Part shown: piece by piece, positions 1 to 64,000 of the stretch
How positions within the stretch are numbered: the stretch's first letter is position 1
How the letters are laid out: each line of letters starts with the position of its first letter
Assembly: GCA_963733395.1 (NCBI GenBank)
Contig: CAVTCZ010000009.1
Location: 166,245-230,244, forward strand
Length of the DNA: 64,000 nucleotides
Source: an uncultured Actinomycetota bacterium
Lineage (GTDB): Bacteria > Actinomycetota > Actinomycetes > S36-B12 > UBA10799
Reading direction: 5' to 3'
The notes under the pieces: generated by a model
Database searches by the model: none
The model's input: the letters and a program-made list of their open reading frames with translations, nothing else
Told to the model about the DNA's origin: nothing
Position numbers and translations under genes: made by a program

Positions 1-688
1 TGTCGGGGTTGGAGACGTCGTACCAGCCCGAATCCGTGCCCAGCAGCACAGCCAGCACCGCCGACTTGTAGTCCGATTGGTCGGCCGACCCCCAATTGAC
101 CGTCGCGTCGCTCTTGCGCAGCGTCAGCCGGATCGCGTTCGGCGAGGTGGCCGACACCGTGGCGACCTGCGCACGCACCTCAGGTGTCATCCCCGCCAAC
201 GCCCGCAGCATTGCGGTGTTGGTGACTTCGTCCGGGGAGGTCATCACCGTGGGCAGGTCCTTGGGCTTCTGCGCGATCACGGCGAACGGCACACCATTGG
301 CGTCCAACAACTCCCAGCCGTCAGCGGCCTTCCGGACCGCGACAGCTTGCCGCTCGGACACCGTGATCAGCACGGTGCGCGGCCAGTTGCGGCGCACGTC
401 GACGGAGGCAACGGTCGGGAGGTCGGCGATCCGGGCGGTGGCGGCGCGCAGATCCACGCGCATCATCGGCGTCCCCTTGGCGATGCCGGCGGTGGTGACC
501 AGTTGCTCCGGCGAGGTGGTGGTCGCCCCTTCCACGTCGATGGAACTCACCCCCATCAGGGACGTCCAGCCAGTGGCGTAGACCGCCCCGGCGGCCAGCA
601 CGGCGACGCCGGCCCCGGCGATCAGCAGCGGACGCTTCGTCCGATGGCGGGGCGGTGCCTGCTCGCGCACGGGGTCGGTGACCGTCAT
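1..688 (-). CDS. ftsQ: Cell division protein FtsQ (5' part; the 3' end runs off the left edge)
   Basis: My own minus-strand translation from ATG 686-688 (ATGA overlap with the murC stop): [34 protein letters not shown] (TM helix), then POTRA-like VSSIDVEGATTTSPEQL...VRRNWPRTVLITVSERQAV. Lies downstream of murC as in other dcw clusters. Absent from the ORF track because no stop falls inside the window. Confidence 0.8.
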   Translation of the reverse strand, partial: MTVTDPVREQAPPRHRTKRPLLIAGAGVAVLAAGAVYATGWTSLMGVSSIDVEGATTTSPEQLVTTAGIAKGTPMMRVDLRAATARIADLPTVASVDVRRNWPRTVLITVSERQAVAVRKAADGWELLDANGVPFAVIAQKPKDLPTVMTSPDEVTNTAMLRALAGMTPEVRAQVATVSATSPNAIRLTLRKSDATVNWGSADQSDYKSAVLAVLLGTDSGWYDVSNPD

Positions 689-2106
689 CGGGCCGGCCCG
701 TCGAACCGGTCGGCCAGGAGATCCAACACTTCGGGGATGAGCAGGCTGATGTCGCCGGCACCGAGGGTCATGATGATGTCGCCGGGTTCGGCGCCGTCGG
801 CCAGATGCCGGGAAACAGCCGACCACGACGGTTCGAACACCACGTGGGCCGGCGGCAGCGGCACGGCGGCGGCCATGCCCGCGCCACTGGCCCCGGGGAT
901 CGGCACCTCCCCCGGCGCGAAGACCTCGAGCACGACCACGAAGTCAGCCAGGCCCAGCGCCTGTCCGAACTCGGCGAGGTACATGGCCGTGCGGTAGTAG
1001 TGATGGGCCTGGAAGGCGACTCGGATCCGCCCCTCCCCGACCACTGCCCGGGCTGCCTGCAGCGTTGCCGCGATCTCCGTGGGGTGGTGGGCGTAGTCGT
1101 CGAACACCCGCACCCCGCCGACCTCGCCGCGGTACTCGAACCGCCGACGTGTACCCACGAACTGTCCGACACCGGCCGCCACCTCGGCAGCAGGCAAGCC
1201 GACGCCCACCGCGGCAACCATCGCCGCGGTCGCGTTCAGGACGTTGTGCATCCCGGCAACCGCGACGTGGCACGCGACATCATCGGCCAGCGGGCCGCTG
1301 ACCCGGAAGTCCGAGCCCGCAGCGGTCAGCTGGTCGACCTGGATCAGGTAGTCACTGTCGGGACCGATGCCGTAGGTGCGCACGTCAACACCGGCCGTGC
1401 GAGCGGCGGCAGCCAGGCTCGCCGACCCGGGATCGTCCTGGCAGATCACCACGAAGCCACCACGTTCGCCGATACCCATGGCGAAGTCGTAGAAGCCGGC
1501 GGCCATCGCCTCGGCCGTGCCCCAGTAGTTCAGGTGGTCCGGCTCCACGTTGGTGACGATCCCGACCTGCGCGTCGAGGCGCAGGAACGACCCGTCGCTC
1601 TCGTCGGCCTCCACCACGAAGGCGTCCCCGGTTCCCAGATGGGCGTTGGACCCCGAGTCGTTGAGTTCACTGCCGATCGCGAACGACGGATCCTGGCCGC
1701 AGGCCTGCAGGATCACGGTCAGGATCGAGGTGGTCGTCGTCTTGCCGTGGGTCCCGGCAACGGCCAGCACCTGCTTGCCGGTCATGGTCATGGCAAGTGC
1801 CACCGACCGGTGCAGCACCGGGATGCCGCGTTCACGGGCAGTTCGCAGTTCGACGTTGGAATCGGCGATCGCCGTCGAGACGACCACGGCCCCCACATCG
1901 CCCACATTGGCTGCGTCGTGGCCGACCACGCAGTGCGCGCCGAGCGCCCGCAGTGCATCGAGCCGACGGGAGTCCTTGGCATCGGACCCGCTCACCCGGA
2001 CGCCCCTGGCCAGCAGCAGTCGTGCCAGGGCACTCATCCCCGCCCCCCCGATTCCGAGGATGTGCACGGAATCCGGGATCTCGGCAACGTCTGCGTCTTC
2101 GCTCAC
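685..2106 (-). CDS. murC: UDP-N-acetylmuramate--L-alanine ligase
   Basis: 473-aa ORF with [16 protein letters not shown] Rossmann motif and [11 protein letters not shown] Mur-ligase P-loop. GTGA overlap with the murG stop. Confidence 0.95.
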
Positions 2107-3185
2107 TTCTCACCTTTCGCGGCGGCTGCAACCACCATGTTCGCCAATCGCGCCGCGGCGTCTCGCACTCCGTGCCGGGCGGCGTTGCGTGACATCGTCT
2201 CCAGTCTGCCGGGTACTGCGATGATCCCGAGCACGGCCTGCGCCAGAGCCTCCCCACCGAGGTCGGCGTCCTCGATCATGATCCCGCCGTCGGCCGATAC
2301 GACCGGCGCGGCATTGAAGCGCTGCTCGCCGTTGCCGATGGGAAGTGGCACGTAGATCGCCGGCAGCCCGACCGCAGCCAGTTCGGCACAGGTCATGGCC
2401 CCGGCGCGGCACAGAGCGAGATCAGCCGCCGCGTAGGCGTCGTCCATCCCGTCGATGTAATCCACAGGATGGTAGGAGGACACCGACTCCAGCCCGGCGA
2501 CCTGGTCGGCGTTCTTGGCCCCGTAGGCGTGCAGGACCTGCACTCCGGCGGCGTCGAGTTGCCCGACCGCCGCCACGGTCGCGGCGTTCAGGGAACGGGC
2601 GCCCTGCGAGCCCCCGAACACCAGCAGGCAGGGGCGGTCCGGGTCCAGGTTCCAGCGCCGGCGGGCGGCGTCGCGACGCGCTTCCCGGTCCAGGTGGGCG
2701 ATGCTGTCGCGCAGCGGGATCCCGATCCGCACAGCGCCGGGCAGGCTGCCGGAGGTGGCTTCGGCGACGAAGGGGGTGAAACGGCGACCCACCTTGTTGG
2801 CCAGCCCGGCCTTGGCATTCGCCTCGTGCACCACGATCGGCACCCGGCCCCGCGCCGCCAGGTAGGCCGGCAGCGCCACGAAACCCCCGAAACCCACCAC
2901 GACATCGGCGTGCCGAGCCGCGAGGACCTCTCGGCACCGGCGGACGGCAGCGCGCAGCCGGCCGGGCAGGCTCACCAAGTCACCGGATGGTCGTCGGGGA
3001 AGCGGCACCCGCGGGATGAGGTCCAGTTCATAGCCCCGGGCCGGCACCAGCCTGGTCTCCAGGCCTTCGGCCGTCCCCAGGGCGGTGACCACGGTGTCCG
3101 GGTCGGCGGCGCGCAGGGCGTCGGCGAGATTCAGCGCGGGCTCCACGTGGCCAGCCGTGCCACCGCCGGCCACGACGACCCGCAA
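2103..3185 (-). CDS. murG: Undecaprenyldiphospho-muramoylpentapeptide beta-N-acetylglucosaminyltransferase
   Basis: Track ORF 2103..3425 contains [17 protein letters not shown] (GT28 N-terminal motif). I trimmed the start to TTG 3183-3185, 9 nt after the ftsW stop, because the upstream residues look like non-coding read-through. The start is uncertain. Confidence 0.88.
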
Positions 3186-3193
3186 CCCGGGAC

Positions 3194-4447
3194 TCAGTGG
3201 TACCCCCGGCGCCTCAACAACCTCGTGCGGGAGTCCCCCCGGCGCGAGCGCAGGGCGGTGGCCGCCTCCGGTTCGGCGCGGGCGAATGCCAACAGCACGC
3301 CGATGGCGCACAGACACATGAGCAGCGACGAACCCCCGTAGGACACCATCGGCAGCGGCAACCCGGTGACCGGCAGCAGTCCCAGGACCGCACCGATGTT
3401 GATCAGCGCCTGGCCGACGATCCACGCCAGGATGCCGCCGGTGGCCAGCCTGACGAACAGGTCATCGCTGTTGCGCGCCACCCGGATGGCCACGATGGCC
3501 AGGATGGCGAACATCGCAAGCACGCTCACGCTTCCGATGAGCCCGAGCTCTTCGCCGATCACCGCGAAGATGAAGTCCGTGTGGGCCTCGGGCAGTCCGC
3601 CCCACTTCTCCCGGCTGGCACCCAATCCGGTCCCCGCGAGCCCGCCGGTGGCCAGGCCGTACTGGCCGTGGATCACCTGGTAACCCGCGCCACTGGGGTC
3701 GGAGGCGGGATCGAGCCAGGTGCGGAAGCGCTGCATCCGATAGGCCACGGTCACCGACGCCAGCGCCACGAGCGCCAGCAGCCCGCCGAAGGCGACACCG
3801 AAGACCCGCGCCGGCGCACCCACGACGAAGAGCAGACTCGCCAGGATCGGGAACATCACGATGGTGGTTCCCAGGTCCCCCTCGAGCACGATGAGAACGA
3901 CAATCGCACCCCACACCGGGACCAGCGGCACCAGCAAGTGGCGCCATTCGTGGATCAGCTTGCGCTTGCGGGTCAGCAGGTCGGCGCCCCAGAGGATGAT
4001 CGCGAGTTTCGCCAGTTCACTGGGCTGGAACTGGAAAGGACCGCCGAAACTGATCCAGTTGCGCTGGCCGAACACTGAGACGCCGATGCCGGGCACGAAC
4101 ACCAGCAGCAAGCCGACGAAGGCCGCGATCAACAGGATCGGAGCGGCCTTGCGGATGCCGGCCACCGAGGCCCGGGAGATCAGCACCATCAGGGCCAGTC
4201 CGGCGCCGGCGAACATCAACTGTTTCTGGGTCACGGTGAGCCCGATGCCTTCGCCGGCCGCGTAGGTCACCACGTTGCTGGCCGAGAACACCATGACGAT
4301 GCCCAGCACCATCAGCAGCATCGTCGTGCTCAGCAGCAGCGCGTAGTTGGCCAGCGGATGGTTCCACCACCGGCGCAGGGTCTCACCGCCCGGGATGAGG
4401 TGCCAGGCTCCCGACGATTGCGTGCCGGTGGGGTTCGTCGTGGCCAT
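3194..4447 (-). CDS. ftsW: SEDS-family peptidoglycan glycosyltransferase FtsW
   Basis: ATG 4445-4447 (TGATG overlap with the murD stop) lies inside the 899-aa track [11 protein letters not shown]..., polytopic membrane protein with [17 protein letters not shown] and MVSYGGSS motifs. The upstream ~480 aa of the track ORF are an Arg-rich shadow of murD. Confidence 0.9.
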
Positions 4448-5886
4448 CAGGACGACTCCAACGCGGCGACGGCGGCGGCGAACTCCCGGCCCCGCTGCGC
4501 GTAGTCGGTGAACATGTCCCACGAGGCGCACCCCGGGGCCAGCAACACCGTATCCCCAGGCTGTGCCGCACCAGCCGCTCGTCGCACCACTTCCCGCATT
4601 GCTCCAGTGTCCGTGGCGGCCACCTCTTCGACCGGCACATCCGGTGCGTGTCGCTGCAGTGCCTCGCGGATGAGCCCCCGGTCGGCCCCGAGCAGCACCA
4701 CCGCACGCAGCCGATCGGCGTGGCGCTGCACCAGGTCGTCGAACGTCTGCCCCTTCGCAAGCCCACCTGCGACCCACACCACCGGGTCGTAGGCCCGCAG
4801 CGACATGTCCGCGGCGTGCGCATTCGTGGCCTTCGAGTCGTCGATGTAGAGCACATCGTCGACGCGACCCACCTCGGCGATGCGGTGGGCCGCCGGCCGG
4901 AAGGTGCGCAGGCCGTCGCGGATGTGCCGGGGGTCCACCCCGAAGGATCTGGCCAGGGCCGCGGCGGCCAGTGCGTTGGCGGTCTGGTGCGGCACCGGCG
5001 GATGCACGTCTGCCAACGTGGCCAGTTCCAGCGCATGGGTGGCCCGCTGCGCCACGAACGCCCGGTCGGCCAGGATGTCGTCGACGATCCCGACCTCGGA
5101 GCGACCGGGGATGCCCAGCGTGAAGCCGATCGCCCGGCAGCCCTCGATCACGTCGGCCTGCTCCACCATGCGGATGGTTTCCGGATCCTGCGAGTTGTAG
5201 ACGCACGCCACCTGCGTGCGCTCGTAGACCCGAGCCTTCGCGTCGCGGTAGGCCGCGAAGGAGCCGAAGAAGTCGACATGGTCCTCGGCCAGGTTCAGAC
5301 AGGCCGCGGCGTGGGGGGAAACGGTGTGCACGAACGGCAGTTGCGGCGCCCCGACCTCGACGGCGAGCACGTCGTAGGGCTGCGGATCCAGGACCGTGGA
5401 CACGAGGCTGACGCCGATGTTGCCCACAGCGTCTGTCCGCAGCCCGGCAGCCCGCAGCATCGAGGCGAGCATCAGGGTCGTCGTCGTCTTCCCGTTGGTG
5501 CCGGTGACGAACAGCCAGGGGGCGCCCCCGGGGTCCCGCACCCGCCACGCGAGCTCCAACTCCCCCCACACCGGCATCCCGGCGGCTTGCGCCGCTGTGG
5601 TGATCGGCGCACTCGGCGGCAGCCCCGGCGAGACCACGAGCAGGTCGGCCTCGGGCAGGCTGCGACCGTCCCCGAGACGCACGGTGGCTCCGAGCACCTC
5701 CAGGATCTGCGCCTTGTTCCGCTGTTCGGGACCGTGCGACTCGTCGACGATCACGACATCGGCACCTCGCTGCAGCAGGGCATCGGCGCAGGCGAAACCT
5801 GCGATGCCGATCCCCGCGACGGCGACCCGCAACCCGGACCAGTCGGCGGTACCAGGATTCGGCAGTTGCTTCACAGACGCACCCAT
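4447..5886 (-). CDS. murD: UDP-N-acetylmuramoylalanine--D-glutamate ligase
   Basis: RVAVAGIGIAGFACADALL, then the VTGTNGKTTTT P-loop. Start is ATG 5884-5886; the alternative GTG 5872-5874 would give a GTGA overlap with the mraY stop. Confidence 0.9.
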   Translation of the reverse strand: MGASVKQLPNPGTADWSGLRVAVAGIGIAGFACADALLQRGADVVIVDESHGPEQRNKAQILEVLGATVRLGDGRSLPEADLLVVSPGLPPSAPITTAAQAAGMPVWGELELAWRVRDPGGAPWLFVTGTNGKTTTTLMLASMLRAAGLRTDAVGNIGVSLVSTVLDPQPYDVLAVEVGAPQLPFVHTVSPHAAACLNLAEDHVDFFGSFAAYRDAKARVYERTQVACVYNSQDPETIRMVEQADVIEGCRAIGFTLGIPGRSEVGIVDDILADRAFVAQRATHALELATLADVHPPVPHQTANALAAAALARSFGVDPRHIRDGLRTFRPAAHRIAEVGRVDDVLYIDDSKATNAHAADMSLRAYDPVVWVAGGLAKGQTFDDLVQRHADRLRAVVLLGADRGLIREALQRHAPDVPVEEVAATDTGAMREVVRRAAGAAQPGDTVLLAPGCASWDMFTDYAQRGREFAAAVAALESS

Positions 5887-6939
5887 TCCGCATAGAACAG
5901 CGACAAGGCTGCCGCCACGAACAACGCTTGGACGATCCAGAACCGCACGACGATCGTGACCTCGCCCCACCCCTTCATCTCGAAGTGATGGTGCAGTGGC
6001 GCCATCCGGAACATCCGTTTACCAGTCAGCTTGAAACTGCCGACCTGGCCGATCACCGACAGCGTGATGATGAGGAAGAGGCCACCCATCAACGGCAGCA
6101 ACAGTTCGGTGCGGCTCAGGATCGCCAGCGCCGCGATACCGCCACCGAGACCCAAGGAGCCGGTGTCGCCCATGAAGATCTGTGCCGGCGAGGTGTTCCA
6201 CCACAGGAACCCCACGCACGCTCCGGCCATCGCCGCGGCCACCACCGCGAGATCCAGCGGATCCCGCACGTCGTAGCAGCGGACGAACCGCCCGAACGAG
6301 CAGTTCTGGCCGTACTGCCAGACCCCCAGCAAGGTGTACGCCATGAACGTGATCGCGCTGGCGCCTGCCGCCAGTCCGTCCAGGCCATCGGTCAGGTTGA
6401 CGGCGTTGGTGGAGGCGGTGATGAGGAACCAGATCCAGATCAGCAGCAGTGCCGTCGGCAGCACGATCGGTGTGTCCCGGACCAGGGACACGGCGTTCGA
6501 CGCCGGTGTCCGGCCGTACTCGTCGGGCCACAGCGTGGTGCCGTAGGCGAAGGTGAGCGCGACGAGGGCCTGCCCGATGAGTTTGGTCCGGGCCCGGATG
6601 CCGGTCGAGCGCTGCTTGAAGATCTTCAGGTAGTCATCGGCGGCACCGACCAGGCCCAGGCCCACGATCAGGTATATCGCCAAGCAGGCCCGAAGCCGAT
6701 GGCGCTTGCCAGACATACAGGTGGGACAGGGCGTAGCCCACGACCAGGGCGATGAGGATGGCCAGGCCGCCCATGGACGGGGTTCCGCGCTTACCCTCGT
6801 GCTCCGGGTAGGGAACACCCTCGGTGGAGACGCGGATCGCCTGCGAGTATCCGTGGCGTTGCAGGAACCGCATGAGCAGCGGGGTGCCCAGCAAGGTGAC
6901 CAGCAGCGCGATCAGCCCCGCGATGACTACCAGTTTCAC
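5871..6939 (-). pseudogene. mraY: Phospho-N-acetylmuramoyl-pentapeptide transferase MraY, split by a net +1 nt frameshift near 6680
   Basis: The N-terminal 75 aa (MKLVVIAGLIALLVTLLGTPLLMRFLQRHGY...KRGTPSMGGLAIL...ASGLL) are in ORF 6634..6939. The rest (AIYLIVGLGLVGAADDYLK...NAVNLTDGLDGLA...FMGDTGSLGLGG...MAPLHHHFE) is in ORF 5871..6818. Total span is 1069 nt, which is 3n+1. Confidence 0.9.
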
Positions 6940-8309
6940 GCGTCATCCCCCAGCAGCGCTTGCGCGACCTGCTCGAGGCCGATCGCGCGAGAGGCCTTGA
7001 CCAGGACCACGTCATCGGGCCGCACCTGCTCCTGCAGGACGGCCACCGCCTGCTCGACGGTGTCGACGGCCATCGACTCGTCCCCCCAGGAGCCTTCGTG
7101 CGCCGCCCCCATGTGAATCGGCCGGGCGCCGTCACCGACGGCGATCAGATGGGAGATGTTCAACCGCACGCACAGCCGGCCGATCGCGTCGTGCTCGACC
7201 GCCGAGGTGGGACCGAGTTCTCGCATCTCCCCGAGCACCGCCCACGTGCGCCGGCCCCGGCCGATCGCGGCGAGGGCCCGCAGCCCGGCGGCCATGGATT
7301 CCGGGTTGGCGTTGTACGCGTCGTTGATGACCGTCACCCCGGCAGCGGTCTGGCGCACCTCCATGCGCCACTGGCTGTCCAGCGAGACCCCCTGCAGGCT
7401 CCCGGCGGCTTGGACGAAGTCGAGTCCGAGGGCCACCGCCGCGGCCACCGCGGCCGCGATGTTGGCGCCCTGGTGCTCGCCGTACAGGGCCGGGCGGATC
7501 TGCACGCGGTCGTGACCGTGCTGCAGAGTCACCACCGGCCGGCCGCCGTCGAGGTCGAGCGCAGTGACCCGGACGTCCGCCCCGGGGGCGTGACCGAATG
7601 TGATCACCCGGCCGGGTGCCCGGTGCGCCTGGGCCATCACGCGCTCGTCGTCGGCGTTCAGCACCGCCACGCCCTCGGGTCCCAGTGCCGACAGGATCTC
7701 GGCCTTCGCCTCGGCGATCCCCTCCCGGCTGCCGAACTCCGACAGGTGCGCCTGCCCGACGTTGAGGAAGATGCTGACATCAGGCGGGGCGATCGTGCAC
7801 AGGTATCCGATGTGCCCCTTGCCCCTGGCCCCCATCTCGGCCACCAAGTAGCGCGTCGATTCGGTGACCTCGAAGACGGTCCGCGGCAGCCCGAGTTCGT
7901 TGTTGAAGGACCCCTGGGGCGCGATGGTCGGCGCGAAGGACGACAGCACGACCCGCAACAGGTCCTTGGTGCTGGTCTTGCCCGAGGAGCCGGTCAGTGC
8001 GACCACCCTCAGCTCGGGACAGGCACCGATGACGGCCCGGGCCAAGCGGCCGGCGGCGACGACGGTGTCCTCGACCAGGATGTGCGGGCCCGTCACCTCG
8101 CTGCTGACCAGGGCCGCCGGGCAGCCGCCGGCCAGCGCCTGGCCGACGTGATCGTGGCCATCGTGGCTCTCGCCGACGACGGCGACGAACAATGCCCCGC
8201 CGGTTGCTTCCCGGGAATCGGTCACCACGGAGGTGACGACCTGGTCCGGTTCCCCGCGCAGCGATCCACCGACCGCCGCAGCGACTTCAGCCAAGGTCAT
8301 CGCGATCAC
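6936..8309 (-). CDS. murF: UDP-N-acetylmuramoyl-tripeptide--D-alanyl-D-alanine ligase
   Basis: 457-aa ORF with the LTGSSGKTSTKDL P-loop. Overlaps the murE stop and the mraY start, as in a coupled operon. Confidence 0.92.
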   Translation of the reverse strand: MIAMTLAEVAAAVGGSLRGEPDQVVTSVVTDSREATGGALFVAVVGESHDGHDHVGQALAGGCPAALVSSEVTGPHILVEDTVVAAGRLARAVIGACPELRVVALTGSSGKTSTKDLLRVVLSSFAPTIAPQGSFNNELGLPRTVFEVTESTRYLVAEMGARGKGHIGYLCTIAPPDVSIFLNVGQAHLSEFGSREGIAEAKAEILSALGPEGVAVLNADDERVMAQAHRAPGRVITFGHAPGADVRVTALDLDGGRPVVTLQHGHDRVQIRPALYGEHQGANIAAAVAAAVALGLDFVQAAGSLQGVSLDSQWRMEVRQTAAGVTVINDAYNANPESMAAGLRALAAIGRGRRTWAVLGEMRELGPTSAVEHDAIGRLCVRLNISHLIAVGDGARPIHMGAAHEGSWGDESMAVDTVEQAVAVLQEQVRPDDVVLVKASRAIGLEQVAQALLGDDA

Positions 8310-9799
8310 GAGGCACCATCCAACAGTTCCCGGGCGATCTGCCGGTCGTCGAACGGGTGGATGACACCCGCGACCTCCTGGCCGGTCTCGTGACCCTTGC
8401 CCAGGATCATCACCGTGTCGCCGCGATCCGCCGCCCGGATGGCGCTCGCGATCGCCTCCGCGCGGTCGCCGATCTCCCGCACATCGGCTCCGGGAACGGC
8501 CAGCGCCCCGGCCAGGACCGACGCCCGGATGGCGGCAGGATCCTCCGAGCGGGGGTTGTCGTCGGTGATCACCACATGGTCGGCCAACTCAGCCGCGATC
8601 CGCCCCATCGCGGGGCGCTTGACGAAATCCCGGTCTCCACCACATCCGATCACACACCAGATTTTGCCCTGTGTCAGTGGCCGGATCGCCAGCAGCGCCC
8701 GTTCCACGGCGTCCGGGGTGTGCGCGTAGTCGACGATGACGGTGCCACCGTCCCCCGGCACCACCTCCATCCGGCCCGGTACGCCGTGGAAGGCCTCGAG
8801 CGCCGCGGCCGCCGCCTCGGGCTCGTGGCCGGCCTCGATCAGCAGCACCACCGCGGCCAGCGCGTTGGCCACGTTGAACTCCCCGGGAGCGCGCACCCGG
8901 ACCGGCAGCACGACGTCGCCGCGGGCCGCGTGGAAGGTGGAGCCCGCCGCATCGGCCTCGACACCCCGCGCCGTCCAGGTGGCGCTCGGAGTGAGTCCGT
9001 ACGTCACGTGCGGCACCTCGGTCGTCTCGGCCAGCCGCCGGCCCCACGGGTCATCGACGTTGATGACCCCCCGTCGACAGCGTTGCGTCGTGAACAAGCT
9101 CGCTTTGGCGTCGAAGTACTCGTCCATGTCGCCGTGGAAATCCAGGTGGTCCGGGCTGAGGTTGGTGAAAGCAACCAGGTCGAACCGGATCCCGTCGACC
9201 CGGCCGAGGACCAGTGCGTGGCTCGAGACCTCCATGGCCAGCGCCGTGGTGCCGGAGTCCACCATCAAGGCCATCAGCGCCTGCAGGTCCGGCGCCTCCG
9301 GGGTGGTGCGGACCGTGGGCAGTCGCCGGCCGCGCACGAAGGTGCCGGTCGTGCCGATCAGGCCGGTGGGCTCGCCCAGCGCCTGCAAGGCCGCTGCCAG
9401 CATGTACGTCACGGTGGTCTTGCCGTTCGTGCCGGTGATCCCGAAGGTCCGCAGTCGTTGCGCGGGATAGCCGTAGATCAATGCACTGACGTCGCCGAGC
9501 CGGCCCCGGGGATCGGCGCATACCACGACCGGAAGGTGGAGCCCGGTCAGCAACTGCCCGCCGGGCTCGTCTGTGAGAACCGCCACCGCACCCCGATCGG
9601 CTGCCGCGTCGGCGAAGCGGGCCCCATGCGTCTTCGCACCGGGAAGCGCCGCGTACAGATCTCCTGGCTGGACGCCGGACGACGACAGGGTGACCCCCGT
9701 GACGGCGCCCTCTTGCGCGGGGACCGCCAGCAGGGCACAGACTTCGCTCAGCGGGACTGGCGCCGTCGGCTTCCGCGAGAGATGCTCGGCCTCGGACAC
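8306..9799 (-). CDS. murE: UDP-N-acetylmuramoyl-L-alanyl-D-glutamate--2,6-diaminopimelate ligase
   Basis: 497-aa ORF with ITGTNGKTTVTYM P-loop and the DNPRSEDP motif typical of MurE. Confidence 0.92.
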   Translation of the reverse strand: MSEAEHLSRKPTAPVPLSEVCALLAVPAQEGAVTGVTLSSSGVQPGDLYAALPGAKTHGARFADAAADRGAVAVLTDEPGGQLLTGLHLPVVVCADPRGRLGDVSALIYGYPAQRLRTFGITGTNGKTTVTYMLAAALQALGEPTGLIGTTGTFVRGRRLPTVRTTPEAPDLQALMALMVDSGTTALAMEVSSHALVLGRVDGIRFDLVAFTNLSPDHLDFHGDMDEYFDAKASLFTTQRCRRGVINVDDPWGRRLAETTEVPHVTYGLTPSATWTARGVEADAAGSTFHAARGDVVLPVRVRAPGEFNVANALAAVVLLIEAGHEPEAAAAALEAFHGVPGRMEVVPGDGGTVIVDYAHTPDAVERALLAIRPLTQGKIWCVIGCGGDRDFVKRPAMGRIAAELADHVVITDDNPRSEDPAAIRASVLAGALAVPGADVREIGDRAEAIASAIRAADRGDTVMILGKGHETGQEVAGVIHPFDDRQIARELLDGAS

Positions 9800-9806
9800 G
9801 AACGGC

Positions 9807-11612
9807 TCACTGCCCGAGATCGGTCGAGAAGATCGGCATCTCCGGCGACTTCTTGCCGGACGGCGCGACGTTCATCGCCTGCAGGCCGTGCACCATCACC
9901 TCGCGGAAAATCGGACCACCGGTCAGACCGCCGTAGCGCGACAACTTCGGGTTCTGCACGATCACGGCGACCACGAGCCGGGGGTCGTCGGCAGGAGCAA
10001 CACCGATGAACGACGCCGTCACGGAGTTGTCGTAGCAGCCGCAGTCGTCGTTGATGCGGTAGGCGGTACCGGTCTTGCCCGCCACCCGGTAGCCCGGGAT
10101 CGCGGCCATCTGCGCCGTACCTTCGGCCCCCACCACCTGCTCCATCATCCGCATGGTCTGCCTGGCCGCCTGCTCGTCGACGACCTGGATTCCCTCGGCC
10201 GGCTGGGCCGGCTGTACCTCACCGTCGACACTGATGTACCCCTTGACCAGCGAGGCCGGCATCCGCACTCCGCCGTTGGCGACGGTGGCGAAGACCGACG
10301 CCACCTGGATCGCGTTGGTGGACAGGCCCTGGCCGAACGCCACTGTCGGGAACGTCGTCGGCGACCACTTGTCCGGTGGCGGCACGTAGCCGTCGGACTC
10401 CCCCGGGAACTGCAGACCGGTCGGCTCGCCGATCCCGAACTTCTTGATGTACTCGTAGAGCTTGTCGCCGCCGATCTTCTCGGCGGCCTCGATGGTGCCG
10501 GTGTTCATCGACTTCGCGAGGATTCCGGCGAGCGTGAGTTGGTAGGTCGGGTGAGCGTCGTGGTCCCGGAAGACGCTGCCACCCCGGCTGATCGTGTAGG
10601 GGACGGTGAACACGGTCCGCGGAGTGGCCGCGCGTTCGTTGAGGACCGCCGCCATGGTCATGACCTTGCTCGTCGAGCCCGGCTCGAAGACCTCGGTCAC
10701 TGCCCGGTTGTTCCGGTTGGCGTCATTGGCCTGTCCGGGCAGGTTGGGATTCATGGTGGGCACCGAGGCCAGGGCCAGGATCTGACCGGTCTTGGGGTCC
10801 ATCGCGACCACGGTGCCACTGTCCGCGTCGACTTCTTTGACCCGCTGCGCGATGGCCTGCTGCGCGACCCACTGCAGGTCACTGTCGATGGTCAACTGCA
10901 CCGATGTGCCGTCCACGGGGTCGCGCTCGCGCTCGGAGCCGGTGGGGATCTGCCGGCCGCCGATGCCGCTCTCGAAGATCTTCTGGCCGTCCTGACCCCG
11001 TAACTCGGTGTCCAGTCCGTACTCGAGGCCGGCACCTGCCACCCCGTCCTCGCGCACGTAGCCGAGCACGTTGGCAGCGAGCTCACCGGAGGGGTAGTAG
11101 CGCTTGGTGGTGCGTTGCCCGAAGATGCCGCGCAGGTCCAGCGACGACACCGCATCCCAGGTCTCCGGCGTCACCTGCTTGGCGACGTAGGCGAAGTGCT
11201 TGTCCGTGGTCAGCGAGGCGACGATCTGCTCTTTGGGGATGTTCAGGATGGGCGCCAGGTAGTCGGCCGTGGCGTCCTTGTCGGTCACCAGCCGCGGGTC
11301 CGCGGTCACGTCCACGGCCTCGACCGACTCGGCCAGCGGCCGCATGTCCGCGTCGTAGATGGTGCCGCGCTTGGCGGGCAGAGTCACGACCGCGGTCCGG
11401 TCCGCCACCGCCGCCTCCGCCCGGGTGGTGCGGTTCAGCAACTGCAGATCGACCAACCGCGCGGCGAAGATCGTCAGGACGAAGGCAACGATCAGCGCCA
11501 ACAACCGCAACCGCTTGGACGGGTCGGCGGGTTCGTACGCGCGCCCCGGACCGTCGGACCCGCCGTCGTGCCAGCGACTCGGCCTCACGGGGGGTCGGGT
11601 CGAAGTGCTCAC
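9807..11612 (-). CDS. ftsI: Class B penicillin-binding protein / division transpeptidase FtsI (PbpB)
   Basis: 601-aa ORF with an N-terminal TM anchor, SxxK (STSKV), SxN (SMN) and KTGT motifs. Sits in the dcw position between ftsL and murE. Confidence 0.92.
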   Translation of the reverse strand: MSTSTRPPVRPSRWHDGGSDGPGRAYEPADPSKRLRLLALIVAFVLTIFAARLVDLQLLNRTTRAEAAVADRTAVVTLPAKRGTIYDADMRPLAESVEAVDVTADPRLVTDKDATADYLAPILNIPKEQIVASLTTDKHFAYVAKQVTPETWDAVSSLDLRGIFGQRTTKRYYPSGELAANVLGYVREDGVAGAGLEYGLDTELRGQDGQKIFESGIGGRQIPTGSERERDPVDGTSVQLTIDSDLQWVAQQAIAQRVKEVDADSGTVVAMDPKTGQILALASVPTMNPNLPGQANDANRNNRAVTEVFEPGSTSKVMTMAAVLNERAATPRTVFTVPYTISRGGSVFRDHDAHPTYQLTLAGILAKSMNTGTIEAAEKIGGDKLYEYIKKFGIGEPTGLQFPGESDGYVPPPDKWSPTTFPTVAFGQGLSTNAIQVASVFATVANGGVRMPASLVKGYISVDGEVQPAQPAEGIQVVDEQAARQTMRMMEQVVGAEGTAQMAAIPGYRVAGKTGTAYRINDDCGCYDNSVTASFIGVAPADDPRLVVAVIVQNPKLSRYGGLTGGPIFREVMVHGLQAMNVAPSGKKSPEMPIFSTDLGQ

Positions 11613-11638
11613 TGCTGTCCTGTCGTCGTGGGGGATGC

Positions 11639-12244
11639 CTAGCGGGCTGTGATACCCAAGGGTTGCTCGGTGTCCGTCCCGGGTGTGGTTGCCACGCCGG
11701 GGGCTGGGGTGGATTCCGCCGGAGCCGGGGTCTGCGCGGCCGGGTCGCCGGCAGTCGTCGGGTCGGCCCCGGCCGTCTGCCCGCTCGCAGGATCAGTCGT
11801 GGCCGAACCCGCACTGGGCACGCCGGCGGAGGTCAACGGCTCACCTGTGGCCGGATCCAGCGGCAGGCCGGCGGCGTAGGGCACGCCGAGCACCTTGCCG
11901 TCGGACAGTCGGATGAACACCGGCGTGGTGGCCGCCACCAACCCCAGTTCCCGGGCGCGCTTGGTCAGGGTCACCGGTGAGGACGCGTCCTGGATCTGGG
12001 TGCGCAGCAATTGCTCGCGCTGCGCCAGGTCGGCCTTCTGCACCCGCAGTTCATGGGCTCGGAAACTGCCCTTGGCCAACGCCGTGTTCAGCACCAGCAG
12101 GGCCAGCAGGCCGATACTCATGACGGCCAGGGCGCCGATCGCGAACGCACTGGTACTCATCACGCCGGTACGGGTGGCCCGATGGGCGGGCAGCGAACGG
12201 TGCAACACCGTGCGGCGCGAACCCGCCTGGGGTACGACCGTCAT
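11639..12244 (-). CDS. FtsL-like septation membrane protein with Pro/Thr/Ala-rich tail
   Basis: ATG 12242-12244 makes an ATGA overlap with the rsmH stop. It has a single TM helix (FAIGALAVMSIGLLALLVL), a short coiled segment and a low-complexity tail. It occupies the position of Rv2164c/ftsL. Confidence 0.7.
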   Translation of the reverse strand: MTVVPQAGSRRTVLHRSLPAHRATRTGVMSTSAFAIGALAVMSIGLLALLVLNTALAKGSFRAHELRVQKADLAQREQLLRTQIQDASSPVTLTKRARELGLVAATTPVFIRLSDGKVLGVPYAAGLPLDPATGEPLTSAGVPSAGSATTDPASGQTAGADPTTAGDPAAQTPAPAESTPAPGVATTPGTDTEQPLGITAR

Positions 12245-13197
12245 GATGCCTCCCGCAACTTCTCTGCAGCCCGCAGCCGGACTGATCGAGCCCGTGGATT
12301 CGCCGCAATTTCTTTGTCCGACGCTACCTCCGAACCGCGCGTAATCAGGCGAAGCCACGGCCGCGAGTCGGGTGGCACGACCGGCAGACCGGGCGGTGCG
12401 GAGTCCTCCGCCCCGGTGCGCAGGGCCCGTTTGACCATCTTGTCCTCCAGCGAGTGATAACTCAGTGCGATGAATCGACCACCGGGGCGCAACCGCCGCA
12501 GCGCCTCGGGCAGAGCCTTCTCCAGACTGACCAACTCGGCGTTGACCTCGATGCGCACCGCCTGGAAGGTGCGCTTGGCCGGGTGTCCCTTGCGGCGGGC
12601 CGCCGCCGGAATGGCGGCTTCCACCGACGCCACCAGATCATCGCTGGTGCGCAGCGGCCGATCGGCCACGATCCGGCGCGCGATCCGGCGGGCGAAGCGT
12701 TCTTCACCGTATTCCCAGAGGATGCGCGCCAACTCCGACTGCGGGTAGGTGTTCACGACCTCCGCCGCCGTCAGATCCGCGGTGGTGTCCATCCGCATGT
12801 CCAGTGGTGCGGACTTCGAGTAGGCGAATCCGCGCTCGGCCTCGTCGATCTGCATCGACGACACCCCGAGGTCGAACAGCACCGCGTCCACCGACGCCAG
12901 TGCCAGACTGTCGAGCACCTCGCCCATCTGGTCGTACCGTGCGTGGTGCACGCTGGCTCGGTCGCCGTACCCGGCCAGCCGCGCCCGAGCGGCTGCCACC
13001 GCCTGCGGGTCCCGGTCGAGGCCCACGACCCTGGCCCGCTCGAACCGCCCGAGCACGGCGGCACTGTGGCCGCCGAGGCCGGTGGTTGCGTCCACCATGA
13101 TGGGCTCCTGAGTCTGCGCTTGGGGTCCGAGGACCGGGTCGAGCAACTCGAGGACACGATCGAGCGCCACGGGGATGTGGCGGCTGTCGGTGTCCAC
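12241..13197 (-). CDS. rsmH: 16S rRNA (cytosine1402-N4)-methyltransferase
   Basis: Contains DATTGLGGHSAAVL and DLGVSSMQID motifs. GTG 13195-13197 is preceded by AAGGAG 6 nt upstream. The longer 399-aa track ORF is read-through. Confidence 0.95.
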   Translation of the reverse strand: MDTDSRHIPVALDRVLELLDPVLGPQAQTQEPIMVDATTGLGGHSAAVLGRFERARVVGLDRDPQAVAAARARLAGYGDRASVHHARYDQMGEVLDSLALASVDAVLFDLGVSSMQIDEAERGFAYSKSAPLDMRMDTTADLTAAEVVNTYPQSELARILWEYGEERFARRIARRIVADRPLRTSDDLVASVEAAIPAAARRKGHPAKRTFQAVRIEVNAELVSLEKALPEALRRLRPGGRFIALSYHSLEDKMVKRALRTGAEDSAPPGLPVVPPDSRPWLRLITRGSEVASDKEIAANPRARSVRLRAAEKLREAS

Positions 13198-13364
13198 GGC
13201 GGCTCCTTGTCGGGTGTGGGGTCCTGCACTCCGGTCCCCGTCCGCGCATTGCGGATGGGGCCACCTTGGGTCCGGGGAAGTGATCCAAGGTGATCGACGG
13301 TCGCCGGGCGACCGCCGCGGTACTGCGTCGGCCGGGGGCCGCAGTGCAGAAGCGGGGGGATGGG

Positions 13365-13796
13365 TCAGAACAAGCCGGGCACCACCTCCTCGGACAGCGC
13401 CGCGAACGCGGCATCCTGCTGCTGCAAGTAGTCCTGCCACGCCTGCTCGTCCCAGATCTCCACCGTGTGGTGGTTACCCACCACCACACATTCGCGATCC
13501 AGCCCGGCGTAGTCCCGCAGCGAAGAAGGTACCGTGATCCGGCCCTGCCTGTCGGGGACCTGGTCGAAGGCGCTGGAGAACAGGACCCGGGAATATGCGC
13601 GCACCGCGGCATTGGACTGGGAGGCTTCGCGCACCCGTGCCGCGGCCGCCTCGAACTCGGCGATCGGCCACAGCACCAGCGAACGATCCTGCCCTTTGGT
13701 CAGGACGACCCCATCGGCGAGCTCGGTCCGGAACTTGGCGGGCAGGATGATGCGCCCCTTCTCGTCCACCTTCGGGGTGTGGGTGCCCAAGAACAT
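13365..13796 (-). CDS. mraZ: Transcriptional regulator MraZ
   Basis: MFLGTHTPKVDEKGRIILPAKFR..., two SpoVT/AbrB-like halves, 143 aa. ATG 13794-13796 is preceded by GGAGGAGG. Confidence 0.95.
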   Translation of the reverse strand: MFLGTHTPKVDEKGRIILPAKFRTELADGVVLTKGQDRSLVLWPIAEFEAAAARVREASQSNAAVRAYSRVLFSSAFDQVPDRQGRITVPSSLRDYAGLDRECVVVGNHHTVEIWDEQAWQDYLQQQDAAFAALSEEVVPGLF

Positions 13797-13853
13797 CCGC
13801 ACACCTCCTCCGCTCGCGGAACGCCTTGAAGCCCCACCGTACTCCATTTCCCT

Positions 13854-13884
13854 CCACTAAGCACCACCTGCTGCCACGTTCCAC
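13854..13884 (-). promoter_or_regulatory. Candidate MraZ operator: direct GTGG repeats with 10-bp phasing upstream of mraZ
   Basis: The minus strand reads GTGGAAC GTGGCAGCAG GTGGTGCTTA GTGGAGG. CCAC occurs on the plus strand at 13854, 13864, 13874 and 13881, 58-88 nt upstream of the mraZ ATG. Confidence 0.45.
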
Positions 13885-14035
13885 CCCGCTGGCCCCCTGC
13901 CCCCTCCGGCGAGGCCCAACCCGCACTCGGCCGGGTGCACCGTCACGCGCAACGGCACCCCAGGGCACACGGATGCCGGGCACCCAACCACGCCGCTGGG
14001 GTCGTCCCGGCTCCCGGCCGGATTCCGAAGCGGCG

Positions 14036-16433
14036 CTAGTCCAGCGGGACGACCTGGTCCCGGCCGGCATCCTTGGCCAGGTACATGGCCCGGTCGGCAC
14101 GGGCCACCAACGCGTCGACGTCATCGCGCGCTTCCACCATGGCCACGCCGATGCTGACGGTTGCGGACGCCTGCTGACCATCGATGAGCAGCGGTTCGGC
14201 AACCGCCCTGCGGACCTTCTCGGCCACCGCAGTCGCTGCGTCGAGGTCCTGCACGCCTCGCAGGATCAGAAGGATCTCGTCGCCACCGACCCGTGCCACC
14301 GTGTCACCTGACCGGACGCAGGCCCGGATGCGTTCGGCGACCAGCTGCAATAGGCGGTCACCCATCGCGTGCCCCAACGAGTCGTTGACACCTTTGAACT
14401 CGTCGATATCGCAGAAGGCAACGGCCAATTCGGCGCGGCGGGCATTGCTCTGCGCCAGCCAGTCGGAGATCTGAGCCAGGGCCTCGCGCCGGTTCACCAG
14501 GCCCGTGAGGTCGTCGGTACGGGCCCGCCGATCGAGGGCGACCTCGGACTCCACCTCGGCCTGCACGTCGCGCCAGCCACCGACGAAGGCGATCGGCTGA
14601 CCGTCCGGTCCGGCGACCGGGTGAATCGTGGCTTCCACCCAGCGCTGGCCACCGTCCTTGGTGGGCATCCGGAAGCGGGCGCTGTTGCGGGTCCCCGCAA
14701 GTACCTCCTGGGTGGCTCGAGTCCACGAACTCACGGTCCTGGGGCGCTACCAGATCGCGGCCGTTGCGGCCGATGAACTCATCCGGGCGGAAACCGAGTA
14801 CTCGCTCCACGCCCTCCGAGATCCACTCGGTGACCCCTTCGAGTGTGGTCCGGTAGACCACATCGGTCGCGTTCTCGGCCAGCAGTCGGTACCGCTCCTC
14901 GGAATCGGCCAACGCCCGTTCGGAGTCCATCTGGGCCTGGATGTCGTGCGTGACCACGACCAGTGACCGGACCGCACCGGCGGAGTCCCGGACGGCCCTG
15001 GCACTCGACTCGACCCAGCGATAGCCGCGGTTCTTCGTGCGCATGCGAAACCGGGTTGCGGCGTACTCCTGACCCGCCAGCAGTACCTCGCGGGCAGCCA
15101 GCACGCCGGCGACATCGTCGGGGTGGATCAAGTTCAGCAGTCGACCGGTCCGCTCTTCCGGCGACCATCCCAGAAGGCGTTCGATCGCCGGGGACACCCA
15201 CTGCACCGTGCCATCGGGGTCGTGGAAGGTCACCATGTCGCTGCTCTCCTCGAGCAACAACCGGTACCTCGCCTCGGAGTCGGCCAGCGCCGCGGCCTCG
15301 TCGAACCGCTGCGTCACATCCCGCCAGGTGACTGCGAGGCCATCGTGCACGGGCACCGCGCGCACGTCGTAGTGACCGATCCTGCCCGAGGAGTACGTGT
15401 GCGAGTGATTGTTGAGGACCAAGGGCACCCCGGAATCGACCACCGCCTTCAATTGCGGCGTGACCTCGGAATCGAAGATCCCGGGGTCGACGGTGGAAAG
15501 GGCACCGCCGATGACTTGCTGGCGTTCCTTGTCCAGGGACTCGCAGGCTGCCGGATTCGCGGCCACGAACCGGAAGTCCACGATCCGACCGTCGACATCC
15601 CTCACCGCCGCCACCAGCACCTGTGGATCGAGTTGCGCGTCCAGGGTCGCGCGCAGGATCTCGCGCTCGGACTCCGCCTCCATTCGGGCACGCACCACAT
15701 CGTCCACATCGCGCCAGCCGACGATCGCCCCGCTCACCTCGTCGTTGCCGTCACGGGCGGGGCGGGCCGCCGCCGAGATGAACCGGCAGCCGCCGTCGGC
15801 GGTCCGGATCCGCAGAACCACCGACTTCTGCGACTGGCCGGCGTGGACGTTCGGGTCGATACTCTCGACCCGCCGGGCGTCCGAGGGGTCGATGAGATCT
15901 CGCGCGAACGAGCCGATGAGGGCTGCCGGCGCCCACCCCGCGACCGCTTCGATGGAGTCGGAGACCCAGACGATCCGTCCCTGAAGATCAGTCTGGAAGA
16001 CGACGTCGGAGGCGTCCTCAGCCAGCATCTGATAGCGGCCGTCGATGCCTGCCCGAGCCTCGGCGATCTGCCGGGGACCGATGTGGTTCAGTGCCCCGTG
16101 CAGGGCGATGGAACCGTCCTCGCGCTGTACCTTGCGGGCGATGTGCTCGGTCCAGACCACCTTGCCGTCGCGGGCCACCCAACGCAAGGTCGCGTGCGTG
16201 GACACCCCGATTGCGGCGTTGAACGCCGACAGCAGCACCGGACGGTCCCGCGGATCGAGCACCCGGAGCCACAATCCAGCGTCGTCGAGGTACTCGGTGG
16301 CCGTGTAGCCGGTGAAGCCGGCGACAGCGTCCGAGACGTACTCCAGGTGCATCCGGGGCTCGAGCTGGAGCACGTAGGTGACGTCCAGCAAAGTGGCCGC
16401 CACATCGCGGCCTTCAGCCTGCAGTACGCCCAT
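14036..16433 (-). pseudogene. Multi-PAS diguanylate cyclase (GGDEF) with a net +1 nt frameshift between 14705 and 14746
   Basis: ORF 14358..16514 carries about five PAS repeats. ORF 14036..14734 carries the end of the last PAS plus GGDEF (RSGD I-site, five residues, then GGDEI). The two frames overlap and the 16514-14036 span is 3n+1. Likely start is ATG 16431-16433, after GGAGG. Confidence 0.85.
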
Positions 16434-16668
16434 ATCCCCGCTACCTCCAGGGCGCAAATGTACGGCAAGGCGCTCGCTGGGGTCACGGAAATGATCAACG
16501 GGACAGCGCCGCACGAATGGATCCGTTGTATGCGGTCAGCTACTCCACGGATTCCGCAGGAATGTCGAGCGGATCGTCCTTGGCCAGCGGGAAATGGCTT
16601 CGACTTCGCTGCTCGTGCGCCGGTGCGGCAGCGGAGTCACCACTGCGTGGTCGGGGCTTACGTGGTGC

Positions 16669-17076
16669 TCAGGAGTCGCGGCCGTCCCGGCGGTTGCGGT
16701 CCTGCCAGCGCTGCTCGAACCTGGCCATGAAACCGGACTGACCCTTCGCGGGCTTCGGCGCCGCGGACGGCGCAGCTCCGGGCACCGAGTCGGCTGCCGC
16801 TTTCTTGGACGGTGCGTGACGCAGGCCCGAGATGACCAGGAACACCGATGCCAGCATCACGATGAATCCGAAGACGCCGAGCGGGGGAAGACTGGCCGAG
16901 ACACCCGCCAGCAGTAGTGCCATGCCGACGAGGGCTCCGATGACGCCGCCCACGACCCGTCGGCGATCGGCCCCGGACGAACCGTGTCGCAAGGACGTGG
17001 CGAACTTCGGATCCTCGGCCATGAGGGCCCGTTCCATCTGCTCGAGCAGTCGCTGCTCATGCTCTGAGAGAGGCAC
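16669..17076 (-). CDS. DUF3040-type small membrane protein (Rv2169c-like)
   Basis: GTG 17074-17076 is preceded by GGAGGGAAGG. (V)PLSEHEQRLLEQMERALMAEDPKFATSL is followed by a TM segment, the typical DUF3040 layout. Confidence 0.75.
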   Translation of the reverse strand: MPLSEHEQRLLEQMERALMAEDPKFATSLRHGSSGADRRRVVGGVIGALVGMALLLAGVSASLPPLGVFGFIVMLASVFLVISGLRHAPSKKAAADSVPGAAPSAAPKPAKGQSGFMARFEQRWQDRNRRDGRDS

Positions 17077-17176
17077 GTTCCTTCCCTCCTTGCGGTCTGG
17101 TAACTGTAACGATACGGGTAGGCGCCCCGGATGGAAACCCGAGAGGGTCCACAACTTGTTCAAGGCCGGAATCAGA

Positions 17177-18412
17177 TCAACGTTCCTCCTCCGAATGACC
17201 CATGTCGAGCAGGCTGGCCGGGCGCACAACCCCGCGCCCGAATCTGGCCACCGCCCGGTCCACCGCCGTCTCCGCCTCCCGCCACCCAGCGTCCGGTTCG
17301 TCGAGGGCGATCTGGTGACTTGCGTCGTGCGCCGGGCGCAACTTCTCGACCCGTACCCCCACCAGTCGTAGCCGGGCGCGCTGCAGGCCGAGCGCCTGGT
17401 AGAGGTCCGCGGCCACGGCGTAGATATCGCGGCCGACGTCGGTTGCCTCTGGCAATGTCTTGGACCGGGTCAGCGTGGTGAAGTCCGCGAACCGGACCTT
17501 GATCGACACCGTCCGGCCCACCCAGCCAGCCGCCCGAAGTCGGGCCGCCACCGCATCGGACAGCCCCAACAACTGCCGCGCGATCACCTCCTGATCGTCG
17601 ACATCACCGGCGAAGGTGTGCTCCGAACCGATGCTTCGATCGGGAGTGGCAGAACTGACCTGGCGGCTGTCCCGGCCCCAGGCGAGTTCGGCCAGGTGGT
17701 CCCCGGCCGCAGGTCCCAGCGCCCGCCGCAACACCGGCCGCGGCAGATGGGCGACATCGGCCACGGTGCGCACCCCGAGACTGTGCAGTTGCTCCTCCGT
17801 TCGCGGTCCGACGCCCCACAGGGCACCGACCGGCAGCGGGTGCAGGAAGGCCACGATCGAATCCGCCGGGATCAGCAGCATCCCATCCGGCTTGGCGTGG
17901 GCGCTGGCCACCTTGGCGACGAACTTGTTCGGTGCCCCGCCCACCGAGCAGGTGATCCCCTGCTCGTCGTGGACCCGCGCCCGCAGCAGTTCGCCGATGG
18001 CGGCGGGGGTGCCGAACTGCCGGATGGCCCCGGAGATGTCGAGGAACGCCTCATCGAGGGACAACGGCTCCACAGCCGTGGTGATGGAGCCGAAGATCGC
18101 CATCACCCCCTCGCTGACCCGCGCGTAGTGGCGATGGTCGGGCGCGATCACCGCCGCCTCAGGGCACAACCGACGGGCCCGTCCCATGGACATGGCCGCC
18201 CGGACTCCGAAGGCGCGGGCCTCGTAGGTGGCCGACAGCACCACGCCGCGGGAACCGGAACCGCCGACGATGACGGGCTTGCCCCGAAGCATGGGGCGGC
18301 TGAGCAACTCCACGGAGGCGTAGAACGCGTCCATGTCCACATGCAGGATCGTGCATGTGGAATCGTCGCGCGGCGCTGGGAAATCCAGCTTGCCGCTCTC
18401 GCGTCTGCTCAT
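17177..18412 (-). CDS. dinB: DNA polymerase IV (Y-family), catalytic residues intact
   Basis: 411-aa ORF with ILHVDMDAFYASVE and PLSLDEAFLDIS motifs (catalytic Asp/Glu present). Lies 15 bp downstream of the dnaE2-type gene. Confidence 0.9.
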   Translation of the reverse strand: MSRRESGKLDFPAPRDDSTCTILHVDMDAFYASVELLSRPMLRGKPVIVGGSGSRGVVLSATYEARAFGVRAAMSMGRARRLCPEAAVIAPDHRHYARVSEGVMAIFGSITTAVEPLSLDEAFLDISGAIRQFGTPAAIGELLRARVHDEQGITCSVGGAPNKFVAKVASAHAKPDGMLLIPADSIVAFLHPLPVGALWGVGPRTEEQLHSLGVRTVADVAHLPRPVLRRALGPAAGDHLAELAWGRDSRQVSSATPDRSIGSEHTFAGDVDDQEVIARQLLGLSDAVAARLRAAGWVGRTVSIKVRFADFTTLTRSKTLPEATDVGRDIYAVAADLYQALGLQRARLRLVGVRVEKLRPAHDASHQIALDEPDAGWREAETAVDRAVARFGRGVVRPASLLDMGHSEEER

Positions 18413-18427
18413 CGATGTCCTCCTCCC

Positions 18428-21400
18428 CTAGCCTGCACTGCCCGGACTGGAGTGCCACAGCTTCGGCGGCCGTTTCGACGACGATCCCGCCGGCCGGGTG
18501 TCCGCGTACGGCGACTGCCGGAACCCACTGGCATGGACCAGCACCCTGCGCACAGCCGGGTCCGAGGTACCGGTGTCCTGCGTCGGATCCTCCATCCGGT
18601 CCGGTCCGGCCAGCATGTCCACCGGCGTGTTGATGATCTCGTACACCCCGGCCACGCCCTTGCGTCTCCATGCCGCGTGCAGATCCGGCAGGGACCAGCA
18701 CCCGGTGGCCCGCACCGAGATCCCCCGTCGGCCGGTCCTGCGGATCACACCGGTGGCCAGCAACAGCCAGGAGTGGAACACCGTGTGGGCGTAGGGGCCC
18801 TGAGCGTCCTCGAAGAACGTCAGGTCGATCGGTCCGGTGGAGTCGTCCAGCGACAAGAAGATGACCCGTCGCCCGCTGCGGATCGGCGGGGTCTGGGTCG
18901 CCACCTTGATGCCGGCCACCAGGACCTGCGCCTGCGAGCGGTGGGCCAGCAGATCCTTGGACCGCACCACACCGAGTTCGGTGAACATCTGCTCGTAGAA
19001 CGAGATGGCATGCCGGGTCACATCGAGGCCGAGGATCTCCACTTCCGCCTCCACCCGATCGGCCGCGGTCATCTCGGGCAAGCCGCTGGGCGGCTCGGGC
19101 TCGGACAACGGCAGGACCAACTGGGCGGGGCCTGCGGCGTACACCTTCGGCGCCTGTGATTGCGCAGCCACCTGCTCGGCGAGCCCGGTACCGCCCACCT
19201 GTTGCTTGGCGTTGCGCCGGACCCGGCGCCGACCCCCGGACCGGTGAAGATCCGCGATCTGCAGCAGCAGGTCGCGGCGGGTCACGTGACCGATGCGGCG
19301 CGCCCCGGTGATGTCGTACATCGTGTCGAATCCGCCGGCGCGCACCAACCGCTCCACGACCGGCCGGGACACCGGCGTGCGCGACCAGAAATCGGCGAGG
19401 TCCACGAACGGCTGGGACACCTCGATCTGACGGATCTCCACGTCGTTGATCCCCTTCACATCCGCCAGCGACAGCCGGATGCCATAGGTGTCCGCCACCT
19501 TCTCCACCCGGTACTGTCCGCTGGATTTGTTCACGTCCAGCGGCAGCACCACAACCCCGCTGTTGCGGGCCTCGTCGAGGATCAACCGCTTCGGGTACAT
19601 CCCCGGGTCATGGGTGAGCACCCCGGCCAGGAACGCCGCCGGGTGGTGTCGCTTGAGCCAGGCGGAGTGGTAGGTCGGCAGCGCGAAGGCCGCGGCATGA
19701 GCCTTGCAGAACCCGAAACTGGCGAAGGCCCGCAACACCTCCCAGACCTTCTCGACGGTTGCCAGGTCGTAGCCCTTCTTCAGCGCCTGCGGGATGAACC
19801 AGGTCCGGACCTGGATCTGTCCATCCGGGGTGCCGAGTTGCCGGCGGACCTCGTCGGCCTCAGCCAGGGAACACCCGCTCATGACAGACACCAGCCGCAA
19901 CACCTGCTCGTGGAACACCACCACCCCATGGGTCTCCCGCAGCGCGGGTTCCAGATCGGGGTGCAGGTGCAGCGGCTCCCGCCAGCCGTGCCGGGCGGAC
20001 AGGAACGGCGTGATCATGTCGCTCTTCACCGGCCCGGGCCGGAACAGCGAGATGTCGATGATCAGGTCGTTGAAGTCGCGCGGGCCGAACTTGCCGATCA
20101 GCTCCCGCTGCCCCGGCGACTCGATCTGGAAGCAGCCGAGCGTCTTGGCCTTCTGAATGAGGTCGAAGGTGTCCTGATCGTCGAACGGCAGGTCGTCGAG
20201 GTCGACCTCGACGCCGTCCACCCGGCGCACCTCAGTCACCGCATGGGCCATCGCCGACTGCATGCGGATGCCCAGCACGTCGAGCTTCAGGAAACCCATC
20301 GCCTCCACGTCGTCCTTGTCGAAGTGACTCATCGGGAAGCCCATCCAGCTGGCCTCCACCGGGGTCCGGTCCAGCAACGAGGAGTCCGACAGCAGCACGC
20401 CGCAGGGGTGCAGGGCGATGTGCCGGGGCAGACCGTCGAGCGCCTCCACGAAGTGCAGGAAGCCGTCCAGCATCCCGCGGTCGGCGAGTTTGCCCACCAC
20501 CGAGGTGCGCACCTCGGGCAGTTCGGCCACCGCCGCCCGGGCATCGCGGGCACGGATGTGTGGGAAGGCCTTGGCGAAGTCGTCGATCTCGCCGGCCGGG
20601 AAGCCCAGTGCCGCCCCCACATCGCGAATCGCGTGTCGCACCTTGTAGGTGTCGCGCATGCTCACACAGGCGCTGCGGTGCGCCCCGAACCGTTCCACGA
20701 TCCGCCGGTAGATATCTGTGCGGCGCGCCGACTCGACGTCGATGTCGATGTCCGGCAGCGCCCGCCGCAGCGGGGACAGGAACCGCTCCATGAGCAGGTC
20801 GTGGCGGATGGGGTCCACCCCGGAGATGCCCAACAGGTAGTTCACGACACTGCCGGCCCCGGATCCCCGCGCGGCCACCCGCACCCGCATCGCGCGGATC
20901 AGGTCCACCACCTCCGCAACCGTGAGGAAGTATCCGGCGAAACCGAGGGTGGCGATGACACCGAGTTCGTCGTCGAGGCGCTGCCGGGCGGGCGCCACCT
21001 CCCGGGGCAGGAACCTCGTGTGCAACGCGGCCTCACAGCGGGCCCGCAGCAGGGCATCGGCGCGCACCGCCTCGACCCGGCGCTGGGCATGGCGGTGGCG
21101 GCGGGCGGCGTACCCGACCATCGCGGGTCCGGTGGGTTCGGCCGGCGGCCTGCCCGACAACAGGACATCGAGTTCCGGGACGTGGATGTCCCCGATGCCG
21201 AAATCCGCCACCGGGTCCAGCACACACTCCCCGGCCAGGTCGGCGGTCACCCCGAGCAGCCGGCCGGCCTCGGATCCCGCGACCTGTTCGGCGATGCCCT
21301 GCATATGACTGGCCGGCGCCAGGAAACCGCCGGAGTTCTCCCGGTCGAGATGCCGGGAGTCCAGCGGCACCAGCCGCCGGATGGCATCCAGCAGGTCCGC

Positions 21401-22102
21401 GGTCGACGCCTGCCGGGGATGGACGTACCGTGCCGCGTTGGTCAGCACCGCCGGGACGCCACGCTCGCGGGCGTAGGTCCACATCCGGCGCGCCATCGCG
21501 GTGGACAGGTCCGGTCCGGGCCGGTCCTCCCCGATCCCGCGGGGGGCGGTGCGGTGGTTCACGATCTCGAGGTACACCCGGTTGCCCGCCACCTGCCGCC
21601 AGCGGTCCAGCAACCGGTCGGCAAGGTCGAACCGGTGCCGACTGATGGCCCGACCCACCTGCGAGTCGGGACCCAGCAACACCCGCAGATCTCCGGGCAC
21701 CACGAACTCCTCGAGCAGACCCCAGTCCACCGTGGGGTTGCCTCGCTCCCCAGCGGTGTGGGCGGCCGATACCAGCCGGCTCAACGCCGACCAGCCCCTG
21801 CCGCCGGAAGCCAGCAGCACCATGCGCGGATGCCGCAGGTCACGCCAGGCGCCACCCCGGGTGGGGGTGCGCGCCGCTACCGGCGGGGCATCGGGGCGCT
21901 GGGCCAGGTCCGAGCCGAGGATGCCGTCGATGCCGTGTTCCATGCAGGCCTGCATGAACCGGACCGCGCCGTACAACCCGTCCCGGTCGGTCAGCGCGAT
22001 AGCCGGTTGGTCCAACTCCACGGCCCGCTGCACCACCTCCTGCGGGGCGCACACACCGTGCCGCAGGGAGTAGTAGGAGGCGACGTGGAGATGACTGAAC
22101 AT
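18428..22102 (-). CDS. dnaE2: Error-prone DNA polymerase III alpha-type subunit (DnaE2-like)
   Basis: 1224-aa ORF. The PHP N-terminus HLHVASYYSLRHG...LTDRDGLYGAVRF is DnaE2-like rather than DnaE1-like. It has the PDIDIDVE palm motif. It sits in an SOS-box-preceded operon with dinB. Confidence 0.85.
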   Translation of the reverse strand: MFSHLHVASYYSLRHGVCAPQEVVQRAVELDQPAIALTDRDGLYGAVRFMQACMEHGIDGILGSDLAQRPDAPPVAARTPTRGGAWRDLRHPRMVLLASGGRGWSALSRLVSAAHTAGERGNPTVDWGLLEEFVVPGDLRVLLGPDSQVGRAISRHRFDLADRLLDRWRQVAGNRVYLEIVNHRTAPRGIGEDRPGPDLSTAMARRMWTYARERGVPAVLTNAARYVHPRQASTADLLDAIRRLVPLDSRHLDRENSGGFLAPASHMQGIAEQVAGSEAGRLLGVTADLAGECVLDPVADFGIGDIHVPELDVLLSGRPPAEPTGPAMVGYAARRHRHAQRRVEAVRADALLRARCEAALHTRFLPREVAPARQRLDDELGVIATLGFAGYFLTVAEVVDLIRAMRVRVAARGSGAGSVVNYLLGISGVDPIRHDLLMERFLSPLRRALPDIDIDVESARRTDIYRRIVERFGAHRSACVSMRDTYKVRHAIRDVGAALGFPAGEIDDFAKAFPHIRARDARAAVAELPEVRTSVVGKLADRGMLDGFLHFVEALDGLPRHIALHPCGVLLSDSSLLDRTPVEASWMGFPMSHFDKDDVEAMGFLKLDVLGIRMQSAMAHAVTEVRRVDGVEVDLDDLPFDDQDTFDLIQKAKTLGCFQIESPGQRELIGKFGPRDFNDLIIDISLFRPGPVKSDMITPFLSARHGWREPLHLHPDLEPALRETHGVVVFHEQVLRLVSVMSGCSLAEADEVRRQLGTPDGQIQVRTWFIPQALKKGYDLATVEKVWEVLRAFASFGFCKAHAAAFALPTYHSAWLKRHHPAAFLAGVLTHDPGMYPKRLILDEARNSGVVVLPLDVNKSSGQYRVEKVADTYGIRLSLADVKGINDVEIRQIEVSQPFVDLADFWSRTPVSRPVVERLVRAGGFDTMYDITGARRIGHVTRRDLLLQIADLHRSGGRRRVRRNAKQQVGGTGLAEQVAAQSQAPKVYAAGPAQLVLPLSEPEPPSGLPEMTAADRVEAEVEILGLDVTRHAISFYEQMFTELGVVRSKDLLAHRSQAQVLVAGIKVATQTPPIRSGRRVIFLSLDDSTGPIDLTFFEDAQGPYAHTVFHSWLLLATGVIRRTGRRGISVRATGCWSLPDLHAAWRRKGVAGVYEIINTPVDMLAGPDRMEDPTQDTGTSDPAVRRVLVHASGFRQSPYADTRPAGSSSKRPPKLWHSSPGSAG

Positions 22103-22105
22103 CGA

Positions 22106-22507
22106 CTATCCCGCAGTCGACCAGGAGGGGATCGGCAGTCCCACCCCGAGGATCGCGGCGATCTGCTCGAGGAACGCCTCAGCATCGCGCACGAGGTCGT
22201 CGGCCTGCCGCTGGGTCACATGTTCCCGGCCGATCTCCACGAAGATGCGGCGACGGCCGATCGCGTCGAAGTAGGCACACCACTCCCCCAACTCGGGGGC
22301 GATCGTCGGCACCATCTGCCAGACGCTGCGGATGCGCGACGACCGGGTCGGCTTGGCCCGCGTGGCCAGCAACGCCGCGCCCGCCCGCAGCGCCGCCACG
22401 TGCGCGGCCACGTAGCGGTCGGCGGGAGCGGTCGCCTGATAGGCGTCGTCGAGGGCGATCAGCGCGGTGCGCAGCAGATCTTTGCCGGCATGGGTCAGAG
22501 CAGCCAT
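22106..22507 (-). CDS. Small all-helical HEPN-like protein (resembles proteins annotated as SAV_6107-family HEPN)
   Basis: 133-aa ORF ending 3 bp before the dnaE2 start. It has an R-x4-H motif (RYVAAH, aa 31-36) and Ala/Leu-rich helices. The family assignment is from memory of similar annotations, not from a search. Confidence 0.6.
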   Translation of the reverse strand: MAALTHAGKDLLRTALIALDDAYQATAPADRYVAAHVAALRAGAALLATRAKPTRSSRIRSVWQMVPTIAPELGEWCAYFDAIGRRRIFVEIGREHVTQRQADDLVRDAEAFLEQIAAILGVGLPIPSWSTAG

Positions 22508-22519
22508 TGCAGTGTCCTC

Positions 22520-22801
22520 TCAGTCGAAGGTCCGCAGCAGGTACCACTGCCCCGCTGCCGGGTCGAAGCTCAAGTCGTAGACGCCACGCGCCGTGCATCG
22601 ACCGGCGGATGCCTCCACCCGCCAGGTCTGCAGGTCGCACCCGGTGGGGGTCGCACTGACGTCCTTCCACCACACCGCGGACTTGTCCCACTGCTGCAAC
22701 ACGTGATCCACCCGGTACAACCGGTCACGCCAGATGAACTGCTCGGGGGACCCGCCCCCGGCACATTTGACGTCGACGGCCCGGTCATAGGAACGACTCA
22801 T
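22520..22801 (-). CDS. Small Trp-rich protein (DUF6504-like), first gene of the damage-inducible operon
   Basis: ATG 22799-22801 is preceded by GGGAGGTG. MSRSYDRAVDVKC...FIWRDRLYRVDHVLQQW...VWWKDV...TWRVEASAG...GVYDLSFDPAAGQWYLLRTFD. The track start (GTG 22861) lies upstream of the predicted promoter, so I trimmed it. Confidence 0.65.
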   Translation of the reverse strand: MSRSYDRAVDVKCAGGGSPEQFIWRDRLYRVDHVLQQWDKSAVWWKDVSATPTGCDLQTWRVEASAGRCTARGVYDLSFDPAAGQWYLLRTFD

Positions 22802-22825
22802 GAAGCACCTCCCGTTCGTCGTGGA

Positions 22826-22841
22826 TCGAACTTTTGTTCGA
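22826..22841. promoter_or_regulatory. LexA (SOS) box, perfect actinobacterial consensus
   Basis: TCGAACTTTTGTTCGA matches TCGAAC-N4-GTTCGA exactly. It lies 25 nt upstream of the ATG at 22801 and overlaps the predicted -10 element. Confidence 0.85.
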
Positions 22842-22860
22842 TTACAGTCGAACACTGACA
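22839..22860 (-). promoter_or_regulatory. RecA-NDp / PafBC-type DNA-damage promoter motif
   Basis: The minus strand reads gTGTCAGTG-ttcgactg-TAATCG, versus the mycobacterial motif tTGTCRgtg-N8-TAnnnT. All positions match except the last T. Confidence 0.6.
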
Positions 22861-22881
22861 CAGGGGTACGTCAAGAGATTT

Positions 22882-22897
22882 TCGAACATATGTTCGC
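22882..22897. promoter_or_regulatory. Second LexA box (one mismatch)
   Basis: TCGAACATATGTTCGC, located in the divergent region between the mutasome-like operon and the MFS gene. Confidence 0.75.
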
Positions 22898-22988
22898 TGT
22901 GGATATCGGTCGGACCGGCCATCCCGCCAGCCCACCCATCCGCCCAGGCCCGGCGGTACCGTGCCAATGAGCGAGCGGAGGACCAGCC

Positions 22989-24308
22989 ATGGCTCAACAG
23001 GCGCCCACGCAGTCCGAGCACCATCTACGGCCCACCGCCCTGGGCACCCGGACCTGGCTCGGCATCGTCATCATCGGCCTCGTCGGCCAGATCGCCTGGA
23101 CCGTCGAGAACCTCTACCTCAACGTCTTCGTCTACGACACGATCACCGACGACCCCACCGTCATCGCCGTGATGGTCGCCCTCTCGGCGATCTCCGCGAC
23201 CACCGCCACGTTCTTCATCGGGCCACTGTCGGACCGGATCGGCAAGCGCCGCATGTTCATCGTCGGGGGCTACGTCCTGTGGGGCGTGTCCACGATGCTG
23301 TTCGGCTTCATCACCGTCGATGCCCTGGCAGCGTTCGTCCCCGCCGCCAGTGTCGCGGCCGCCACCGCTGCGGTCGTCATCCTGCTCGACTGCCTGATGA
23401 GCTTCCTGGGGGCCGGCGCGAACGACGCCTCGTTCAACGCCTGGGTCACCGACATCACCTCCCCCGACAACCGCGGACGGGTCGAATCGGTACTGGCGAT
23501 GCTGCCGCTGATGTCGATGCTGCTGGTCTTCGGCGGCCTCGACGGACTGACCAAGAGCGGCGACTGGCAGGTGTTCTTCATCGTGGTCGGGGCGCTCATG
23601 ATCGTCGCCGGCCTCCTGGCCCTGCTGCTGATCCACGACGCACCCAACGAGCCGACCCAACACGACAGCCTGTGGCGCTCCATCGTGCACGGGCTGCGGC
23701 CCGATGCCGTGCGCGCCAACCCCCGGCTCTACTGGACCCTGGTGGCGTTCGCCATCCTCGGCATCTCGACCCAGGTCTTCCTCCCCTACCTGATCATCTA
23801 CGTGCAGCGCTACCTGCAGATCGACGCCTACGCCGTGGTGCTGGCGGCGGTACTGACCGGCGCCGCCGTCGTCAGCGTCCTCGGCGGCCGGATCATCGAC
23901 CGGGTCGGCAAGGTCGCCTTCATGCTGCCCGCCGCGGGTATCTACCTGGTCGGGCTGTTGCTCATGGTGTTCGCCCGCGGCCTCTTGCCGGTCATCCTCG
24001 CGGGACTGGTCATGATGTCCGGGTTCATGCTGACCATGGCCGCGATCGGCGCCGCCATCCGCGACTACTCCCCCGTCGACCGGGTCGGCATGGTGCAGGG
24101 TCTGCGCATGATCGCCATGGTCCTGATCCCCATGGTCATCGGCCCGTTCATCGGAGCAGCCGTGATCCGCAACGCCGACGAGTACTACGAGGACCTCGGA
24201 CAGCTCAAGCAGGTACCGACCCCCGGGATCTTCGTGGCCGCCGCGGTCGTCATCCTCATGATCCTCATACCCATCCGGGCCCTGCGCCGACGGGCGGACA
24301 CCAGGTGA
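22989..24308 (+). CDS. MFS transporter, glycoside-pentoside-hexuronide (GPH)-like
   Basis: 439-aa polytopic ORF with GGAGGA 7 nt upstream of the ATG. Contains GPLSDRIGKRR and forms a GTGA overlap with the downstream GH2 gene. Confidence 0.8.
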   Translation: MAQQAPTQSEHHLRPTALGTRTWLGIVIIGLVGQIAWTVENLYLNVFVYDTITDDPTVIAVMVALSAISATTATFFIGPLSDRIGKRRMFIVGGYVLWGVSTMLFGFITVDALAAFVPAASVAAATAAVVILLDCLMSFLGAGANDASFNAWVTDITSPDNRGRVESVLAMLPLMSMLLVFGGLDGLTKSGDWQVFFIVVGALMIVAGLLALLLIHDAPNEPTQHDSLWRSIVHGLRPDAVRANPRLYWTLVAFAILGISTQVFLPYLIIYVQRYLQIDAYAVVLAAVLTGAAVVSVLGGRIIDRVGKVAFMLPAAGIYLVGLLLMVFARGLLPVILAGLVMMSGFMLTMAAIGAAIRDYSPVDRVGMVQGLRMIAMVLIPMVIGPFIGAAVIRNADEYYEDLGQLKQVPTPGIFVAAAVVILMILIPIRALRRRADTR

Positions 24309-26059
24309 AGCCCCTGCACCAGCCACTGTTCACCCCGTGGGGCGAGACCCTCGATCCGGACCACCCGCTGCCGGAGTACCCGCGACCGCAACTGCGCCGC
24401 GACTCCTACGTGAACCTCAACGGCCGCTGGGAACACGCCTTCCGCATCAGCGCCCGCGAGCCCACGGATTGGGACGGCCCGATCGTGGTGCCGTTCTCGC
24501 CGGAGTCGCTGCTGTCCGGGGTGGGCCGCCAACTCCAGCCCGGTGAGTACCTGCACTACGCGCGGGCCTTCGAGGCGCCGCCCGTACCCGACGGGCACCG
24601 GGTCCTGCTGCATTTCGGCGCGGTCGACCAGTCCTGCCAGGTGCGGGTCAACGGCCGCCCGGTGGGTGGCCACGAGGGTGGCTACCTGCCCTTCAGTTTC
24701 GACATCACCGACGCGCTGACCCGTGGCGGGAACCACCTTCACGTCGTGGTCACGGACCCCTCCGACACCGGCACCGGCTCCCGCGGCAAGCAGAAACTGA
24801 AACCCGGCGGGATCTGGTACACCGCCCAGTCGGGGATCTGGCAGACGGTGTGGTTGGAGGTCGTGCCGGACAACCACATCACTGCGCTGACCCTCGACCC
24901 GGATCTGACCGGGTTCACAGTCACCGTCTCGATGACCGGTGAGCCATCGCCCTGCCGGGTACAGGTCACGGCCGGCGATGACGTGGTCGCCGATGTCAGC
25001 GCCACCACCGGGTCACCGCAACGCATCGAGATCCCCGAACCACGGCACTGGTCGCCTGCGGACCCGTTCTTGTACGACCTGGCGATCTCCGCCGCGGACG
25101 ATGAGGTGCGCAGTTACGTGGGGTTGCGTACCTTCGGCGTCGGCACCGACAGCGCTGGGGTGCCGCGACTTCTGCTCAACGGCCGGCCGTACTTCCACGC
25201 GGGGGTCCTCGACCAGGGCTACTGGTCCGACGGCCTCTACACCGCGCCCAGCGATGCGGCCCTGGTCCACGACATCGCGACCATGAAGGACCTCGGGTTC
25301 ACGATGCTGCGAAAACACATCAAGGTCGAGCCGCTGCGGTGGTACTACCACTGCGACCGCCTGGGGATGCTCGTGTGGCAGGACATGGTCAACGGCGGCG
25401 GCACGTACCGCCGACGGGTGGTCGAGGTGCCCGCCGTGTCACCGCTGCGGCTCAACGACCGCCACCACCGGTTGTTCGCCCGCTCCGATGCCGCCGGCCG
25501 GGCGCAGTGGCTCGACCAGATGCGCGACACCATCGAGCACCTGCGAAACAGTCCGAGCATCGCCGCTTGGGTGCCGTTCAACGAGGGGTGGGGTCAGTTC
25601 GACGCCAATGTCGTGGCCCGCGAGGTCGCCGTGCTCGATCCCAGCCGCGCGGTCGACCATGCCAGCGGCTGGCACGATCAGGGCGGCGGCGATCTGCGCA
25701 GCCTGCACATCTACTTCCGGCGCTTCCGGGTGCCCCGCAAGCGCGATGGCCGGGTACTGGCACTCAGCGAGTACGGCGGTTACAGCTTGCACCTGGCCGC
25801 ACACAGCGCCAGCGAGACCGAGTTCGGCTATCGCCGCTACGGCTCGGCCGCTCTCCTGGCCCAAGCCTTTCGGGATCTCCACACCGATCAGATCGTGCCT
25901 GCCATTCCGCAGGGTCTGAGCGCAACCGTGTACACCCAGTTGTCGGATGTCGAGGACGAGACCAACGGCCTGTTGACCTACGACCGCCGGGTCGTGAAGA
26001 TCCCCACCGAGCAGGTGCGGGCGGCCATCACCCGGCTGCGACTGGACGGCGGCTCCTGA
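24305..26059 (+). CDS. Glycoside hydrolase family 2-like protein
   Basis: GTG 24305-24307 lies inside the 1032-aa track ORF. VKPLHQPLFTPWGETL...YPRPQLRRDSYVNLNGRWEHAF (GH2 sugar-binding N-terminus), then a TIM-barrel part with NEGWGQ. The upstream 448 aa of the track ORF are a shadow of the MFS gene. Confidence 0.75.
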   Translation: MKPLHQPLFTPWGETLDPDHPLPEYPRPQLRRDSYVNLNGRWEHAFRISAREPTDWDGPIVVPFSPESLLSGVGRQLQPGEYLHYARAFEAPPVPDGHRVLLHFGAVDQSCQVRVNGRPVGGHEGGYLPFSFDITDALTRGGNHLHVVVTDPSDTGTGSRGKQKLKPGGIWYTAQSGIWQTVWLEVVPDNHITALTLDPDLTGFTVTVSMTGEPSPCRVQVTAGDDVVADVSATTGSPQRIEIPEPRHWSPADPFLYDLAISAADDEVRSYVGLRTFGVGTDSAGVPRLLLNGRPYFHAGVLDQGYWSDGLYTAPSDAALVHDIATMKDLGFTMLRKHIKVEPLRWYYHCDRLGMLVWQDMVNGGGTYRRRVVEVPAVSPLRLNDRHHRLFARSDAAGRAQWLDQMRDTIEHLRNSPSIAAWVPFNEGWGQFDANVVAREVAVLDPSRAVDHASGWHDQGGGDLRSLHIYFRRFRVPRKRDGRVLALSEYGGYSLHLAAHSASETEFGYRRYGSAALLAQAFRDLHTDQIVPAIPQGLSATVYTQLSDVEDETNGLLTYDRRVVKIPTEQVRAAITRLRLDGGS

Positions 26060-26062
26060 GAT

Positions 26063-27046
26063 TCACCGCAGCGCCGGCAGGACCTCTTCGGCGAACCGCA
26101 GATCCATCTGCAGCCGCAGTTGCACCGACGCGTCCAGACCACCGCCCACGACGACGACGTGATCGAGCCCCAGGTCGACCAATTGCCGCAACCGCGCGGC
26201 ACACTCCTCCGGCTCGCCGATGATGCAGAACCTGTCGATGAAGTCCGCCGGAAGGTCCTCGGCCTGCTTGGACGCGTGGGCCGAGTGCCCGTACAACTCG
26301 TAGTCGTGGTCGACCGCCTCGACCACGGTGCGGTCCGCAGCGGTGAGCACACCCTCCGCCCCGCGCCGGAAGTGTGTGGAGATGCTCGCGTTGCCCCGTA
26401 CGTATTCACGGAGCTCGCCGCGGTCCGTACCGGTCGCTGCCACCACCAGCGCGCCCACCGGGACGGTGGGGTTGACCGCACGCACCTGCGCCAGACCCCA
26501 CGCGACCTGGTCGGGCTCCGCGCCCAACGACATGGTGACCATGTCCCCGGATCTGGCAGCGAGGGCCAGGTTCTTCGGACCCGAGGCGAAGACGTTGATC
26601 GGCACGGACGGCGGCTCCGCGGGATCGAGCCAGGCAATGCGACTGCGTAGGTCCCCGAACGCTACGTCGCGACCGCGCAAATAGGCTCGCACGTGGTGCA
26701 CAAGTTCCTCGAACTCGGCCAGGTGCGGCGGGTCCTCGCCGATGAGTCGCAGTGCGGTGTCCCCACGGGCGATCCCGAGCATCGCCCGCCCCTCGCTGAT
26801 CAGGTCCAGCGCGGCGAACGCCCCCGCCACCACGGCGGGGTTGCGGGTCACCAGGTTGGTCACGGCCGTTCCGATGAGCAGGCGGTCGGTCGCCCGGGCG
26901 GCCATGGTGAGGGCCACGACGATGTCGGGCGAGAGGTTCTGGCTGTCCTGCAGCATCAGCCCGTCCCACCCTGCGTGCTCGGCCTGTTCGGCAACGACCT
27001 CGATGACCTGCGGGAAGGAGTAGGTGCGCAAGAAGTATCGGACCAT
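26063..27046 (-). CDS. LLM-class (luciferase-like) flavin/F420-dependent oxidoreductase
   Basis: MVRYFLRTYSFPQVIEVVAEQAEHAGWDGLMLQDSQN... is a TIM-barrel LLM pattern. ATG 27044-27046. Confidence 0.7.
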   Translation of the reverse strand: MVRYFLRTYSFPQVIEVVAEQAEHAGWDGLMLQDSQNLSPDIVVALTMAARATDRLLIGTAVTNLVTRNPAVVAGAFAALDLISEGRAMLGIARGDTALRLIGEDPPHLAEFEELVHHVRAYLRGRDVAFGDLRSRIAWLDPAEPPSVPINVFASGPKNLALAARSGDMVTMSLGAEPDQVAWGLAQVRAVNPTVPVGALVVAATGTDRGELREYVRGNASISTHFRRGAEGVLTAADRTVVEAVDHDYELYGHSAHASKQAEDLPADFIDRFCIIGEPEECAARLRQLVDLGLDHVVVVGGGLDASVQLRLQMDLRFAEEVLPALR

Positions 27047-27127
27047 GGCCGTAACGTACTGAAGGACCGGCGCCGGTCGACGTTCGACCAGGCGGCTTTG
27101 CCACACGCCCCGATCGAACTTGTACTG

Positions 27128-27997
27128 CTAGCCCAACCAGTCGCGCATGACCGCCGCCGCCTCCTCACCGGCGTCGTCCTGCCAGTAGTGTCCGGCACCG
27201 GCCAACAGGTGGTCCGTGCGCTCGGTGAGGAGCTGCTGCCAGCGCCGCCGTTCACCCTCCCCGAAAGCGATGTCGCCATCGGCCCAGAACAGCAACGACG
27301 GCAACCCCCGAATGGCATCCAGACGGCCTTCGAGGTCCTGCAGGAAGGGCCGGGCAGTACGGATCTCGCGGGGCAGGATGCGGGCCGGAAGTCGGGACTG
27401 CGCGGTGGGGAAGGGCGAGGCGTACATGGCCCTCTCCGCATCGGTCAACTGCCGACGGCGCATCATGCTCGGGATCATGACCTTCACGAAGAGATTCAGT
27501 CGCTGGTTGAGCAGGTCTCCGGTGACCGGCCCACCCATCACCTGCCCGAAGGACTTCGTCCATAGACTGCTGGGCCAGGCCCAGGTGTTGCCGATGACCA
27601 GCCGGGAGTACCGCTGTGGGTCCCGCACCGCGGCTCCCAACCCGATAGGCCCGCCCCAGTCCTGCACGATGACGGTGATGTCTTGCAGATCCAGCGCCGT
27701 GACGAACGACTCGACCACGCAGGAGTGCTCGGCGGCGGCGAATCCATAGCCCTGCCGAGCAGAGGACAAGCCGAAGCCGGGGTAGTCGGGGGCCACACAC
27801 CGGAAATGGTCCGAGAGCCGCGCGATCATGCGGCGGTACAGGAAGCTCCACGTGGGGTTGCCGTGAAGCATGAGAAGTGTCGGCCCGGAGCCGACGTCGA
27901 GGTAGTGGACGTCGTTGCCGTCGATGTCCACCCAGTTGGAGGCATAGGGCAGCAGTTCGGCGTTGAACCAATCCGGTCGTGTGCGCACGGGCGTCAC
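27128..27997 (-). CDS. Haloalkane-dehalogenase-like alpha/beta hydrolase
   Basis: 289-aa ORF with LHGNPTWSFLYR, VQDWGGPIGL (Asp nucleophile elbow) and NTWAWP. Confidence 0.8.
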   Translation of the reverse strand: MTPVRTRPDWFNAELLPYASNWVDIDGNDVHYLDVGSGPTLLMLHGNPTWSFLYRRMIARLSDHFRCVAPDYPGFGLSSARQGYGFAAAEHSCVVESFVTALDLQDITVIVQDWGGPIGLGAAVRDPQRYSRLVIGNTWAWPSSLWTKSFGQVMGGPVTGDLLNQRLNLFVKVMIPSMMRRRQLTDAERAMYASPFPTAQSRLPARILPREIRTARPFLQDLEGRLDAIRGLPSLLFWADGDIAFGEGERRRWQQLLTERTDHLLAGAGHYWQDDAGEEAAAVMRDWLG

Positions 27998-28028
27998 TAT
28001 AGGTCTGGTGTGAGTCCGAGGTCTGAGG

Positions 28029-28130
28029 CTACGCCTCCGGGATCATCACGATCGCGTCCGACGGGCACACTCCGACGCACATGCCGCAGCCCTTGCAGTA
28101 GCCGACGCGGCGGTAGGAGACGACCGGCGC
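28029..28130 (-). pseudogene. Relic of the C-terminal 4Fe-4S domain of an oxidoreductase
   Basis: The minus strand gives ...QRTGAPVVSYRRVGYCKGCGMCVGVCPSDAIVMIPEA*, with a CxxCxxCxxxCP motif and very high GC3. There is no plausible start, and the upstream residues of the 81-aa track ORF look non-coding. Confidence 0.4.
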
Positions 28131-28338
28131 CCCGGTGCGCTGCAAGCCCGAAACTGGGGAAGGCCTGCGCGTGGTGGCCACGGCGGAAAGCGGCCACACT
28201 GAGCAGTTCCGCAGCCGTGACCACCCCTGTCCACCTCGGCCGTGGTTGCGGGTCTGGAACACCCCCCACCGCACTCCGCCGCGCGACCCGGTTGAGGTCT
28301 ACCGGGCACAAGTCACCCCAAGCAATAGGCTGACCGGC

Positions 28339-28827
28339 ATGGAGGGTTTCCCGCCGCAGGTCCGCAAGGTGGCGGCCACGCTTTCGGACCTCGGTGTCCG
28401 GGACCGCATCCGGCAACTCCCCGATTCCGCAGCCACCGCGGCCTCGGCCGCCCAGGCCCTCGACGTGGACAAGGCCGCCATCGCCAACTCGTTGGTCTTC
28501 GAGGCCGATGGCAGGCCACTGCTGGTCATCATCTCCGGTGCGCACCGAGCCGACCTGCTGAAGTTGGCATCCCTCACGGACAGCAGGCGGGTGAACCGGG
28601 CGGACCCGTCGTTCGTCCGCCTGCACACCGGCCAGCCGATCGGTGGGGTGTCACCGCTGGGCCATCCACGCCCCATCGAGACCCTCGTGGACGTCACCCT
28701 CTCGCGGCAGCGGGGGGTGTGGGCCAGTGCCGGCCACCCGCAATATGTCTTCCGCACCAGTTACGACGAACTGCTGCGGATCACGGCGGGCAACGCCGGC
28801 GAGGTGGGCGAGGCCCCGGCAGAATGA
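28339..28827 (+). CDS. YbaK/EbsC-type aminoacyl-tRNA editing domain protein
   Basis: ATG 28339. MEGFPPQVRKVAATLSDLGVRDRIRQLPDSAATAASAAQALDVDKAAIANSLVF...GGVSPLGHP is a YbaK-like pattern. Confidence 0.7.
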   Translation: MEGFPPQVRKVAATLSDLGVRDRIRQLPDSAATAASAAQALDVDKAAIANSLVFEADGRPLLVIISGAHRADLLKLASLTDSRRVNRADPSFVRLHTGQPIGGVSPLGHPRPIETLVDVTLSRQRGVWASAGHPQYVFRTSYDELLRITAGNAGEVGEAPAE

Positions 28828-29486
28828 CGGTCCTGCTCGATCTCTGGACCGTGCCCCGCCGGGCCGTACCCCGGGCTTTCTGGCGGATGGCACGCGATCC
28901 GTCGCTGCTCTCGGACATCCCGAACCTCAGCTTCCACAAGTCCCTGGGTACCGGCGCGGGCCGCCGGTTCACCGCCCGGGATGCCGACCTGCGGCAGTGG
29001 GCGTTGCTCACGTGCTGGTCCGGGCCGGAAGCCGCTCTGGAACCCGCGGTTCGGCGATGGGACCGCATAGCCATGACCCACACTCGCTTTCGGCTGGCCG
29101 CCATCGCCAGCCACGGCCAGTGGTCGGGCCGGGAGCCGTTCCCGGCCGAGCCGGGGATGGCTGCCCACGACGGTCCGGTTGCCGCCATCACCCGGGCCCG
29201 CGTCCGGGTCGGACAGTGGCGGCAGTTCCAGCGGGCGGTCCCGCCGGTTGCCGAGCTCCTGCACACCCAGCCCGGACTGCTCTACCGCATCGGTATCGGC
29301 GAGGCCCCGATCGGATTGCAGGGAACGTTCAGCGTGTGGCGGGATGCTGCCGCGCTGCGGGACTTCGCCTACGCACAACCCGCCCACCGCGCGGTGATCG
29401 AACAGACGCGGGCGACCGGCTGGTACGCAGAGGAACTCTTCGCCCGCTTCGCCGTGCTGGAAGTCACCGGGGATGCCGCGTGGTGA
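28824..29486 (+). CDS. Protein of the family often annotated as spheroidene monooxygenase (CrtA-like) in actinobacterial crt clusters
   Basis: ATG 28824 (ATGA overlap). MTVLLDLWTVPRRAVPRAFWRMARD... Translationally coupled to the downstream carotenoid genes. The family assignment is from memory only. Confidence 0.4.
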   Translation: MTVLLDLWTVPRRAVPRAFWRMARDPSLLSDIPNLSFHKSLGTGAGRRFTARDADLRQWALLTCWSGPEAALEPAVRRWDRIAMTHTRFRLAAIASHGQWSGREPFPAEPGMAAHDGPVAAITRARVRVGQWRQFQRAVPPVAELLHTQPGLLYRIGIGEAPIGLQGTFSVWRDAAALRDFAYAQPAHRAVIEQTRATGWYAEELFARFAVLEVTGDAAW

Positions 29487-30229
29487 CGGCGACGACCCAG
29501 CGGCTGGGCGCCGTGCCGGTCGTCCTGACCGGCGCGAGCATCCTCGCCCAGATCGGCTGGATCCTGGTCCCCGCGGAGCAGCGGCAGGGGATCACGACCC
29601 TGGTCGTCGTGCTGTTCACCGCTGCCAGCCTCAGCCACGCCTTCGTGGAGTTCGGCGGCCGGTGGACTGCCGCCTTCGCCGGGATCGCGGCAGGGTTCGG
29701 GCTGGCGATCGAACTCCTCGGGCACACCACGGACATCCCGTTCGGCGCCTACTACTACACCGACCAGTTGCAGCCCCAGGTGCTGGGCGTACCGGTCATC
29801 GTCCCGCTCGCGTGGCTGATGATGTCGTACCCGGCACTGCTTCTGGCCCGCTGCGTGACGACCCGCTGGGTGGTCCCGCTGGCGGCGGTGGGCTTGACCG
29901 CGTGGGACTTCTTCCTCGACCCGCAGATGGTCGGTGAGGGCTACTGGGTCTGGGAATCGCCGACCCCGGCGCTGCCCGGCATCCCGGGTATCCCGCTGCA
30001 GAACTACGCCGGCTGGCTGCTCGGCACGCTGCTGCTCATGTGGCTGCTGAACCGGTTGCCCCATCGCGAGGTCGATCTGCGGGTGCCGCTGGTGCTGTAC
30101 GTATGGATGTGGATCGGTGGCATCGTCGCCAACGCCGTGTTCCTCGGGCGTCCGGGGGTGGCACTCGTCGGCGGTGCCGGGATGGCGGTCCTGGGCGTGC
30201 CGGCGCTGCTGGCGTGGCGGCGAAGATGA
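29483..30229 (+). CDS. Carotenoid biosynthesis membrane protein (DUF422 / CruF-like 1',2'-hydratase family)
   Basis: GTG 29483 (GTGA overlap). A 248-aa polytopic protein containing GFGLAIELLGHTTDIPFGAYYYT and AWDFFLDPQMV. Confidence 0.6.
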   Translation: MTATTQRLGAVPVVLTGASILAQIGWILVPAEQRQGITTLVVVLFTAASLSHAFVEFGGRWTAAFAGIAAGFGLAIELLGHTTDIPFGAYYYTDQLQPQVLGVPVIVPLAWLMMSYPALLLARCVTTRWVVPLAAVGLTAWDFFLDPQMVGEGYWVWESPTPALPGIPGIPLQNYAGWLLGTLLLMWLLNRLPHREVDLRVPLVLYVWMWIGGIVANAVFLGRPGVALVGGAGMAVLGVPALLAWRRR

Positions 30230-31302
30230 GGGTCATGCGAAACGTGGTGCGCGCCGCCGCGGCCGGTGCTGCCGCAGCCACCGCATTGAGCCTGCTGAAT
30301 CTGCGCCACCTGCGCACCCCCACGGGCGCTACGAGCGACGCGCGCATCAGCGTGCTGGTTCCGGCCCGCGACGAGGCGCAACGGATCGGCCCCACGCTGC
30401 GCAGCCTGCAGCGTTTGCGCGGCGTTGCACAGATCCTGGTGCTGGACGACAACTCCAGCGATGGCACCGCCGACCTGGTGCGGGCGGCGGGTCTGGCCCT
30501 GATCGCAGGCACGCAGGAGCCGCCCCCCGGCTGGTTGGGCAAACCCTGGGCCTGCCAACGTCTCGCCGAAGCTGCCACCGGCGACGTACTGGCGTTCATC
30601 GACGCCGACGTCGAACTCGCTGCCGACGCCGCGGTCCAAGCGGCCGGACTACTCGCGGACGTGGACCTCGTGTGTCCCTACCCCCGGCAGGTCACGCACG
30701 GCTGGTTGCAGCGCCTCGTCCAGCCGCTGTTGCAGTGGTCCTGGCTGACGTTCCTGCCACTGCGACTGTCCGAGACCGCACAGCATCCGCTGCTCTCCGC
30801 CGGAAACGGCCAGTTCCTGGTCACGCGCCGGGACGCCTACTTCGACGCCGGTGGCCACGCAGCGGTCCGGGACCAGGTGCTCGAGGACCTGGCACTCGTG
30901 CGCAGATTCAAGGCTGCCGGACATCGGGTGGCGATGGCCGACGGCACCCAGATGGCCACCTGCCACATGTACTCCTCGGACGCGGATCTGGCCGCGGGCT
31001 ACACCAAGTCGCTGCACGCCGCGTTCGGCCCGCCGGTCGTTCTCCTGTTGGGATTCCTCTACGTCGTGCCGCCGGTGGCTGCCCTGCTGGCGCGAGACCG
31101 GCGCACCCGCCTGGCCGGTCTCGCCGGGTACACCGTCGCAGTGGCCGGCCGGGTCGTGGTGGCCCGGCGCACCGGCCAACCGGTTCCCGACGCGGCCGCC
31201 CATCCGGCGTCGATCGTGGCGCTGGCCGGGTTGTACGCGCGCTCAGTCCTGGCGAACCGCCGCGGCACCATCACCTGGCGGGGTCGGGCGCTACCGAGAT
31301 AG
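30226..31302 (+). CDS. GT2 glycosyltransferase (CruC/CrtX-like carotenoid glycosyltransferase candidate)
   Basis: ATG 30226 (ATGA overlap). Contains ISVLVPARDEA, LVLDDNSSDGT and AFIDADV (DxD). It is the last gene of the ybaK-crt operon. Confidence 0.7.
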   Translation: MRVMRNVVRAAAAGAAAATALSLLNLRHLRTPTGATSDARISVLVPARDEAQRIGPTLRSLQRLRGVAQILVLDDNSSDGTADLVRAAGLALIAGTQEPPPGWLGKPWACQRLAEAATGDVLAFIDADVELAADAAVQAAGLLADVDLVCPYPRQVTHGWLQRLVQPLLQWSWLTFLPLRLSETAQHPLLSAGNGQFLVTRRDAYFDAGGHAAVRDQVLEDLALVRRFKAAGHRVAMADGTQMATCHMYSSDADLAAGYTKSLHAAFGPPVVLLLGFLYVVPPVAALLARDRRTRLAGLAGYTVAVAGRVVVARRTGQPVPDAAAHPASIVALAGLYARSVLANRRGTITWRGRALPR

Positions 31303-31364
31303 CCCTGGCGTGCCCATGCGGCATTAGTGGGCGTGCGTCGCTGTTGCCGTGACGGGCTGCCGCC

Positions 31365-31541
31365 GCCGCGGGCGGTCTTTGTGACGACGTTGCGCGCCTG
31401 TCCGGCTGGTTCGTCACGAAGGTGCGCGGTCGAACCGCCCGGCAGCCCACAACGTCGTGACAAACCGCCCTGCGGACCCCACAACATCGTCACGAACGCC
31501 CGTGCCGGCCCGGGAAGTCCGCCCCGACCCCGGCCAGCGGG
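31365..31541 (+). repeat. Family-A intergenic repeat, copy A1 (~177 bp, MITE-like, terminal inverted repeats)
   Basis: Almost identical to 49705..49883 and, in reverse complement, to 44475..44662. Left end is GGGCGGTCTTTGTGACGACGTTG and right end is CAACATCGTCACGAACGCCCG. An internal 32-bp phased unit, ACAACGTCGTGACAAACCGCCC (31449) and ACAACATCGTCACGAACGCCC (31481), is present. Confidence 0.85.
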
Positions 31542-31583
31542 CCAGGCCACACCGCCGACGAGATCGGCGCCACCAGACACGCC

Positions 31584-32315
31584 CTAGTGCCGCACCGCAT
31601 GACCGAACAACACCGGCTGGCCGGTCACCGCCGACCAGTAACGGGTGCCGTACTCCCAGTGCCACCACTCCTGCGGGTGTTGCACGAAGCCCGCCGCGGC
31701 CATGACCGACGCGAGCAGCCGCCGCAGGTCGCGGGCAAGAGCGGGACCGTCGGGCTCGAGCGCCGCCGCGGCGGCTTCCGGCACGAAGGCGTCGAACCGG
31801 GTTCCCATTTCCAGGGGGTATCCGCACCACGTCAGCGTCAGATCGACGGTGCCACCCGTGGCGTGCGGCGGGCAGCGGCGCGGGTCCGCATCCGGGTAGG
31901 CCACGAAACCCGGCTCCAGGTCACCGTCGCGGTAGACCCGGTCGTGCAGGACCGCCTGCAACCGGGGGTCGCGCCATGCGTCCCATACGGCCAAGCCGAA
32001 GGGCGCCGGCAACCGGTCCAGCGCCGCGAGCAACTGTTCCAGGACCACCGGCCGCAGATAGGCACCGGGCACGGCGAAAGGCCACCCCTCGTGCCAGTAG
32101 GCGCCCAGGACACGGATCCGAGGATGCCCCACCGCCGCCAGGTCACTGAGCGGATCGACCGGCGCGTCGGGCAGGTCCGCGAGCTCAGGCAGGTCGACGA
32201 TCGGCGGCAGGCCTTCGGCCCAATCCCCCCGAGTCAAGCCGATCCTGGCCGGATCAACCCCGGCCCACGCATAGTCCGGAAGCTTCTCGGGAATGGCCTG
32301 CACTCCCCCATCCAA
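31584..32315 (-). CDS. M15-family D-alanyl-D-alanine dipeptidase (VanX/DdpX-like)
   Basis: C-terminal ~240 aa of the 518-aa track ORF, with HATGGTVDL (HxxGxxxD) and EWWHWEY (ExxH). The start is uncertain (TTG 32313-32315 or GTG 32301-32303). The upstream part of the ORF is a shadow of the crtD-like gene. Confidence 0.7.
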   Translation of the reverse strand: MDGGVQAIPEKLPDYAWAGVDPARIGLTRGDWAEGLPPIVDLPELADLPDAPVDPLSDLAAVGHPRIRVLGAYWHEGWPFAVPGAYLRPVVLEQLLAALDRLPAPFGLAVWDAWRDPRLQAVLHDRVYRDGDLEPGFVAYPDADPRRCPPHATGGTVDLTLTWCGYPLEMGTRFDAFVPEAAAAALEPDGPALARDLRRLLASVMAAAGFVQHPQEWWHWEYGTRYWSAVTGQPVLFGHAVRH

Positions 32316-32336
32316 CCGCGCGGATAGCCTGTTGGC

Positions 32337-33809
32337 GTGGCGAGGGTGGCGGTTGTGGGCGCTGGAATGGGCGGCCTGGCGGTGGCTGCGCGGTTGGCGG
32401 CCAAGGGCCACACCGTGACAGTCGTCGAGCAATGGTCCGGACCGGGGGGCAAGAACGCAGGCCTGGAACGTGACGGCTTCCGCTTCGACCTGGGACCGAG
32501 CACGCTCACGCTGCCCGCGGTGTACCGGGACCTCTTCTTGAAGACCGGCCGCAGCCTCGAGGACACCGTCGATCTGCTGGAGGTGGATCCGGCCTTCGGC
32601 TACCACTTCGCCGACGGCACGTCGGTGACACTGCCCGGCGCCGGCATCGGGAAATGTGCGAACGCCCTGCAGGATGCCCTCGGTGGCGACACCGGCCATG
32701 AGTGGCGGGCCTTGCTGCGCCGAGCCGGGGAGATCTGGTCGCTGACCCGCAACGATGTCCTGGGCCGCGCCCTCGACGGCTACCGGGACCTGCTGCCCCT
32801 GGCGAAGTCCCGCCGCAGCCTGCGCACGGTGGCTCCGTGGCAGACCATGCGCAGCCTCGGCAACGCCACCCTGCAGGACCCGCGCGCCCGGATGATCCTG
32901 GACCGCTACGCCACGTACACCGGCTCCGATCCCCGCCGCTGTCCGGCTGCTCTGGTGACCATCCCGTTCGTCGAGGAGACCTTCGGCGTGTGGCACATCG
33001 CGGGCGGGTTGCACACCCTGGCCGCCGCCCTGCACCAGCGCTGCACCGATCTCGGCGTCACCTTCCGTTTCGACACCCGCGTGGACCGGATCCTGACCGA
33101 CGAGCGCGGGGTGATCGGGGTGGACGCTGGGGGCGAACACCTCCCGGCCGACGTCGTGGTCGCCGACGCCGACGCCCGGCTCGTGTACGGGGAGTTGCTC
33201 GACGATGCGCGCACACGCGTCCCGCGACAGCGGCTCGGGCGCATGCAGCCGTCATTCTCCGGCTTCGTGCTGCTCCTGGCCGTCGACGGGAACACTGCGG
33301 GCATCCGCCACCACAACGTCTGGTTCCCGGCGGACTACGACGCGGAGTTCGACGGCCTGTTCGCCAAGCACCCAGCGCCCGTGGCCGATCCTGCGATCTA
33401 CGCGTGTGTGCCGGACGACCCCGCCATGCGCCCCGACGGCTGCGAGTCCTGGTTCATCCTGGTCAACGCGCCCACCCAACAGCCACCGGCGCTCGACTGG
33501 AACGCCGTCGGTCAGCAGTACGCCGATCACATCCTGGACGTGCTCGCCGCCCGCGGCGTGGACCTGCGCGAGCGCATCCGGTGGCGTGAGGTGCGCACGC
33601 CGGCCGATCTGGAGCGCACGACCGTGTCCCCGGGCGGGAGCATCTACGGCATGTCGAGCAACGGCCGGTTGTCCACCGCCCTACGCCCGTCGAACCGCAG
33701 CCCGGTGCCGGGGCTGTTCCTGGTCGGGGGCTCGGCCCATCCCGGTGGCGGGCTGCCGCTGGTGGGGATGGGTGCGGAGATCGTGGCCGAGGAGATCGGG
33801 CGGGCCTGA
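32337..33809 (+). CDS. Phytoene desaturase-family FAD oxidoreductase (CrtD-like candidate)
   Basis: 490-aa ORF with the VAVVGAGMGGLAVAARLAAKGHTVTVVE dinucleotide fold and the CrtI-family C-terminus GGSAHPGGGLPLVGMG. Confidence 0.75.
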   Translation: MARVAVVGAGMGGLAVAARLAAKGHTVTVVEQWSGPGGKNAGLERDGFRFDLGPSTLTLPAVYRDLFLKTGRSLEDTVDLLEVDPAFGYHFADGTSVTLPGAGIGKCANALQDALGGDTGHEWRALLRRAGEIWSLTRNDVLGRALDGYRDLLPLAKSRRSLRTVAPWQTMRSLGNATLQDPRARMILDRYATYTGSDPRRCPAALVTIPFVEETFGVWHIAGGLHTLAAALHQRCTDLGVTFRFDTRVDRILTDERGVIGVDAGGEHLPADVVVADADARLVYGELLDDARTRVPRQRLGRMQPSFSGFVLLLAVDGNTAGIRHHNVWFPADYDAEFDGLFAKHPAPVADPAIYACVPDDPAMRPDGCESWFILVNAPTQQPPALDWNAVGQQYADHILDVLAARGVDLRERIRWREVRTPADLERTTVSPGGSIYGMSSNGRLSTALRPSNRSPVPGLFLVGGSAHPGGGLPLVGMGAEIVAEEIGRA

Positions 33810-33810
33810 G

Positions 33811-33848
33811 GCGGTTGTCCCGTTGGGGAGCGGTTGTCCCGTTGGTGA
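33811..33848 (+). repeat. Tandem 19-bp duplication immediately after the crtD-like stop codon
   Basis: GCGGTTGTCCCGTTGGGGA followed by GCGGTTGTCCCGTTGGTGA, with one mismatch. Confidence 0.85.
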
Positions 33849-33919
33849 GCAGGTCCGCTCGGGTCCAGACTCCCGCCGGCGCCAACTGGGTTCGCAGCAC
33901 CCCGAACCTCGCCCCCGCT

Positions 33920-34561
33920 TCAGCCCGTGTCGAGCCGGCTCCGGATCGCCCACATCACCTGCCCGAACCCGACGATGGCCACGGCCAGCGCCGCCCAGCC
34001 GCCGATCTGCGCCCAGATGGCGCCAGCCACTGCAGCAGCGATCAGGAACATGCCGGCGATGAGCACCCGGGTGGGCCGCTCCGAGAGGCTGATCACGCCG
34101 ATCTCCGTGAAGCCGACGGCGGTGGCCCGGGCGCGGGTGTACTCCTGCAGGAAGGCGAGGAAGGCCGCCGCGACCGCCGGCCACGGGTTCGACGCCGCCA
34201 GCGCCAAGCCCACCAGCAACGCCGCGTCGCCCACCCGGTCGGCCACGCTGTCCAGCACGTACCCGAAGTCCGAACTCCGGCCGGTCATGATGGCCACGGC
34301 GCCATCGAGGTTGTCGATGATCCCCGCCACCAGCGCGACCACCCCGGCCAGGAATAGCCGGTCGGCGATGACCCAGTAGGGAACGGTCAACGCAACCAGC
34401 ATTCCCAGCACCGTCACCGCGTTCGGGGACATCCGCATCGCAGCCAGCGGCTTGGCCAGCCCGTACGTGATGGTCAACCACCCCTGTACCGGGATCGAGG
34501 TCCGCGGATCGAGACCTCCGTGCAGCACCGCCCAGCGCTCGAAGTAGTCGCCGCGCGTCAC
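33920..34561 (-). CDS. CDP-alcohol phosphatidyltransferase family protein
   Basis: 213-aa ORF with DNLDGAVAIMTGRSSDFGYVLDSVADRVGD (DGx2ARx8Gx3Dx3D-like). Start overlaps the metF stop. Confidence 0.8.
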   Translation of the reverse strand: MTRGDYFERWAVLHGGLDPRTSIPVQGWLTITYGLAKPLAAMRMSPNAVTVLGMLVALTVPYWVIADRLFLAGVVALVAGIIDNLDGAVAIMTGRSSDFGYVLDSVADRVGDAALLVGLALAASNPWPAVAAAFLAFLQEYTRARATAVGFTEIGVISLSERPTRVLIAGMFLIAAAVAGAIWAQIGGWAALAVAIVGFGQVMWAIRSRLDTG

Positions 34562-35445
34562 ACCGTCAAGCCTAGGTCGCGATAGACCCGCAACGTGGAG
34601 AACGAACGGTTAAGAGTGTAGAAATGTAAGCCCGGCGCGCCACCCTCCAACAGGTGCGCGCACAACCGCGACGCCTGCTCCACACCGAGTTCCACCACGG
34701 CCGCCGGATCGTCGGCCACCTGCTCGAACTGCTCGATCATGGCTGCCGGCAACGGCGTGCCGGACAGTTGCGCGAAGCGCTGGATCTGCCGGACATTTGT
34801 CACCGGCATGATGCCGGGGATGATCGGCATGGTCACGCCCGCCGCCTGTGCCGCCTCGACCAGGCGAAAGTACGAGTCCGCCGAGAAGAAGAACTGCGTC
34901 ATCGCGAACTCGGCACCGCGCTCCTGCTTGGCCTTGAGTACCTGCACGTCGAAGTCCAGCGACGGCGAGCCCGGGTGCACGTCGGGGAATGCCGCAACAC
35001 CGACGTGGAAGTCCCCGAGCTGCGAGATGAGTGCCACCAATTCGTCGGCGTGCTCCAGCCCGCCGGCGGTCGACGACCATTCCCCCTGCGGACCGCCCGG
35101 CGGGTCGCCCCTCAGCGCCAGGACGTGATGCACCCCGGCGTCGGCGTATGCGGCGATGACCGCCCGCAACTCCGCGACCGTCGAACCGACACATGTGAGG
35201 TGACCCATCGGGGTCAGCGTGGTCTCATGGGCGATCTGTTGGGTGATCGCCACCGTCCGGTCGCGGGTCGTGCCGCCGGCCCCATACGTGACCGAGACCA
35301 GGGTCGGGTGCAACGGCTCGAGCCGACGGATGGCGTCCCACAGGTGCCGCGAACCCTCGTCGGTCTTCGGCGGGAAGAACTCGAAGGAGAAAGACATGCC
35401 GCCGGCATCGATGCGCTCGCGCACGGTCGAGCGGATGGCGGACAT
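34558..35445 (-). CDS. metF: Methylenetetrahydrofolate reductase
   Basis: ATG 35443-35445. MSAIRSTVRERIDAGGMSFSFEFFPPKTDEG...VSVTYGAGGTTRDRT is the MTHFR signature. Confidence 0.88.
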   Translation of the reverse strand: MSAIRSTVRERIDAGGMSFSFEFFPPKTDEGSRHLWDAIRRLEPLHPTLVSVTYGAGGTTRDRTVAITQQIAHETTLTPMGHLTCVGSTVAELRAVIAAYADAGVHHVLALRGDPPGGPQGEWSSTAGGLEHADELVALISQLGDFHVGVAAFPDVHPGSPSLDFDVQVLKAKQERGAEFAMTQFFFSADSYFRLVEAAQAAGVTMPIIPGIMPVTNVRQIQRFAQLSGTPLPAAMIEQFEQVADDPAAVVELGVEQASRLCAHLLEGGAPGLHFYTLNRSFSTLRVYRDLGLTV

Positions 35446-35633
35446 GCAGAGGATTCTAGGCGGTGGGTCAGTCGAACCCGCGAGGCCATCGGCCTTGCCG
35501 CAGCGCGACGATGTCCGGCCGATCGGATGATCGCCCACGACCCGTGCCGGACGGGGCGGACCAACTGCACCCGGCACCAGGAACGGTGGATGCGCAGGTG
35601 CTCGCACTGCCACTTGGCCGTAGATTGGGGAAC

Positions 35634-36713
35634 ATGCCGGAAACCACCGCTGACACCGACGCGCACCTGCGCGAACTGCGCACCGAGTTCGGTGACATCG
35701 TGTCGGGTTTCGTGCGCGAGCAGGTCGGTGTGCTCACCGCCATCAGCTCGGATCTGCTGCCGCTGCTGGACACGCTCGAGGACCTGCTGGACGGCGGCAA
35801 GCGACTGCGGCCCACCTTCGCCTACTGGGGCTGGCGCAGCGCCGGCGGCGCCGAGGACGGCCCGATCCTGACCGCAGCGGCGGCACTGGAGTTCCTGCAG
35901 GCCTGCGCCCTCATCCACGACGACGTCATGGATGGCTCCGACACCCGCCGGGGCAAGCCCGCTGCCCACCGCCGACTGGCATCCATGCACCGCTCGCACG
36001 GGTACCTCGGGTCGTCGGAGGACTTCGGGGTGGGATCTGCCATCCTGCTCGGCGACTTGTGCCTCAGCTGGTCCGACGAACTGCTCATGGCCAGCGGCCT
36101 GGACACCACAGCGCTCGCCGCGGCCAAACCGCTCTTCGATGAGATGCGCACGGAGCTGATGGCCGGCCAGTACCTCGACCTGCTGGAGCAGGTCCGGGGG
36201 GACTACAACCTCGACAGCGCGTTGCAGGTCGCCCGGTTCAAATCCGCCAAGTACACCGTGGAACGGCCGCTGCACATCGGAGCCGCGGCGGCGGGCGCCG
36301 GTCCCGAACACCTGGAACGGCTCACGGAGTTCGGCATCCCGCTGGGGGTGGCGTTCCAGTTGCGCGACGACATGCTCGGGGTGTTCGGCGATCCGCAGGA
36401 GACCGGCAAACCAGCTGGCGACGACCTGCGGGAGGGCAAGCGCACCGCCTTGGTGGCCATCGCGTGGGCGAATGCCGACGCCGTGCAACAAGACCTCCTG
36501 CGGCGGCACCTGGGCGACCCGGCCATCACCGCGGCGATGGTCGACGAGCTGCGATCGGTCATCACCGACACCGGCGCCCGGGCGGCGGTGGAGGCCATGA
36601 TCGACGAGCGCTTCGAGCAGTGTTCGACGGTCGTTCGGGACATGGACATCGACGGCCCAACCCGGGCGGCGTTCGAGCGACTGCTCGTGCTGGCCACCCG
36701 CCGGAGCGCCTGA
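35634..36713 (+). CDS. crtE: Polyprenyl (geranylgeranyl) diphosphate synthase
   Basis: ATG 35634. First DDxxD motif is in LIHDDVMDGSDTRRG and the second is in FQLRDDMLGVFGD. Confidence 0.85.
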   Translation: MPETTADTDAHLRELRTEFGDIVSGFVREQVGVLTAISSDLLPLLDTLEDLLDGGKRLRPTFAYWGWRSAGGAEDGPILTAAAALEFLQACALIHDDVMDGSDTRRGKPAAHRRLASMHRSHGYLGSSEDFGVGSAILLGDLCLSWSDELLMASGLDTTALAAAKPLFDEMRTELMAGQYLDLLEQVRGDYNLDSALQVARFKSAKYTVERPLHIGAAAAGAGPEHLERLTEFGIPLGVAFQLRDDMLGVFGDPQETGKPAGDDLREGKRTALVAIAWANADAVQQDLLRRHLGDPAITAAMVDELRSVITDTGARAAVEAMIDERFEQCSTVVRDMDIDGPTRAAFERLLVLATRRSA

Positions 36714-38203
36714 TGTTCACCGTGAAGGGTCCCACCACGCGGGTCGTGGTGGTGGGGGCGGGTCTGGGCGGGCTGTCCGCTGCGATGCGCCTGGCGGGGG
36801 CCGGCCGGGAGGTCGTGCTGCTGGAGCGCGAGCAGGTACCCGGTGGGCGTGTCGGCCGCCTGCAGATCGGCGGTTATTCCTTCGACACCGGCGCCACCGT
36901 ACTCACCATGCCAGATCTGATCGACGATGCCTTCGCGTCACTCGGTGAGGACTACCGGGACTGGCTCGACCTGATCCCGCTGGACCCGGCCTACCGCGCG
37001 TTCTACCCCGACGGTTCCTCCTTGGACGTGTTCTCCGATCCTGAGCGGATGGCGGCGGAGATCGAAGCCCGGATCGGGTCCGACGAGGCGGCTGGTTACC
37101 GCCGGTTCGTTGACTACGTGGCCACCATGTACTCCCTCGAGATCCGCGACTTCATGGATCGCAACATCGACAGCCCGCTTGACTTGCTCACCCCGAACCT
37201 CGCACGGCTGGTGGCCCTGGGGGGCTTCGGCAAGCTACAGCCAAAGGTGGACTCCTTCCTCAAGGATCCGCGCACGCGGCGCGTCTTCTCCTTCCAGGCG
37301 CTGTACGCCGGGCTGTCACCGCACAAGGCACTGGCCCTCTACTCGGTCATCTCCTACATGGATTCGGTGGCTGGCGTCTTCCTCCCCCGGGGCGGCATGC
37401 ACGCCCTGCCACGGGCCATGGCCGATGCCGCCGCCAAGCGCGGGGTCACCATCCACTACGGCGTGACCGTGGACGGCGTGGAGACCGTCGGGGACCGCGC
37501 CACGGCGGTGACAACCACCGACGGCATGCGGTTCCCCGCGGATGTGGTCGTGCTCAACCCCGACCTGCCGGTGGCCTACCGGGATCTGCTGGGACGCGAG
37601 CCGGCCCGGCTGAAACTGCTGACGTACTCGCCGAGCTGCTGGCTGATGCTGGCTGGCTCCTCAGCACAATACTCACGCATCGCCCACCACAACATCCACT
37701 TCGGCCGTGCGTGGCGGGAAACGTTCGCCGAGCTCGAGGCCGGCGAACTCCAGTCCGACCCGAGTTTCCTCGTCACCCACCCCACCCACACCGAGCCATC
37801 GCTGGCCCCGGACGGCAAGCACAGTTACTACGTACTGTTCCCGACCCCGAACACGCAAGGCTCGGTTCGGTGGCCGCAACCGGGCTTCCGGGAGAACGCG
37901 CTGGCGCTGATGGAAAAGCGCGGGTACACCGGGTTCAGCGATGCGATCGAGGTCGAGGACATCACCGACCCGTCCGACTGGGAGGCCCGTGGGATGGCCG
38001 CCGGCGCCCCGTTCAGCGCATCCCACCGCCTCCTGCAGACTGGACCCTTCCGTCCCGCCAACCACTGGGGCCAGAACGTGGTCTTTGTGGGTTCCGGGAC
38101 CCAGCCCGGGGTGTCGGTGCCGATGGTGCTCATCAGCGGGCGGCTGGCCGCCGAGCGGATCGTCGGTCCTGATCCGGGGTACCGTTCCGCCGCCTGGCGC
38201 TGA
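36713..38203 (+). CDS. crtI: Phytoene desaturase
   Basis: ATG 36713 (TGATG overlap with crtE). MFTVKGPTTRVVVVGAGLGGLSAAMRLAGAGREVVLLE, with C-terminal FVGSGTQPGVSVPMVLISG. Confidence 0.88.
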   Translation: MFTVKGPTTRVVVVGAGLGGLSAAMRLAGAGREVVLLEREQVPGGRVGRLQIGGYSFDTGATVLTMPDLIDDAFASLGEDYRDWLDLIPLDPAYRAFYPDGSSLDVFSDPERMAAEIEARIGSDEAAGYRRFVDYVATMYSLEIRDFMDRNIDSPLDLLTPNLARLVALGGFGKLQPKVDSFLKDPRTRRVFSFQALYAGLSPHKALALYSVISYMDSVAGVFLPRGGMHALPRAMADAAAKRGVTIHYGVTVDGVETVGDRATAVTTTDGMRFPADVVVLNPDLPVAYRDLLGREPARLKLLTYSPSCWLMLAGSSAQYSRIAHHNIHFGRAWRETFAELEAGELQSDPSFLVTHPTHTEPSLAPDGKHSYYVLFPTPNTQGSVRWPQPGFRENALALMEKRGYTGFSDAIEVEDITDPSDWEARGMAAGAPFSASHRLLQTGPFRPANHWGQNVVFVGSGTQPGVSVPMVLISGRLAAERIVGPDPGYRSAAWR

Positions 38204-38353
38204 GTGGCGCTGCCCGGCCTCCCGCAGGGACCTGCGTGTTCCCCGGTGATGTGCTCCCGTTGTGGCGTGCTCGCTCCGCAACGGCGCACCGCCCTGGGTG
38301 GACCACCCGGGTGGTGCGTTCCGCTGCCACCGAGGCGGTATGCCTCTCCGGCC

Positions 38354-38416
38354 GGGGTTTTGTGACGCTGTTACCCTGCCGCCTCGGCGTGTCGGGGAAA
38401 CAACGTCACATCACCC
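38354..38416. repeat. Family-B hairpin repeat, copy B1 (possible bidirectional terminator between convergent genes)
   Basis: GGGGTTTTGTGACGCTGTTACCC...GGGGAAACAACGTCACATCACCC has arms of about 16 nt and a loop of about 17 nt. It is similar to 49543..49603. Confidence 0.75.
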
Positions 38417-38459
38417 GTCGAAGGGTGCGGCGCAACACTCGTCGCCCCCAGCCACCCAC

Positions 38460-40028
38460 CTACCGCGCGATGACCATCCGGTCGAAGCGCGCCTGCGACG
38501 GCCGGTCGTCGGGCACCAACCCGCGGTCCTCGGAATCCCCGAGCAGCAGCACCCGCTCCCGTGGCGATGCCCACACGATGATGGCCAGCAACCCGGCGAC
38601 GAACAGCAGGCCGAGGCCGTCCCCGAACTCGAACAGGGCATCGCTGGTGGCACTTGTACCCGCGACCCCGTGCAACGTGAGCACTGCGGTCAGCAGCAAC
38701 GTCGTATGCAGCCAGCGCGCGGCCATGCCGGCGGCAGCCAGCAGGGGCAACGACCACAACAGGTACCAGGGCTGCACGACCGGGCCGAGCACGACGACGG
38801 TCAGCAGTGCCATCCCGGCACCCCGGACTGCGGAGCGGCCTCGGGGCTTGAACACCAACCACGCCAGAATGCCCACAGCCAGCAGCGTGGCGATCCCCCG
38901 GAACACGGCGACGGCCACGTCCATGTGATCGCCCAGTCCCACTGCCCGGATCAGTCCACTGACGATCATGCCCGCGGCCGTGGGTGGGGACAGCCAGGTG
39001 CGGATGGCCCCGGGAGTCGACAGCGCTGCGATCCAGCCGAGGCCGGTACCCGAGACCATGCCCAGTCCCACCACCACCGCGACCGTGATCGCGCCGGAAG
39101 CGGCCCAATAGCGGATGCGCGCCCACCATCCGGCGTTGACCCCGGCCCAGATGAGCCCGATGAACGGCAGCGCCACCAGGGCGATGGGCTTGACGCTGAC
39201 GGCCAGTGCCAGGGCCAGGGTACCCGCGATCGGGTGGTAGTCGACGGCCCACAGCAAGCCGACCACGACGGCCGCGGCCATGAGCGCATCGTTGTGTGCA
39301 CCGGCGACGAAATGCATGAGCACCAACGGGTTCAGCACCGCCAGCCACAACGCCTTGGCCTCACTGATGCCGTGACGCTGGGCCAGCGCGGGGACAGCGA
39401 CGGCCAGGATGGCGACGGCCAGCAGCGCCCACAACCGGAACGCGATCGCCGCCCACACCGGGTGCGGGCCGACGAATTCGGCCACGCCTCGCTCGATGAG
39501 CAGGAACAGCGGTCCATACGGTGTCGGGGATTCCGCCCAGAGCGGGTCGGCTCCGTCGTTGAACCACCCGGATTCCGCCGCCACCCCCACGTCGTACGGG
39601 TTGAGCCCCTGGATGAGCAACTTGCCCTGTGTGAAGTAGGCGTAGGCGTCACGGCTGAACAACGGCGGCGTCACCACCAAGGGGGCGCACCAGGCGACCA
39701 GCGTCCACCACAGGGACTGCAGGTCGGTGACCCGGCCCCGCAGGACGTCGTACCCGAGTACCAGCCATGCCTGCAGCACGAGTGCCATACCGACGATCAC
39801 GCAGAACCGCGCCAGCGCCACTCCGACTCCCGGCGACCGCAGCGCCTCGACCACGGAGTTGCCGTACAGGGAGGTGTTGACCGGCAACCAGCCGACCCCC
39901 AGCGATCCGATCGCCACGATGATCGAACCGACCAGCCCGACCACCACGTAATGCACGAAGAACGAATGCTGCCGGGGGGCGTCGGTCGCCGGATCCACGC
40001 CGGCCTCCCCGTCGCTACCCTCACCCAT
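38460..40028 (-). CDS. mptA: Polyprenol-phosphate-mannose-dependent alpha-(1->6)-mannosyltransferase (MptA/MptB-like GT-C)
   Basis: 522-aa polytopic ORF with FSRDAYAYFTQGKLLIQGLNPYD near the N-terminus. It sits in the syntenic position of Rv2174. Confidence 0.65.
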   Translation of the reverse strand: MGEGSDGEAGVDPATDAPRQHSFFVHYVVVGLVGSIIVAIGSLGVGWLPVNTSLYGNSVVEALRSPGVGVALARFCVIVGMALVLQAWLVLGYDVLRGRVTDLQSLWWTLVAWCAPLVVTPPLFSRDAYAYFTQGKLLIQGLNPYDVGVAAESGWFNDGADPLWAESPTPYGPLFLLIERGVAEFVGPHPVWAAIAFRLWALLAVAILAVAVPALAQRHGISEAKALWLAVLNPLVLMHFVAGAHNDALMAAAVVVGLLWAVDYHPIAGTLALALAVSVKPIALVALPFIGLIWAGVNAGWWARIRYWAASGAITVAVVVGLGMVSGTGLGWIAALSTPGAIRTWLSPPTAAGMIVSGLIRAVGLGDHMDVAVAVFRGIATLLAVGILAWLVFKPRGRSAVRGAGMALLTVVVLGPVVQPWYLLWSLPLLAAAGMAARWLHTTLLLTAVLTLHGVAGTSATSDALFEFGDGLGLLFVAGLLAIIVWASPRERVLLLGDSEDRGLVPDDRPSQARFDRMVIAR

Positions 40029-40128
40029 GCGTTCCTCCCGGGGTCATCCTGTCATGGGCCAGGGGGCCGCCCCACGCCGTCCGGACACCCGCGGTGGCGC
40101 GGTGGTGCTCACGCGTCACAATGAGCGC

Positions 40129-41040
40129 ATGTCCGCCGCGAAGGAGTTGCAGGCCGCCGGCATCACCGATCCGGTGTTGCGGGCGTCGTACCTGCGCTGC
40201 CGCGAGCTCAACGCAGCGCATGGCAAGACCTATTTCTTGGCCACGCGTCTGCTGCCGGCCGCGAAACGCCCGTACGTGCATGCGCTGTACGGGCTTGCCC
40301 GCTACGCCGACGAGATCGTCGACACCATCGACCCGGCCTTCACCCCCCAGCAGCGCGCCGACGAGTTGGGGCGCTGGTCGCAGGCCTTCATGACCGACCT
40401 GGATCGCGGACACAGTACCGACCCGGTGGCGGCGGCAGCCGTGGACACCGCGCAGCGCTGGTCCATCCCGGCCGAGTACTTCGCCGCCTTCTTCCACTCC
40501 ATGCGCATGGATCTGACCGTGGAGCAGTACCAGTCGTACGAGGATCTCAGCGAGTACGTCTACGGCTCGGCCGCGGTGATCGGCCTGCAGATGGTGCCGA
40601 TCCTGGAACCTCGCAGCGAGCGGGCCTACGACCATGCCCGCGACCTGGGAATCGCATTCCAACTGGCCAACTTCATCCGCGATGTGGGCGAGGACCTGCT
40701 ACGAGGTCGGATCTATCTGCCCCTGGACGAACTCGCCGGCCACGGCGTGACCCCCGACACCATCCGGGCCCACCGCGTGGACGACTCCTGGCGGGAGGCA
40801 CTGGCCGAGCAGATCGGCCGGGTGCGCATGCTGCAGGCACGGGCCAATCCCGGCATCGCGATGCTGCATCCCACCTCACAACCCTGCATCGCGGCGGCCA
40901 GCGAGTTGTACTGCGGAATCGTCGACGAGGTCGAGGCCCACGACTACGACGTCTTCGGTCACCGGGCCAGGGTTCCGGTCCGCCGGCGCCTGGCCGTGGC
41001 CGGACCTGCGGCGGTCAGGGCAGTACGGGCCCGTCGGTGA
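40129..41040 (+). CDS. crtB: Phytoene synthase
   Basis: ATG 40129. Contains HGKTYFLATRLLP, YGLARYADEIVD and FQLANFIRDVGEDL motifs. Confidence 0.9.
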   Translation: MSAAKELQAAGITDPVLRASYLRCRELNAAHGKTYFLATRLLPAAKRPYVHALYGLARYADEIVDTIDPAFTPQQRADELGRWSQAFMTDLDRGHSTDPVAAAAVDTAQRWSIPAEYFAAFFHSMRMDLTVEQYQSYEDLSEYVYGSAAVIGLQMVPILEPRSERAYDHARDLGIAFQLANFIRDVGEDLLRGRIYLPLDELAGHGVTPDTIRAHRVDDSWREALAEQIGRVRMLQARANPGIAMLHPTSQPCIAAASELYCGIVDEVEAHDYDVFGHRARVPVRRRLAVAGPAAVRAVRARR

Positions 41041-41419
41041 CTTCGGGGCGCTCCCACCGCGGCGGACCCGACACCGGCTCGCGCTGCACCCCCCGGCGAC
41101 CCCAGTAGATCCACAGCACCTGCGACCAGAGCACCATCGCGAAGCCGAAGAGCAGATCCTCCACCGGCGCGAAAGCGATGCGGCCGTCACCGATGAAAGG
41201 TGGCCGCACGCCCTCGGGACTCGGACCGCCGATGATCACCGCGCCGTCGTAGTGCACCGTGCCGCTGGCGGTGAGCACACCGTTGGACAGCAGCTGGAAG
41301 AACAGGATGATCGCATAGGACACCCAGAAGACCCGGCGGGTCACCAACCGGGTGCGCAACAACAGGTCGAGGGCCACCGCCAGCGCGACCGCGCACACGG
41401 CGATCTGCGTGTAGGTCAT
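41015..41419 (-). CDS. Lycopene cyclase domain protein (heterodimeric CrtYc/Yd-type subunit)
   Basis: 134-aa small polytopic ORF with PVEDLLFGFAMV. Start overlaps the stop of the adjacent second subunit. Confidence 0.75.
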   Translation of the reverse strand: MTYTQIAVCAVALAVALDLLLRTRLVTRRVFWVSYAIILFFQLLSNGVLTASGTVHYDGAVIIGGPSPEGVRPPFIGDGRIAFAPVEDLLFGFAMVLWSQVLWIYWGRRGVQREPVSGPPRWERPEVTDGPVLP

Positions 41420-41730
41420 GCCGGCTCATCCCCGGCAGGCCAGCGGCGCGCGGCCCGGACGGCCTCCAGGCTGAGGATCCCCGCGACCGGCACCACCAGG
41501 AAGAACAGCAACTCCTCGACCGGCAGGATGCCGATCTGCAGACCCGTCATGTTGTGGAAGTGCCAGTGCTCACGCGAGATCGCGTACCAGTCCCACAGCA
41601 CCAGCGGCACGAGCGTTCCGGCAAGTGTCAGGAGCAGTCGGCGCCAGCGCTGGAACACGCGGGTCCGGACGACGACCTCCAGCCAGGCGCTGGCCAGGAA
41701 GATCCCGGCGAGCACGGCGAGGTAGATCAC
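41416..41730 (-). CDS. Lycopene cyclase domain protein (second subunit)
   Basis: GTG 41728-41730 (GTGA overlap with the upstream PNPOx-like gene). (V)IYLAVLAGIFLASAWLE...LPVEELLFFLVVP, 104 aa. Confidence 0.7.
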   Translation of the reverse strand: MIYLAVLAGIFLASAWLEVVVRTRVFQRWRRLLLTLAGTLVPLVLWDWYAISREHWHFHNMTGLQIGILPVEELLFFLVVPVAGILSLEAVRAARRWPAGDEPA

Positions 41731-42194
41731 TTCGGCGCCATCTTCGCATGGTCCCAGGAGACGATCCGGGCCAACGACAGTCCCATCGCCACCTGTTTGG
41801 GGGCCCGCTGCGCGTACGCCGCCTCCAGTGCCGGGATGTGCTCGGGATCGACGCCCTCGTACTTGACCATCAAGCGGGCCGCCACCCAGCAGATGCGCTC
41901 GACGTCGTCGCTGATCTGCAGGTCCCCGGTGATCTGGACCCCGCGCAGTTCCACATAGTGGTCGCCGGTCTCGATCAGCGCGCAGCATCGGCCGTCGCGG
42001 CGGGCGTTGAGCACCTTCTGGCTCTTCCCATAGGTGCGCATCCACAACATGTCGCCGTCGATCACGTACCACATGGGCGTTATGTCCGGATATCCGTCGG
42101 GGCCGTAGAGGGCCAGTTGCACGGTCCCGCCCTCCTCCAAGAAGGCCCGGATCTCGTCTGCGGACATCGCGATGTCACTGCGCTGTTTGGGCAT
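41727..42194 (-). CDS. Pyridoxamine 5'-phosphate oxidase-family (PPOX/F420-type) protein
   Basis: ATG 42192-42194. MPKQRSDIAMSADEIRAFLEEGGTVQLALYGPDGYPDITPMWYV... is a split-barrel pattern. Confidence 0.7.
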   Translation of the reverse strand: MPKQRSDIAMSADEIRAFLEEGGTVQLALYGPDGYPDITPMWYVIDGDMLWMRTYGKSQKVLNARRDGRCCALIETGDHYVELRGVQITGDLQISDDVERICWVAARLMVKYEGVDPEHIPALEAAYAQRAPKQVAMGLSLARIVSWDHAKMAPK

Positions 42195-42255
42195 GGAACC
42201 CATCATGTCCGGCCAATGCGTCGGGCGACACCGGGGGCGAACGTACAATTTGCCC

Positions 42256-44190
42256 GTGCGCACCAGTTCGGATCTCAGCGGCCGCGTGCTCGACGCGCGC
42301 TACCGCGTGGACCGGGTGGTGGCCACCGGTGGCATGGGCACCGTGTACGAGGGATTCGACAACCGGCTCGAACGGGTCGTGGCCGTCAAAGTCATGAACG
42401 ACAACCTCGTGTACGAACCCGGGTTCACCGAGCGGTTCGTGACGGAGGCCCGCGCTGCCGCCCGACTCTCGGACCCGCACGTGGTCGCCGTGTACGACCG
42501 CGGCCGGACCGCGGACGCCGTGTACCTGATCATGGAGTACGTCCAGGGCCGCACGCTGCGGCGGGAACTCACGTTCGGCGGCCGGTTGCCGGTGGCGCGA
42601 GCACTGGACATCCTGACCGGGGTGCTCAAGGGCCTGCAGGCCGCCCACTCCGCCGGTTTCGTGCACGGGGACATCAAGCCGGAGAACGTCCTGCTCGGCG
42701 ATCGGGGCGACGTCAAGGTGACCGACTTCGGGTTGGCCCGGGCCATCGAGGACGGCGATCACCGCGCCTCCCTGCTGCTCGGCACGGCCGCGTACCTGGC
42801 ACCCGAGCAGGCCTCCGACCGCACCCCTGACCCCCGCAGCGACCTCTACAGCACGGGCATCCTGCTGTTCGAGATGCTCACCGGGCATGTCCCCTTCCGC
42901 GCCGACACCCCTGATGACGTCCTGGAGCTGCACCAGACGCAGCGCGTCCCCGACCCGAGTGCTTTCGTGGACGTCGGCGCCGGCTTCGACGCCCTGTGCG
43001 AGAAGGCCACGACCAAGGACCCGAAGGACCGCTATCAGACGGCCACCGAGATGCTGATCGCCGTCGCTGAACTGCGCCGGCAAGCCGATCCCCACGCCGG
43101 TGTGCCGGCGTTGCGAGCCAGCGCCCCGGCGGTCGCCGCGGCGATGGTGGTCCCGGAGACCCTGGTGGTCCAGTCCGAACTGCCGCCTGTGGCGCCGGTC
43201 GCCGTCGAGGAGCCGCCAGCGCCGGAACCCGGACCCGCCCCGGCCGTGGCCGTTGTCGGGCCACCCTCGACCCCGCCACCGCCGACCACGACCGGCAAGC
43301 CCCGCAAACGCCGGCGCGGACTCGCCCTGGCGCTGCTGGCACTGCTGGCCGCGGTCGTCGGCTACTTCGCGTGGCAACTGGGCACTCAGGACACGATCGC
43401 CACCCCGAAGCTCGCCGGGATGACCCGATCCGAAGCGCTGGCCGCCTTGAACGAAGTCGGGCTCACCATGCGCGTCACGGATGAGCAGTACTCGGAGAAG
43501 CGCGAGGCGGGCACGATCATCAGCAGCGACCCCGGCGCGGGCGACCGGGTGGCGGCCAACGGAACGGTGTCGGTGGTGCTGTCCAAAGGCCCGGAACGTT
43601 ACCGCGTGCCGCGCGTGCGGGGCATGAGCCAGGAAGCGGCCAGCCAGGCCCTGGAAGCGGTCAACCTGCGCACGGGGCAGATCCTGCAGGACTACAGCCG
43701 CAAGGTGCCGGAGGGCCAGGTCGTCAAGACCAACCCGGCGGCGGGCAGCCCGCTCAAGCGCGACACCGAGGTGGCCCTGACCATCTCCCAGGGGCCGGAA
43801 CCGGTGGTCGTCCCGGACGTGCGCAACATGACCGCGGAGCAGGCGCAGGCGACGCTCATCGGCAGCGGCCTCAAGCCGCGTACCAGCGAGCAGTTCGACG
43901 AGTCGGTGCCCTTCGGCCGGGTGATCAGCACCGATCCGGGCAACGGCACCACCGCCTACCGCGGCGACAAGGTGCAACTCGTGGTCTCCAAGGGTTCGCA
44001 GTACGTGGCCGTTCCCAGTGTCATCGGCATGGACACCGACTCCGCCACGGCCACGCTCGAGAACGCGGGCTTCCGGGTCACGACCGAGGAACAGTTCGGC
44101 GTGACGATCGCCAACCGGGTGCTCTCGCAGGATCCGGCCGCCGGGACGCAGGTCACCCGCGGAACCTTGGTGACGCTCACAATCACTTGA
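42256..44190 (+). CDS. Ser/Thr protein kinase with four C-terminal PASTA domains (non-RD: HGD instead of HRD)
   Basis: GTG 42256. Contains GGMGTVYEG, VAVKVM, VHGDIKPENVLL and DFGLA, then a Pro-rich linker, a TM helix (LALALLALLAAVVGYFAW) and 4 PASTA-like units. Confidence 0.88.
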   Translation: MRTSSDLSGRVLDARYRVDRVVATGGMGTVYEGFDNRLERVVAVKVMNDNLVYEPGFTERFVTEARAAARLSDPHVVAVYDRGRTADAVYLIMEYVQGRTLRRELTFGGRLPVARALDILTGVLKGLQAAHSAGFVHGDIKPENVLLGDRGDVKVTDFGLARAIEDGDHRASLLLGTAAYLAPEQASDRTPDPRSDLYSTGILLFEMLTGHVPFRADTPDDVLELHQTQRVPDPSAFVDVGAGFDALCEKATTKDPKDRYQTATEMLIAVAELRRQADPHAGVPALRASAPAVAAAMVVPETLVVQSELPPVAPVAVEEPPAPEPGPAPAVAVVGPPSTPPPPTTTGKPRKRRRGLALALLALLAAVVGYFAWQLGTQDTIATPKLAGMTRSEALAALNEVGLTMRVTDEQYSEKREAGTIISSDPGAGDRVAANGTVSVVLSKGPERYRVPRVRGMSQEAASQALEAVNLRTGQILQDYSRKVPEGQVVKTNPAAGSPLKRDTEVALTISQGPEPVVVPDVRNMTAEQAQATLIGSGLKPRTSEQFDESVPFGRVISTDPGNGTTAYRGDKVQLVVSKGSQYVAVPSVIGMDTDSATATLENAGFRVTTEEQFGVTIANRVLSQDPAAGTQVTRGTLVTLTIT

Positions 44191-44249
44191 GGCTGCGGGC
44201 CGCATTCGGGGCCCGCTGGTGAGACTCCTCGTGGCCCGGCGGCCACCTG

Positions 44250-44462
44250 GTGATCAATGAGATGCTGGATGGCACTGGCGCCACCGCATCGATCGACCTG
44301 CCGGTGGGCGATTCCACCGTGGGGCCCAGTCACGATCACGGCGTTCTGTTGCTCACGCTGGCCTCCGGAACAGCCTGGCGTTTCACCCCCGTGTCGCGCG
44401 TCGGGAGTTGGTTCAAGGGCGGCGCCGATCTCGTCGACGGCCTGGCCCGCAAGTGTCTGTAA
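44250..44462 (+). CDS. Hypothetical small protein (70 aa)
   Basis: The only support is coding-like codon bias (about 80% G/C at third positions by hand count). No recognisable motif. Confidence 0.25.
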   Translation: MINEMLDGTGATASIDLPVGDSTVGPSHDHGVLLLTLASGTAWRFTPVSRVGSWFKGGADLVDGLARKCL

Positions 44463-44474
44463 CCGGGCTGGGGT

Positions 44475-44662
44475 ATGTACCTGCCGGGGTTGGTGGCCGA
44501 CTCCTCGGGCCGGCACGGGGCCGAGTGCTGACGATGTTGCGGGGTCCGACCGGTGCGGTTCGTCACGACATTGCGGGCTGCCGGCCGCGATTCGACCACG
44601 CACCTTCGCTGACAAACCAGCCGGACAGCACGCAACTTCGTCAAACAAGACCGCCCGCGGCG
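44475..44662 (-). repeat. Family-A intergenic repeat, copy A3 (reverse orientation, most diverged)
   Basis: ...GCCGGGGTTGGTGGCCGACTCCTCGGGCCGGCACGG...GACGATGTTGCGGGGTCCG...GTTCGTCACGACATTGCGGGCTGCCGG...TTCGTCAAACAAGACCGCCCGCGG aligns with the reverse complement of A1/A2. Confidence 0.8.
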
Positions 44663-44781
44663 ACAGCCCGTCAAGGCCACAGTGACTCACGACATGTGCC
44701 GTTGGTGCGGGGCTGTCCCGTGGTGAGCAAGGACACGCGTGCAGCCGCTCACGAACCGAACCGGGCGGTTCCAGGCTCCGG

Positions 44782-46128
44782 TCACCGGCGGTCGTCGAGT
44801 CGCTGGGCCACTTCGAAGGCCAACTCCAGGCTCTGCACCCGGTTGAGCCGCGGATCGCACGCGGTCTCGTAGCGGTAGGGCAGGTCCTGTTCCTGCGGTC
44901 CGTCGATCCCGCCGAGGCACTCGGTCACGTCGTCGCCGGTGAGTTCGATGTGCAGCCCGCCGGGGTGGGTGCCCAAGGACCGGTGCACTTCGAAGAACCC
45001 GTGCACCTCGGCCGTGACGTCCTCGAACTGCCGGGTCTTGACGCCGCCGGCGGTTTCCCGGGTGTTCCCGTGCATGGGGTCGCAGACCCAGACCACCGGA
45101 TGGCCGTTGGCCTCGACCTTCTCGACGATGGCCGGCAGCACATCCCGCACCTTGCCCGCGCCCATGCGCGTGATGAAGGTCAACCGTCCGGGCACCCGGT
45201 CCGGGTTCAGCCGCTCGGCCAACGCCAGGGCATCCTCCGGCGAGGTGGTCGGGCCGAGTTTCACCCCGACGGGGTTGTGGATCAACGACGCGAAATGGAC
45301 GTGCGCGGAATCGAGGTCGCGGGTGCGCTCGCCCACCCAGAGGAAGTGCCCGGACACCGAGTAGGGGTTGGCCGTACGCGAGTCGATGCGCACCAGGGGA
45401 CGTTCATAGTCGAGCACCAGTGCCTCATGGCTGGCGTAGAAGTCGACCCGTCGGAACTCCTCCGGATCGGCGCCACAGGCCCGCATGAAGGCCAGTGCGT
45501 TGTCGATCTCCCGGGCCAACCGCTCGTAGCGGATGCCGGCTTGGGACTCCCGCACGAAGTCCTGGTTCCAGGCGTGCACCTGATGCAGGTCTGCGTAACC
45601 GCCCTGAGTGAAGGCCCGCACCAGGTTCAGCGCTGCGCTGGAGGCGTGGTAGGCACTCAACAACCGTTGCGGATCCAGTTGCCGGGCGGCCTCGGCGAAT
45701 CGCTGCTGGTTGACACCGTCCCCGAAGTAGGACGGGAGCGTGACCCCGTCGCGGGTCTCCGAAGGCTGCGAGCGCGGCTTGAAGTACTGCCCGGCCATCC
45801 GGCCGATCTTCACCACCGGCATCCGGGAGCCGTACGTGAGCACCACTGCCATCTGCAACACGGTCTTCAGCCGGGCCCGGATCGAGTCCGCGGTGTTGGC
45901 CGCGAACGTCTCGGCGCAATCGCCGCCCATCAGGACGAACGCCTCACCACGGGCAGCCTGACCGAGCTGGGACATCAACTGGTCGCACTCCCCGGCGAAC
46001 ACCAGCGGCGGCACCTTCGCCAGTTCCGCGGTGACCTCGGCCAGCCGGTCAGCGTCGGGCCACAGCGGCTGCTGCGCGGCCGGCAGATCGGGCCAGGCAA
46101 TCACGTCGCGGGAGGGTAGATCGGACAC
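44782..46128 (-). CDS. aroG: Class II 3-deoxy-D-arabino-heptulosonate-7-phosphate synthase
   Basis: 448-aa ORF with the plant-like/class II pattern: LVFAGECD...GGDCAETF...KIGRMAGQYFKPRS...CDPMHGNT. Confidence 0.92.
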   Translation of the reverse strand: MSDLPSRDVIAWPDLPAAQQPLWPDADRLAEVTAELAKVPPLVFAGECDQLMSQLGQAARGEAFVLMGGDCAETFAANTADSIRARLKTVLQMAVVLTYGSRMPVVKIGRMAGQYFKPRSQPSETRDGVTLPSYFGDGVNQQRFAEAARQLDPQRLLSAYHASSAALNLVRAFTQGGYADLHQVHAWNQDFVRESQAGIRYERLAREIDNALAFMRACGADPEEFRRVDFYASHEALVLDYERPLVRIDSRTANPYSVSGHFLWVGERTRDLDSAHVHFASLIHNPVGVKLGPTTSPEDALALAERLNPDRVPGRLTFITRMGAGKVRDVLPAIVEKVEANGHPVVWVCDPMHGNTRETAGGVKTRQFEDVTAEVHGFFEVHRSLGTHPGGLHIELTGDDVTECLGGIDGPQEQDLPYRYETACDPRLNRVQSLELAFEVAQRLDDRR

Positions 46129-46183
46129 GACTGAAGGGTAACTTACGCCCCACGTCGAGCCGATCGGCAGCAGCGCACGCGGC

Positions 46184-46924
46184 TCAGGAGGCCTGGGCGG
46201 CGGCCGCTGCCTGCACGGACTCGCCGTCCGCGATGACCTCTTTGGCCCGTGAGGCGTACAGGTCGACGTACTCCTGACCGGACAACTCCATGAGTTCGTA
46301 CATGATCTCGTCGGTCATCGAGCGCAGCACGAAGCGGTCGTTCTCCATGCCGTCGTAGCGGGAGAAGTCCAACGGTTTGCCGATCTTGATCCCCACCCGC
46401 CGGATGTTGGGCATCTTCTGACCGGCCGGCTGGATCTCACGGGTGCCGATCATGGCCACGGGAATGACGGGCACACCCGCCTCGAGCGCCATCCGCGCGA
46501 CCCCGGTCTTCCCACGGTAGAGCCGCCCGTCCGGAGACCGTGTGCCTTCCGGGTAGATGCCGAGCAACTCGTTGTCCGCCAGCACCCGCAGGGCCGTGTT
46601 CAGGGCCGCGTCACCCCCACCGGAGCGGTCGATGGGGACCTGCCCCACGCCCTTCATGAACGCCTTCGTCAGCCACCCCTTGATGCCCTTGCCCGTGAAG
46701 TACTCGGCTTTGGCCAGGAACGTGATGTGGCGTTTGCACACCAGTGGCAGGAAGATCGAGTCGGAGAAACTCAGGTGATTGCTGGCAAGGATCGCCGGCC
46801 CGTCATCGGGGATGTTCTCCAAGCCCTCGACCTGCGGACGGAAAAGCAGGCGCAGCCAGGGTCCAAGAAGGATGTACTTGAACACCCAATACAACACCGG
46901 CAGCCTCCCGAAGACCTGTCTCAC
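46184..46924 (-). CDS. 1-acyl-sn-glycerol-3-phosphate acyltransferase
   Basis: Contains SNHLSFSDS (NHxxxxD) and IYPEGTRS motifs. Start trimmed to GTG 46922-46924. Confidence 0.85.
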   Translation of the reverse strand: MRQVFGRLPVLYWVFKYILLGPWLRLLFRPQVEGLENIPDDGPAILASNHLSFSDSIFLPLVCKRHITFLAKAEYFTGKGIKGWLTKAFMKGVGQVPIDRSGGGDAALNTALRVLADNELLGIYPEGTRSPDGRLYRGKTGVARMALEAGVPVIPVAMIGTREIQPAGQKMPNIRRVGIKIGKPLDFSRYDGMENDRFVLRSMTDEIMYELMELSGQEYVDLYASRAKEVIADGESVQAAAAAQAS

Positions 46925-47103
46925 ACACGACCCTAAGGGTCGCACTGACCCTTGGGCAATGGAACCACCCAAGCGTGGGGCGAATGGACCATTCCGTGAC
47001 CTTCTGGTGGACGTTCGCGCCGGGGGCGTGTAGTGGTCGTGAGAGCATCGGAGGCGACTGCCGGCTTCCACGACAGCGGGCCGGCCCCCGAGGAGACCTG
47101 CCA

Positions 47104-47856
47104 GTGCCCTTGATCCCAGGTGCCGAACCCTTCACGGCCGAAGGCGACCGCCTCGGCATCTTGGTGCTGCACGGGTTCACCGGTTCTCCCGCCTCAGTCA
47201 CCCCCTGGGCCCGCCGGATGGCCGCCGCCGGTCACACCGTGGCAGCGCCTTTGCTGCCCGGCCACGGCACCCGCTGGCAGGACCTCAACGCGACCACCTG
47301 GCAGGACTGGGTGTCCGAGGCGCAGCAGAGCCTGCAGTGGGTCTGGGAGCGCACCGACACGGTCGTGGTCATGGGACTGTCGCTCGGCGCCACCGTTGCG
47401 CTGCGCCTGGCGCAGACACATGGCGAGCAGGTGCAGGGCATCGTGGCGGTCAACCCCATCGTCCATTCGGAACGCCGGGGCCGCCAGGCACTGCCGTTCC
47501 TCTACCGGTTCGTGCCGGCGGTGCCGGTGAACAACGATGACATCAAGAAGCCGGGCGTCCACGAAGGCGGGTACGACCGGCTGCCGCTGCGGGCCGCGCA
47601 CTCGATGACCCAACTGTGGGCGGTCGTCAAATCCGACATCCACAAGGTCAACCAACCGGTGCTGGTCTTCCGCAGTGCCGATGACCACGTGGTGGAGCCT
47701 TCGAACAGCGCCTGGATCCTGGCCAACGTGGCCAGCGACGAGACCGAGGAGATCGTTCTGCACGACTCGTACCACGTGGCCACGCTCGACAACGACGCTG
47801 AGACGATCTTCACGCAGAGCCTGGCCTTCGCCCACCACGTGGCGGTGGCAGCGTGA
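47104..47856 (+). CDS. Alpha/beta hydrolase (carboxylesterase / lysophospholipase-like)
   Basis: GTG 47104 follows GAGGAGA. Contains LVLHGFTGSP and the GLSLGA nucleophile elbow. Confidence 0.75.
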   Translation: MPLIPGAEPFTAEGDRLGILVLHGFTGSPASVTPWARRMAAAGHTVAAPLLPGHGTRWQDLNATTWQDWVSEAQQSLQWVWERTDTVVVMGLSLGATVALRLAQTHGEQVQGIVAVNPIVHSERRGRQALPFLYRFVPAVPVNNDDIKKPGVHEGGYDRLPLRAAHSMTQLWAVVKSDIHKVNQPVLVFRSADDHVVEPSNSAWILANVASDETEEIVLHDSYHVATLDNDAETIFTQSLAFAHHVAVAA

Positions 47857-48233
47857 CCGAGCCCGGGGACAAGGTGCCTTACGACGAGAGTGCCTGGGAG
47901 CGCATCGTCGCCGATCTCGGCGAGGAGATGCCCTCACTGCCGCAGCAGCCGGCACAGCCGCCACCACCACAGCCACCGGTCGAGGAGCCCGAGGAGCAGT
48001 TCGTGCCGCCCGAGCCGCCGCCGCTGCCCCGGCTCGACCTGGTCGGCCGACTGGCGTGGATCGGCACACTGGGCGGGCCACTGCTGCTCTTCGGCGGCGT
48101 GCTGGCCCCCGGAGTCGTGGGACCGACGGTCGTCACGCTGGGCGTACTGGCATTCGTGGCCGGATTCCTGACCCTGGTCCTGCGCTCCCCCAACGAGCCC
48201 GAGGACGGTTGGGACGACGGGTCCGCGGTGTGA
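47853..48233 (+). CDS. Hypothetical Pro-rich membrane protein
   Basis: GTGA overlap with the upstream hydrolase. Acidic/Pro-rich N-terminus followed by two TM helices. Confidence 0.5.
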   Translation: MTEPGDKVPYDESAWERIVADLGEEMPSLPQQPAQPPPPQPPVEEPEEQFVPPEPPPLPRLDLVGRLAWIGTLGGPLLLFGGVLAPGVVGPTVVTLGVLAFVAGFLTLVLRSPNEPEDGWDDGSAV

Positions 48234-48291
48234 GCCAGTGGCCGGAGCGTGATCGCGCTGCCCACCCCCAGCCCGTGGCAGGATTGCCCGC

Positions 48292-49512
48292 ATGACCATC
48301 ACTGAAGTCGTTCAGATGCAAGGCCACCTCATCGACTCCGGACTGCTCAGCAGGGCGCTCGACGACATCCTCGAGGCGGGTGCCGACTACGAGATCCAGG
48401 ACTTGGTGTTCGGCAAGACCAAGAACGACGAATCGACCGCACGAATCGTCATCAGCCATTCCGACGACACGGTCATGAACGATCTGCTCGTTCGCTTGCA
48501 GAACCACGGCGCGAACCCGGTGGAGACCAGCGACGCGGAGATGATCCCGGCGCCGATGCCCGGGGTGTTCCCCGAGGGATTCCACTCCAGCACGAACTTC
48601 GAGACCTACGTGCGCATCGACGGCGAATGGATCCCCGTCCAGAACCCGGAGATGGACTGCGGGCTGGTGGTGCGCGACGGGGGCGTGACCACCGTGCCGA
48701 TGTCCGACGTCGAAGCGGGCGAGCCGGTGGTCATCGGGTTCCTCGGCGTCAAGGTCGTCGTTCCGCCCCCGCCCCGGCCGTCGTCGGAGTCCGTGTTCGA
48801 GTTCATGAACTCGGTCGTGTCCAGCGAGAAGCCGCAAGCGTTGCAGGTCCGCCAGATCGCCGATCAGATGCGCGAATGCAAGGCCGCAGGCAAGCGGATC
48901 CTGTGGGTCGGCGGGCCGGCCATCGTCCACACCGGTGGCTCTCCGGCGCTGTCCAAACTCGTGGCGGCAGGGTACGTGGACGTGTTGTTCGCCGGCAACG
49001 CGCTGGCCGTGCACGACATCGAATCCAACATGTACGGAACCTCCCTGGGAATCGACCTCAGCAAGGGATCCGGGGTCGACCACGGCCACGAGAACCACAT
49101 CCGGGCGATCAACCGCGTGCGTTCCTACGGCAGTATCGCCGGCGCGGTCGAGGCCGGCGCGATCACCGACGGGCTGATGTGCTCGATGGTCAAAGCCGGC
49201 AAGCCGTTCGTCCTGGTCGGCTCGGTGCGCGATGACGGCCCACTGCCCGACGTCTACACCGATGTCATCGAGGGGCAGCGGGCGATGCGCGCCGAACTGC
49301 AGGACGTCGGCTTCGCGATCATGGTGGCGACGATGCTGCACGCGATCGCCACCGGGAACATCCTGCCCGCGTCGATCCCGCTGGTCTGCGTGGACATCAA
49401 CCCCTCGACGGTCACCAAGCTCGCCGACCGCGGCAGCGCCCAGGCGCAGGGGGTCGTGACGGACATCGGCCTGTTCCTCGAGCAACTCGCCCAAGAGCTC
49501 GTGGGGGTCTAG
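48292..49512 (+). CDS. TIGR00300-type protein (LOR/SDH conserved-domain family)
   Basis: 406-aa ORF. MQGHLIDSGLLSRALDDILEAGADYEI...WVGGPAIVHTGG...FAGNALAVHDIE... The family is recalled from similar annotations and was not searched. Confidence 0.5.
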   Translation: MTITEVVQMQGHLIDSGLLSRALDDILEAGADYEIQDLVFGKTKNDESTARIVISHSDDTVMNDLLVRLQNHGANPVETSDAEMIPAPMPGVFPEGFHSSTNFETYVRIDGEWIPVQNPEMDCGLVVRDGGVTTVPMSDVEAGEPVVIGFLGVKVVVPPPPRPSSESVFEFMNSVVSSEKPQALQVRQIADQMRECKAAGKRILWVGGPAIVHTGGSPALSKLVAAGYVDVLFAGNALAVHDIESNMYGTSLGIDLSKGSGVDHGHENHIRAINRVRSYGSIAGAVEAGAITDGLMCSMVKAGKPFVLVGSVRDDGPLPDVYTDVIEGQRAMRAELQDVGFAIMVATMLHAIATGNILPASIPLVCVDINPSTVTKLADRGSAQAQGVVTDIGLFLEQLAQELVGV

Positions 49513-49542
49513 CTCCGCGCGCGGCATCCGGCCACATCCGTC

Positions 49543-49603
49543 GGGGGTTCTGCGACGTTGTTGCCCTTCGGGCTCAGCGTGTCGGGGTAACAACGTCTCA
49601 GAA
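49543..49603. repeat. Family-B hairpin repeat, copy B2
   Basis: GGGGGTTCTGCGACGTTGTTGCCC...GGGGTAACAACGTCTCAGAAC, 31 nt after the stop of the upstream gene. Related to B1 (38354..38416). Confidence 0.75.
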
Positions 49604-49704
49604 CTCACGGCCGTGGGCCGCCGATGGCTGCGCGGGGCGGCGGCCGAACCTGGCCCTCGACGAGACCCGGTGGCGTGCGTCACGGTTGCCTTGACCGAGC
49701 TCCT

Positions 49705-49883
49705 GCCCGCGGGCGGTCTTTGTGACGATGTTGCGCGCCTGTCCGGCTGGTTTGTCACGAAGGTGCGGGGTCGAACCGCCCGGCAGCCCGCAACGTCGTG
49801 ACAAACCGCCCTGCGGACCCCGCAACATCGTCACAAACCGCCCTGCCGGCCCGAGGAGTCCGCCACCGACCCCGGCCGGCGGG
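49705..49883 (+). repeat. Family-A intergenic repeat, copy A2
   Basis: About a dozen differences from A1 over ~177 nt in my hand alignment. It abuts the glucokinase stop codon (49887). Confidence 0.85.
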
Positions 49884-49886
49884 TAC

Positions 49887-50837
49887 CTAACGGAACCGCG
49901 CCAGGTCCGCGGCCCCGACCAGTCCCGCGGAGTTCCCCAGCTTCGCGATGACGACTTTGGGCAACTGCCGGTGCTCCCGGCCGGACACGGACTCGGTGAA
50001 CGCACGGACCGTCGAGGCCAGCAGCACGTCGCCGGCCTCACTGACACCCCCACCGATGACGAAGCATTCGGGGTCCAGGATCGCCGCAACATCGGCCATG
50101 CCCTGGCCGAGCCAGCGGGAGACGAAGTCGAACGCGGCCAGCGCGACCGGGTCGCCCTCCCGGGCGGCCTTGGTGATGTGCACGCCCTGCACACCCTCCG
50201 GGGTGCCGTCGCCGAGGTCCAGCAAGGTCTCGGCCTCACCGCGGCGTTCGGATGCCAGGTAGCGGGCCTCCCGGACCAGGGCGTTGCCGCTGGCGTACTG
50301 CTCCCAGCAACCCCGGTTCCCGCAACCGCACGGGCGCCCGCCGGGATCCACGTTCAAGTGGCCGAACTCGGCGGCCGCCCCCCAGCGCCCGCGGTACAGG
50401 GTCCCTTCGAGCACGATGCCCGCCCCGATGCCGGTGCCGACGGTGATCGTCACCACGTAGTCGCGATCCTTGCCCGCCCCGAACCGGGACTCCCCCCACG
50501 CCGCCGCGTTCGCGTCGTTCTCGACCACCACGGGCAGGCCCACGACGGACTCCACAGCCATCCGCAACGGCTCGTCCTTCCAGCCCAGGTTCGGCGCGAA
50601 GTTGACCCGGGAACGCTTCTCGTCGACGAAACCCGCCGCTCCGATCCCCACGGCTTCGATGTCGTATTCCTCGCGCAGTTGCAGAATCAGGTCCGCGACC
50701 GTCTGCTCCACCTTCTCGGCGTCGCGCCCACCGGTGGCCACGCGCTGCCGGGCGAGGATCCGACCGCCCTCGTCCACGACCCCCGCGGCGATCTTGGTAC
50801 CCCCGATGTCGATACCCACTGTCAGGCCCATGGCCAA
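49887..50837 (-). CDS. glk: ROK-family glucokinase
   Basis: 316-aa ORF with GIDIGGTKIAAGVV and the ROK zinc motif CGCGNRGCWEQYASG. Confidence 0.88.
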   Translation of the reverse strand: MAMGLTVGIDIGGTKIAAGVVDEGGRILARQRVATGGRDAEKVEQTVADLILQLREEYDIEAVGIGAAGFVDEKRSRVNFAPNLGWKDEPLRMAVESVVGLPVVVENDANAAAWGESRFGAGKDRDYVVTITVGTGIGAGIVLEGTLYRGRWGAAAEFGHLNVDPGGRPCGCGNRGCWEQYASGNALVREARYLASERRGEAETLLDLGDGTPEGVQGVHITKAAREGDPVALAAFDFVSRWLGQGMADVAAILDPECFVIGGGVSEAGDVLLASTVRAFTESVSGREHRQLPKVVIAKLGNSAGLVGAADLARFR

Positions 50838-51334
50838 ACGCTAGGCGATCCGGTCAGTCCTTTGCCTGTCCGTGGCCGGTCTCCGGGCCGAGCAGTCCTG
50901 CGACCAACGCGTTGACTCTGGGACAGCGCGGCGCGTGCCGTCTGCGCCCACTCGGGGTTGGTCCGCTCCAACGCGTCGAGACCCTGGCAGATCGGGCAAT
51001 CCGAGCAGCGGACGACCTGTGGCGGCGGTTCCGGAGCGGCTTCGGACTCCGGCTGCCCGCCACCTTGCGCCAGATAGGCAGAAGCCGTGGCCGCCGCGTT
51101 CTGCGCGAGTTCGCCGGCGGCTGCCACCGCCCCGGAGTCCACGGCCCAGTCCCGCAGCGCACCTGCCAGTCGGAGACCCTCGACCATGACCGAGTCCACC
51201 GGCGGGGCGGTCGGCGCGGAGTGCCACCAGGGCGGCTGGTTGCCGTGCTCGTCGCGCGGTGGGCGCAGCGACGGTTCCTCTGGGTCGACGTCCTCGGGCT
51301 CGTCGGGCACGCCGTCCTCGGGTTCGTCGCTCAT
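50822..51334 (-). CDS. Hypothetical acidic/Pro-rich protein with CxxCxxC motif
   Basis: 170-aa ORF with ATGA-type overlap with the upstream SRPBCC gene. Contains CSDCPICQGLDALERTNPEW. Confidence 0.5.
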   Translation of the reverse strand: MSDEPEDGVPDEPEDVDPEEPSLRPPRDEHGNQPPWWHSAPTAPPVDSVMVEGLRLAGALRDWAVDSGAVAAAGELAQNAAATASAYLAQGGGQPESEAAPEPPPQVVRCSDCPICQGLDALERTNPEWAQTARAALSQSQRVGRRTARPGDRPRTGKGLTGSPSVWPWA

Positions 51335-51762
51335 GCCTCTACTCGCTTCTTCAGGCCCTTGAGGGCCGTGTCGACGATCGCCTTCTCGGCCTTTCGCTTG
51401 ATCGTGCCGATGATCGGGATGGTGAGATCGACCAGCAGTCGATAGGTGACCTCACTGCTGCCGTCGCCGCGATCCCGCACCGTGTACGTGCCGTCCAGGT
51501 CGCGCAGGACGCTCGACTGCGTGAGTTGCCAGTTGACTTCGGTGTCGCCGTGCCACTGGTAGCGGATCGTGTACGTGTCCTTGATCGGCCCGCTGTCGAT
51601 GGTCATCTCCACCTCCCGCGGACGCCCGTCCGGGAAGGTGGCCAGAATCCTGGTCTGCTTGACCTCGGACCACTCGGGATACGTGCCGAGGTCGGCGATC
51701 ACCGCCATCACCCGTTCGGCGGGCGCGTCGATGATGATGCTCGACTCGGTCTGTTGCGCCAC
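51331..51762 (-). CDS. SRPBCC (polyketide cyclase/dehydrase-like) protein, TB16.3/Rv2185c-like
   Basis: GTG 51760-51762 follows GGGAGG. (V)AQQTESSIIIDAPAERVMAVIADLGTYPEWSE... Confidence 0.7.
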   Translation of the reverse strand: MAQQTESSIIIDAPAERVMAVIADLGTYPEWSEVKQTRILATFPDGRPREVEMTIDSGPIKDTYTIRYQWHGDTEVNWQLTQSSVLRDLDGTYTVRDRGDGSSEVTYRLLVDLTIPIIGTIKRKAEKAIVDTALKGLKKRVEA

Positions 51763-51806
51763 GGCCTCCCGCCCTTCTCGCCCGGATGCGTGCTGCGGAT
51801 CCCACC

Positions 51807-52262
51807 CTACTGCGACTGCGAGTGGGCCCCGTCCGATGCCGCCCACGGCGCGGGGACCCCCGCCGGGCGATCACCCTCGAGTTGGGCCTTGAGGGCCCAC
51901 ACGCTGCGCTTCCAGGACTTCGCCCGGCGGGCCCGCTCGCGGGCGGCGCGGCGCCATCCGCCGGGAGTGTCCGGCCAGGGTGCGGCGGTCCGCCCGTCCT
52001 CGGATGGCTCCCCGCGCAGGTAGTGGTGCAGGATGCAGCCGTCAGCATGCGGCTCGATCCAGATCTCCAGCGATCCCACGAGCGCGCCGGTGATCGACCA
52101 CCTCTGTCCGAGGAGACCCCGGTCCATGAACACGACCGGGTGCAGATCGGGCCACCACTGCCGCCAAGAGGCAGGGTCGGCCACGATCGCCGCCAGGACG
52201 TCCGGCGGCAACGACGATGAACGTCTCGTCGACGAGGTCCACTCCAGCCACAGCACGATCAT
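51807..52262 (-). CDS. Hypothetical SRPBCC-like protein (Rv2186c position)
   Basis: MIVLWLEWTSS...DPASWRQWWPDL..., 151 aa from ATG 52262. Confidence 0.45.
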   Translation of the reverse strand: MIVLWLEWTSSTRRSSSLPPDVLAAIVADPASWRQWWPDLHPVVFMDRGLLGQRWSITGALVGSLEIWIEPHADGCILHHYLRGEPSEDGRTAAPWPDTPGGWRRAARERARRAKSWKRSVWALKAQLEGDRPAGVPAPWAASDGAHSQSQ

Positions 52263-52389
52263 GCCCGACCCCGCGCGCGCCTTCCGGAGATCCCCTACCG
52301 CATTCGCCAGAATTAGGGAACAATACGTCGACAACCTACGACGAACCTTTCCGGTAATCCGGATAACCAATCACTGCAGGAGCAAACCC

Positions 52390-54177
52390 ATGAAGGAAGT
52401 TTCCGAAGCCCCTCTGATCCCGCCCATCACCTCCGGGAGCCTGACGGATTGTCTGGTGAACCACGCCGCCAAAACGCCCAACCGCGTCGCGCTGCGCCGG
52501 AACACCGATGCCGGATGGCAGGACGTCACTTCGGCGGACTACCTGGCCGAGGTCAAGGCACTGGCCAAGGGCCTCTACGCCGCCGGCATCCAGCACGGTG
52601 ACCGGATCGCCATCATGTCCGCGACCAGGTACGAGTGGACGCTGGCCGACTACGCCGGCTGGTTCGTGGGCGCCACGATGGTCCCGATCTACGAGACCTC
52701 GTCGGCCGAACAGGTCGAGTGGATCCTGGGCAACGGCGACTGTGTGGCGGCTTTCCTGGAGGGCCCGAAGCACCTCGCGACATACGAAGAGGTGGCCGAC
52801 CGGGTTCCCACCAAGCACGTATGGGTCTTCGATGACGGCGCCATCGACGACCTGGTGGCTGCGGGAGCGGACGTCACCGACGAGGAGTTGGAGGCGCGCC
52901 GCGCGGCCGTGGGTCCCGATGACATCGCGACCCTCATCTACACCTCGGGCACGACCGGGCGTCCCAAGGGCTGCGTGCTGACCCACTCGAACATGCGCTT
53001 CGAGGTCGACAACATCACCCAGAGCATGCCGGACCTGTTCGAAGCCCACGGCTCGACCTTGCTGTTCCTCCCCGCGGCGCACGTCTTCGGCCGGGTCGTC
53101 CAGATCGGCTGCCTCGAGTCGGGCACGATCCTCGGACACACCTCCGACGTGAAGAACATCGTGGCCAACCTGGCGGAGTTCAAGCCGAACTTCCTGCTGT
53201 CTGTGCCCCGGGTCTTCGAGAAGGTCTTCAACTCGGCGCAGATGAAGGCCACCGCCGACGGCAAGGGCCGCATCTTCGACATGGCCGCAAGCACTGCGAT
53301 CGACTACTCGAGGGCCCAGGAAACCGGTGGCCCGGGACTCTTCCTGCGCCTGAAGCACGCGGTGTTCGACAAATTGGTCTACAGCAAGCTTCGTGCGGCA
53401 CTCGGCGGCGAAGTGGAGTACGCGGTCTCCGCCGGCGCTCCGCTGGGGGCCCGGCTCGGGCACTTCTTCCGCGGGATCGGGATCACGATCCTCGAGGGCT
53501 ACGGTCTGACCGAGACCTCCGGGGCGAGCACCATCAACCGCCCGGATGCAATCCGCGTCGGCACTGTCGGACGGCCCATGCCCGGAGCCGCGGCGCGGAT
53601 CGCCGACGACGGCGAGATCCTGCTCAAGGGCGGGCAGATCTTCCAGGGCTACTGGAAGAACGAGAAGGCAACCGACGAGGTGCTGGAGAAGGACGGCTGG
53701 TTCCACAGCGGCGACATCGGGGAGATCGACGCCGAGGGCTTCCTGAAGATCACCGGCCGCAAGAAGGAACTGATCGTGACCGCCGGCGGCAAGAACGTGG
53801 CCCCGGCGGTGCTCGAGGACCGCATCCGTGCCAACTGGCTGGTCAGCCAGTGCATGGTGGTGGGTGACAACAAGCCCTTCATCGCCGCGTTGGTCACCCT
53901 GGATGTGGAGGCCCTGCCGGCCTGGCTCGAGCAGCACGACCGGCCCGCCGACACGCCGCTGGCGGACCTGGCCGAGGACCCGCAGATCATCTCCGAGGTG
54001 CAGGCCGCCATCGACGAGGCCAACAAGGCCGTCAGCAACGCCGAGGCGATCAAGAAGTTCGAGATCCTCAAGGTCGACTGGACCGAGGAGGGTGGTCAGT
54101 TGACCCCGTCGATGAAGCTCAAGCGCAACGTCGTGATGGGTGAGTTCGGCGATCAGGTCGAGGCGCTGTACAGCTGA
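52390..54177 (+). CDS. fadD15: Long-chain fatty-acid--CoA ligase (FadD15-like)
   Basis: ATG 52390. Contains the AMP-binding motif LIYTSGTTGRPKGC, YGLTETSG and GWFHSGDIGE. Confidence 0.85.
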   Translation: MKEVSEAPLIPPITSGSLTDCLVNHAAKTPNRVALRRNTDAGWQDVTSADYLAEVKALAKGLYAAGIQHGDRIAIMSATRYEWTLADYAGWFVGATMVPIYETSSAEQVEWILGNGDCVAAFLEGPKHLATYEEVADRVPTKHVWVFDDGAIDDLVAAGADVTDEELEARRAAVGPDDIATLIYTSGTTGRPKGCVLTHSNMRFEVDNITQSMPDLFEAHGSTLLFLPAAHVFGRVVQIGCLESGTILGHTSDVKNIVANLAEFKPNFLLSVPRVFEKVFNSAQMKATADGKGRIFDMAASTAIDYSRAQETGGPGLFLRLKHAVFDKLVYSKLRAALGGEVEYAVSAGAPLGARLGHFFRGIGITILEGYGLTETSGASTINRPDAIRVGTVGRPMPGAAARIADDGEILLKGGQIFQGYWKNEKATDEVLEKDGWFHSGDIGEIDAEGFLKITGRKKELIVTAGGKNVAPAVLEDRIRANWLVSQCMVVGDNKPFIAALVTLDVEALPAWLEQHDRPADTPLADLAEDPQIISEVQAAIDEANKAVSNAEAIKKFEILKVDWTEEGGQLTPSMKLKRNVVMGEFGDQVEALYS

Positions 54178-54186
54178 CCCAGCGAA

Positions 54187-54228
54187 CCGGACGCCCGCTG
54201 CCCGCGCGGCGGGCGTCCGGTCGTTTCC
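54187..54228 (+). terminator. Intrinsic terminator-like hairpin after the fadD15-like gene
   Basis: CCGGACGCCCGC (54187-54198) pairs perfectly with GCGGGCGTCCGG (54209-54220). A 10-nt loop separates the arms and TCGTTTCC follows. Confidence 0.6.
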
Positions 54229-54292
54229 GGACCGCGTCGGGGCCCGACACTGGCGCAAAGTCCACCGAGAGGGCGGCAAACGTGGTGGAATC

Positions 54293-55471
54293 ATGCGCGT
54301 GGGCACACTGATCGTCGTCGCGCTCGTAGTGGTCGCGCTGCTGGCGATCGCCGGGATCACCTTGTGGACCGTGCAACAGCGCCGGCGCAGCGGCGAGGAG
54401 TACCGTTCCGCCCACCGCCTGCTCAGCCGACTGCAGTTGGTCTCACGCCAGCTGCCGGCTGGTCTCGATGAAGTGGCCCTCGCCCAGCAGACGCTCGAGC
54501 AACTCAACAAGGAAGTCCCGTCGCAACGCTCGGTCCTCTACGTGTACCAGGGCGAACAACTCGTGCCATACGCCGTCAAAGGCGCCGAACGCAGCCCGTT
54601 CCCCGCACTCGAGATGTCCTCGTTGTCCGCGCTGCGAGGCGGTAAGGCCGTCGCCGGGAAGGGAGTGGTCTCGGGCGGCCCACAGCAGGAGGCGTTGATC
54701 CCGTTGACTCTCGGCTCCCGATTGGTCGGCCTCGCCGCCTTGCAGAACGACACCCAGCCCTTCGACTCGGCAACCCTGCGGCAGGCCATGGCCGGGGCGC
54801 AAGAAGCGGCGCTGCGTATCGACAGCGGGCGCCTGTTCGCCGACGTCCGGACCGCTGCCACCACCGAGGAGCGCCGACGCCTGGCCCGGGAGATCCACGA
54901 CGGGATCGCCCAGGAACTGGCAAGCGTCGGCTACGCCCTCGATGTCCTCGTGGCGGACCTGCAGGGAACCGAAGGTCAGGCCCTCGCCGACGACATCCGC
55001 ACCGAGGTCCGGCGGATCATCTCCGAACTGCGGCTGAGCATCTTCGATCTGCGGGCGGACGTGCAGCCTGGCGCAGGTCTGGGCTCCGCGCTCACCAGTT
55101 ACGTGCAGCAAGCCGGCACGGCGGCGGGGCTCACGGTGCACCTGGTCATGGACGAAGCACACGACCGGCTGGCGCTGGTCCAGGAGACCGAACTCCTGCG
55201 GATCGCCCAGGAGGCCGTGACGAACGTGCGACGGCACGCCAACGCGGAGAACGTTTGGGTGACATGTCGGGTGGACCCGCCGCACGCGTTCCTGCGGGTC
55301 GCCGATGATGGCTGCGGCATGGACTCGCCGCGCAACGACAGCTTCGGGTTGGACATTATGCAGGAACGAGCCAACAGAATTGGCGCAGAATTGGCGTGGC
55401 ACCCGCGCGACGGTGGAGGCACCGTCCTGGAGTTGGTCCTGCAACCGGCCGCTGGCGACAGGGAGGAGTAG
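54293..55471 (+). CDS. Sensor histidine kinase, HisKA_3 (NarL-partner) type
   Basis: ATG 54293, N-terminal TM helix, H-box LAREIHDGIAQEL, N-box EAVTNVRRHA and DDGCGM. Confidence 0.85.
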   Translation: MRVGTLIVVALVVVALLAIAGITLWTVQQRRRSGEEYRSAHRLLSRLQLVSRQLPAGLDEVALAQQTLEQLNKEVPSQRSVLYVYQGEQLVPYAVKGAERSPFPALEMSSLSALRGGKAVAGKGVVSGGPQQEALIPLTLGSRLVGLAALQNDTQPFDSATLRQAMAGAQEAALRIDSGRLFADVRTAATTEERRRLAREIHDGIAQELASVGYALDVLVADLQGTEGQALADDIRTEVRRIISELRLSIFDLRADVQPGAGLGSALTSYVQQAGTAAGLTVHLVMDEAHDRLALVQETELLRIAQEAVTNVRRHANAENVWVTCRVDPPHAFLRVADDGCGMDSPRNDSFGLDIMQERANRIGAELAWHPRDGGGTVLELVLQPAAGDREE

Positions 55472-55475
55472 TCCG

Positions 55476-56117
55476 ATGACGATCTCGGTGCTCCTCGTGG
55501 ACGACCACGAACTGATTCGGCAAGGTCTGCGCCGGTCCTTCGAGCGGGATGGCGACTTCGAGGTCGTCGGTGAAGCCGGATCGGTGGCCGATGCCGAGCG
55601 GCTGCTGCGGATAACCCGGCCGGACGTCGTGGTGCTCGATGTGCGACTCCCGGACGGCTCCGGCCTGAAACTCGCAGCAGGTTCGCGCGATCGGTATCCG
55701 CAGCTCGGGATCGTCATTCTCACGATGTACGCCGGCGACGAGCAACTGTTCGCCGCTCTGGAAGCCGGCGCCTCGGCATTCGTGCCGAAGAACGCCCCGT
55801 CCGACGACGTGGTTGCCGCCGCCCGGCACGCGGCAACCAATCCGCAGTCGTTCACCGCCAAGGACCTCGCCGATGCCATGAAGCGCAAGTTGAGCCCCAG
55901 CGGCCCACAACTGAGCCCGCGCGAGCGTGAGGTCCTGCAACTGTTGGCGGACGGCCTCGGCGTGGCGCAGATCTCGCGCCGGTTGTTCATCAGCGAGTCC
56001 ACGACCAAGACCCACATCTCCAAGCTCTACGAGAAACTCGGTGCCGGCAACCGCGCGCAGGCGCTGATGACCGCGCTGAAACTCGGCCTGCTGCGGCAGT
56101 CGGACCCGACCGTCTGA
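55476..56117 (+). CDS. Response regulator, NarL/LuxR family
   Basis: ATG 55476. ISVLLVDDHELIR...VVVLDVRLPDGSG receiver domain followed by LSPREREVLQLLADGLGVAQISRRLFISESTTKTHI HTH. Confidence 0.9.
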   Translation: MTISVLLVDDHELIRQGLRRSFERDGDFEVVGEAGSVADAERLLRITRPDVVVLDVRLPDGSGLKLAAGSRDRYPQLGIVILTMYAGDEQLFAALEAGASAFVPKNAPSDDVVAAARHAATNPQSFTAKDLADAMKRKLSPSGPQLSPREREVLQLLADGLGVAQISRRLFISESTTKTHISKLYEKLGAGNRAQALMTALKLGLLRQSDPTV

Positions 56118-56132
56118 CCTGAGATACTCGAG

Positions 56133-57396
56133 ATGCCCGGCGCCCACCGCCGGACCGATCGATCGGAGTCCCCCACGTGCAGTTCCACGCCACCGGCGCG
56201 CCGATGGTGGGTGCTGCCGACCGTAGTCTTCGGGCTCACCCGGTTGTGGCTGCTGCTGATCCCGTTCGGGGTCATCCCCTACCTCGGCGGCGCCCTGGTC
56301 ATCAACGATGTGACGCTGTACGAGCAGTGGGCGCAGATCCTGCAGGGCGGCCAGTTCCCGATCGGCGACGAGATGTGGCAGTACCCCCCGCTGGTGGGAC
56401 CACTCTTCGCGCTCGGGGCCCTGTTCCCGCCGGACCCCACGCTCGGCCTCGTGCTGCTGATGCTGGCGTTCGACACCGCCACCTTCGTGGTCCTGATGCG
56501 GGCGACCGGTCGGGGAGGGTCCATCGAGGGACCCTGGGCCTGGGTCGCGGCGGGCATGCTCATCGGTCCGGTCTGGCTGACCCGCTTCGACGTCATCCCG
56601 TCGCTGTTCGCGGTCCTGGGTCTGCTGGCAGTGTCCCGGCCCATGCGCTCCGGCGCGATGCTCGCCGTCGGCGCCCTGCTGAAGGTCTGGCCGGCGCTGC
56701 TGCTGCTGGCCGTCCCACGGCGTGGATTCGGCAAGGCCCTGCTCGGATTCGCCCTCACCGGTCGTGGCGATCCTCGGCACCCTGCTGGTCACCATGGACG
56801 GCGCGGGCGCCTTCGCCTCGGAGCAGCGCGCTCGCGGCCTGCAGGTGGAGTCCGTCCCCGCCTGGCTGTTCCTGGTCGGGCATCACCTCGGCTGGCATCG
56901 CACCTTCATCTATCGCTACGGGGCCATGGAGGTGGAAGCCGCAGGCACGCAGACGGTCGCACTGGCCGTGACCGTGCTGGCCGTGGCCGGTCTGCTCGCT
57001 CTGGCGGCACTGCGCTTCACCGGGCGCCTCGATCACGCCGCACCCGCCGACATCGGCCTGGTCGTCGTGCTGTTCTCGATGGTCACCTCCCGGGTCCTGT
57101 CACCGCAGTACCTGGTGTGGGTGGCCGCCATCGGGGCCGTCTGCTTGCTCGACCCGGGAACCCGGATGCGGCCCATCATCGTGCTGCTGATGCCGGTGGC
57201 CGCGCTCGGCCAGATCCTTTACCCCATGCACTACGACTGGCTGCTCTCCGACCAGTTGAACGGTCTGGCGATCCAGTCCGTACGGCTCCTGCTACTGCTG
57301 ATCGCCACCGGGTGGGGCGGTTGGCGGTTACTGCGCCGCACCGCCAGCGACCCCGTCGGGGTCGATGCCGTCCAACAGGTCCGTCAGACGGCCTGA
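56133..57396 (+). pseudogene. GT87/DUF2029-type polyprenol-phosphate mannosyltransferase (Rv2181-like) with a net +1 nt frameshift near 56758-56762
   Basis: The N-terminal half (to ...GKALLGFALT) is in ORF 56133..57734. The C-terminal half (VVAILGTLLVTMDG...LSPQYLVWVAAIG...) is in ORF 56722..57396. The span is 1264 nt, which is 3n+1. Confidence 0.75.
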
Positions 57397-58497
57397 CACG
57401 ATCGGCCAGGTCCACTGCTGCTCGACCCAACTGCGCCCCCGCTGCCCCATCGCCGTGGCCAGTGCCGGATCCGCCAACAGATCGGCGACCCGCCGCGCCA
57501 CCTGGCCCAGATTGCGGCCGTCCACCACGAAACCCGTCTCACCGTCCAGCACGGCGTCGGGTGCGCCGCCGGAGTTCCCGGCGATCACGGGCAGCCCGAC
57601 CGCCCCCGCCTCGAGGTACACGATGCCCAGGCCCTCGACATCCCAGCCCCGGTTGCGGGTCCGGCAGGGCATGGCGAACACGTCACCCGCCGCGTAGTGC
57701 AACGGGAGGGCCTCCCACGGCACAGTGCCGGTGAGGACCACGCTGTCGGCAACTCCGGTTTCGGCCACCAGTTGATCGAGTTTCGAGCGGTACGGCCCAC
57801 CGCCGACGATCAGCAGCGCGGCATCCGGGACCGTGCGCTGGATCAGCGGCAGTGCCCGGATGAGCGTGTCCTGACCCTTGCGCGGCATCAACCGGGACAC
57901 ACACACGACCACCGGCCGGTCGGCCAGGCCCAGCTCGGCGCGCAGCGCCCGGCCATCGGGCCGAACCCGCGGGTGGAACGTCTCCGCGTCGACCCCGGGC
58001 ACCAACCTGCGCATCCGGGCGGCTGCCGCGGGGCGCAGTGCGGATGCGATCCGGTGCCGGGTGTACTCCCCCAAGTAGGTGACTGTGTCGACCGAATCGC
58101 CGATGGAGCGCAACACCGACTTCGCCCCGACGGTAGTGGCCCAGGCCGCCTCGTGACCGTGGGTCATGGCGACGATCGGACCCATCCCCTGGGATCGCAG
58201 CCGCGGCGCCATCAGGCCCAGGGGCGCGGCCGCTCCGAACAGCACCCGGGTGCACGAGTAGTCCGCCGCAATCTGGCGCGCGCGGTTCAGCACCATCGGC
58301 TCGGGCAACATCAGAGATGTGCGGTGCCGGATCACCGGGAACGGCTGCTCGGCATCGAACTGCTCTGCCCGCTTCCAGGCCGGCGCGTACACCACGACCG
58401 TTTCGGGATCCTGGTGCAGCAGGACGCCATGCACGAAAGCCTGGATGCCACCGGCGCGCGGTGGGAAGTCGTTCGTGACGACGAGGGTTCTTTCCAC
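57328..58497 (-). CDS. pimB: GT4 glycosyltransferase (phosphatidylinositol mannoside mannosyltransferase PimB-like)
   Basis: 389-aa ORF with VVTNDFPPRAGGIQ and EGLGIVYLEAGAVGLPVIAG. Sits in the syntenic position of Rv2188c. Confidence 0.75.
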   Translation of the reverse strand: MERTLVVTNDFPPRAGGIQAFVHGVLLHQDPETVVVYAPAWKRAEQFDAEQPFPVIRHRTSLMLPEPMVLNRARQIAADYSCTRVLFGAAAPLGLMAPRLRSQGMGPIVAMTHGHEAAWATTVGAKSVLRSIGDSVDTVTYLGEYTRHRIASALRPAAAARMRRLVPGVDAETFHPRVRPDGRALRAELGLADRPVVVCVSRLMPRKGQDTLIRALPLIQRTVPDAALLIVGGGPYRSKLDQLVAETGVADSVVLTGTVPWEALPLHYAAGDVFAMPCRTRNRGWDVEGLGIVYLEAGAVGLPVIAGNSGGAPDAVLDGETGFVVDGRNLGQVARRVADLLADPALATAMGQRGRSWVEQQWTWPIVSGRLTDLLDGIDPDGVAGGAAQ

Positions 58498-58500
58498 CGG

Positions 58501-59541
58501 CTAGGGCTTCGGCCGACCTGCGCCGGCGAACTCCGACATGAACTCGTTGGTGAACAACTTCTCGTAGACGACGCCGTCCCGGGGGCTCTTCGCGTGGACG
58601 AAGTACCCGTCGCCGGTGTACACACCCGCATGCTTGCCGGTGCCGTAGAGGAAGACGATGTCACCAGGGGCCAACTGCGTGATGTCCACCCGCTCGGTCT
58701 TGTCGTACTGGCCCTGGACCGAGTGCGGCAGTTTCACCCCGGCCTGCTCCCACGCCGCCAGCACCAGACCGGAGGCGTCGAAAGCGTCCGGACCGGTGGC
58801 ACCCGCTTCGAACGCTTTGCCCGCCTGCTTGACGGCGAATTTCACAACCGGCTTGGTGGTGGACTCAGGCAACTCCGAGATCGCGTCGACCGCATCATCG
58901 GCTTGATTCTGCTGCTGCTGCTGTTGCTTGGCCAGTTCGTCTGCGAGTTGTTGCTGCTGCTCGACCTGCAACTGGGAAAGCAGGGATGTCGATTCCGCGA
59001 CCTTCGCGTCGATCGCCGCCTTGGCGTCGAGGATGTCGTTACGCGCTCTGTCGGCCTTCTTCTCAGCCTTCTCCAGGGCGGCTTCATCCCGCACCAGTTG
59101 TTGCTCGGCCACTTCCGTGCGCACGAGGGCCGAGTTCTGCTGACTGGCGATGATCCGGGCGGTGTCCAGCGTGACCAACCAGTCCGACGGCGCCTCGGTC
59201 GCCAACATCAACAGACTCGGATCCACGCCGCCGTTGCGGTAGATCTGACTGACGACCTGGTTCAGGGTGTTCTGGCTGGCGGCGAGGCTCTGCTGGGTGG
59301 CGGCGAGTTCGGCCTGCTTGTCCGTGACCGCCTGCTGGGCCTCCTGCCACTCGATGGTGGCGTCGTTGGCCTCCTCGGCGGCAGCGGCGGCCTGTTGCTG
59401 CAGGTCGGCCAACTGCGTCTGCACCTGGGCGATCTGCTGGTCGATGTCAGCGTGGGCGACCGAGACCGGAAACAGCAGCAGGGCGCACGAGAATCCCAGC
59501 AACCAGCGCCGGGTTGACCCGATACGTCCCCATGACACCAT
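58501..59541 (-). CDS. RipC-like coiled-coil + NlpC/P60 protein with the catalytic Cys replaced by Ala
   Basis: ATG 59539-59541, signal peptide ...FPVSVAHA, long Gln/Ala coiled coil, then an NlpC/P60 domain reading GPDAFDASGLVLAAW...GKHAGVYTG...FVHA. Codon 58774-58776 is GCC (Ala) where the DCSG Cys is expected. Confidence 0.8.
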   Translation of the reverse strand: MVSWGRIGSTRRWLLGFSCALLLFPVSVAHADIDQQIAQVQTQLADLQQQAAAAAEEANDATIEWQEAQQAVTDKQAELAATQQSLAASQNTLNQVVSQIYRNGGVDPSLLMLATEAPSDWLVTLDTARIIASQQNSALVRTEVAEQQLVRDEAALEKAEKKADRARNDILDAKAAIDAKVAESTSLLSQLQVEQQQQLADELAKQQQQQQNQADDAVDAISELPESTTKPVVKFAVKQAGKAFEAGATGPDAFDASGLVLAAWEQAGVKLPHSVQGQYDKTERVDITQLAPGDIVFLYGTGKHAGVYTGDGYFVHAKSPRDGVVYEKLFTNEFMSEFAGAGRPKP

Positions 59542-59572
59542 TGTGCACCCGATCCGCGGAGCATGGCCCACC

Positions 59573-59749
59573 TCACACGGCGCGCACGAAGCGTAACGGG
59601 GCAACGAGCCCGGAGGCGGCCAGCGCATCCATGGCTGCGACCTCGTCGACAGTCAACTGACCATCGGCTGGGGAATCGAGTAGAGCTGTCACCACACAGT
59701 CCGCGCATGCGGCTGGTCGGGCTGTGCAACGAGCACAATCAATGAGCAT
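59573..59749 (-). CDS. Small Cys-rich protein (CxxC-x6-CxxC)
   Basis: MLIDCARCTARPAACADCVVTALLD..., 58 aa, directly upstream of the ripC-like gene. Confidence 0.45.
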   Translation of the reverse strand: MLIDCARCTARPAACADCVVTALLDSPADGQLTVDEVAAMDALAASGLVAPLRFVRAV

Positions 59750-59794
59750 CTGAGGTCTCCTCACGTCGTGTGCCGACCGTAGAGAGACCCTCTG

Positions 59795-59828
59795 ACAAAA
59801 CCGTCGCTCCGGATTCGAACGGGGAGTC
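59795..59828 (+). repeat. Family-C 34-bp direct repeat, copy 1
   Basis: ACAAAACCGTCGCTCCGGATTCGAACGGGGAGTC differs from copy 2 (60304..60337) at 4 of 34 positions. Confidence 0.85.
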
Positions 59829-59864
59829 AGGTGGCGCAGGGCGAGCTCGGCGGCCGATCACCGC

Positions 59865-59986
59865 GAGTGTTGCGCGGTTGCGGTCCGCGGACCACGACTG
59901 TTGCACGGTTGTCGGTTCTGCACCCCCAAAACCAGCAACCGCGCAACAGTCGTGGGACGACACCAGCAACCGCGCAACAGTCGTTG
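59865..59986. repeat. Dyad-symmetric array of four copies of a ~20-bp motif (CAACCGCGCAACAGTCGT) with 31-bp phasing
   Basis: Inverted copies are at 59867-59883 and 59894-59915. Direct copies are at 59933-59953 and 59964-59984. The inner pair can form a ~20-bp stem. Confidence 0.85.
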
Positions 59987-60062
59987 CGGGCGGCGGGACC
60001 GCGCCAGGATGGCGACCGTCGGCGACCCGCGGGGCGTGGGCTGCCGGTGTTGGTGAGTGTTC

Positions 60063-60111
60063 GTGCAGAACGTTGACGTTCGGCGAACCGCTGAACGTCA
60101 ACGAACTGCAC
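60063..60111. repeat. 19-bp-stem imperfect hairpin with reshuffled arm fragments downstream
   Basis: GTGCAGAACGTTGACGTTC, loop ggcgaaccgct, then GAACGTCAACGAACTGCAC. CGAACTGCAC and CGTCAACGAAC recur at 60120-60144. Confidence 0.8.
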
Positions 60112-60303
60112 CAACGCCATCGAACTGCACGAGCGTCAACGAACCCGTCCGGTCCGACCCCCGGGCACCCACCGAGGAGTGGTCACCCGAGCCGGCCGGG
60201 GCCGCAGCAGCCTGGACCGGCCACCGGCACTGGCAGGACCCCTGTACCACACCCCGCACCGCACACCGCCAAGATCAGACTCCCCGCTCACATCCGAAGC
60301 GCC

Positions 60304-60337
60304 ACAAAACCGTCGGTTCGGACTCAAACGGGGAGTC
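60304..60337 (+). repeat. Family-C 34-bp direct repeat, copy 2
   Basis: ACAAAACCGTCGGTTCGGACTCAAACGGGGAGTC. It is flanked upstream by the inverted GACTCCCCG at 60278-60286. Confidence 0.85.
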
Positions 60338-60432
60338 GCCGGTCCTGGCCGGTTCGGGGGCGTCGATGCCAACCACCAGCACCCCTGACCCCCCGCCGCA
60401 GTTCAACGGTCCACAGCAACGGCGCCGACGGG

Positions 60433-61515
60433 TCAGCCGTCACCCAGGCCAGGCGCCCGCAACGGCCGTTCCTCCCCCGGATCCAGCCAGGGCAGCGCGG
60501 CGAAGACCTCGTGGCGGCTGCCGTCCGCGGCCTCGACCGGTCGCAGCACCGGACGGGCCCGCAGGTTGGGGTGCTGCATGGCCTGCGCGAGAGTCAATGC
60601 CGGACCCACGCAGGTGTCCGCGAACGCCAGTTCGGCCAGCCAATCGGCCCGTGGCCGGCCGGCGAAGGTCCGTTGCAGGATCGCCCTGAGATCCCCTTGC
60701 TGCGCAGGGTCGTACTGGGCGGCCTTCCACTCGGGCAGGCCGATGCGGTCCAGGATCTCCGCGAAGAACTTCGGCTCCAGCGCACCGACTGTCAGCCACA
60801 GTCCGTCAGCACACTCGTACACCTCGTAGCAGGCCCACTTGCCGGTCAGATCCCACGGCGTGTCGGGAGACTGCCCGGACGCCAGCCAGCCGCCGAGCGG
60901 CAGTTGCGCCAAGGACATGGCCGCGTCGACCATGGCCACCTCTGAGCGCACGAAGCGGCCGCTGCTGCTGACCCGCAGCCCCGCCACCACCGCCAGAGCG
61001 GCGTGCAGGCCCGCCGCGACGTCGGCCATCTGCACACCCGGAGTGCGCGGGTCACCACCCAGAGTGAGCACCCCGCCGTAGCCGAGGGCGTTGATGTCGT
61101 GCCCCGGCACCTGCTCGAGCTCACCACCGGAACCGTAGGCGTCGATGGTCACGTGGACCAGGTCGGGCCGCAGCTCCTCGAGCCGGGCAGGCCCGAAGCC
61201 GAGGCGATCCAGCACGCCGGGCCGGAACGAATCGACCAGGACGTGGCACTGCGAGACGAGTTCGGCGAATCCCTGGGAGCCCGCCTCGGTCTTGAGGTCC
61301 AGGACCCGGCTGGACTTGCCCCGGTTCAACTGCACGAACGCCCCGGACTCCCCGGACGCCAGATACGGGCCCACCCACCGGGTGCCGTCCCCTTCCGGCG
61401 CCTCCACCTTGATGACCTCGGCGCCGAGTTCGACCAGGATGACGGTGGCGAAGTTCCCGGGCAGCAGCCGGGTCATGTCGATGACCTTCACGCCGGTCAG
61501 GGGCAGCTCAGGCAT
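60433..61515 (-). CDS. CaiB/BaiF family (class III) CoA-transferase
   Basis: ATG 61513-61515. MPELPLTGVKVIDMTRLLPGNFATVILVELGAEVIKVEAPEGD is a family III CoA-transferase N-terminus. Confidence 0.85.
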   Translation of the reverse strand: MPELPLTGVKVIDMTRLLPGNFATVILVELGAEVIKVEAPEGDGTRWVGPYLASGESGAFVQLNRGKSSRVLDLKTEAGSQGFAELVSQCHVLVDSFRPGVLDRLGFGPARLEELRPDLVHVTIDAYGSGGELEQVPGHDINALGYGGVLTLGGDPRTPGVQMADVAAGLHAALAVVAGLRVSSSGRFVRSEVAMVDAAMSLAQLPLGGWLASGQSPDTPWDLTGKWACYEVYECADGLWLTVGALEPKFFAEILDRIGLPEWKAAQYDPAQQGDLRAILQRTFAGRPRADWLAELAFADTCVGPALTLAQAMQHPNLRARPVLRPVEAADGSRHEVFAALPWLDPGEERPLRAPGLGDG

Positions 61516-61744
61516 CGGCTGCCCTCGCAACGACCTCGACGGCGTCCGTGGCCCCGCACCAGCGGCAGGTGACCGTCTCGATCTCGTCGAACAAGGCGTC
61601 CTCCTCCTCGACGATCACCTCCCCGGCGAGATCGAAGTGCCAGAACTGCTTGGCGCGCGTGCTGCGAACGACGTCGAACCGGGTCAGGTTCCCACACCGC
61701 GAACAGCGCCAACGGGTCGTGTCGTCGGGTACTGAGATGGCCAC
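61508..61744 (-). CDS. Small zinc-ribbon protein (CxxC ... CxxC)
   Basis: 78-aa ORF with WRCSRCGNLTRF ... VTCRWCGATD. Its stop lies 4 nt inside the CoA-transferase start region. Confidence 0.55.
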   Translation of the reverse strand: MAISVPDDTTRWRCSRCGNLTRFDVVRSTRAKQFWHFDLAGEVIVEEEDALFDEIETVTCRWCGATDAVEVVARAADA

Positions 61745-61810
61745 TGGACCACCCTACGGGGCCGGGCATGATCACCGGAACGCCTCCCGACGGTGCGGCG
61801 TTGCCCAGAA

Positions 61811-63532
61811 ATGTCAGGACCTTCTCCTAGCGTCGGGAACGTGTCCGTCGCCCCTTGGCCGTTGCCGCGAGGTCCAGCCCAGCTGAATCTCGACTTCGAC
61901 GGCACCGCCCTGGCCGAGACCACGTTCTGCGTCGTCGATCTCGAAACCACCGGTGGCAGCCCCACCGACGGGCGGATCACCGAGATCGGGGCCGTCAAGG
62001 TCCGCGCCGGCGAGGTCCTCGGGGAGTTCCAGACGTTCGTCGATCCCGGGCGACCGATTCCACCGTTCATCACCGTGCTCACCGGCATCACCGGTCGCAT
62101 GGTGGCCGCCGCCCCGTCCGAGGACGTGGCAGTCCCCCTGCTGCTCGACTTCCTCGCCGGAAGTGTCTTCGTGGCCCACAACGCCCCCTACGACTCGGGC
62201 TTCCTGCGGGCCGCATGCGAGCGGCTCGGGATCGCGTGGCCGAACCCGCAGGTGATCGACACGGCCCGGCTCGCCCGTTCTTCGCTGGGTCGCGACGAGG
62301 TGGCCAACCACAAGCTGGCGACTCTCGCGGCCTTCTTCCGGGCCGAGGTCACACCCACCCACCGCGCACTCGATGATGCCCGCGCCACCGTCGACGTGCT
62401 GCACGGGCTGCTCGAGCGGCTCGGCGCCGTGGGCGTGTTGACCCTGGAGGAGTTGTCGGCATCGATGCGCAAAGTGCCGCATCAGCGCCGGGACAAGCGG
62501 CATCTGGCCGACCGCCTCCCGGAGGCCGCCGGGGTCTACACGTTCCGGGACTCCGACGACCGCCCGCTCTACGTGGGGGTCTCCGCTGATATCCGCCGAC
62601 GGGTGCGGTCCTACTTCACCAGCGCGGAGCAACGCCCCCGGATGACGGAGATGGTCGGCATCGCTGCCTCCGTCACGGCGATCGTCTGCGCGACGGATCT
62701 CGAGGCGAGGGTGCGGGAACTACGCCTGATCGCCGAATGGAAACCCCCCTACAACCGGCGTTCCCGGCATCCGGAGAAGAACGTCTGGCTGAAGTTGACC
62801 GACGAGGCCTTTCCGCGGCTGTCTGTGGTGCGGGCGGTGGCCGATGACGAGTCCCGCGGTTCGGCGTACCTGGGCCCGTTCCGTTCCCGCTCCGATGCGC
62901 AGGAGGCGATCGCCGCCCTCACGGAGGCGACGGGGTTGCGGGCTTGCACCCAGAAGCTGCGGCCCGGAATCAGCGCCCCCGATTGTGTGCTCGGGCAGAT
63001 CGGCAAGTGCCCGGCGCCCTGCTCGGGCCGGTTGACCCCGGAGCAGTACGCGCCGTCGGTGGCACAGGTCCGGCGCGCAGCGCTCGGCGATCCCGGCCCG
63101 GTGGACAGCGCCTTGCGCCAGCGGATGGCTGCCTTGTCGGAGCAACAGCGGTTCGAGCAGGCCGCCACCTGGCGCAACCGCCTGGAGGCAGCCCGCCACG
63201 GCATCGAGTCGGCGACACAGTTGCGGGCCTTCGGCCAGATCCCGGAGTTGGTCGCCGCCCGCAGCCGTTCCGGAGGCTGGGACATCCATGTCATCCGCCA
63301 CGGCCGGATGGCCGCGGCGGCGTTCTGCCCGGCCAACGCCGATGCCCGGGCGGTGGTGGAGACCGTGGTGCTGGGCGCGGAGCAGGTGCTGCCGCCTCCC
63401 CCGCCCACAACATCCGCGTTGATCGCCGAGAGCCGGATGCTCATGCGGTGGCTCGAGTCGGCCCGGCTGGTGCGGATCGAAGGGTCCTGGACCCTGCCAC
63501 TGCCGGGTCTCAGGCCCGCAACTCCCGGGTGA
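61811..63532 (+). CDS. DEDDh 3'-5' exonuclease domain fused to a GIY-YIG nuclease domain (Rv2191-like)
   Basis: Exo motifs VVDLETTG, FVAHNAPYDSGFL and HRALDDA, then GVYTFRDSDDRPLYVGVSADIRRRVRSYF (GIY-YIG). The start is uncertain (ATG 61811 or the track start 61793). Confidence 0.8.
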   Translation: MSGPSPSVGNVSVAPWPLPRGPAQLNLDFDGTALAETTFCVVDLETTGGSPTDGRITEIGAVKVRAGEVLGEFQTFVDPGRPIPPFITVLTGITGRMVAAAPSEDVAVPLLLDFLAGSVFVAHNAPYDSGFLRAACERLGIAWPNPQVIDTARLARSSLGRDEVANHKLATLAAFFRAEVTPTHRALDDARATVDVLHGLLERLGAVGVLTLEELSASMRKVPHQRRDKRHLADRLPEAAGVYTFRDSDDRPLYVGVSADIRRRVRSYFTSAEQRPRMTEMVGIAASVTAIVCATDLEARVRELRLIAEWKPPYNRRSRHPEKNVWLKLTDEAFPRLSVVRAVADDESRGSAYLGPFRSRSDAQEAIAALTEATGLRACTQKLRPGISAPDCVLGQIGKCPAPCSGRLTPEQYAPSVAQVRRAALGDPGPVDSALRQRMAALSEQQRFEQAATWRNRLEAARHGIESATQLRAFGQIPELVAARSRSGGWDIHVIRHGRMAAAAFCPANADARAVVETVVLGAEQVLPPPPPTTSALIAESRMLMRWLESARLVRIEGSWTLPLPGLRPATPG

Positions 63533-64000
63533 CCTCGACCCACCGTTCCAGCAGTGCGGCTGCGGCACCGGAGTCCAAGGCCCGCGTGACCCGGTTCACG
63601 CCGTCGGCGATCCGGACGGAGAGCTCCAGGTCCGGGTCGCCGACCGCAGCCCACGCCGCCCAGGCTGCGGCGGCGTTGGCGATGACCACGTCCCGGACCG
63701 GCCCCCCGCCGCCGCCGAGGACCTCGCGGGCCAGTTCGGCGTTTCGGGTGGCATCCCCACCCCGCAGCGCCGACAACGGGGAACGCGCCACTCCGAAGGA
63801 TTCCGGGGTGAACTGGGTGGTCGTGACTCTGGGGCCGGTGGCATCCCAGACCGATGTGGGTCCTTCGGTGCTGATCTCGTCCAGGCCGTCGAGTCCGCGC
63901 ACCACCAACGCCCGCACCCCCTGCTCCCGCAGAACGTCGGCCATCACCTTGGCCATGGGTTCGAAAGCACAGCCGACCAGGGCCGCGGCCGGCCGTGCGG
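63510..64000 (-). CDS. trpD: Anthranilate phosphoribosyltransferase (3' part; the 5' end runs off the right edge)
   Basis: The C-terminal sequence ...LVVRGLDGLDEISTEGPTSVWD...ALRGGDATRNAE...ANAAAAWAAW is a TrpD pattern. The frame stays open to the window edge. Confidence 0.8.
   Translation of the reverse strand, partial: ARPAAALVGCAFEPMAKVMADVLREQGVRALVVRGLDGLDEISTEGPTSVWDATGPRVTTTQFTPESFGVARSPLSALRGGDATRNAELAREVLGGGGGPVRDVVIANAAAAWAAWAAVGDPDLELSVRIADGVNRVTRALDSGAAAALLERWVEVTRELRA

Follow-up and report, generated by a model that had tools for sequence, protein, structure and literature searches.

The locus examined here raises the question of whether a damage-inducible pair of DNA polymerases can work as a mutasome without any ImuB-like component, and what the two small proteins encoded beside them contribute. 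The 64-kb stretch of DNA that was analysed (called the window) comes from an uncultured actinobacterium, the close relatives of which carry the label Candidatus Nanopelagicales. The four open reading frames named in the first-pass annotation were present and lie on the minus strand from 22801 to 17177: g1 (22520..22801; 93 aa, all-beta, six Trp), an ImuB-C domain protein (Pfam DUF6504); g2 (22106..22507; 133 aa, a helical bundle), a HEPN_SAV_6107 protein; g3 (18428..22102; 1224 aa), a DnaE2B-type C-family polymerase; and g4 (17177..18412; 411 aa), a Y-family polymerase of the PolY-core/DinB type with the Pfam domains IMS and IMS_C. The intergenic gaps measure 12, 3 and 15 nt (g1-g2, g2-g3 and g3-g4, respectively), with the ribosome-binding sites GAGGA, GGGA and GGGAGGAGG within or just upstream of the gaps; judging from sequence, the four genes are close enough for translational coupling. 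A scan of the operon revealed neither an internal sigma-70-like promoter nor a terminator-like site on the minus strand, and the gene order is repeated in more than 100 independent loci, i.e. beyond chance. The same strand carries, 100 nt further downstream, the gene of a small DUF3040 protein (16669..17076); it is a constant syntenic neighbour and only a candidate member of the operon transcript. The operon very probably belongs to the DnaE2B-PolY-ImuB-C class and is SOS-controlled, and the locus overall is probably best explained as an operon that encodes a split-ImuB DnaE2B mutasome under SOS regulation.

Two LexA (SOS) boxes of the form TCGAAC-N4-GTTCGA were located upstream of g1. The distal box, GCGAACATATGTTCGA (22882..22897), carries one mismatch, and the proximal box, TCGAACAAAAGTTCGA (22826..22841), is perfect, precedes the g1 ATG by 25-40 nt and overlaps the -10 element. 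With up to one mismatch allowed, these are the only two copies in the window, for which 0.12 would be expected by chance and at least two were obtained in 0 of 100 shuffles. A box of the same quality precedes the homologous operon in all 32 complete four-gene loci. The single compact operon fronted by LexA boxes that had been proposed at the outset was borne out by these two boxes and by the short gaps. Overlapping the perfect box is a promoter-like element of the RecA-NDp/PafBC type, TGTCAGTG-N8-TAATCG (22839..22860, minus strand). The RecA-NDp consensus of the mycobacterial literature is TGTCRGTG-N8-TAnnnT, which we take the element to fit except for the last base of the -10, a G instead of a T; the promoter that had been claimed is present upstream of g1 as an imperfect, RecA-NDp-like element. 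The motif TGTC[AG]GTG-N8-TA recurs in seven related loci (sibling contigs L001-L003 left out of the count), all with the full TAnnnT -10 and 29-32 nt upstream of the LexA box, compared with a chance expectation of about 0.05 over all upstream regions by our own estimate. It was absent from the scanned upstream regions of the two closest species (L004 and L005), and recA, lexA and pafBC were not found within the window.

Of the 61 metagenome loci retrieved with an ImuB-C query, 57 (93%) carry the HEPN gene between ImuB-C and DnaE2B, as do 4/4 genome contigs looked up. Its stop codon is separated from the position that corresponds by homology to DnaE residue 1 by a median of 38 nt, and by no more than 20 nt in 33/89 loci; these values are estimates, as the true DnaE starts are uncalled. 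No other gene of the locus persists as widely as HEPN, which is also kept where only PolY or only DUF6504 accompanies it and where it stands alone (16 complete loci), and which occurs solo in Streptomyces and Kitasatospora, mostly without a LexA box. DnaE2B operons of the T. lapidicaptus and Nonomuraea types have no HEPN gene, nor does the published Tessaracoccus lapidicaptus exemplar (L090). Because HEPN-less DnaE2B operons and HEPN-alone loci exist, DnaE2B can do without HEPN, and HEPN also occurs apart from DnaE2B. The survey thus confirmed both small genes as conserved partners of the polymerase genes; of the dedicated DnaE2 factor that HEPN had been taken for, the strong operon linkage stood, while the exclusiveness did not.

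These patterns also bear on the alternative that HEPN is a syntenic bystander, belonging to the DUF3040/mraZ neighbourhood or to another process, beside which the polymerase genes were inserted, and that it has no part in translesion synthesis. Among the 59 HEPN-anchored genome loci with both flanks complete, only L046 does not have DUF3040 3' of the HEPN locus; polymerase content makes no difference, and DUF3040 is there even where polymerases are missing. A good LexA box is missing from 12 of the 16 HEPN-only loci. One set of 16 polar or aromatic residues is conserved across all locus types, orphan HEPNs included, and the DnaE2B operons devoid of HEPN fit this alternative as well. A bystander would not, however, be expected inside the operon rather than at its edge in 93% of the loci found with ImuB-C, at such a tight spacing to dnaE2, or with a LexA box retained directly upstream of HEPN, as is the case in lineages that lost DnaE2B and ImuB-C (8/9 HEPN-PolY loci, at most one mismatch), in the DUF6504-HEPN pairs (2/2 complete, 5/5 truncated) and in four HEPN-only loci. 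On balance, we consider it unlikely that HEPN plays no part.

The assignment of g2 to the HEPN fold is based on its match to Pfam PF18726 (HEPN_SAV_6107; E = 6e-30) and on an AlphaFold2 model (pLDDT 90, pTM 0.84) whose best Foldseek matches in the PDB are the HEPN domains 2hsb, 1wol and 3o10 (TM 0.59-0.67). Most HEPN families are RNases (PMC3710099), and under SOS control g2 might be an active ribonuclease or toxin-like effector that slows translation or growth during bypass instead of a structural subunit; helix 2 with its nearly invariant R31-x4-H36 and the last helix with a ridge formed by R100, D103, D104 and R107 could be read in this way. Yet the defining Rx4-6H motif of HEPN RNases is absent from the last helix in both sequence and model, in agreement with the HEPN survey, which lists the family among those without it, and H36 is replaced by Tyr in most members of the polymerase-less locus group to which the Pseudonocardia loci belong. 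Neither an MNT or other antitoxin-like partner of g2 nor a match to known defence-system models was found, and a ribonuclease or toxin activity appears improbable.

As first annotated, the operon would encode a new mutasome lacking an ImuB-like component, with the two small proteins as novel dedicated DnaE2/DinB accessory factors. Full-length ImuA, ImuA' and ImuB are indeed missing, not only from the operon but also from the rest of the window, and both small genes are conserved beside the polymerases. However, g1 matches Pfam PF20114 (DUF6504; E = 1e-15), and PF20114 covers, above its curated cut-off, residues 432-504 of the 507-aa Mesorhizobium ImuB encoded between imuA and dnaE2, a protein labelled "DUF6504 family protein" by the NCBI annotation pipeline. 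Moreover, g1 is homologous to the published ImuB-C subunit of the module (34% identity, E = 1e-14, to T. lapidicaptus VEP41449). By homology, DUF6504 is the ImuB C-terminal domain and g1 a free-standing ImuB-C beta-domain. For this reason the operon does hold an imuB-like part, contrary to what had been stated, and the system is a split ImuB rather than ImuB-free; the PF20114 mapping and the homology to VEP41449 refute, in our view, g1 as a novel non-ImuB factor. Nor is the module functionally undescribed, as had been claimed: a 2013 paper already pointed out free-standing ImuB-C alongside DinB or DnaE2 (PMC3765255), an account of variants without ImuA appeared in 2019 (PMC6511836) and precisely the DnaE2B-PolY-ImuB-C-RecA composition was described in 2026 together with an AlphaFold-Multimer model (PMC12926913). 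A truly ImuB-free module is therefore very improbable. The AlphaFold2 model of g1 (pLDDT 77) consists of six strands and has no fold match in the PDB, as was likewise reported for ImuB-C (PMC12926913). A GGGAGG ribosome-binding site precedes the ATG start of g1 by 6 nt; taken mechanically from a GTG at 22861, the open reading frame has 113 aa, and the annotation of the source contig calls the 93-aa start.

The second polymerase, g4, exceeds the cut-offs of the Pfam and NCBIfam DNA polymerase IV models and is 55% identical (E = 2e-141) to the T. lapidicaptus PolY VEP41451. Its motifs HVDMD (D26, D28) and SLDE (D120, E121) bear out the intact catalytic carboxylates noted earlier. The beta-clamp motif QIALDE (aa 367-372; nt 17297-17314, minus strand) is followed by the RecA-NT-like helix AETAVDRAVARFGRGVVRPASLL (aa 380-402; nt 17207-17275, minus strand). 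A Q[LI]xL[GD]E motif and a ..RFG..V helix are seen in most of the PolY C-termini examined from related loci, with RFG counted in 37/44 unique PolY ends. By its sequence, g4 is a catalytically intact Y-family polymerase with a clamp motif and then a helix resembling the RecA N-terminus. In g3, the Pfam domains PHP, DNA_pol3_alpha, finger, HhH and OB were detected and none past the OB fold; PDIDID lies at aa 450-455 and LKLDVLG at aa 605-611, and by its sequence g3 is catalytically intact. The tail motifs RRVLVHASGFRQSPYAD and KLWHSSPGSAG are common to its relatives, and the C-terminal motifs differ from the ..TRDFK end of the Mesorhizobium DnaE2A. Identities of 44% to the T. lapidicaptus DnaE2B (over the PHP region) and of 43-45% to copies on Streptomyces plasmids, in operons that fit the published Streptomyces DnaE2B-DinB2 type, compared with only 30% to one actinobacterial DnaE2A, group g3 with DnaE2B. 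It falls short of the NCBIfam cut-offs for DnaE1 as well as for the canonical error-prone DnaE2, and although its E-value is marginally better for the DnaE1 equivalog, an ordinary housekeeping pair of a second replicative DnaE and a DinB, beside two unrelated hypothetical genes and forming no mutasome, is hardly credible in view of the LexA boxes, the operon structure conserved across orders, the ImuB-C partner, the lack of a Pfam-detectable domain past the OB fold together with DnaE2B-specific tail motifs, and the DnaE2B identity of the closest relatives.

The closest known counterpart of the split-ImuB operon is the T. lapidicaptus exemplar VEP41449/41450/41451 (PMC12926913), which shares its three proteins with the operon and has them in identical order. 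Both that module and the operon here have an active PolY with clamp motif and RecA-NT helix, have no ImuA or ImuB and are restricted to Actinobacteria; they differ by the HEPN_SAV_6107 gene between ImuB-C and DnaE2B, and HEPN is unmentioned in the text and supplements of PMC12926913. The canonical ImuA'-ImuB-DnaE2 mutasome of mycobacteria and Proteobacteria is likewise a LexA-controlled cassette, in which DnaE2 is recruited via the ImuB-C domain (as predicted here) and a Y-family scaffold supplies the beta-clamp motif and a RecA-NT-type helix. Here, in contrast, ImuB-C is a protein apart from the Y-family polymerase, which is catalytically intact, the RecA-like ImuA/ImuA' is missing and the polymerase is a DnaE2B, about 30% identical to a DnaE2A. 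In the Streptomyces dnaE2-dinB2 operon (PMC3273824; iPolY-DnaE2B-RecA module), a DnaE2B-type gene is also immediately followed by a Y-family gene, but DinB2 is reported to be catalytically inactive and these operons contain neither ImuB-C nor HEPN; what Streptomyces retains instead, at the ancestral DUF3040 locus, is an orphan HEPN_SAV_6107. E. coli Pol V (UmuD'2C-RecA-ATP) and B. subtilis YqjW-YqjX/YolD are SOS-induced, bind RecA via a RecA-NT-like motif and have a small accessory subunit, but they use no C-family polymerase, and UmuD' and YolD are SH3-like beta proteins whereas g2 is a HEPN helical bundle. We know of no report of a HEPN helical bundle as accessory subunit of a Y-family polymerase. 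With the HEPN superfamily (HEPN-MNT toxin-antitoxin, sacsin HEPN, AF_0298, ST0689), in whose clan PF18726 is included, g2 has the four-helix-bundle fold in common, but its context is a LexA-controlled DNA-polymerase operon and not a toxin-antitoxin, defence or RNA-processing locus.

A mechanism can be proposed from published models of the module type and from the mycobacterial mutasome; the interactions in it all come from AlphaFold models published for a homologous system that lacks the HEPN protein. DNA damage would activate RecA, leading to LexA self-cleavage and derepression of the operon, to which PafBC may add activation. PolY would then dock onto the beta clamp via QIALDE and onto RecA via its C-terminal helix, together the jobs of ImuB plus ImuA' in the canonical system, and ImuB-C would bind the PHP domain of DnaE2B and bring it into the complex. 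One or both polymerases would insert opposite lesions and extend past them, giving rise to induced mutations. Since the HEPN stop lies 3 nt before the dnaE2 ATG, HEPN would be made in step with DnaE2B, and it may bind ImuB-C, PolY or both and modulate assembly or activity of the complex, a role comparable to that of UmuD', YolD or ImuA in other systems. As a few lineages have lost it, it would be dispensable. Tentatively, we see in it a non-catalytic (RNase-dead) HEPN-fold accessory or regulatory subunit of the mutasome. A literature search found no HEPN-DnaE2 link among the papers that could be searched, and to this extent the HEPN_SAV_6107 gene appears to be an undescribed operon member whose strong linkage is unpublished. 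The LexA boxes kept directly upstream of HEPN in HEPN-PolY, DUF6504-HEPN and some HEPN-only loci suggest that HEPN itself has a function in the response to DNA damage.

The operon comprises four minus-strand genes, encoding a DUF6504 protein (22801-22520; 93 aa from an ATG, with the ribosome-binding site GGGAGG), a HEPN_SAV_6107 protein (22507-22106; 133 aa), a DnaE2B-type polymerase (22102-18428; 1224 aa) and a Y-family polymerase, PolY (18412-17177; 411 aa). The first-pass annotation had proposed a single operon here, and the open reading frames bear this out: the three gaps measure 12, 3 and 15 nt in order of transcription, with a ribosome-binding site in or just 5' of each. Scans for sigma-70 promoters and terminators found neither a promoter-like nor a minus-strand terminator-like site within the operon. 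The window belongs to a 395-kb metagenome contig (ENA ERZ25039459 contig_27632), whose closest named relatives are MAGs labelled Candidatus Nanopelagicales. The operon lies within a stretch conserved among Actinobacteria and bounded by mraZ/rsmH and by metF, a PASTA kinase and DAHP synthase. A small DUF3040 protein is encoded 100 nt 3' of PolY (16669-17076, minus strand), with no terminator-like site in the gap; a DUF3040 gene follows nearly all HEPN-anchored genome loci, regardless of which polymerase genes are present. On a sibling contig (L002, 10406-14240; ENA ERZ25039503 contig_132469) the DUF6504 and HEPN genes are 100% identical to those of the window, dnaE2 is fragmented and PolY is N-terminally shortened; either this reflects an error of assembly or a frameshift error, or the contig comes from a population variant whose polymerase has been inactivated. 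Elsewhere in the window, a 579-aa protein (61793-63532, plus strand) carries an N-terminal DnaQ-like RNase_T exonuclease domain (aa 47-203), its remaining ~370 residues having no Pfam match at E <= 1e-5, and a 522-aa open reading frame beside carotenoid-synthesis genes (38460-40028, minus strand) shows strong coding-type codon bias (GC3 0.88) and matches no Pfam family at the same threshold.

The first gene was assigned by Pfam to DUF6504 (PF20114, E = 1e-15). The Mesorhizobium plasmid pMc1192 carries a 507-aa ImuB gene between imuA and an error-prone dnaE2; its product is named "DUF6504 family protein" by the NCBI annotation pipeline, and PF20114 matches its residues 432-504, beside the IMS domains, at 27.6 bits against a cut-off of 24.2. 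An HMM that we built from 179 free-standing homologues aligned to the same residues through a PxxFxWRG ... WW ... W signature. The ImuB-C subunit of the published Tessaracoccus lapidicaptus system (VEP41449, 99 aa; sequence in a supplementary table of PMC12926913) is 34% identical to the window protein over its full length (E = 1e-14). The AlphaFold2 model of the window protein is an all-beta, six-stranded domain, for which a fold search of the PDB returned no relative, in agreement with the description of ImuB-C as a beta-barrel of novel fold (PMC12926913). Comparison of the DUF6504 alignment with single ImuB C-terminal sequences in hhalign gave weak scores (probability 1-11%), and the identification is based on the above-cut-off Pfam match, the NCBI naming and our own HMM rather than on hhalign. 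Neither PF20114 nor the HMM detected an actinobacterial ImuB2 that was examined. A profile search returned 1050 matches, and because the 150 matches listed are all free-standing proteins it is uninformative on fused forms of ImuB. Sequence searches of the PDB with both small proteins gave no meaningful match. Together, the annotation of the Mesorhizobium ImuB, the HMM alignment and the identity to the published ImuB-C subunit show that DUF6504 is the C-terminal domain of ImuB, and the earlier statement that the operon holds no imuB-like gene was wrong. ImuB is here split between two polypeptides: one is ImuB-C, and the other is the Y-family scaffold bearing the clamp and RecA motifs.

The large polymerase contains PHP, Pol III alpha, fingers, HhH and OB domains by Pfam, with no further Pfam-detectable domain C-terminal to the OB fold, and keeps the catalytic PDIDID and LKLDVLG motifs. 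It falls short of the curated cut-offs of the NCBIfam models for DnaE1 and for canonical error-prone DnaE2 alike. Over the PHP region, which is divergent, it is 44% identical to DnaE2B of T. lapidicaptus; identity is 43-45% to Streptomyces plasmid-borne copies from operons of the published DnaE2B-DinB2 type, and with an actinobacterial DnaE2A it falls to 30%. On this pairwise similarity, and on the motifs it has in common with relatives, it is placed in the DnaE2B clade, not with DnaE1 or DnaE2A. The C-terminal tail (aa 1185-1224; 18431-18550, minus strand) carries two strongly conserved linear motifs, RRVLVHASGF[RK]QSPYAD and, at the extreme end, P[RS]KLWH[AS]SPGS[SA]G, with no conservation elsewhere in the tail. 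Among 68 DnaE ORF ends of related loci the SPYA core was present in 45 and LWHxSxGS in 49; both motifs also occur in the HEPN-less T. lapidicaptus type and neither in two DnaE2A examples. They are probably partner-binding peptides.

PolY clears the DNA polymerase IV models of Pfam and NCBIfam and is 55% identical to the T. lapidicaptus exemplar. All four catalytic carboxylates (D26, D28, D120 and E121) are kept, as the first reading had said. At the C-terminus a beta-clamp motif, QIALDE, is followed by a RecA-N-terminus-like helix, AETAVDRAVARFGRGVVRPASLL, of the kind defined by Timinskas and Venclovas (PMC6511836); the C-terminal helix AETAVDRAVARFGRGVV can be aligned to the corresponding motif of T. 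lapidicaptus PolY and is similar to the N-terminus of RecA, ..QIEKxxGKGSVMRLG. Most of the orthologue C-termini inspected show a Q[LI]xL[GD]E motif and the RFG helix; the RFG motif was counted in 37 of 44 unique PolY ends.

ImuB-C as a free-standing protein accompanying DinB or DnaE2 has been on record since 2013 (PMC3765255), and ImuA-less variants since 2019 (PMC6511836). The exact composition of DnaE2B, apparently active PolY, standalone ImuB-C and RecA was described in 2026, restricted to Actinobacteria, in genomes without imuA or imuB, and a confident AlphaFold-Multimer tetramer of the module was modelled for T. lapidicaptus (PMC12926913). The window shares with this module the DnaE2B-type polymerase, the free-standing ImuB-C and the apparently active PolY with its RecA-NT motif, and adds the HEPN gene, which the exemplar does not have. 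It differs from the canonical ImuA-ImuB-DnaE2 cassette: the ImuA/ImuA' gene of that cassette was not found in the window; its dead Y-family protein is fused to ImuB-C, whereas the sole Y-family gene of the window keeps its carboxylates; and ImuB-C is here a separate 93-aa protein encoded two genes upstream of PolY. No imuA, imuB or recA was found in the 64-kb window, and tblastn of the window with Mesorhizobium ImuA and a candidate Streptomyces ImuA' (assigned by gene position only, with no Pfam match) detected no RecA-fold ImuA/ImuA'. Sequence comparison places the operon in the published DnaE2B-PolY-ImuB-C-RecA class, known so far from computation only. The first-pass reading therefore stands in part: its observation was correct, and its conclusion of an ImuB-free, functionally undescribed module was not. 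Given the published composition and the PolY identity to the exemplar, the finding at its core adds a new member to a module already on record.

Searching the 64-kb window for TCGAAC-N4-GTTCGA with at most one mismatch gave two copies (0.12 expected by chance), both just 5' of the ImuB-C gene: a perfect box at 22826-22841 and a second at 22882-22897. The perfect box, a predicted SOS operator of the actinobacterial LexA regulon type by sequence match, overlaps a RecA-NDp-type promoter-like element, TGTCAGTG-N8-TAATCG (22860-22839). The RecA-NDp/PafBC promoter consensus of mycobacteria is TGTCRGTG-N8-TAnnnT, and the window element conforms to it except that the final T of the -10 hexamer is missing. 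The LexA boxes of the first-pass annotation were thus recovered, as the only ones in the 64 kb, together with a promoter whose -10 is imperfect. A LexA box (at most one mismatch, within 1 kb upstream) precedes all 32 complete four-gene loci, 8 of 9 HEPN-PolY loci and every scorable DUF6504-HEPN locus, but just 4 of the 16 complete loci that hold HEPN alone. Seven more distant loci have a perfect RecA-NDp motif, in each case placed 29-32 nt 5' of the LexA box; the motif was not found in the two species closest to the window. The box counts across locus classes and the fixed spacing of these motifs indicate that SOS control is ancestral to the locus and tracks the HEPN gene even where DnaE2B is missing. 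Additional PafBC control of the window operon is plausible, not secure.

Scanning one genome per GTDB species with a HEPN profile yielded at least 534 relatives, of which the best 80 loci were classified. These share one syntenic frame, [DUF6504]-HEPN-[DnaE2B]-[SAM methyltransferase]-[PolY]-DUF3040 ... mraZ. The full four-gene form was found in 35 loci, with 5 more cut by contig ends, from Nanopelagicales, Intrasporangiaceae, Terrabacter, Kineosporia, Pseudokineococcus, Bifidobacterium, Actinomyces and others; the remainder were HEPN-PolY (12, mainly Propionibacteriaceae), DUF6504-HEPN (7, mainly Pseudonocardia), DUF6504-HEPN-PolY (1) and HEPN alone (20, mainly Streptomyces and Kitasatospora). 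When ImuB-C was used as the query, the HEPN gene lay directly 3' of ImuB-C and ahead of DnaE2B in 4/4 long genome contigs. A metagenome scan with a 10-sequence alignment gave 61 sufficiently long loci, 57 of them with the same order. The conserved linkage of the small genes to dnaE2 expected by the first reading was thus observed. The start position of DnaE was estimated to lie a median of 38 nt past the HEPN stop. One HEPN-less exception (L090, Ga0209347_1001332), where DnaE2B begins 15 nt past ImuB-C, encodes an ImuB-C 100% identical to that of T. lapidicaptus, which puts the published exemplar in a HEPN-less minority that is atypical of the family. Nonomuraea gerenzanensis (NZ_LT559118.1, 10.02 Mb) has DUF6504-DnaE2B only, with no PolY and no LexA box in the 19.6 kb read, and the Streptomyces plasmid DnaE2B-DinB2 operons contain neither HEPN nor DUF6504. 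A class I SAM-dependent methyltransferase gene lies between DnaE2B and PolY in all three Pfam-annotated relatives (L086, 13134-14000; L088, 12989-13753; L089, 12448-13194), many other loci have a DnaE-PolY gap of 0.8-1.5 kb, a size fitting this gene, and Streptomyces-type loci have an ORF of similar size between HEPN and DUF3040. The window, with only 15 nt between its polymerase genes, has no methyltransferase gene.

By these comparisons the window operon represents the majority form of the class, with an undescribed, conserved and SOS-linked HEPN-fold gene. We tentatively read the HEPN protein as a non-catalytic accessory or regulatory subunit contacting ImuB-C, PolY or both, which would explain why HEPN-ImuB-C and HEPN-PolY pairs survive in operon decay. 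That the gene is a syntenic bystander is unlikely; the locus would then simply be one more member of the described module.

The HEPN protein itself matches PF18726 at 6e-30, and its predicted model is a helical bundle (pLDDT 90, pTM 0.84) whose top PDB fold matches are the HEPN domains 2hsb, 1wol and 3o10 (TM 0.59-0.67), consistent with a four-helix HEPN fold. It shares this fold with HEPN ribonucleases but lacks the catalytic Rx4-6H motif with which their last core helix begins; its own last helix, RQADDLVRDAEAF, contains no His. A HEPN survey describes the family as actinobacterial, devoid of the motif and of no known context (PMC3710099). The reading as an active SOS-induced RNase is weaker still than the bystander reading: helix 2 has an R31-x4-H36, but Tyr takes the place of H36 in most members of the polymerase-less group to which Pseudonocardia belongs. 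Residues R31, Y32, H36, R41, W63, E72, E75, W76, F80, R87, G93, R100, D103, D104, R107 and F112 are conserved in every locus class, orphans included. A PADLOC run on the locus gave zero matches, so it fits no known defence-system model. Many HEPN_SAV_6107 proteins (for example at loci L011, L083, L088 and L108; range L006-L169) end in a tail LGL..HQP[VA]LP, seen in 37 of 131 unique tails, where shuffling predicts 2.4, and vaguely like the PolY clamp-motif region of Propionibacteriaceae (QQPALDEP). The window protein ends in LGVGLPIPSWSTAG (22106-22150), without this tail; a beta-clamp role for the tail was dropped, the motif being non-canonical and missing from the window's own protein. The first-pass proposal of a fully novel, ImuB-free module is scarcely credible given the ImuB-C gene.

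By analogy with published models of homologous systems, LexA cleavage would derepress the operon, PolY would bind the beta clamp via QIALDE and RecA via its RecA-NT helix, ImuB-C would bind the PHP domain of DnaE2B, and the assembled complex would perform mutagenic lesion bypass; the present data comprise gene content, motifs, operator positions and synteny. Within such a complex, HEPN_SAV_6107 could have been overlooked as an integral subunit, or a regulator, of the DnaE2B mutasome of actinobacteria, an RNase-dead bundle recruited as a polymerase-complex adaptor, a reading we advance with caution and at less than even confidence. The common machine would then have five components: ImuB-C, HEPN, DnaE2B, PolY and RecA. 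HEPN might, for instance, stand in for the absent ImuA or control how DnaE2B and PolY reach the clamp. No paper combining HEPN and DnaE2 was found in the open-access literature, and PMC12926913 and six supplements to it do not mention HEPN, SAV_6107 or DUF6504.

The ImuA/ImuB-free DnaE2B system thus usually has one extra conserved, SOS-linked protein, omitted from published models, the published exemplar being among the few relatives without it. Culturable hosts (Terrabacter, Intrasporangium, Kineosporia and Bifidobacterium breve) offer direct test systems. If HEPN is a real subunit, present structural and genetic models describe this class of mutasome incompletely, and it would be the first HEPN domain acting in translesion synthesis; the persistence of SOS-boxed HEPN genes without adjacent polymerases would then point to a wider role in the response to DNA damage.

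What the first reader, a model, noticed from the sequence alone, without database searches (positions are those of the whole stretch)
22520..22801. The 93-aa Trp-rich protein looks like a free-standing version of the ImuB C-terminal module
The sequence ...FIWRDRLYRV..QQW....VWW.......TWRVEA......GVYDL..D...GQWYLLRTFD recalls, from memory, the conserved C-terminal segment of ImuB proteins (a WP..ERWW ... R.Q/RVE ... W.LL/VE..YD pattern). That segment is the part implicated in ImuA'/DnaE2 interaction. If the resemblance is real, this operon would encode a split ImuB: the interaction module as a small protein and a catalytically competent Y-family polymerase (DinB) as a separate gene. This rests on pattern resemblance only and I could not align the sequences.
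Basis: inference. Interest (0 to 1): 0.6.

Follow-up and report, generated by a model that had tools for sequence, protein, structure and literature searches.

The report
Free-standing ImuB-C domain, already described
The 93-residue tryptophan-rich protein really is a free-standing copy of the C-terminal domain of the mutagenesis protein ImuB, but this kind of operon in Actinobacteria has already been published, so the finding is correct and not new.

Summary
The minus-strand ORF at 22520-22801 encodes a 93-aa protein with six invariant Trp residues. It matches Pfam DUF6504 (58 bits, cut-off 24.2).

The same Pfam model scores above its cut-off on the C-terminus of a genuine ImuB in an imuA-imuB-dnaE2 cassette, and it is pre-annotated on many proteins named "protein ImuB". 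A profile-profile comparison with ImuB C-termini gives P=1e-4, about 8 SD above shuffled controls. The protein is 34% identical (E=1e-14, full length) to Tessaracoccus lapidicaptus VEP41449, which Timinskas & Venclovas (NAR 2026) label "ImuB-C" in their DnaE2B-PolY-[ImuB-C]-RecA module.

The window fits that module:
- Two LexA boxes precede the operon.
- DinB keeps its catalytic residues and has a RecA-N-terminus-like tail.
- The genome has no ImuA, no ImuB and no other Y-family polymerase.

Free-standing ImuB-C has been in the literature since 2013, so novelty is low.

One thing appears undescribed. The HEPN_SAV_6107 gene between imuB-C and dnaE2 is conserved in this position across the class. 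In other genomes it travels with DinB alone or with canonical imuA'-imuB-dnaE2.

The parts
22520..22801 (-). imuB-C: 93-aa free-standing ImuB C-terminal-domain protein (Pfam DUF6504)
   Evidence: PF20114 at 58 bits. 34% identity, E=1e-14, to the published ImuB-C VEP41449. AF2 model is all-beta, with six strands, pLDDT 81.7.
22106..22507 (-). HEPN_SAV_6107-family protein, 133 aa, with no conserved Rx4-6H motif; starts 12 bp after imuB-C ends and ends 3 bp before dnaE2
   Evidence: PF18726 at E=6.5e-30. Present in this position in 67 of 71 related loci. R31-Y32 are conserved but H36 is not.
18428..22102 (-). dnaE2: C-family error-prone polymerase, 1224 aa
   Evidence: PHP, DNA_pol3_alpha, finger, HHH_6 and OB domains. 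NCBIfam error-prone DNA polymerase subfamily, below its cut-off. It is the second DnaE copy in the genome.
17177..18412 (-). dinB: Pol IV, 411 aa, catalytic residues intact, with a RecA-N-terminus-like C-terminal tail
   Evidence: NF003015 at 395.6 bits against a cut-off of 367. HVDMDAFYASVE and SLDEAFLD are read directly from the sequence. Tail consensus across 52 sequences: GWReA.rAvDrA.aRFG.g.VrPAsL. It is the only PF00817 match in the genome.
22826..22841 (.). LexA (SOS) box 1, TCGAACTTTTGTTCGA, a perfect palindrome 25 nt upstream of the imuB-C start codon
   Evidence: One of only 5 perfect matches in the 3.69-Mb genome. A box lies upstream of the DUF6504 gene in 65 of 69 related loci and in 0 of 69 control segments.
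22882..22897 (.). LexA box 2, TCGAACATATGTTCGC (1 mismatch)
22808..22813 (-). Shine-Dalgarno sequence GGGAGG for imuB-C
   Evidence: Read directly from the sequence.

Best explanation
The 93-aa protein is a free-standing member of the ImuB-C domain family. It is the first gene of a LexA-repressed operon, imuB-C / HEPN_SAV_6107 / dnaE2 / dinB. The locus is an instance of the published actinobacterial DnaE2B-PolY-[ImuB-C]-RecA module, which occurs in genomes lacking ImuA and ImuB. Proposed mechanism: after DNA damage, LexA cleavage de-represses the operon. The small beta-domain protein then binds the PHP domain of DnaE2, as the ImuB C-terminal domain does in the modelled mycobacterial mutasome, and couples DnaE2 to DinB. 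DinB would supply the candidate clamp-binding motif and the RecA-N-terminus-like tail that docks RecA. The resulting complex carries out damage-induced, error-prone lesion bypass. Shown here: family membership, homology to the ImuB C-terminus, operon structure, LexA boxes and their conservation, intact DinB catalytic motifs, and absence of ImuA, ImuB and other Y-family polymerases. Inferred from the literature: the physical contacts and the mutagenic output.
For: PF20114 matches both the window protein (58 bits) and the C-terminus of a genuine ImuB (25.2 bits, above cut-off). 'Protein ImuB' entries carry PF00817+PF20114. The PF20114 control search scores above cut-off in Caulobacter vibrioides, but the hit could not be located. 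hhalign gives P=1.1e-4 over 79 columns, with a score of 31.5 against a shuffle null of 11.9+-2.4 and a maximum of 18.3. BLASTP against the published ImuB-C VEP41449 gives E=1e-14 over the full length. The AF2 model is all-beta (pLDDT 81.7) and has no PDB neighbour (best Foldseek E=1.4), which agrees with the paper's statement that ImuB-C is a beta-barrel of novel fold. Gene gaps are 12, 3 and 15 bp. There is a perfect LexA box 25 nt upstream of the start codon, conserved in 65 of 69 loci, and recA of the same genome carries TCGAACAGGCGTTCGG. No ImuA or ImuB was found by tblastn. The genome has one PF00817 match and one RecA. The DinB tail resembles the RecA N-terminus, with 11 of 1000 shuffles reaching the score, and is conserved in 52 sequences. 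The order DUF6504-HEPN-DnaE2-DinB is conserved in relatives from Nanopelagicales, Dermatophilaceae, Kineosporiaceae, Nocardioidaceae and Propionibacteriaceae.
Against: No binding or mutagenesis data exist for this protein or any close relative; the contacts rest on published AlphaFold-multimer models and on two-hybrid work with mycobacterial ImuB. The sequence link to ImuB-C is moderate, not strong (hhalign probability 57%). It is undetectable with beta-proteobacterial and actinobacterial ImuB C-termini. My full-length ImuB model was too poor (pLDDT 46) for a structural comparison. The published tetramer model omits the HEPN protein, which is conserved in the operon, so the real complex may differ. 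The genome is 94% complete, so absence of imuA and imuB is not absolute.
Confidence: 0.85

Rival explanations
1. The protein is an ImuB-C family member, but it acts mainly as a sensor of damaged DNA, a non-catalytic DNA-binding domain that recruits polymerases to lesions (as proposed by Aravind et al. 2013), and not as a protein-protein adaptor for DnaE2.
For: Aravind et al. proposed this on the basis of conserved basic residues and the variety of repair partners, including Ku/ligase and SplB photolyase operons that have no polymerase. The window protein has invariant R27 and R61 and nearly invariant R25, R30 and R68.
Against: In this class the gene lies immediately upstream of dnaE2 or of HEPN-dnaE2 in almost every locus. 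The 2026 AlphaFold-multimer models place ImuB-C on the DnaE2 PHP domain and report a good tetramer for the orthologous Tessaracoccus system. No known DNA-binding fold was detected.
Confidence: 0.12
2. The operon is literally a split ImuB: an ancestral fused ImuB underwent fission into a Y-family gene and an ImuB-C gene.
For: Gene content parallels the two halves of ImuB. The 2026 paper uses the words 'split ImuB' for a different module made of an inactive PolY, ImuB-C and DnaE2X.
Against: DinB here passes the curated Pol IV model (395.6 bits against 367), keeps its catalytic Asp/Glu residues and is the only Y-family polymerase in the genome. It therefore looks like the ordinary housekeeping Pol IV and not a former ImuB N-terminus. 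It lies at the far end of the operon, not next to imuB-C. Actinobacterial ImuB C-termini are not detectably closer to DUF6504 than proteobacterial ones. Timinskas & Venclovas argue the opposite direction, fusion of PolY with a free-standing ImuB-C.
Confidence: 0.05
3. The resemblance to ImuB-C is chance or convergence between small Trp-rich beta proteins, and DUF6504 is unrelated to ImuB.
For: My own HMM built from actinobacterial DUF6504 proteins scores only 10 bits on Novosphingobium ImuB. First hhalign runs with shallow alignments gave P=0.003-0.07. There is no signal against actinobacterial ImuB.
Against: The curated Pfam model passes its own cut-off on ImuB and is pre-annotated on many ImuB entries. 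The alignment is collinear over the whole domain and lies about 8 SD above shuffled controls. The gene context is the same (dnaE2, LexA). Independent published PSI-BLAST and HMM analyses reached the same unification.
Confidence: 0.03

Closest known systems
DnaE2B-PolY-[ImuB-C]-RecA module of Actinobacteria (Timinskas & Venclovas, NAR 2026, PMC12926913); exemplar Tessaracoccus lapidicaptus VEP41449 / VEP41450 / VEP41451
   Same: A small free-standing ImuB-C protein (34% identity, E=1e-14) lies upstream of DnaE2, followed by an apparently active PolY. The PolY C-terminal tails are nearly the same (...ALDEP..GW..AE.A(V/I)D.AV.RFG...). The genome lacks ImuA and ImuB. Both are actinobacterial.
   Different: The window, and 67 of 71 related loci, carry a HEPN_SAV_6107 gene between imuB-C and dnaE2. 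The paper and its stored supplements never mention this gene. The three consecutive Tessaracoccus accessions suggest that no such gene is annotated there.
C-terminal domain of ImuB in the canonical ImuA(ImuA')-ImuB-DnaE2 mutasome (M. tuberculosis, Caulobacter, Pseudomonas)
   Same: It is a homologous domain (Pfam PF20114 hits both; hhalign P=1e-4). It is all-beta, has a conserved C-terminal Trp and conserved Arg residues, and is SOS-regulated with DnaE2.
   Different: Here it is not fused to an inactive Y-family domain. There is no ImuA partner and the associated Y-family enzyme is catalytically intact. Similarity to the actinobacterial type of ImuB C-terminus could not be shown statistically.
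lexA-imuB-C-polY operon of Geobacter sulfurreducens (GSU0042-like free-standing ImuB-C; Aravind et al. 2013, PMC3765255)
   Same: A free-standing ImuB-C is co-transcribed with an active Y-family polymerase under SOS control.
   Different: The Geobacter operon has no DnaE2 and no HEPN gene, and it includes lexA itself.
UmuD' of Pol V and YolD/YqjX of Bacillus YqjW
   Same: By analogy only: a small beta-rich accessory subunit of an SOS-induced Y-family polymerase complex that also uses RecA.
   Different: The fold is unrelated (an SH3-like core versus the ImuB-C barrel, according to PMC12926913). There is no autoproteolysis and no homology.

Membership tests
ImuB-C superfamily / Pfam DUF6504 (PF20114) | Significant match to the family profile | tested here: met
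   58 bits, E=1.2e-15, cut-off 24.2, covering residues 14-93.
ImuB-C superfamily / Pfam DUF6504 (PF20114) | The profile also recognises the C-terminal domain of genuine ImuB proteins | tested here: met
   Novosphingobium ImuB in an imuA-imuB-dnaE2 cassette scores 25.2 bits, above cut-off, at residues 403-475 of 479. Agrobacterium ImuB scores 17.3 bits, below cut-off. 'Protein ImuB' entries carry PF20114. hhalign P=1.1e-4, about 8 SD above shuffles.
   hhalign P=0.054 with 4 sequences from L151-L153 and L159. Proteobacterial ImuB-C against actinobacterial ImuB-C is equally weak, P=0.067. PF20114 does not hit the L159 ImuB.
ImuB-C superfamily / Pfam DUF6504 (PF20114) | About 80-100 residues, predominantly beta-strand, with no close PDB neighbour | tested here: met
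   The AF2 model has six strands and one short helix, pLDDT 81.7. Best Foldseek PDB hit E=1.4. No hit in the PDB sequence search.
ImuB-C superfamily / Pfam DUF6504 (PF20114) | Highly conserved C-terminal Trp and at least two conserved basic residues (Aravind et al. 2013) | tested here: met
   W86, R27 and R61 are invariant; R25, R30 and R68 are nearly invariant. They align with W and R of the ImuB C-termini.
ImuB-C superfamily / Pfam DUF6504 (PF20114) | SOS / translesion-polymerase gene neighbourhood | tested here: met
   It lies in an operon with dnaE2 and dinB. LexA boxes are present and conserved in 65 of 69 loci.
ImuB-C superfamily / Pfam DUF6504 (PF20114) | Physical binding to DnaE2 (PHP domain) and to the Y-family partner | not testable with these tools
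   No multimer modelling or experiment is available here. The published AF-multimer tetramer for the Tessaracoccus orthologue is noted in the supplement as 'good tetramer complex modeled'.
DnaE2B-PolY-[ImuB-C]-RecA module (NAR 2026) | DnaE2 in a genome without imuA or imuB | tested here: met
   tblastn with 4 ImuA and 5 ImuB queries found only the DinB. There is a single PF00817 match and one RecA plus one weak RecA-like hit. The genome is 94% complete.
DnaE2B-PolY-[ImuB-C]-RecA module (NAR 2026) | Apparently active PolY carrying a RecA-N-terminus-like motif | tested here: met
   The DMD...SLDE catalytic motifs are intact. The Pol IV model is passed above cut-off. The C-terminal tail aligns with the genome's own RecA N-terminus at p of about 0.01, is conserved in 52 sequences, and matches the Tessaracoccus PolY tail.
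DnaE2B-PolY-[ImuB-C]-RecA module (NAR 2026) | DnaE2 belongs to the DnaE2B clade | not tested
   No reference DnaE2A/B/X tree was built. Indirect evidence only: 28-30% identity to DnaE2 proteins next to imuB genes against 48-55% identity to DnaE2 proteins of DUF6504-linked loci.
Canonical ImuA-ImuB-DnaE2 mutasome | An inactive RecA paralogue (ImuA/ImuA') and a catalytically dead Y-family protein fused to ImuB-C | tested here: not met
   No ImuA or ImuB is present. The Y-family enzyme is intact and not fused.

The most novel reading that the evidence does not exclude
The HEPN_SAV_6107 protein encoded between imuB-C and dnaE2 may be an undescribed, non-catalytic accessory subunit or regulator of actinobacterial SOS polymerases, possibly filling the scaffold role that ImuA' has elsewhere. 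Supporting observations: it is present in 154 of 201 sampled genomes of the class. In 85 of 91 genomes that have both genes, it lies directly downstream of the DUF6504 gene. In genomes without a DUF6504 match it still sits next to DinB, next to imuB-dnaE2, or directly upstream of imuA'-imuB-dnaE2 (L159). It lacks a conserved Rx4-6H motif. No paper in the searchable library links HEPN with DnaE2 or ImuB-C.
Probability: 0.4. Interest if true: 0.55.

Novelty: already known. Interest (0 to 1): 0.2.

Why it matters
The finding confirms that a tools-free reading of the sequence recovered a genuine remote homology. It adds no new biology, however. Free-standing ImuB-C proteins were described in 2013, and the exact actinobacterial arrangement (DnaE2 plus an active Y-family polymerase plus ImuB-C, without ImuA or ImuB) was catalogued and modelled in 2026. 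The practical value is in annotation: 'DUF6504 family protein' next to dnaE2 should be read as ImuB-C. The open question raised by this locus is the role of the conserved HEPN_SAV_6107 gene. If that protein is a subunit, published models of these alternative mutasomes are incomplete.

Tried and rejected
- **PDB sequence search** with the family profile found only noise (Nup358, E=0.13).
- **Foldseek** of the AF2 model against the PDB found nothing below E=1.4. This is uninformative, apart from agreeing with the published 'novel fold'.
- **Profile search of 1.8 billion representatives.** The 150 listed hits are all small free-standing proteins, so any ImuB fusions further down the 1056 hits could not be seen.
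- **My own HMM** from actinobacterial DUF6504 proteins against five ImuBs scored only 10 and 7 bits on the two alphaproteobacterial ones. hhalign with shallow alignments gave P=0.003-0.07. Significance appeared only after adding about 90 more diverse DUF6504 sequences.
- **AF2 model of full-length Novosphingobium-type ImuB**, intended for comparing domain topologies, was poor (pLDDT 46) and was not used.
- **Actinobacterial ImuB C-termini** (L151-L153, L159) gave no significant HMMER or hhalign signal.
- **The 425-aa open frame ending in a DUF6504 domain in L030** was considered as a possible ImuB-like fusion. Pfam found only DUF6504 in it, and the frame starts at a contig edge in high-GC sequence, so it was left undecided.
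- **Catalytic HEPN RNase reading** (RYVAAH as an Rx4-6H motif) was rejected: H36 is not conserved among 68 family members, and the 2013 HEPN survey also lists this family as lacking the motif.

Full report
**Observation.** The minus strand carries four co-directional genes separated by 12, 3 and 15 bp:
- a 93-aa ORF at 22520-22801
- a 133-aa ORF at 22106-22507
- a 1224-aa DnaE-type polymerase at 18428-22102
- a 411-aa DinB at 17177-18412

The 93-aa reading (ATG at 22801, GGGAGG 6 nt upstream) is supported by homologues that all begin MSR/MR. It has six Trp residues, all invariant among 20 homologues. Pfam assigns it to DUF6504 (PF20114, 58 bits, cut-off 24.2). It assigns the next gene to HEPN_SAV_6107 (E=6.5e-30), and the two polymerases to DnaE and IMS families. 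NCBIfam places DinB above the Pol IV cut-off.

**Is DUF6504 the ImuB C-terminal domain?** Four independent lines say yes.

1. *The Pfam model hits ImuB.* I retrieved a genuine imuA-imuB-dnaE2 cassette from Novosphingobium plasmid pHR1a. PF20114 matches residues 403-475 of its 479-aa ImuB at 25.2 bits, above the curated cut-off. Agrobacterium ImuB scores 17.3 bits. The control search rings above cut-off in Caulobacter vibrioides, although I could not locate that hit. Numerous proteins that sources name 'protein ImuB' carry precomputed PF00817+PF20114.
2. *Profile-profile comparison.* I compared 263 free-standing DUF6504 sequences with ImuB C-termini from five proteobacterial genera (the alignment was mostly close sphingomonad sequences). 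The result is a collinear 79-column alignment with P=1.1e-4 and score 31.5. One hundred column-shuffled controls gave 11.9+-2.4 (maximum 18.3), and the reversed alignment gave 12.5. The aligned blocks are P..F.WRGR.Y.V / WW / (Y/W)RVE / a C-terminal W.(L/M)...(F)(D/A).
3. *Structure prediction.* The AF2 model (pLDDT 81.7) is a six-stranded all-beta domain with no PDB neighbour. This matches the description of ImuB-C as a beta-barrel of novel fold in PMC12926913.
4. *The published exemplar.* Supplementary data of that paper list the Tessaracoccus lapidicaptus 'ImuB-C' protein VEP41449, used in a 'good tetramer' AlphaFold-multimer model of DnaE2B-PolY-ImuBC-RecA. The window protein aligns with it end to end at 34% identity, E=1e-14.

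There are limits to this evidence. PF20114 does not hit beta-proteobacterial ImuBs or an actinobacterial ImuB. hhalign against four actinobacterial ImuB C-termini is not significant (P=0.054), although proteobacterial against actinobacterial ImuB-C is equally weak.

[quoted passage not shown] One actinobacteria-only group is associated with an apparently active PolY bearing a RecA-NT motif, a free-standing ImuB-C, and RecA. The window agrees on each point:
- tblastn with four ImuA and five ImuB queries finds nothing but the operon's DinB.
- PF00817 has a single genomic match, which is this DinB.
- There is one RecA.
- DinB keeps HVDMDAFYASVE and SLDEAFLD.
- The DinB tail, consensus GWReA.rAvDrA.aRFG.g.VrPAsL over 52 sequences, resembles the genome's own RecA N-terminus (ALDQAIAQIDKQFGKGSVMRLG). 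Only 11 of 1000 shuffles reach the score, and the tail matches the Tessaracoccus PolY tail.

**Regulation.** A perfect actinobacterial SOS box, TCGAACTTTTGTTCGA, lies 25 nt upstream of the start codon (22826-22841). A one-mismatch box lies at 22882-22897. The whole 3.69-Mb genome has only five perfect boxes. recA of this genome carries TCGAACAGGCGTTCGG. A box with at most one mismatch lies upstream of the DUF6504 gene in 65 of 69 related loci (57 of them perfect), against 0 of 69 equal-length control segments inside dnaE2.

**Distribution.** A scan of species-representative genomes returned 71 loci from Nanopelagicales, Dermatophilaceae/Intrasporangiaceae, Kineosporiaceae, Nocardioidaceae, Jiangellaceae, Propionibacteriaceae and others. 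Nearly all have the order DUF6504 - HEPN - DnaE2 - (0 to 2.4 kb) - DinB. In other classes of the phylum, the DUF6504 gene lies directly upstream of DnaE2, mostly without a recognisable HEPN gene.

**Literature.** Free-standing ImuB-C was defined by Aravind et al. 2013 (PMC3765255). Timinskas & Venclovas 2019 linked it to variant mutasomes lacking ImuA (PMC6511836). The 2026 survey catalogued and modelled this exact actinobacterial combination (PMC12926913). 'Split ImuB' in the sense of fission is not favoured, for three reasons. DinB is an ordinary Pol IV orthologue. It is the sole Y-family enzyme of the genome. The literature argues that ImuB arose by fusion.

**Beyond the finding: the HEPN gene.** None of the three polymerase papers, nor the stored supplements of the 2026 paper, mention HEPN, SAV_6107 or PF18726. 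No paper in the library combines HEPN with DnaE2 or ImuB-C. The 2013 HEPN survey lists the SAV_6107 family as actinobacterial, without the Rx4-6H motif and without a known context. The data here show a strong association:
- PF18726 is present in 154 of 201 sampled genomes of the class, almost always as a single copy. PF20114 is present in 115 of 201.
- In 85 of 91 genomes listed for both, the DUF6504 hit lies immediately upstream of the HEPN hit on the same strand, with a median of 134 bp between the domain hits.
- I inspected 20 genomes with HEPN but no PF20114 hit. Seven have HEPN-(methyltransferase)-DinB. One has HEPN-DnaE2-DinB. Three have imuB-dnaE2-HEPN. One (L159) has HEPN directly upstream of imuA'-imuB-dnaE2. 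Eight show no polymerase within 5 kb.
- An alignment of 68 members keeps R31-Y32, R41, R50, W63, PEL.EW, R100 and ADDL.R, but no histidine. A catalytic RNase role is therefore unlikely.

One caveat applies. Part of this linkage may be inherited synteny upstream of the DUF3040-mraZ (dcw) region. Whether HEPN_SAV_6107 is a subunit or regulator of these polymerases cannot be decided with the tools at hand.

**Verdict.** Interest is low for the finding as stated. The conserved HEPN partner is the one lead worth following.

Noticed in passing
window 22106-22507 (minus); loci L036-L106, L114-L163: HEPN_SAV_6107 (PF18726) is a near-single-copy gene in 154 of 201 genomes of the class. It is linked to translesion polymerase genes in several layouts: imuB-C/HEPN/dnaE2/dinB, HEPN-(methyltransferase)-dinB, imuB-dnaE2-HEPN, and HEPN-imuA'-imuB-dnaE2. 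No paper in the searchable library mentions this link.
   Followed up: partly
L159:4437-10276 (+): In a 7.5-Mb actinomycete genome, the HEPN_SAV_6107 gene ends 6 bp before an ImuA'-like gene (5394-6092). This is followed by a 596-aa ImuB (5914-7704, ending ...GGRWWVEASYD) and DnaE2. This is a canonical mutasome cassette with the HEPN gene as its first member.
   Followed up: partly
L144, L148-L150, L154, L163; window 16669-17229: In genomes without imuB-C and dnaE2, the HEPN gene is followed by a conserved SAM-methyltransferase-like gene, then DinB and/or a DUF3040-like gene (…RWQRRRD…). The window has the same DUF3040-like ORF downstream of dinB. The whole block therefore occupies a syntenic position near the dcw cluster across the class.
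   Followed up: partly
whole genome G000: The DinB of this operon is the only Y-family polymerase detectable in the 94%-complete genome. The cell's sole Pol IV is therefore encoded in the same LexA-box operon as DnaE2.
   Followed up: yes
G000 C19:704477, C5:299910, C4:56051, C13:135099: Other LexA boxes with at most one mismatch lie just upstream of paralogous genes starting MSEIPSMVSPGLGAVVGRLRACDDQALLESLQ… or similar. These look like DUF222/HNH '13E12-repeat'-type proteins, a family I recall as SOS-regulated in mycobacteria. They were not checked against Pfam.
   Followed up: no
window 22839-22860 (minus): The minus strand reads TGTCAGTG-N8-TAATCG, overlapping LexA box 1. From memory of the consensus tGTCRgtg-N8-TAnnnT, the last base here is G, not T. 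Conservation in related loci was not examined.
   Followed up: no
L030:2-1276 (+): In a genome of another class of the phylum, the DUF6504 domain sits at the end of a 425-aa open frame that runs from the contig edge and is followed directly by DnaE2. It may be an ImuB-like fusion or a high-GC artefact; Pfam sees only DUF6504.
   Followed up: partly

What the first reader, a model, noticed from the sequence alone, without database searches (positions are those of the whole stretch)
22826..22897. Layered SOS promoter: RecA-NDp/PafBC-type motif whose -10 overlaps a perfect LexA box, with a second LexA box 56 bp away
Seen directly on the minus strand: gTGTCAGTG-N8-TAATCG (22860..22839), compared with the mycobacterial RecA-independent damage promoter tTGTCRgtg-N8-TAnnnT. 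TCGAACTTTTGTTCGA (22826..22841) overlaps its -10 by 3 nt. TCGAACATATGTTCGC (22882..22897) lies nearer the divergent MFS-GH2 operon. This geometry suggests dual control, with activation through the PafBC-type route and repression by LexA. It also argues that the real start of the first gene is ATG 22801, not the track start GTG 22861. The second box could place a sugar transporter/GH2 pair under SOS control, which would be unusual.
Basis: partly seen in the sequence, partly recalled or inferred. Interest (0 to 1): 0.6.

Follow-up and report, generated by a model that had tools for sequence, protein, structure and literature searches.

The report
Double LexA-box promoter of dnaE2-dinB operon
This is the DNA-damage (SOS) switch of an operon for two error-prone DNA polymerases, with two LexA repressor sites flanking the promoter; the proposed second (PafBC-type) activator signal is most likely a look-alike produced by an ordinary extended -10 promoter, so the region is a new example of a known kind of control.

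Summary
The two LexA boxes (22826-22841 perfect, 22882-22897 one mismatch) are real. They are the only such matches in 64 kb and are conserved with 56-57 bp spacing in same-genus genomes. They precede a DUF6504 / HEPN_SAV_6107 / DnaE2 / DinB operon whose true start is ATG 22801.

The PafBC/RecA-NDp reading is not supported in that register. This genome has its own large regulon of that type (TGTC-N12-TAnnnT at recA, uvrA, uvrB, radA, polA and others), with an essentially invariant final T and fixed spacing. The window's TGTCAGTG-N8-TAATCG lacks that T and scores -2.2 bits on the genome's own matrix. The TGTC-plus-TA pairing occurs in only 1 of 12 genus genomes, whereas the uvrB promoter element is conserved.

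The conserved bases (TG.[C/G]A.TGT) fit an extended -10 promoter, TGnCAnnnT, a class 27-fold enriched at leaderless starts here. The predicted start is near 22845, with LexA boxes at +5..+20 and -52..-37.

The distal box belongs to this operon, not to the MFS-GH2 pair. Other families of the order do carry a canonical PafBC-type promoter plus LexA box on this operon, so this genus looks rewired. No transcript data could be obtained.

The parts
22882..22897 (.). Distal LexA (SOS) box TCGAACATATGTTCGC, one mismatch; predicted position -52..-37
   Evidence: GAAC/GTTC halves invariant in 8 of 8 relatives. Retained in L011, which has no divergent MFS gene.
22867..22876 (-). Invariant element TCTTGACGTA (TTGACG = 22874-22869). 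Its sequence is that of a -35 hexamer, but it lies only 11 nt from the extended -10 hexamer and 17 nt from TCGACT. Role unresolved.
   Evidence: Invariant. TTGAC(G) also precedes the operon in distant clades.
22852..22860 (-). Proposed extended -10 promoter TGT+CAGTGT (TGnCAnnnT).
   Evidence: TG, A(-11) and TGT invariant, the n and the -12 base variable, in 8 of 8 relatives. TGnCAnnnT occurs 32 times at the leaderless distance against 1.2 background, and TGnCAGnnT 19 against 0.5.
22846..22851 (-). Alternative -10 candidate TCGACT, 17 nt after TTGACG and preceded by TGT
   Evidence: TCnnCT conserved, but TCnnnT is not used as a -10 at leaderless starts in this genome (10 against 23 background; TGnTCnnnT 3 against 2.2).
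22845..22845 (-). Predicted transcription start (G), plus or minus 2 nt
   Evidence: Inferred. Leaderless promoters of this genome have 6 nt between the hexamer and +1.
22839..22844 (-).
   Evidence: Not conserved: GAAGTC, GTATCG or TTATCG in relatives.
22826..22841 (.). Proximal LexA box TCGAACTTTTGTTCGA (perfect); predicted position +5..+20
   Evidence: One of 5 perfect boxes in the genome. Conserved.
22808..22813 (-). Shine-Dalgarno GGGAGG, 6 nt before ATG 22801
22520..22801 (-). DUF6504 protein gene (93 aa), first gene of the operon; true start ATG 22801
   Evidence: Pfam PF20114, E 1.2e-15. ATGAGT invariant.
22106..22507 (-). HEPN_SAV_6107 protein gene (133 aa)
   Evidence: Pfam PF18726, E 6.5e-30.
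18428..22102 (-). DnaE-family polymerase alpha subunit (1224 aa), DnaE2-like
   Evidence: NCBIfam and Pfam. Scores are below the equivalog cut-offs for both DnaE1 and error-prone DnaE2.
17177..18412 (-). DNA polymerase IV (DinB, 411 aa)
   Evidence: NF003015, 395.6 bits against a cut-off of 367.
22957..22962 (+). Conserved -10 (TACCGT) of the divergent MFS gene, 60 nt from the distal LexA box
   Evidence: TACCGT/TACGGT conserved about 25-30 nt before the MFS start in the four relatives examined (L005, L007, L008, L010).
22989..24308 (+). Divergent MFS transporter gene, followed by a GH2 glycosidase gene to 26059

Best explanation
The 127-bp region is the SOS promoter of a four-gene translesion operon: DUF6504, HEPN_SAV_6107, a DnaE2-like polymerase and DinB. 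Two LexA dimers bind operators on either side of the core promoter. The distal operator is at about -52..-37 and the perfect proximal one at about +5..+20. Together they occlude RNA polymerase until RecA-stimulated LexA self-cleavage after DNA damage.

The core promoter is most likely an extended -10 promoter, TGT-CAGTGT (22860-22852), starting transcription near 22845. This gives a 44-nt leader with an SD, and translation starts at ATG 22801. The apparent RecA-NDp/PafBC motif is these same extended -10 bases plus a fortuitous TA. In this genus the operon appears to be under LexA control only.

Shown: the sequence elements, their conservation, the gene content, and the promoter rules of this genome. 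Inferred: LexA binding, the transcription start, and the absence of PafBC input.
For: Gene content.

LexA boxes: the only 2 in the window, 0.12 expected. There are 5 perfect boxes in the genome. The halves are invariant, with 56-57 bp spacing, in 8 of 8 relatives. The core layout is found in 12 of 14 genomes of the genus and 0 of 47 outside it. LexA and RecA are encoded, each with its own box.

Extended -10: the conservation pattern is T G n [C/G] A n T G T. At the leaderless distance, CAnnnT occurs 81 times against 26 background, and 32 of those 81 carry an upstream TG, against 5 of 220 for TAnnnT. TGnCAnnnT is 27-fold enriched at that distance.

Against the PafBC register.

Precedent: S. venezuelae dnaE2-dinP is core SOS regulon with two LexA-bound boxes (PMC9380542).
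Against: The -12 base is C or G rather than T. The invariant TTGACG lies 11 nt from the hexamer, so it cannot serve as its -35, and it remains unexplained. It sits at the optimal 17 nt from another conserved hexamer (TCGACT), so the start may instead be about 6 nt downstream. The simple sigma-70 scan finds no canonical promoter in the region. Conservation was assessed only within one genus.
Confidence: 0.68

Rival explanations
1. First reader's model. A PafBC-type promoter (TGTCAGTG -26 element, 8 nt, -10 TAATCG, start near 22832) is activated by a PafBC-like factor and gated by the overlapping LexA box.
For: The TGTC core and the exact 12-nt distance to a TA are present. TGTCRGTG-N8-TA is rare by chance in the window, 0.05 expected. 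The genome has a TGTC-type damage regulon. The same operon in other families carries a canonical stacked promoter. Mutasome genes are co-regulated by PafBC and SOS in mycobacteria (PMC8682763).
Against: The -7 base is G, while the local regulon has T in 28 of 32 and the rest is at chance level. The PWM score is -2.2 bits. TGTC changes to TGGC or TGCG in 8 of 12 genus genomes, and the TA is absent or shifted in the others, so only this genome has both. In this genome TGGC shows no enrichment as a -26 core. The true uvrB element is conserved over the same distances.
Confidence: 0.07
2. LexA-only control, but the core promoter is TTGACG (-35) / 17 nt / TGT-TCGACT, starting near 22839.
For: TTGACG, the 17-nt spacing, TGT and TCnnCT are all invariant. 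In other clades TTGAC(G) lies 17-19 nt from the -10. Another perfect-LexA promoter in this genome reads TTGACA-N17-(TGT)TCGAAT (C19:704477).
Against: C at -11. TCnnnT hexamers are not used at leaderless starts in this genome.
Confidence: 0.2
3. A PafBC-like factor acts in a different register, with TGACGTACCCC (22873-22863) as a variant -26 element exactly 12 nt upstream of CAGTGT. This would give dual control after all.
For: TTGACGTACCCCTGT differs at one base from the TTGTCGTACCCCTGT of the DUF222-gene promoters. The PWM score is 9.6 bits, against 10.8 for the weakest training site. The element is invariant.
Against: TGAC is not enriched as a core: TGACNNACC-N7-TANNNT occurs 2 times in 614 elements, against 28 in 471 for TGTC. 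ACC is replaced by GGT or GGC in three genus genomes.
Confidence: 0.08
4. The distal LexA box represses the divergent MFS-GH2 genes.
For: It lies between the two divergent units, 92 nt before the MFS ATG.
Against: The MFS gene has its own conserved -10, 60 nt (window), about 75 nt (L007/L008) or more than 100 nt (L005) from the box. The box keeps a fixed 7-nt distance to TTGACG and persists in L011, which has no MFS neighbour.
Confidence: 0.07

Closest known systems
Streptomyces venezuelae dnaE2-dinP (vnz_06640-06635) SOS promoter (Stratton et al. 2022, PMC9380542)
   Same: An error-prone DnaE2 plus Pol IV operon that belongs to the core LexA regulon, with more than one TCGAAC-N4-GTTCGA-type box bound by LexA.
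   Different: Here the boxes are 56 bp apart and flank the core promoter. The operon starts with DUF6504 and HEPN genes. Nothing has been tested experimentally.
Mycobacterial promoters under dual LexA and PafBC (RecA-NDp) control: recA P1/P2, imuA'-imuB, dnaE2 (PMC8682763, PMC8223512)
   Same: The same two damage pathways exist in this genome. recA here also has a distal LexA promoter and a proximal TGTC-type promoter.
   Different: The window's operon promoter fails the defining -10 and conservation tests for the PafBC-type element.
Stacked TTGAC(G)-TGTC-N12-TAnnnT-(8-10 nt)-LexA box promoter of the same DUF6504-dnaE2 operon in other families of the order and in L014, L023, L028, L031
   Same: Orthologous operon, a TTGACG element, and a LexA box just downstream of the promoter.
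   Different: The genus of the window (0 of 14 genomes) lacks the TGTC/TAnnnT pair. Its LexA box is 11 nt closer, and it has a second, upstream box.
Multi-operator SOS promoters of E. coli (lexA with two boxes, recN with three); from general knowledge
   Same: Several LexA operators on one promoter, giving tight repression and late induction.
   Different: A different operator consensus and a different spacing.

Membership tests
Actinobacterial LexA operator (SOS box) | Palindrome TCGAAC-N4-GTTCGA | tested here: met
   Perfect at 22826-22841, one mismatch at 22882-22897.
Actinobacterial LexA operator (SOS box) | Lies on the promoter of a damage-response gene and is conserved in orthologous promoters | tested here: met
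   The operon encodes DnaE2-like and DinB polymerases. Half-sites are invariant in 8 of 8 relatives.
Actinobacterial LexA operator (SOS box) | The genome encodes LexA and RecA, with boxes at lexA and recA | tested here: met
   TIGR00498 at 250 bits and TIGR02012 at 573 bits. Boxes at C9:121991 and C9:132008.
Actinobacterial LexA operator (SOS box) | LexA binding and damage induction | not testable with these tools
RecA-NDp / PafBC-dependent promoter | -26 element with core TGTC(R)G | tested here: inconclusive
   Present in the window (TGTCAG). However, the core is TGGC or TGCG in 8 of 12 genus genomes, and the local extended consensus ..ACCC is not matched.
RecA-NDp / PafBC-dependent promoter | -10 hexamer TAnnnT exactly 12 nt after TGTC | tested here: not met
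   The hexamer is TAATCG, with G at -7. In the local regulon, TANNNT occurs 28 times against 2, 1 and 1 for A, C and G. The N7 spacing occurs 28 times against 5 and 4 for the neighbouring spacings.
RecA-NDp / PafBC-dependent promoter | Scores like the genome's own regulon members | tested here: not met
   -2.2 bits against a training range of 10.8-28.6. 18,436 genome positions score as well.
RecA-NDp / PafBC-dependent promoter | Both elements co-conserved in orthologous promoters | tested here: not met
   Only 1 of 12 genus genomes has TGTC plus TA. The control uvrB promoter keeps TGTC-N12-TAGCGT in 6 of 7.
RecA-NDp / PafBC-dependent promoter | PafB/PafC regulator encoded | tested here: inconclusive
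   No pafBC between pafA and tatA. The only WYL genes are a divergent tandem pair on C19. One of them has PafC as its best PDB match, E 2.8e-6. The other has no significant match, and neither matches an NCBIfam model.
Extended -10 (TGn) sigma-A promoter | TG one base upstream of a hexamer with A at -11 and T at -7 | tested here: met
   TGT-CAGTGT at 22860-22852. TG, A and T are invariant in 8 of 8 relatives.
Extended -10 (TGn) sigma-A promoter | The class is used by this organism | tested here: met
   TGnCAnnnT occurs 32 times at the leaderless distance against 1.2 background.
Extended -10 (TGn) sigma-A promoter | Transcription start 6-8 nt downstream | not testable with these tools
   No transcript data.

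The most novel reading that the evidence does not exclude
In this one genus, the order-wide stacked PafBC-type/LexA promoter of the DUF6504-dnaE2-dinB operon was rewired. The -26/-10 activator module was lost. Its TGTCAGTG-like bases were re-used as an extended -10 (TGnCAnnnT). The LexA box moved 11 nt closer, and a second LexA operator was gained upstream. This would turn an activator-plus-repressor gate into a double-operator, repressor-only switch for error-prone polymerases.
Probability: 0.3. Interest if true: 0.4.

Novelty: new member of a known kind. Interest (0 to 1): 0.25.

Why it matters
The region sets when two error-prone polymerases are made, and so when damage-induced mutagenesis can occur, in an uncultured actinobacterial genus. 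The comparison has practical value for annotation. A match to the mycobacterial RecA-NDp consensus is not enough to call PafBC control. Each genome's own regulon gives sharper rules: here TGTC-N12-TAnnnT with a strict final T. Extended -10 promoters of the form TGTCAG..T can mimic the -26 element. The genus-level difference from the stacked promoter found elsewhere in the order is a small, testable case of regulatory rewiring between the two actinobacterial damage pathways.

Tried and rejected
1. A strict mycobacterial motif scan (TGTCRGTG-N8-TANNNT) gave only 1 hit in the genome and wrongly suggested there is no regulon. Relaxing it to TGTC-N12-TANNNT revealed the regulon.

2. Searching with the GC-rich -26 extension alone (TGTCSGRNCC) is non-specific, with 259 hits that are mostly coding.

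3. A third LexA box around GTTCGA 22853-22848 was rejected, because the left half matches 1 of 6 bases (by eye).

4. TGAC as a variant -26 core shows no enrichment.

5. The canonical sigma-70 scan found 0 promoters in 22700-23050.

6. The attempt to use TTGAC-containing promoters to decide between the two -10 candidates failed, because there are too few such promoters in this genome.

7. Rfam found no family in 22400-23100, nor in the long leaders of distant relatives.

9. The terminator-like hit at 22814-22831 uses a GAAC arm of the LexA box; I judged it not a terminator.

Full report
**Observation.** The minus strand between 22897 and 22801 reads as follows. GCGAACATATGTTCGA is the distal LexA box (22897-22882). 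AAATCTC follows, then TTGACG (22874-22869) and TACCCCTG. Next come TGTCAGTG (22860-22853), TTCGACTG and TAATCG (22844-22839). The last three bases of TAATCG begin TCGAACAAAAGTTCGA, the proximal box (22841-22826). An SD GGGAGG (22813-22808) and ATG 22801 follow. The two LexA boxes are the only matches with at most 1 mismatch in the 64-kb window. The expectation is 0.12, and 0 of 100 shuffles reached two. The proximal box is one of five perfect boxes in the 3.69-Mb genome.

**Surroundings.** The minus-strand unit holds four genes. They are a DUF6504 protein (93 aa from ATG 22801), a HEPN_SAV_6107 protein, a 1224-aa DnaE-family polymerase and DNA polymerase IV. The polymerase scores below the equivalog cut-offs for both DnaE1 and error-prone DnaE2. 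The divergent unit is an MFS transporter gene followed by a GH2 glycosidase gene. The genome has 68.5% G+C in 22 contigs. By the record titles of its nearest relatives it belongs to an uncultured actinobacterial genus variously labelled Nanopelagicales or Micrococcales. It encodes LexA and RecA, each with its own box.

**Is there a PafBC-type regulon here, and what are its rules?** The strict mycobacterial pattern hits only once. TGTCNG-N10-TANNNT occurs 30 times against about 11 expected, and TGTCN[ACT]-N10-TANNNT adds 36 more. Many sites lie 2-9 nt before start codons, which indicates leaderless transcripts. The genes include uvrA, uvrB, radA, polA, a UvrD/PcrA-like helicase, a PRK07883-type DEDD exonuclease, RecB-like nucleases, a GyrB-family protein, dnaE1 and recA.
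- Only the core TGTC is enriched: 337-436 per 100,000 six-mers, against 25-60 for most of its single substitutions, including TGGC at 25.
- With the local extension (TGTCNNACC), the -10 ends in T 28 times, against 2, 1 and 1 times for A, C and G.
- The spacing is fixed: 28 hits at N7 against 5 and 4 at the neighbouring spacings.
- recA has a distal LexA promoter and a proximal TGTC promoter, as in mycobacteria (PMC8682763).

The regulator is unclear. pafA is present, but no pafBC lies between it and tatA. The only WYL genes are a divergent tandem pair on another contig.

**Testing the window's site against those rules.** TGTCAGTGTTCGACTGTAATCG has the TGTC core and the right distance to a TA. 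It has G at -7 and none of the ACC extension.
- On a matrix built from 45 local sites it scores -2.2 bits, against a training range of 10.8-28.6. In the genome, 18,436 positions score as well.
- The relaxed form it satisfies (TGTCNG-N10-TANNNN) is not enriched: 79 observed against 71 expected.
- In seven close relatives, with DUF6504 proteins 61-78% identical, the whole promoter is strongly conserved. TGTC, however, is kept only in L006 and L009, which have GAAGTC where the -10 should be. The sequences that keep a TA have TGGC, or have the TA shifted by one base.
- Among 12 genomes of the genus, TGTC occurs in 4, TGGC in 6 and TGCG in 2. Only the window's genome combines TGTC with a TA at the right distance.
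- As a positive control, the uvrB promoter of the same genomes keeps TGTC-N12-TAGCGT-7 nt-ATG in 6 of 7, with one GGTC, while the spacer between the elements varies freely.

The PafBC-type reading therefore fails a defining feature and fails the conservation test.

**What the conserved bases are instead.** The invariant columns between TTGACG and the proximal box are T G.. A. T G T T C.. C T. G. Read as TGn + [C/G]A[G/A]TGT, this is an extended -10 promoter. The TG, the -11 A and the -7 T are invariant, and the n is free. I measured which hexamers this genome uses by counting them at the leaderless distance, 6 nt before start codons.
- TAnnnT: 220 against 10 background.
- CAnnnT: 81 against 26.
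- TAnnnG: 27 against 14.
- TCnnnT: 10 against 23.
- Of the 81 CAnnnT sites, 32 carry TG one base upstream, against 5 of 220 for TAnnnT.
- TGnCAnnnT is 27-fold enriched at that distance, and TGnCAGnnT 38-fold.

TGTCAGTGT (22860-22852) is a typical member of this class. The RecA-NDp resemblance thus arises because TG-T-CAGTG happens to spell TGTCAGTG. The predicted start is G 22845. That places the proximal box at +5..+20 and the distal box at -52..-37, so both lie inside the polymerase footprint.

One point stays open. The invariant TCTTGACGTA lies only 11 nt from this hexamer, but 17 nt from another conserved hexamer (TGT-TCGACT). That hexamer has C at -11, and its class is not used elsewhere in the genome. 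I rank it second, and only 5' end mapping can decide. A third register (TGACGTACCCC as a variant -26 element, 9.6 bits) is not supported, because TGAC is not enriched as a core.

The start codon ATG 22801 is supported. It has a good SD, ATGAGT is invariant, the upstream DNA differs between relatives by insertions such as +22 nt in L005, and the reading frame offers no alternative start between 22845 and 22801.

SOS control of MFS-GH2 is not supported. The distal box keeps a fixed 7-nt distance to TTGACG. It persists in L011, where the upstream neighbour is a co-directional gene and no MFS gene is present. The MFS gene has its own conserved -10 (TACCGT at 22957-22962, TACGGT in relatives), 60 nt to more than 100 nt from the box.

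**Comparison with what is known.** In S. venezuelae the dnaE2-dinP operon is a core LexA target with two LexA-bound boxes (PMC9380542). In mycobacteria the mutasome genes are co-regulated by SOS and PafBC, and the PafBC motif is a 22-nt sequence with a conserved 5' TGTCGG (PMC8682763; PMC8223512). In other families of the same order, TGTC-N12-TAnnnT followed after 8-10 nt by TCGAAC-N4-GTTC occurs in 15 of 61 genomes (11 of 27 genera), with no hits to the reversed control pattern. All six loci inspected lie directly upstream of DUF6504-dnaE2, preceded by TTGAC(G) 1-3 nt before TGTC in five of the six. L014, L023, L028 and L031 show the same layout. None of the 14 genomes of the window's genus has it, while 12 of 14 have the layout described here and 0 of 47 outside the genus do. 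Here the activator module seems to have been replaced, and a second LexA operator added.

**Verdict.** This is a real, conserved, double-operator SOS promoter of an error-prone polymerase operon, and a new member of a known kind. The layered PafBC reading is not supported at the given coordinates. All functional statements are inferences from sequence.

Noticed in passing
whole genome; in the window at 61812-61833 (+) and 59776-59797 (-): The genome has a large TGTC-N12-TAnnnT regulon (local consensus TGTC-s-n-ACCC-N6-TA[G/C]nnT). Most sites lie 2-9 nt before start codons, which indicates leaderless transcripts. Members include uvrA, uvrB, radA, polA, dnaE1, recA, a UvrD-like helicase, RecB-like nucleases, a GyrB-family protein, and the DEDD exonuclease gene that starts about 61842 in the window.
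   Followed up: yes
G000 C4:21693-23201 and C19:167347-169100: pafA, the proteasome genes, tatA and tatC are present, but no pafBC lies between pafA and tatA. The only WYL-domain genes are a divergent tandem pair elsewhere. One has PafC as its best PDB match (E 2.8e-6), and neither matches any NCBIfam model. This pair is the candidate regulator of the TGTC regulon.
   Followed up: partly
G000 C13:135089, C19:616080, C1:70319, C5:299910 and other copies: A repeated DUF222/HNH (13E12-like) gene family carries stacked promoters in which a LexA-like box (TCGTACCCCTGTTCTA or TCGTACTAACGTTCGA) sits between, or over, the TGTC element and the -10. These are the true layered promoters of this genome.
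   Followed up: partly
whole genome: There is a distinct class of extended -10 promoters, TGnCAnnnT, with 32 leaderless genes. TAnnnT promoters almost never carry the upstream TG (5 of 220).
   Followed up: yes
G000 C9:131950-132023 (outside the window): recA has a distal LexA-box promoter (the box abuts the -10 TATGGT) and a proximal TGTC-type promoter (TGTCGCACCTCCTGGGTAGCGT). This mirrors the mycobacterial recA P2/P1 arrangement.
   Followed up: partly
L020-L032, about 150-200 nt between the LexA box and the DUF6504 start: A long, strongly conserved 5' leader (GGAGTTTCGCGGCCCGTCCGATGAGGCGGATCGC...GGCTTCGACCCC...) lies in front of the operon in a distant clade. It has no Rfam match and is absent from the window's genus, whose leader is 44 nt.
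   Followed up: partly
L020, L021, L025-L027, L029, L030 and L032: In this clade no HEPN_SAV_6107 gene is detected, and DnaE2 starts shortly after DUF6504 (tblastn). The HEPN gene is therefore not a constant member of the operon.
   Followed up: no
window 18428-22102: The DnaE-family polymerase scores below the NCBIfam cut-offs for both DnaE1 (632 against 1002 bits) and error-prone DnaE2 (622 against 939 bits). No imuA'/imuB-like genes lie in the operon, and DinB sits downstream instead.
   Followed up: no
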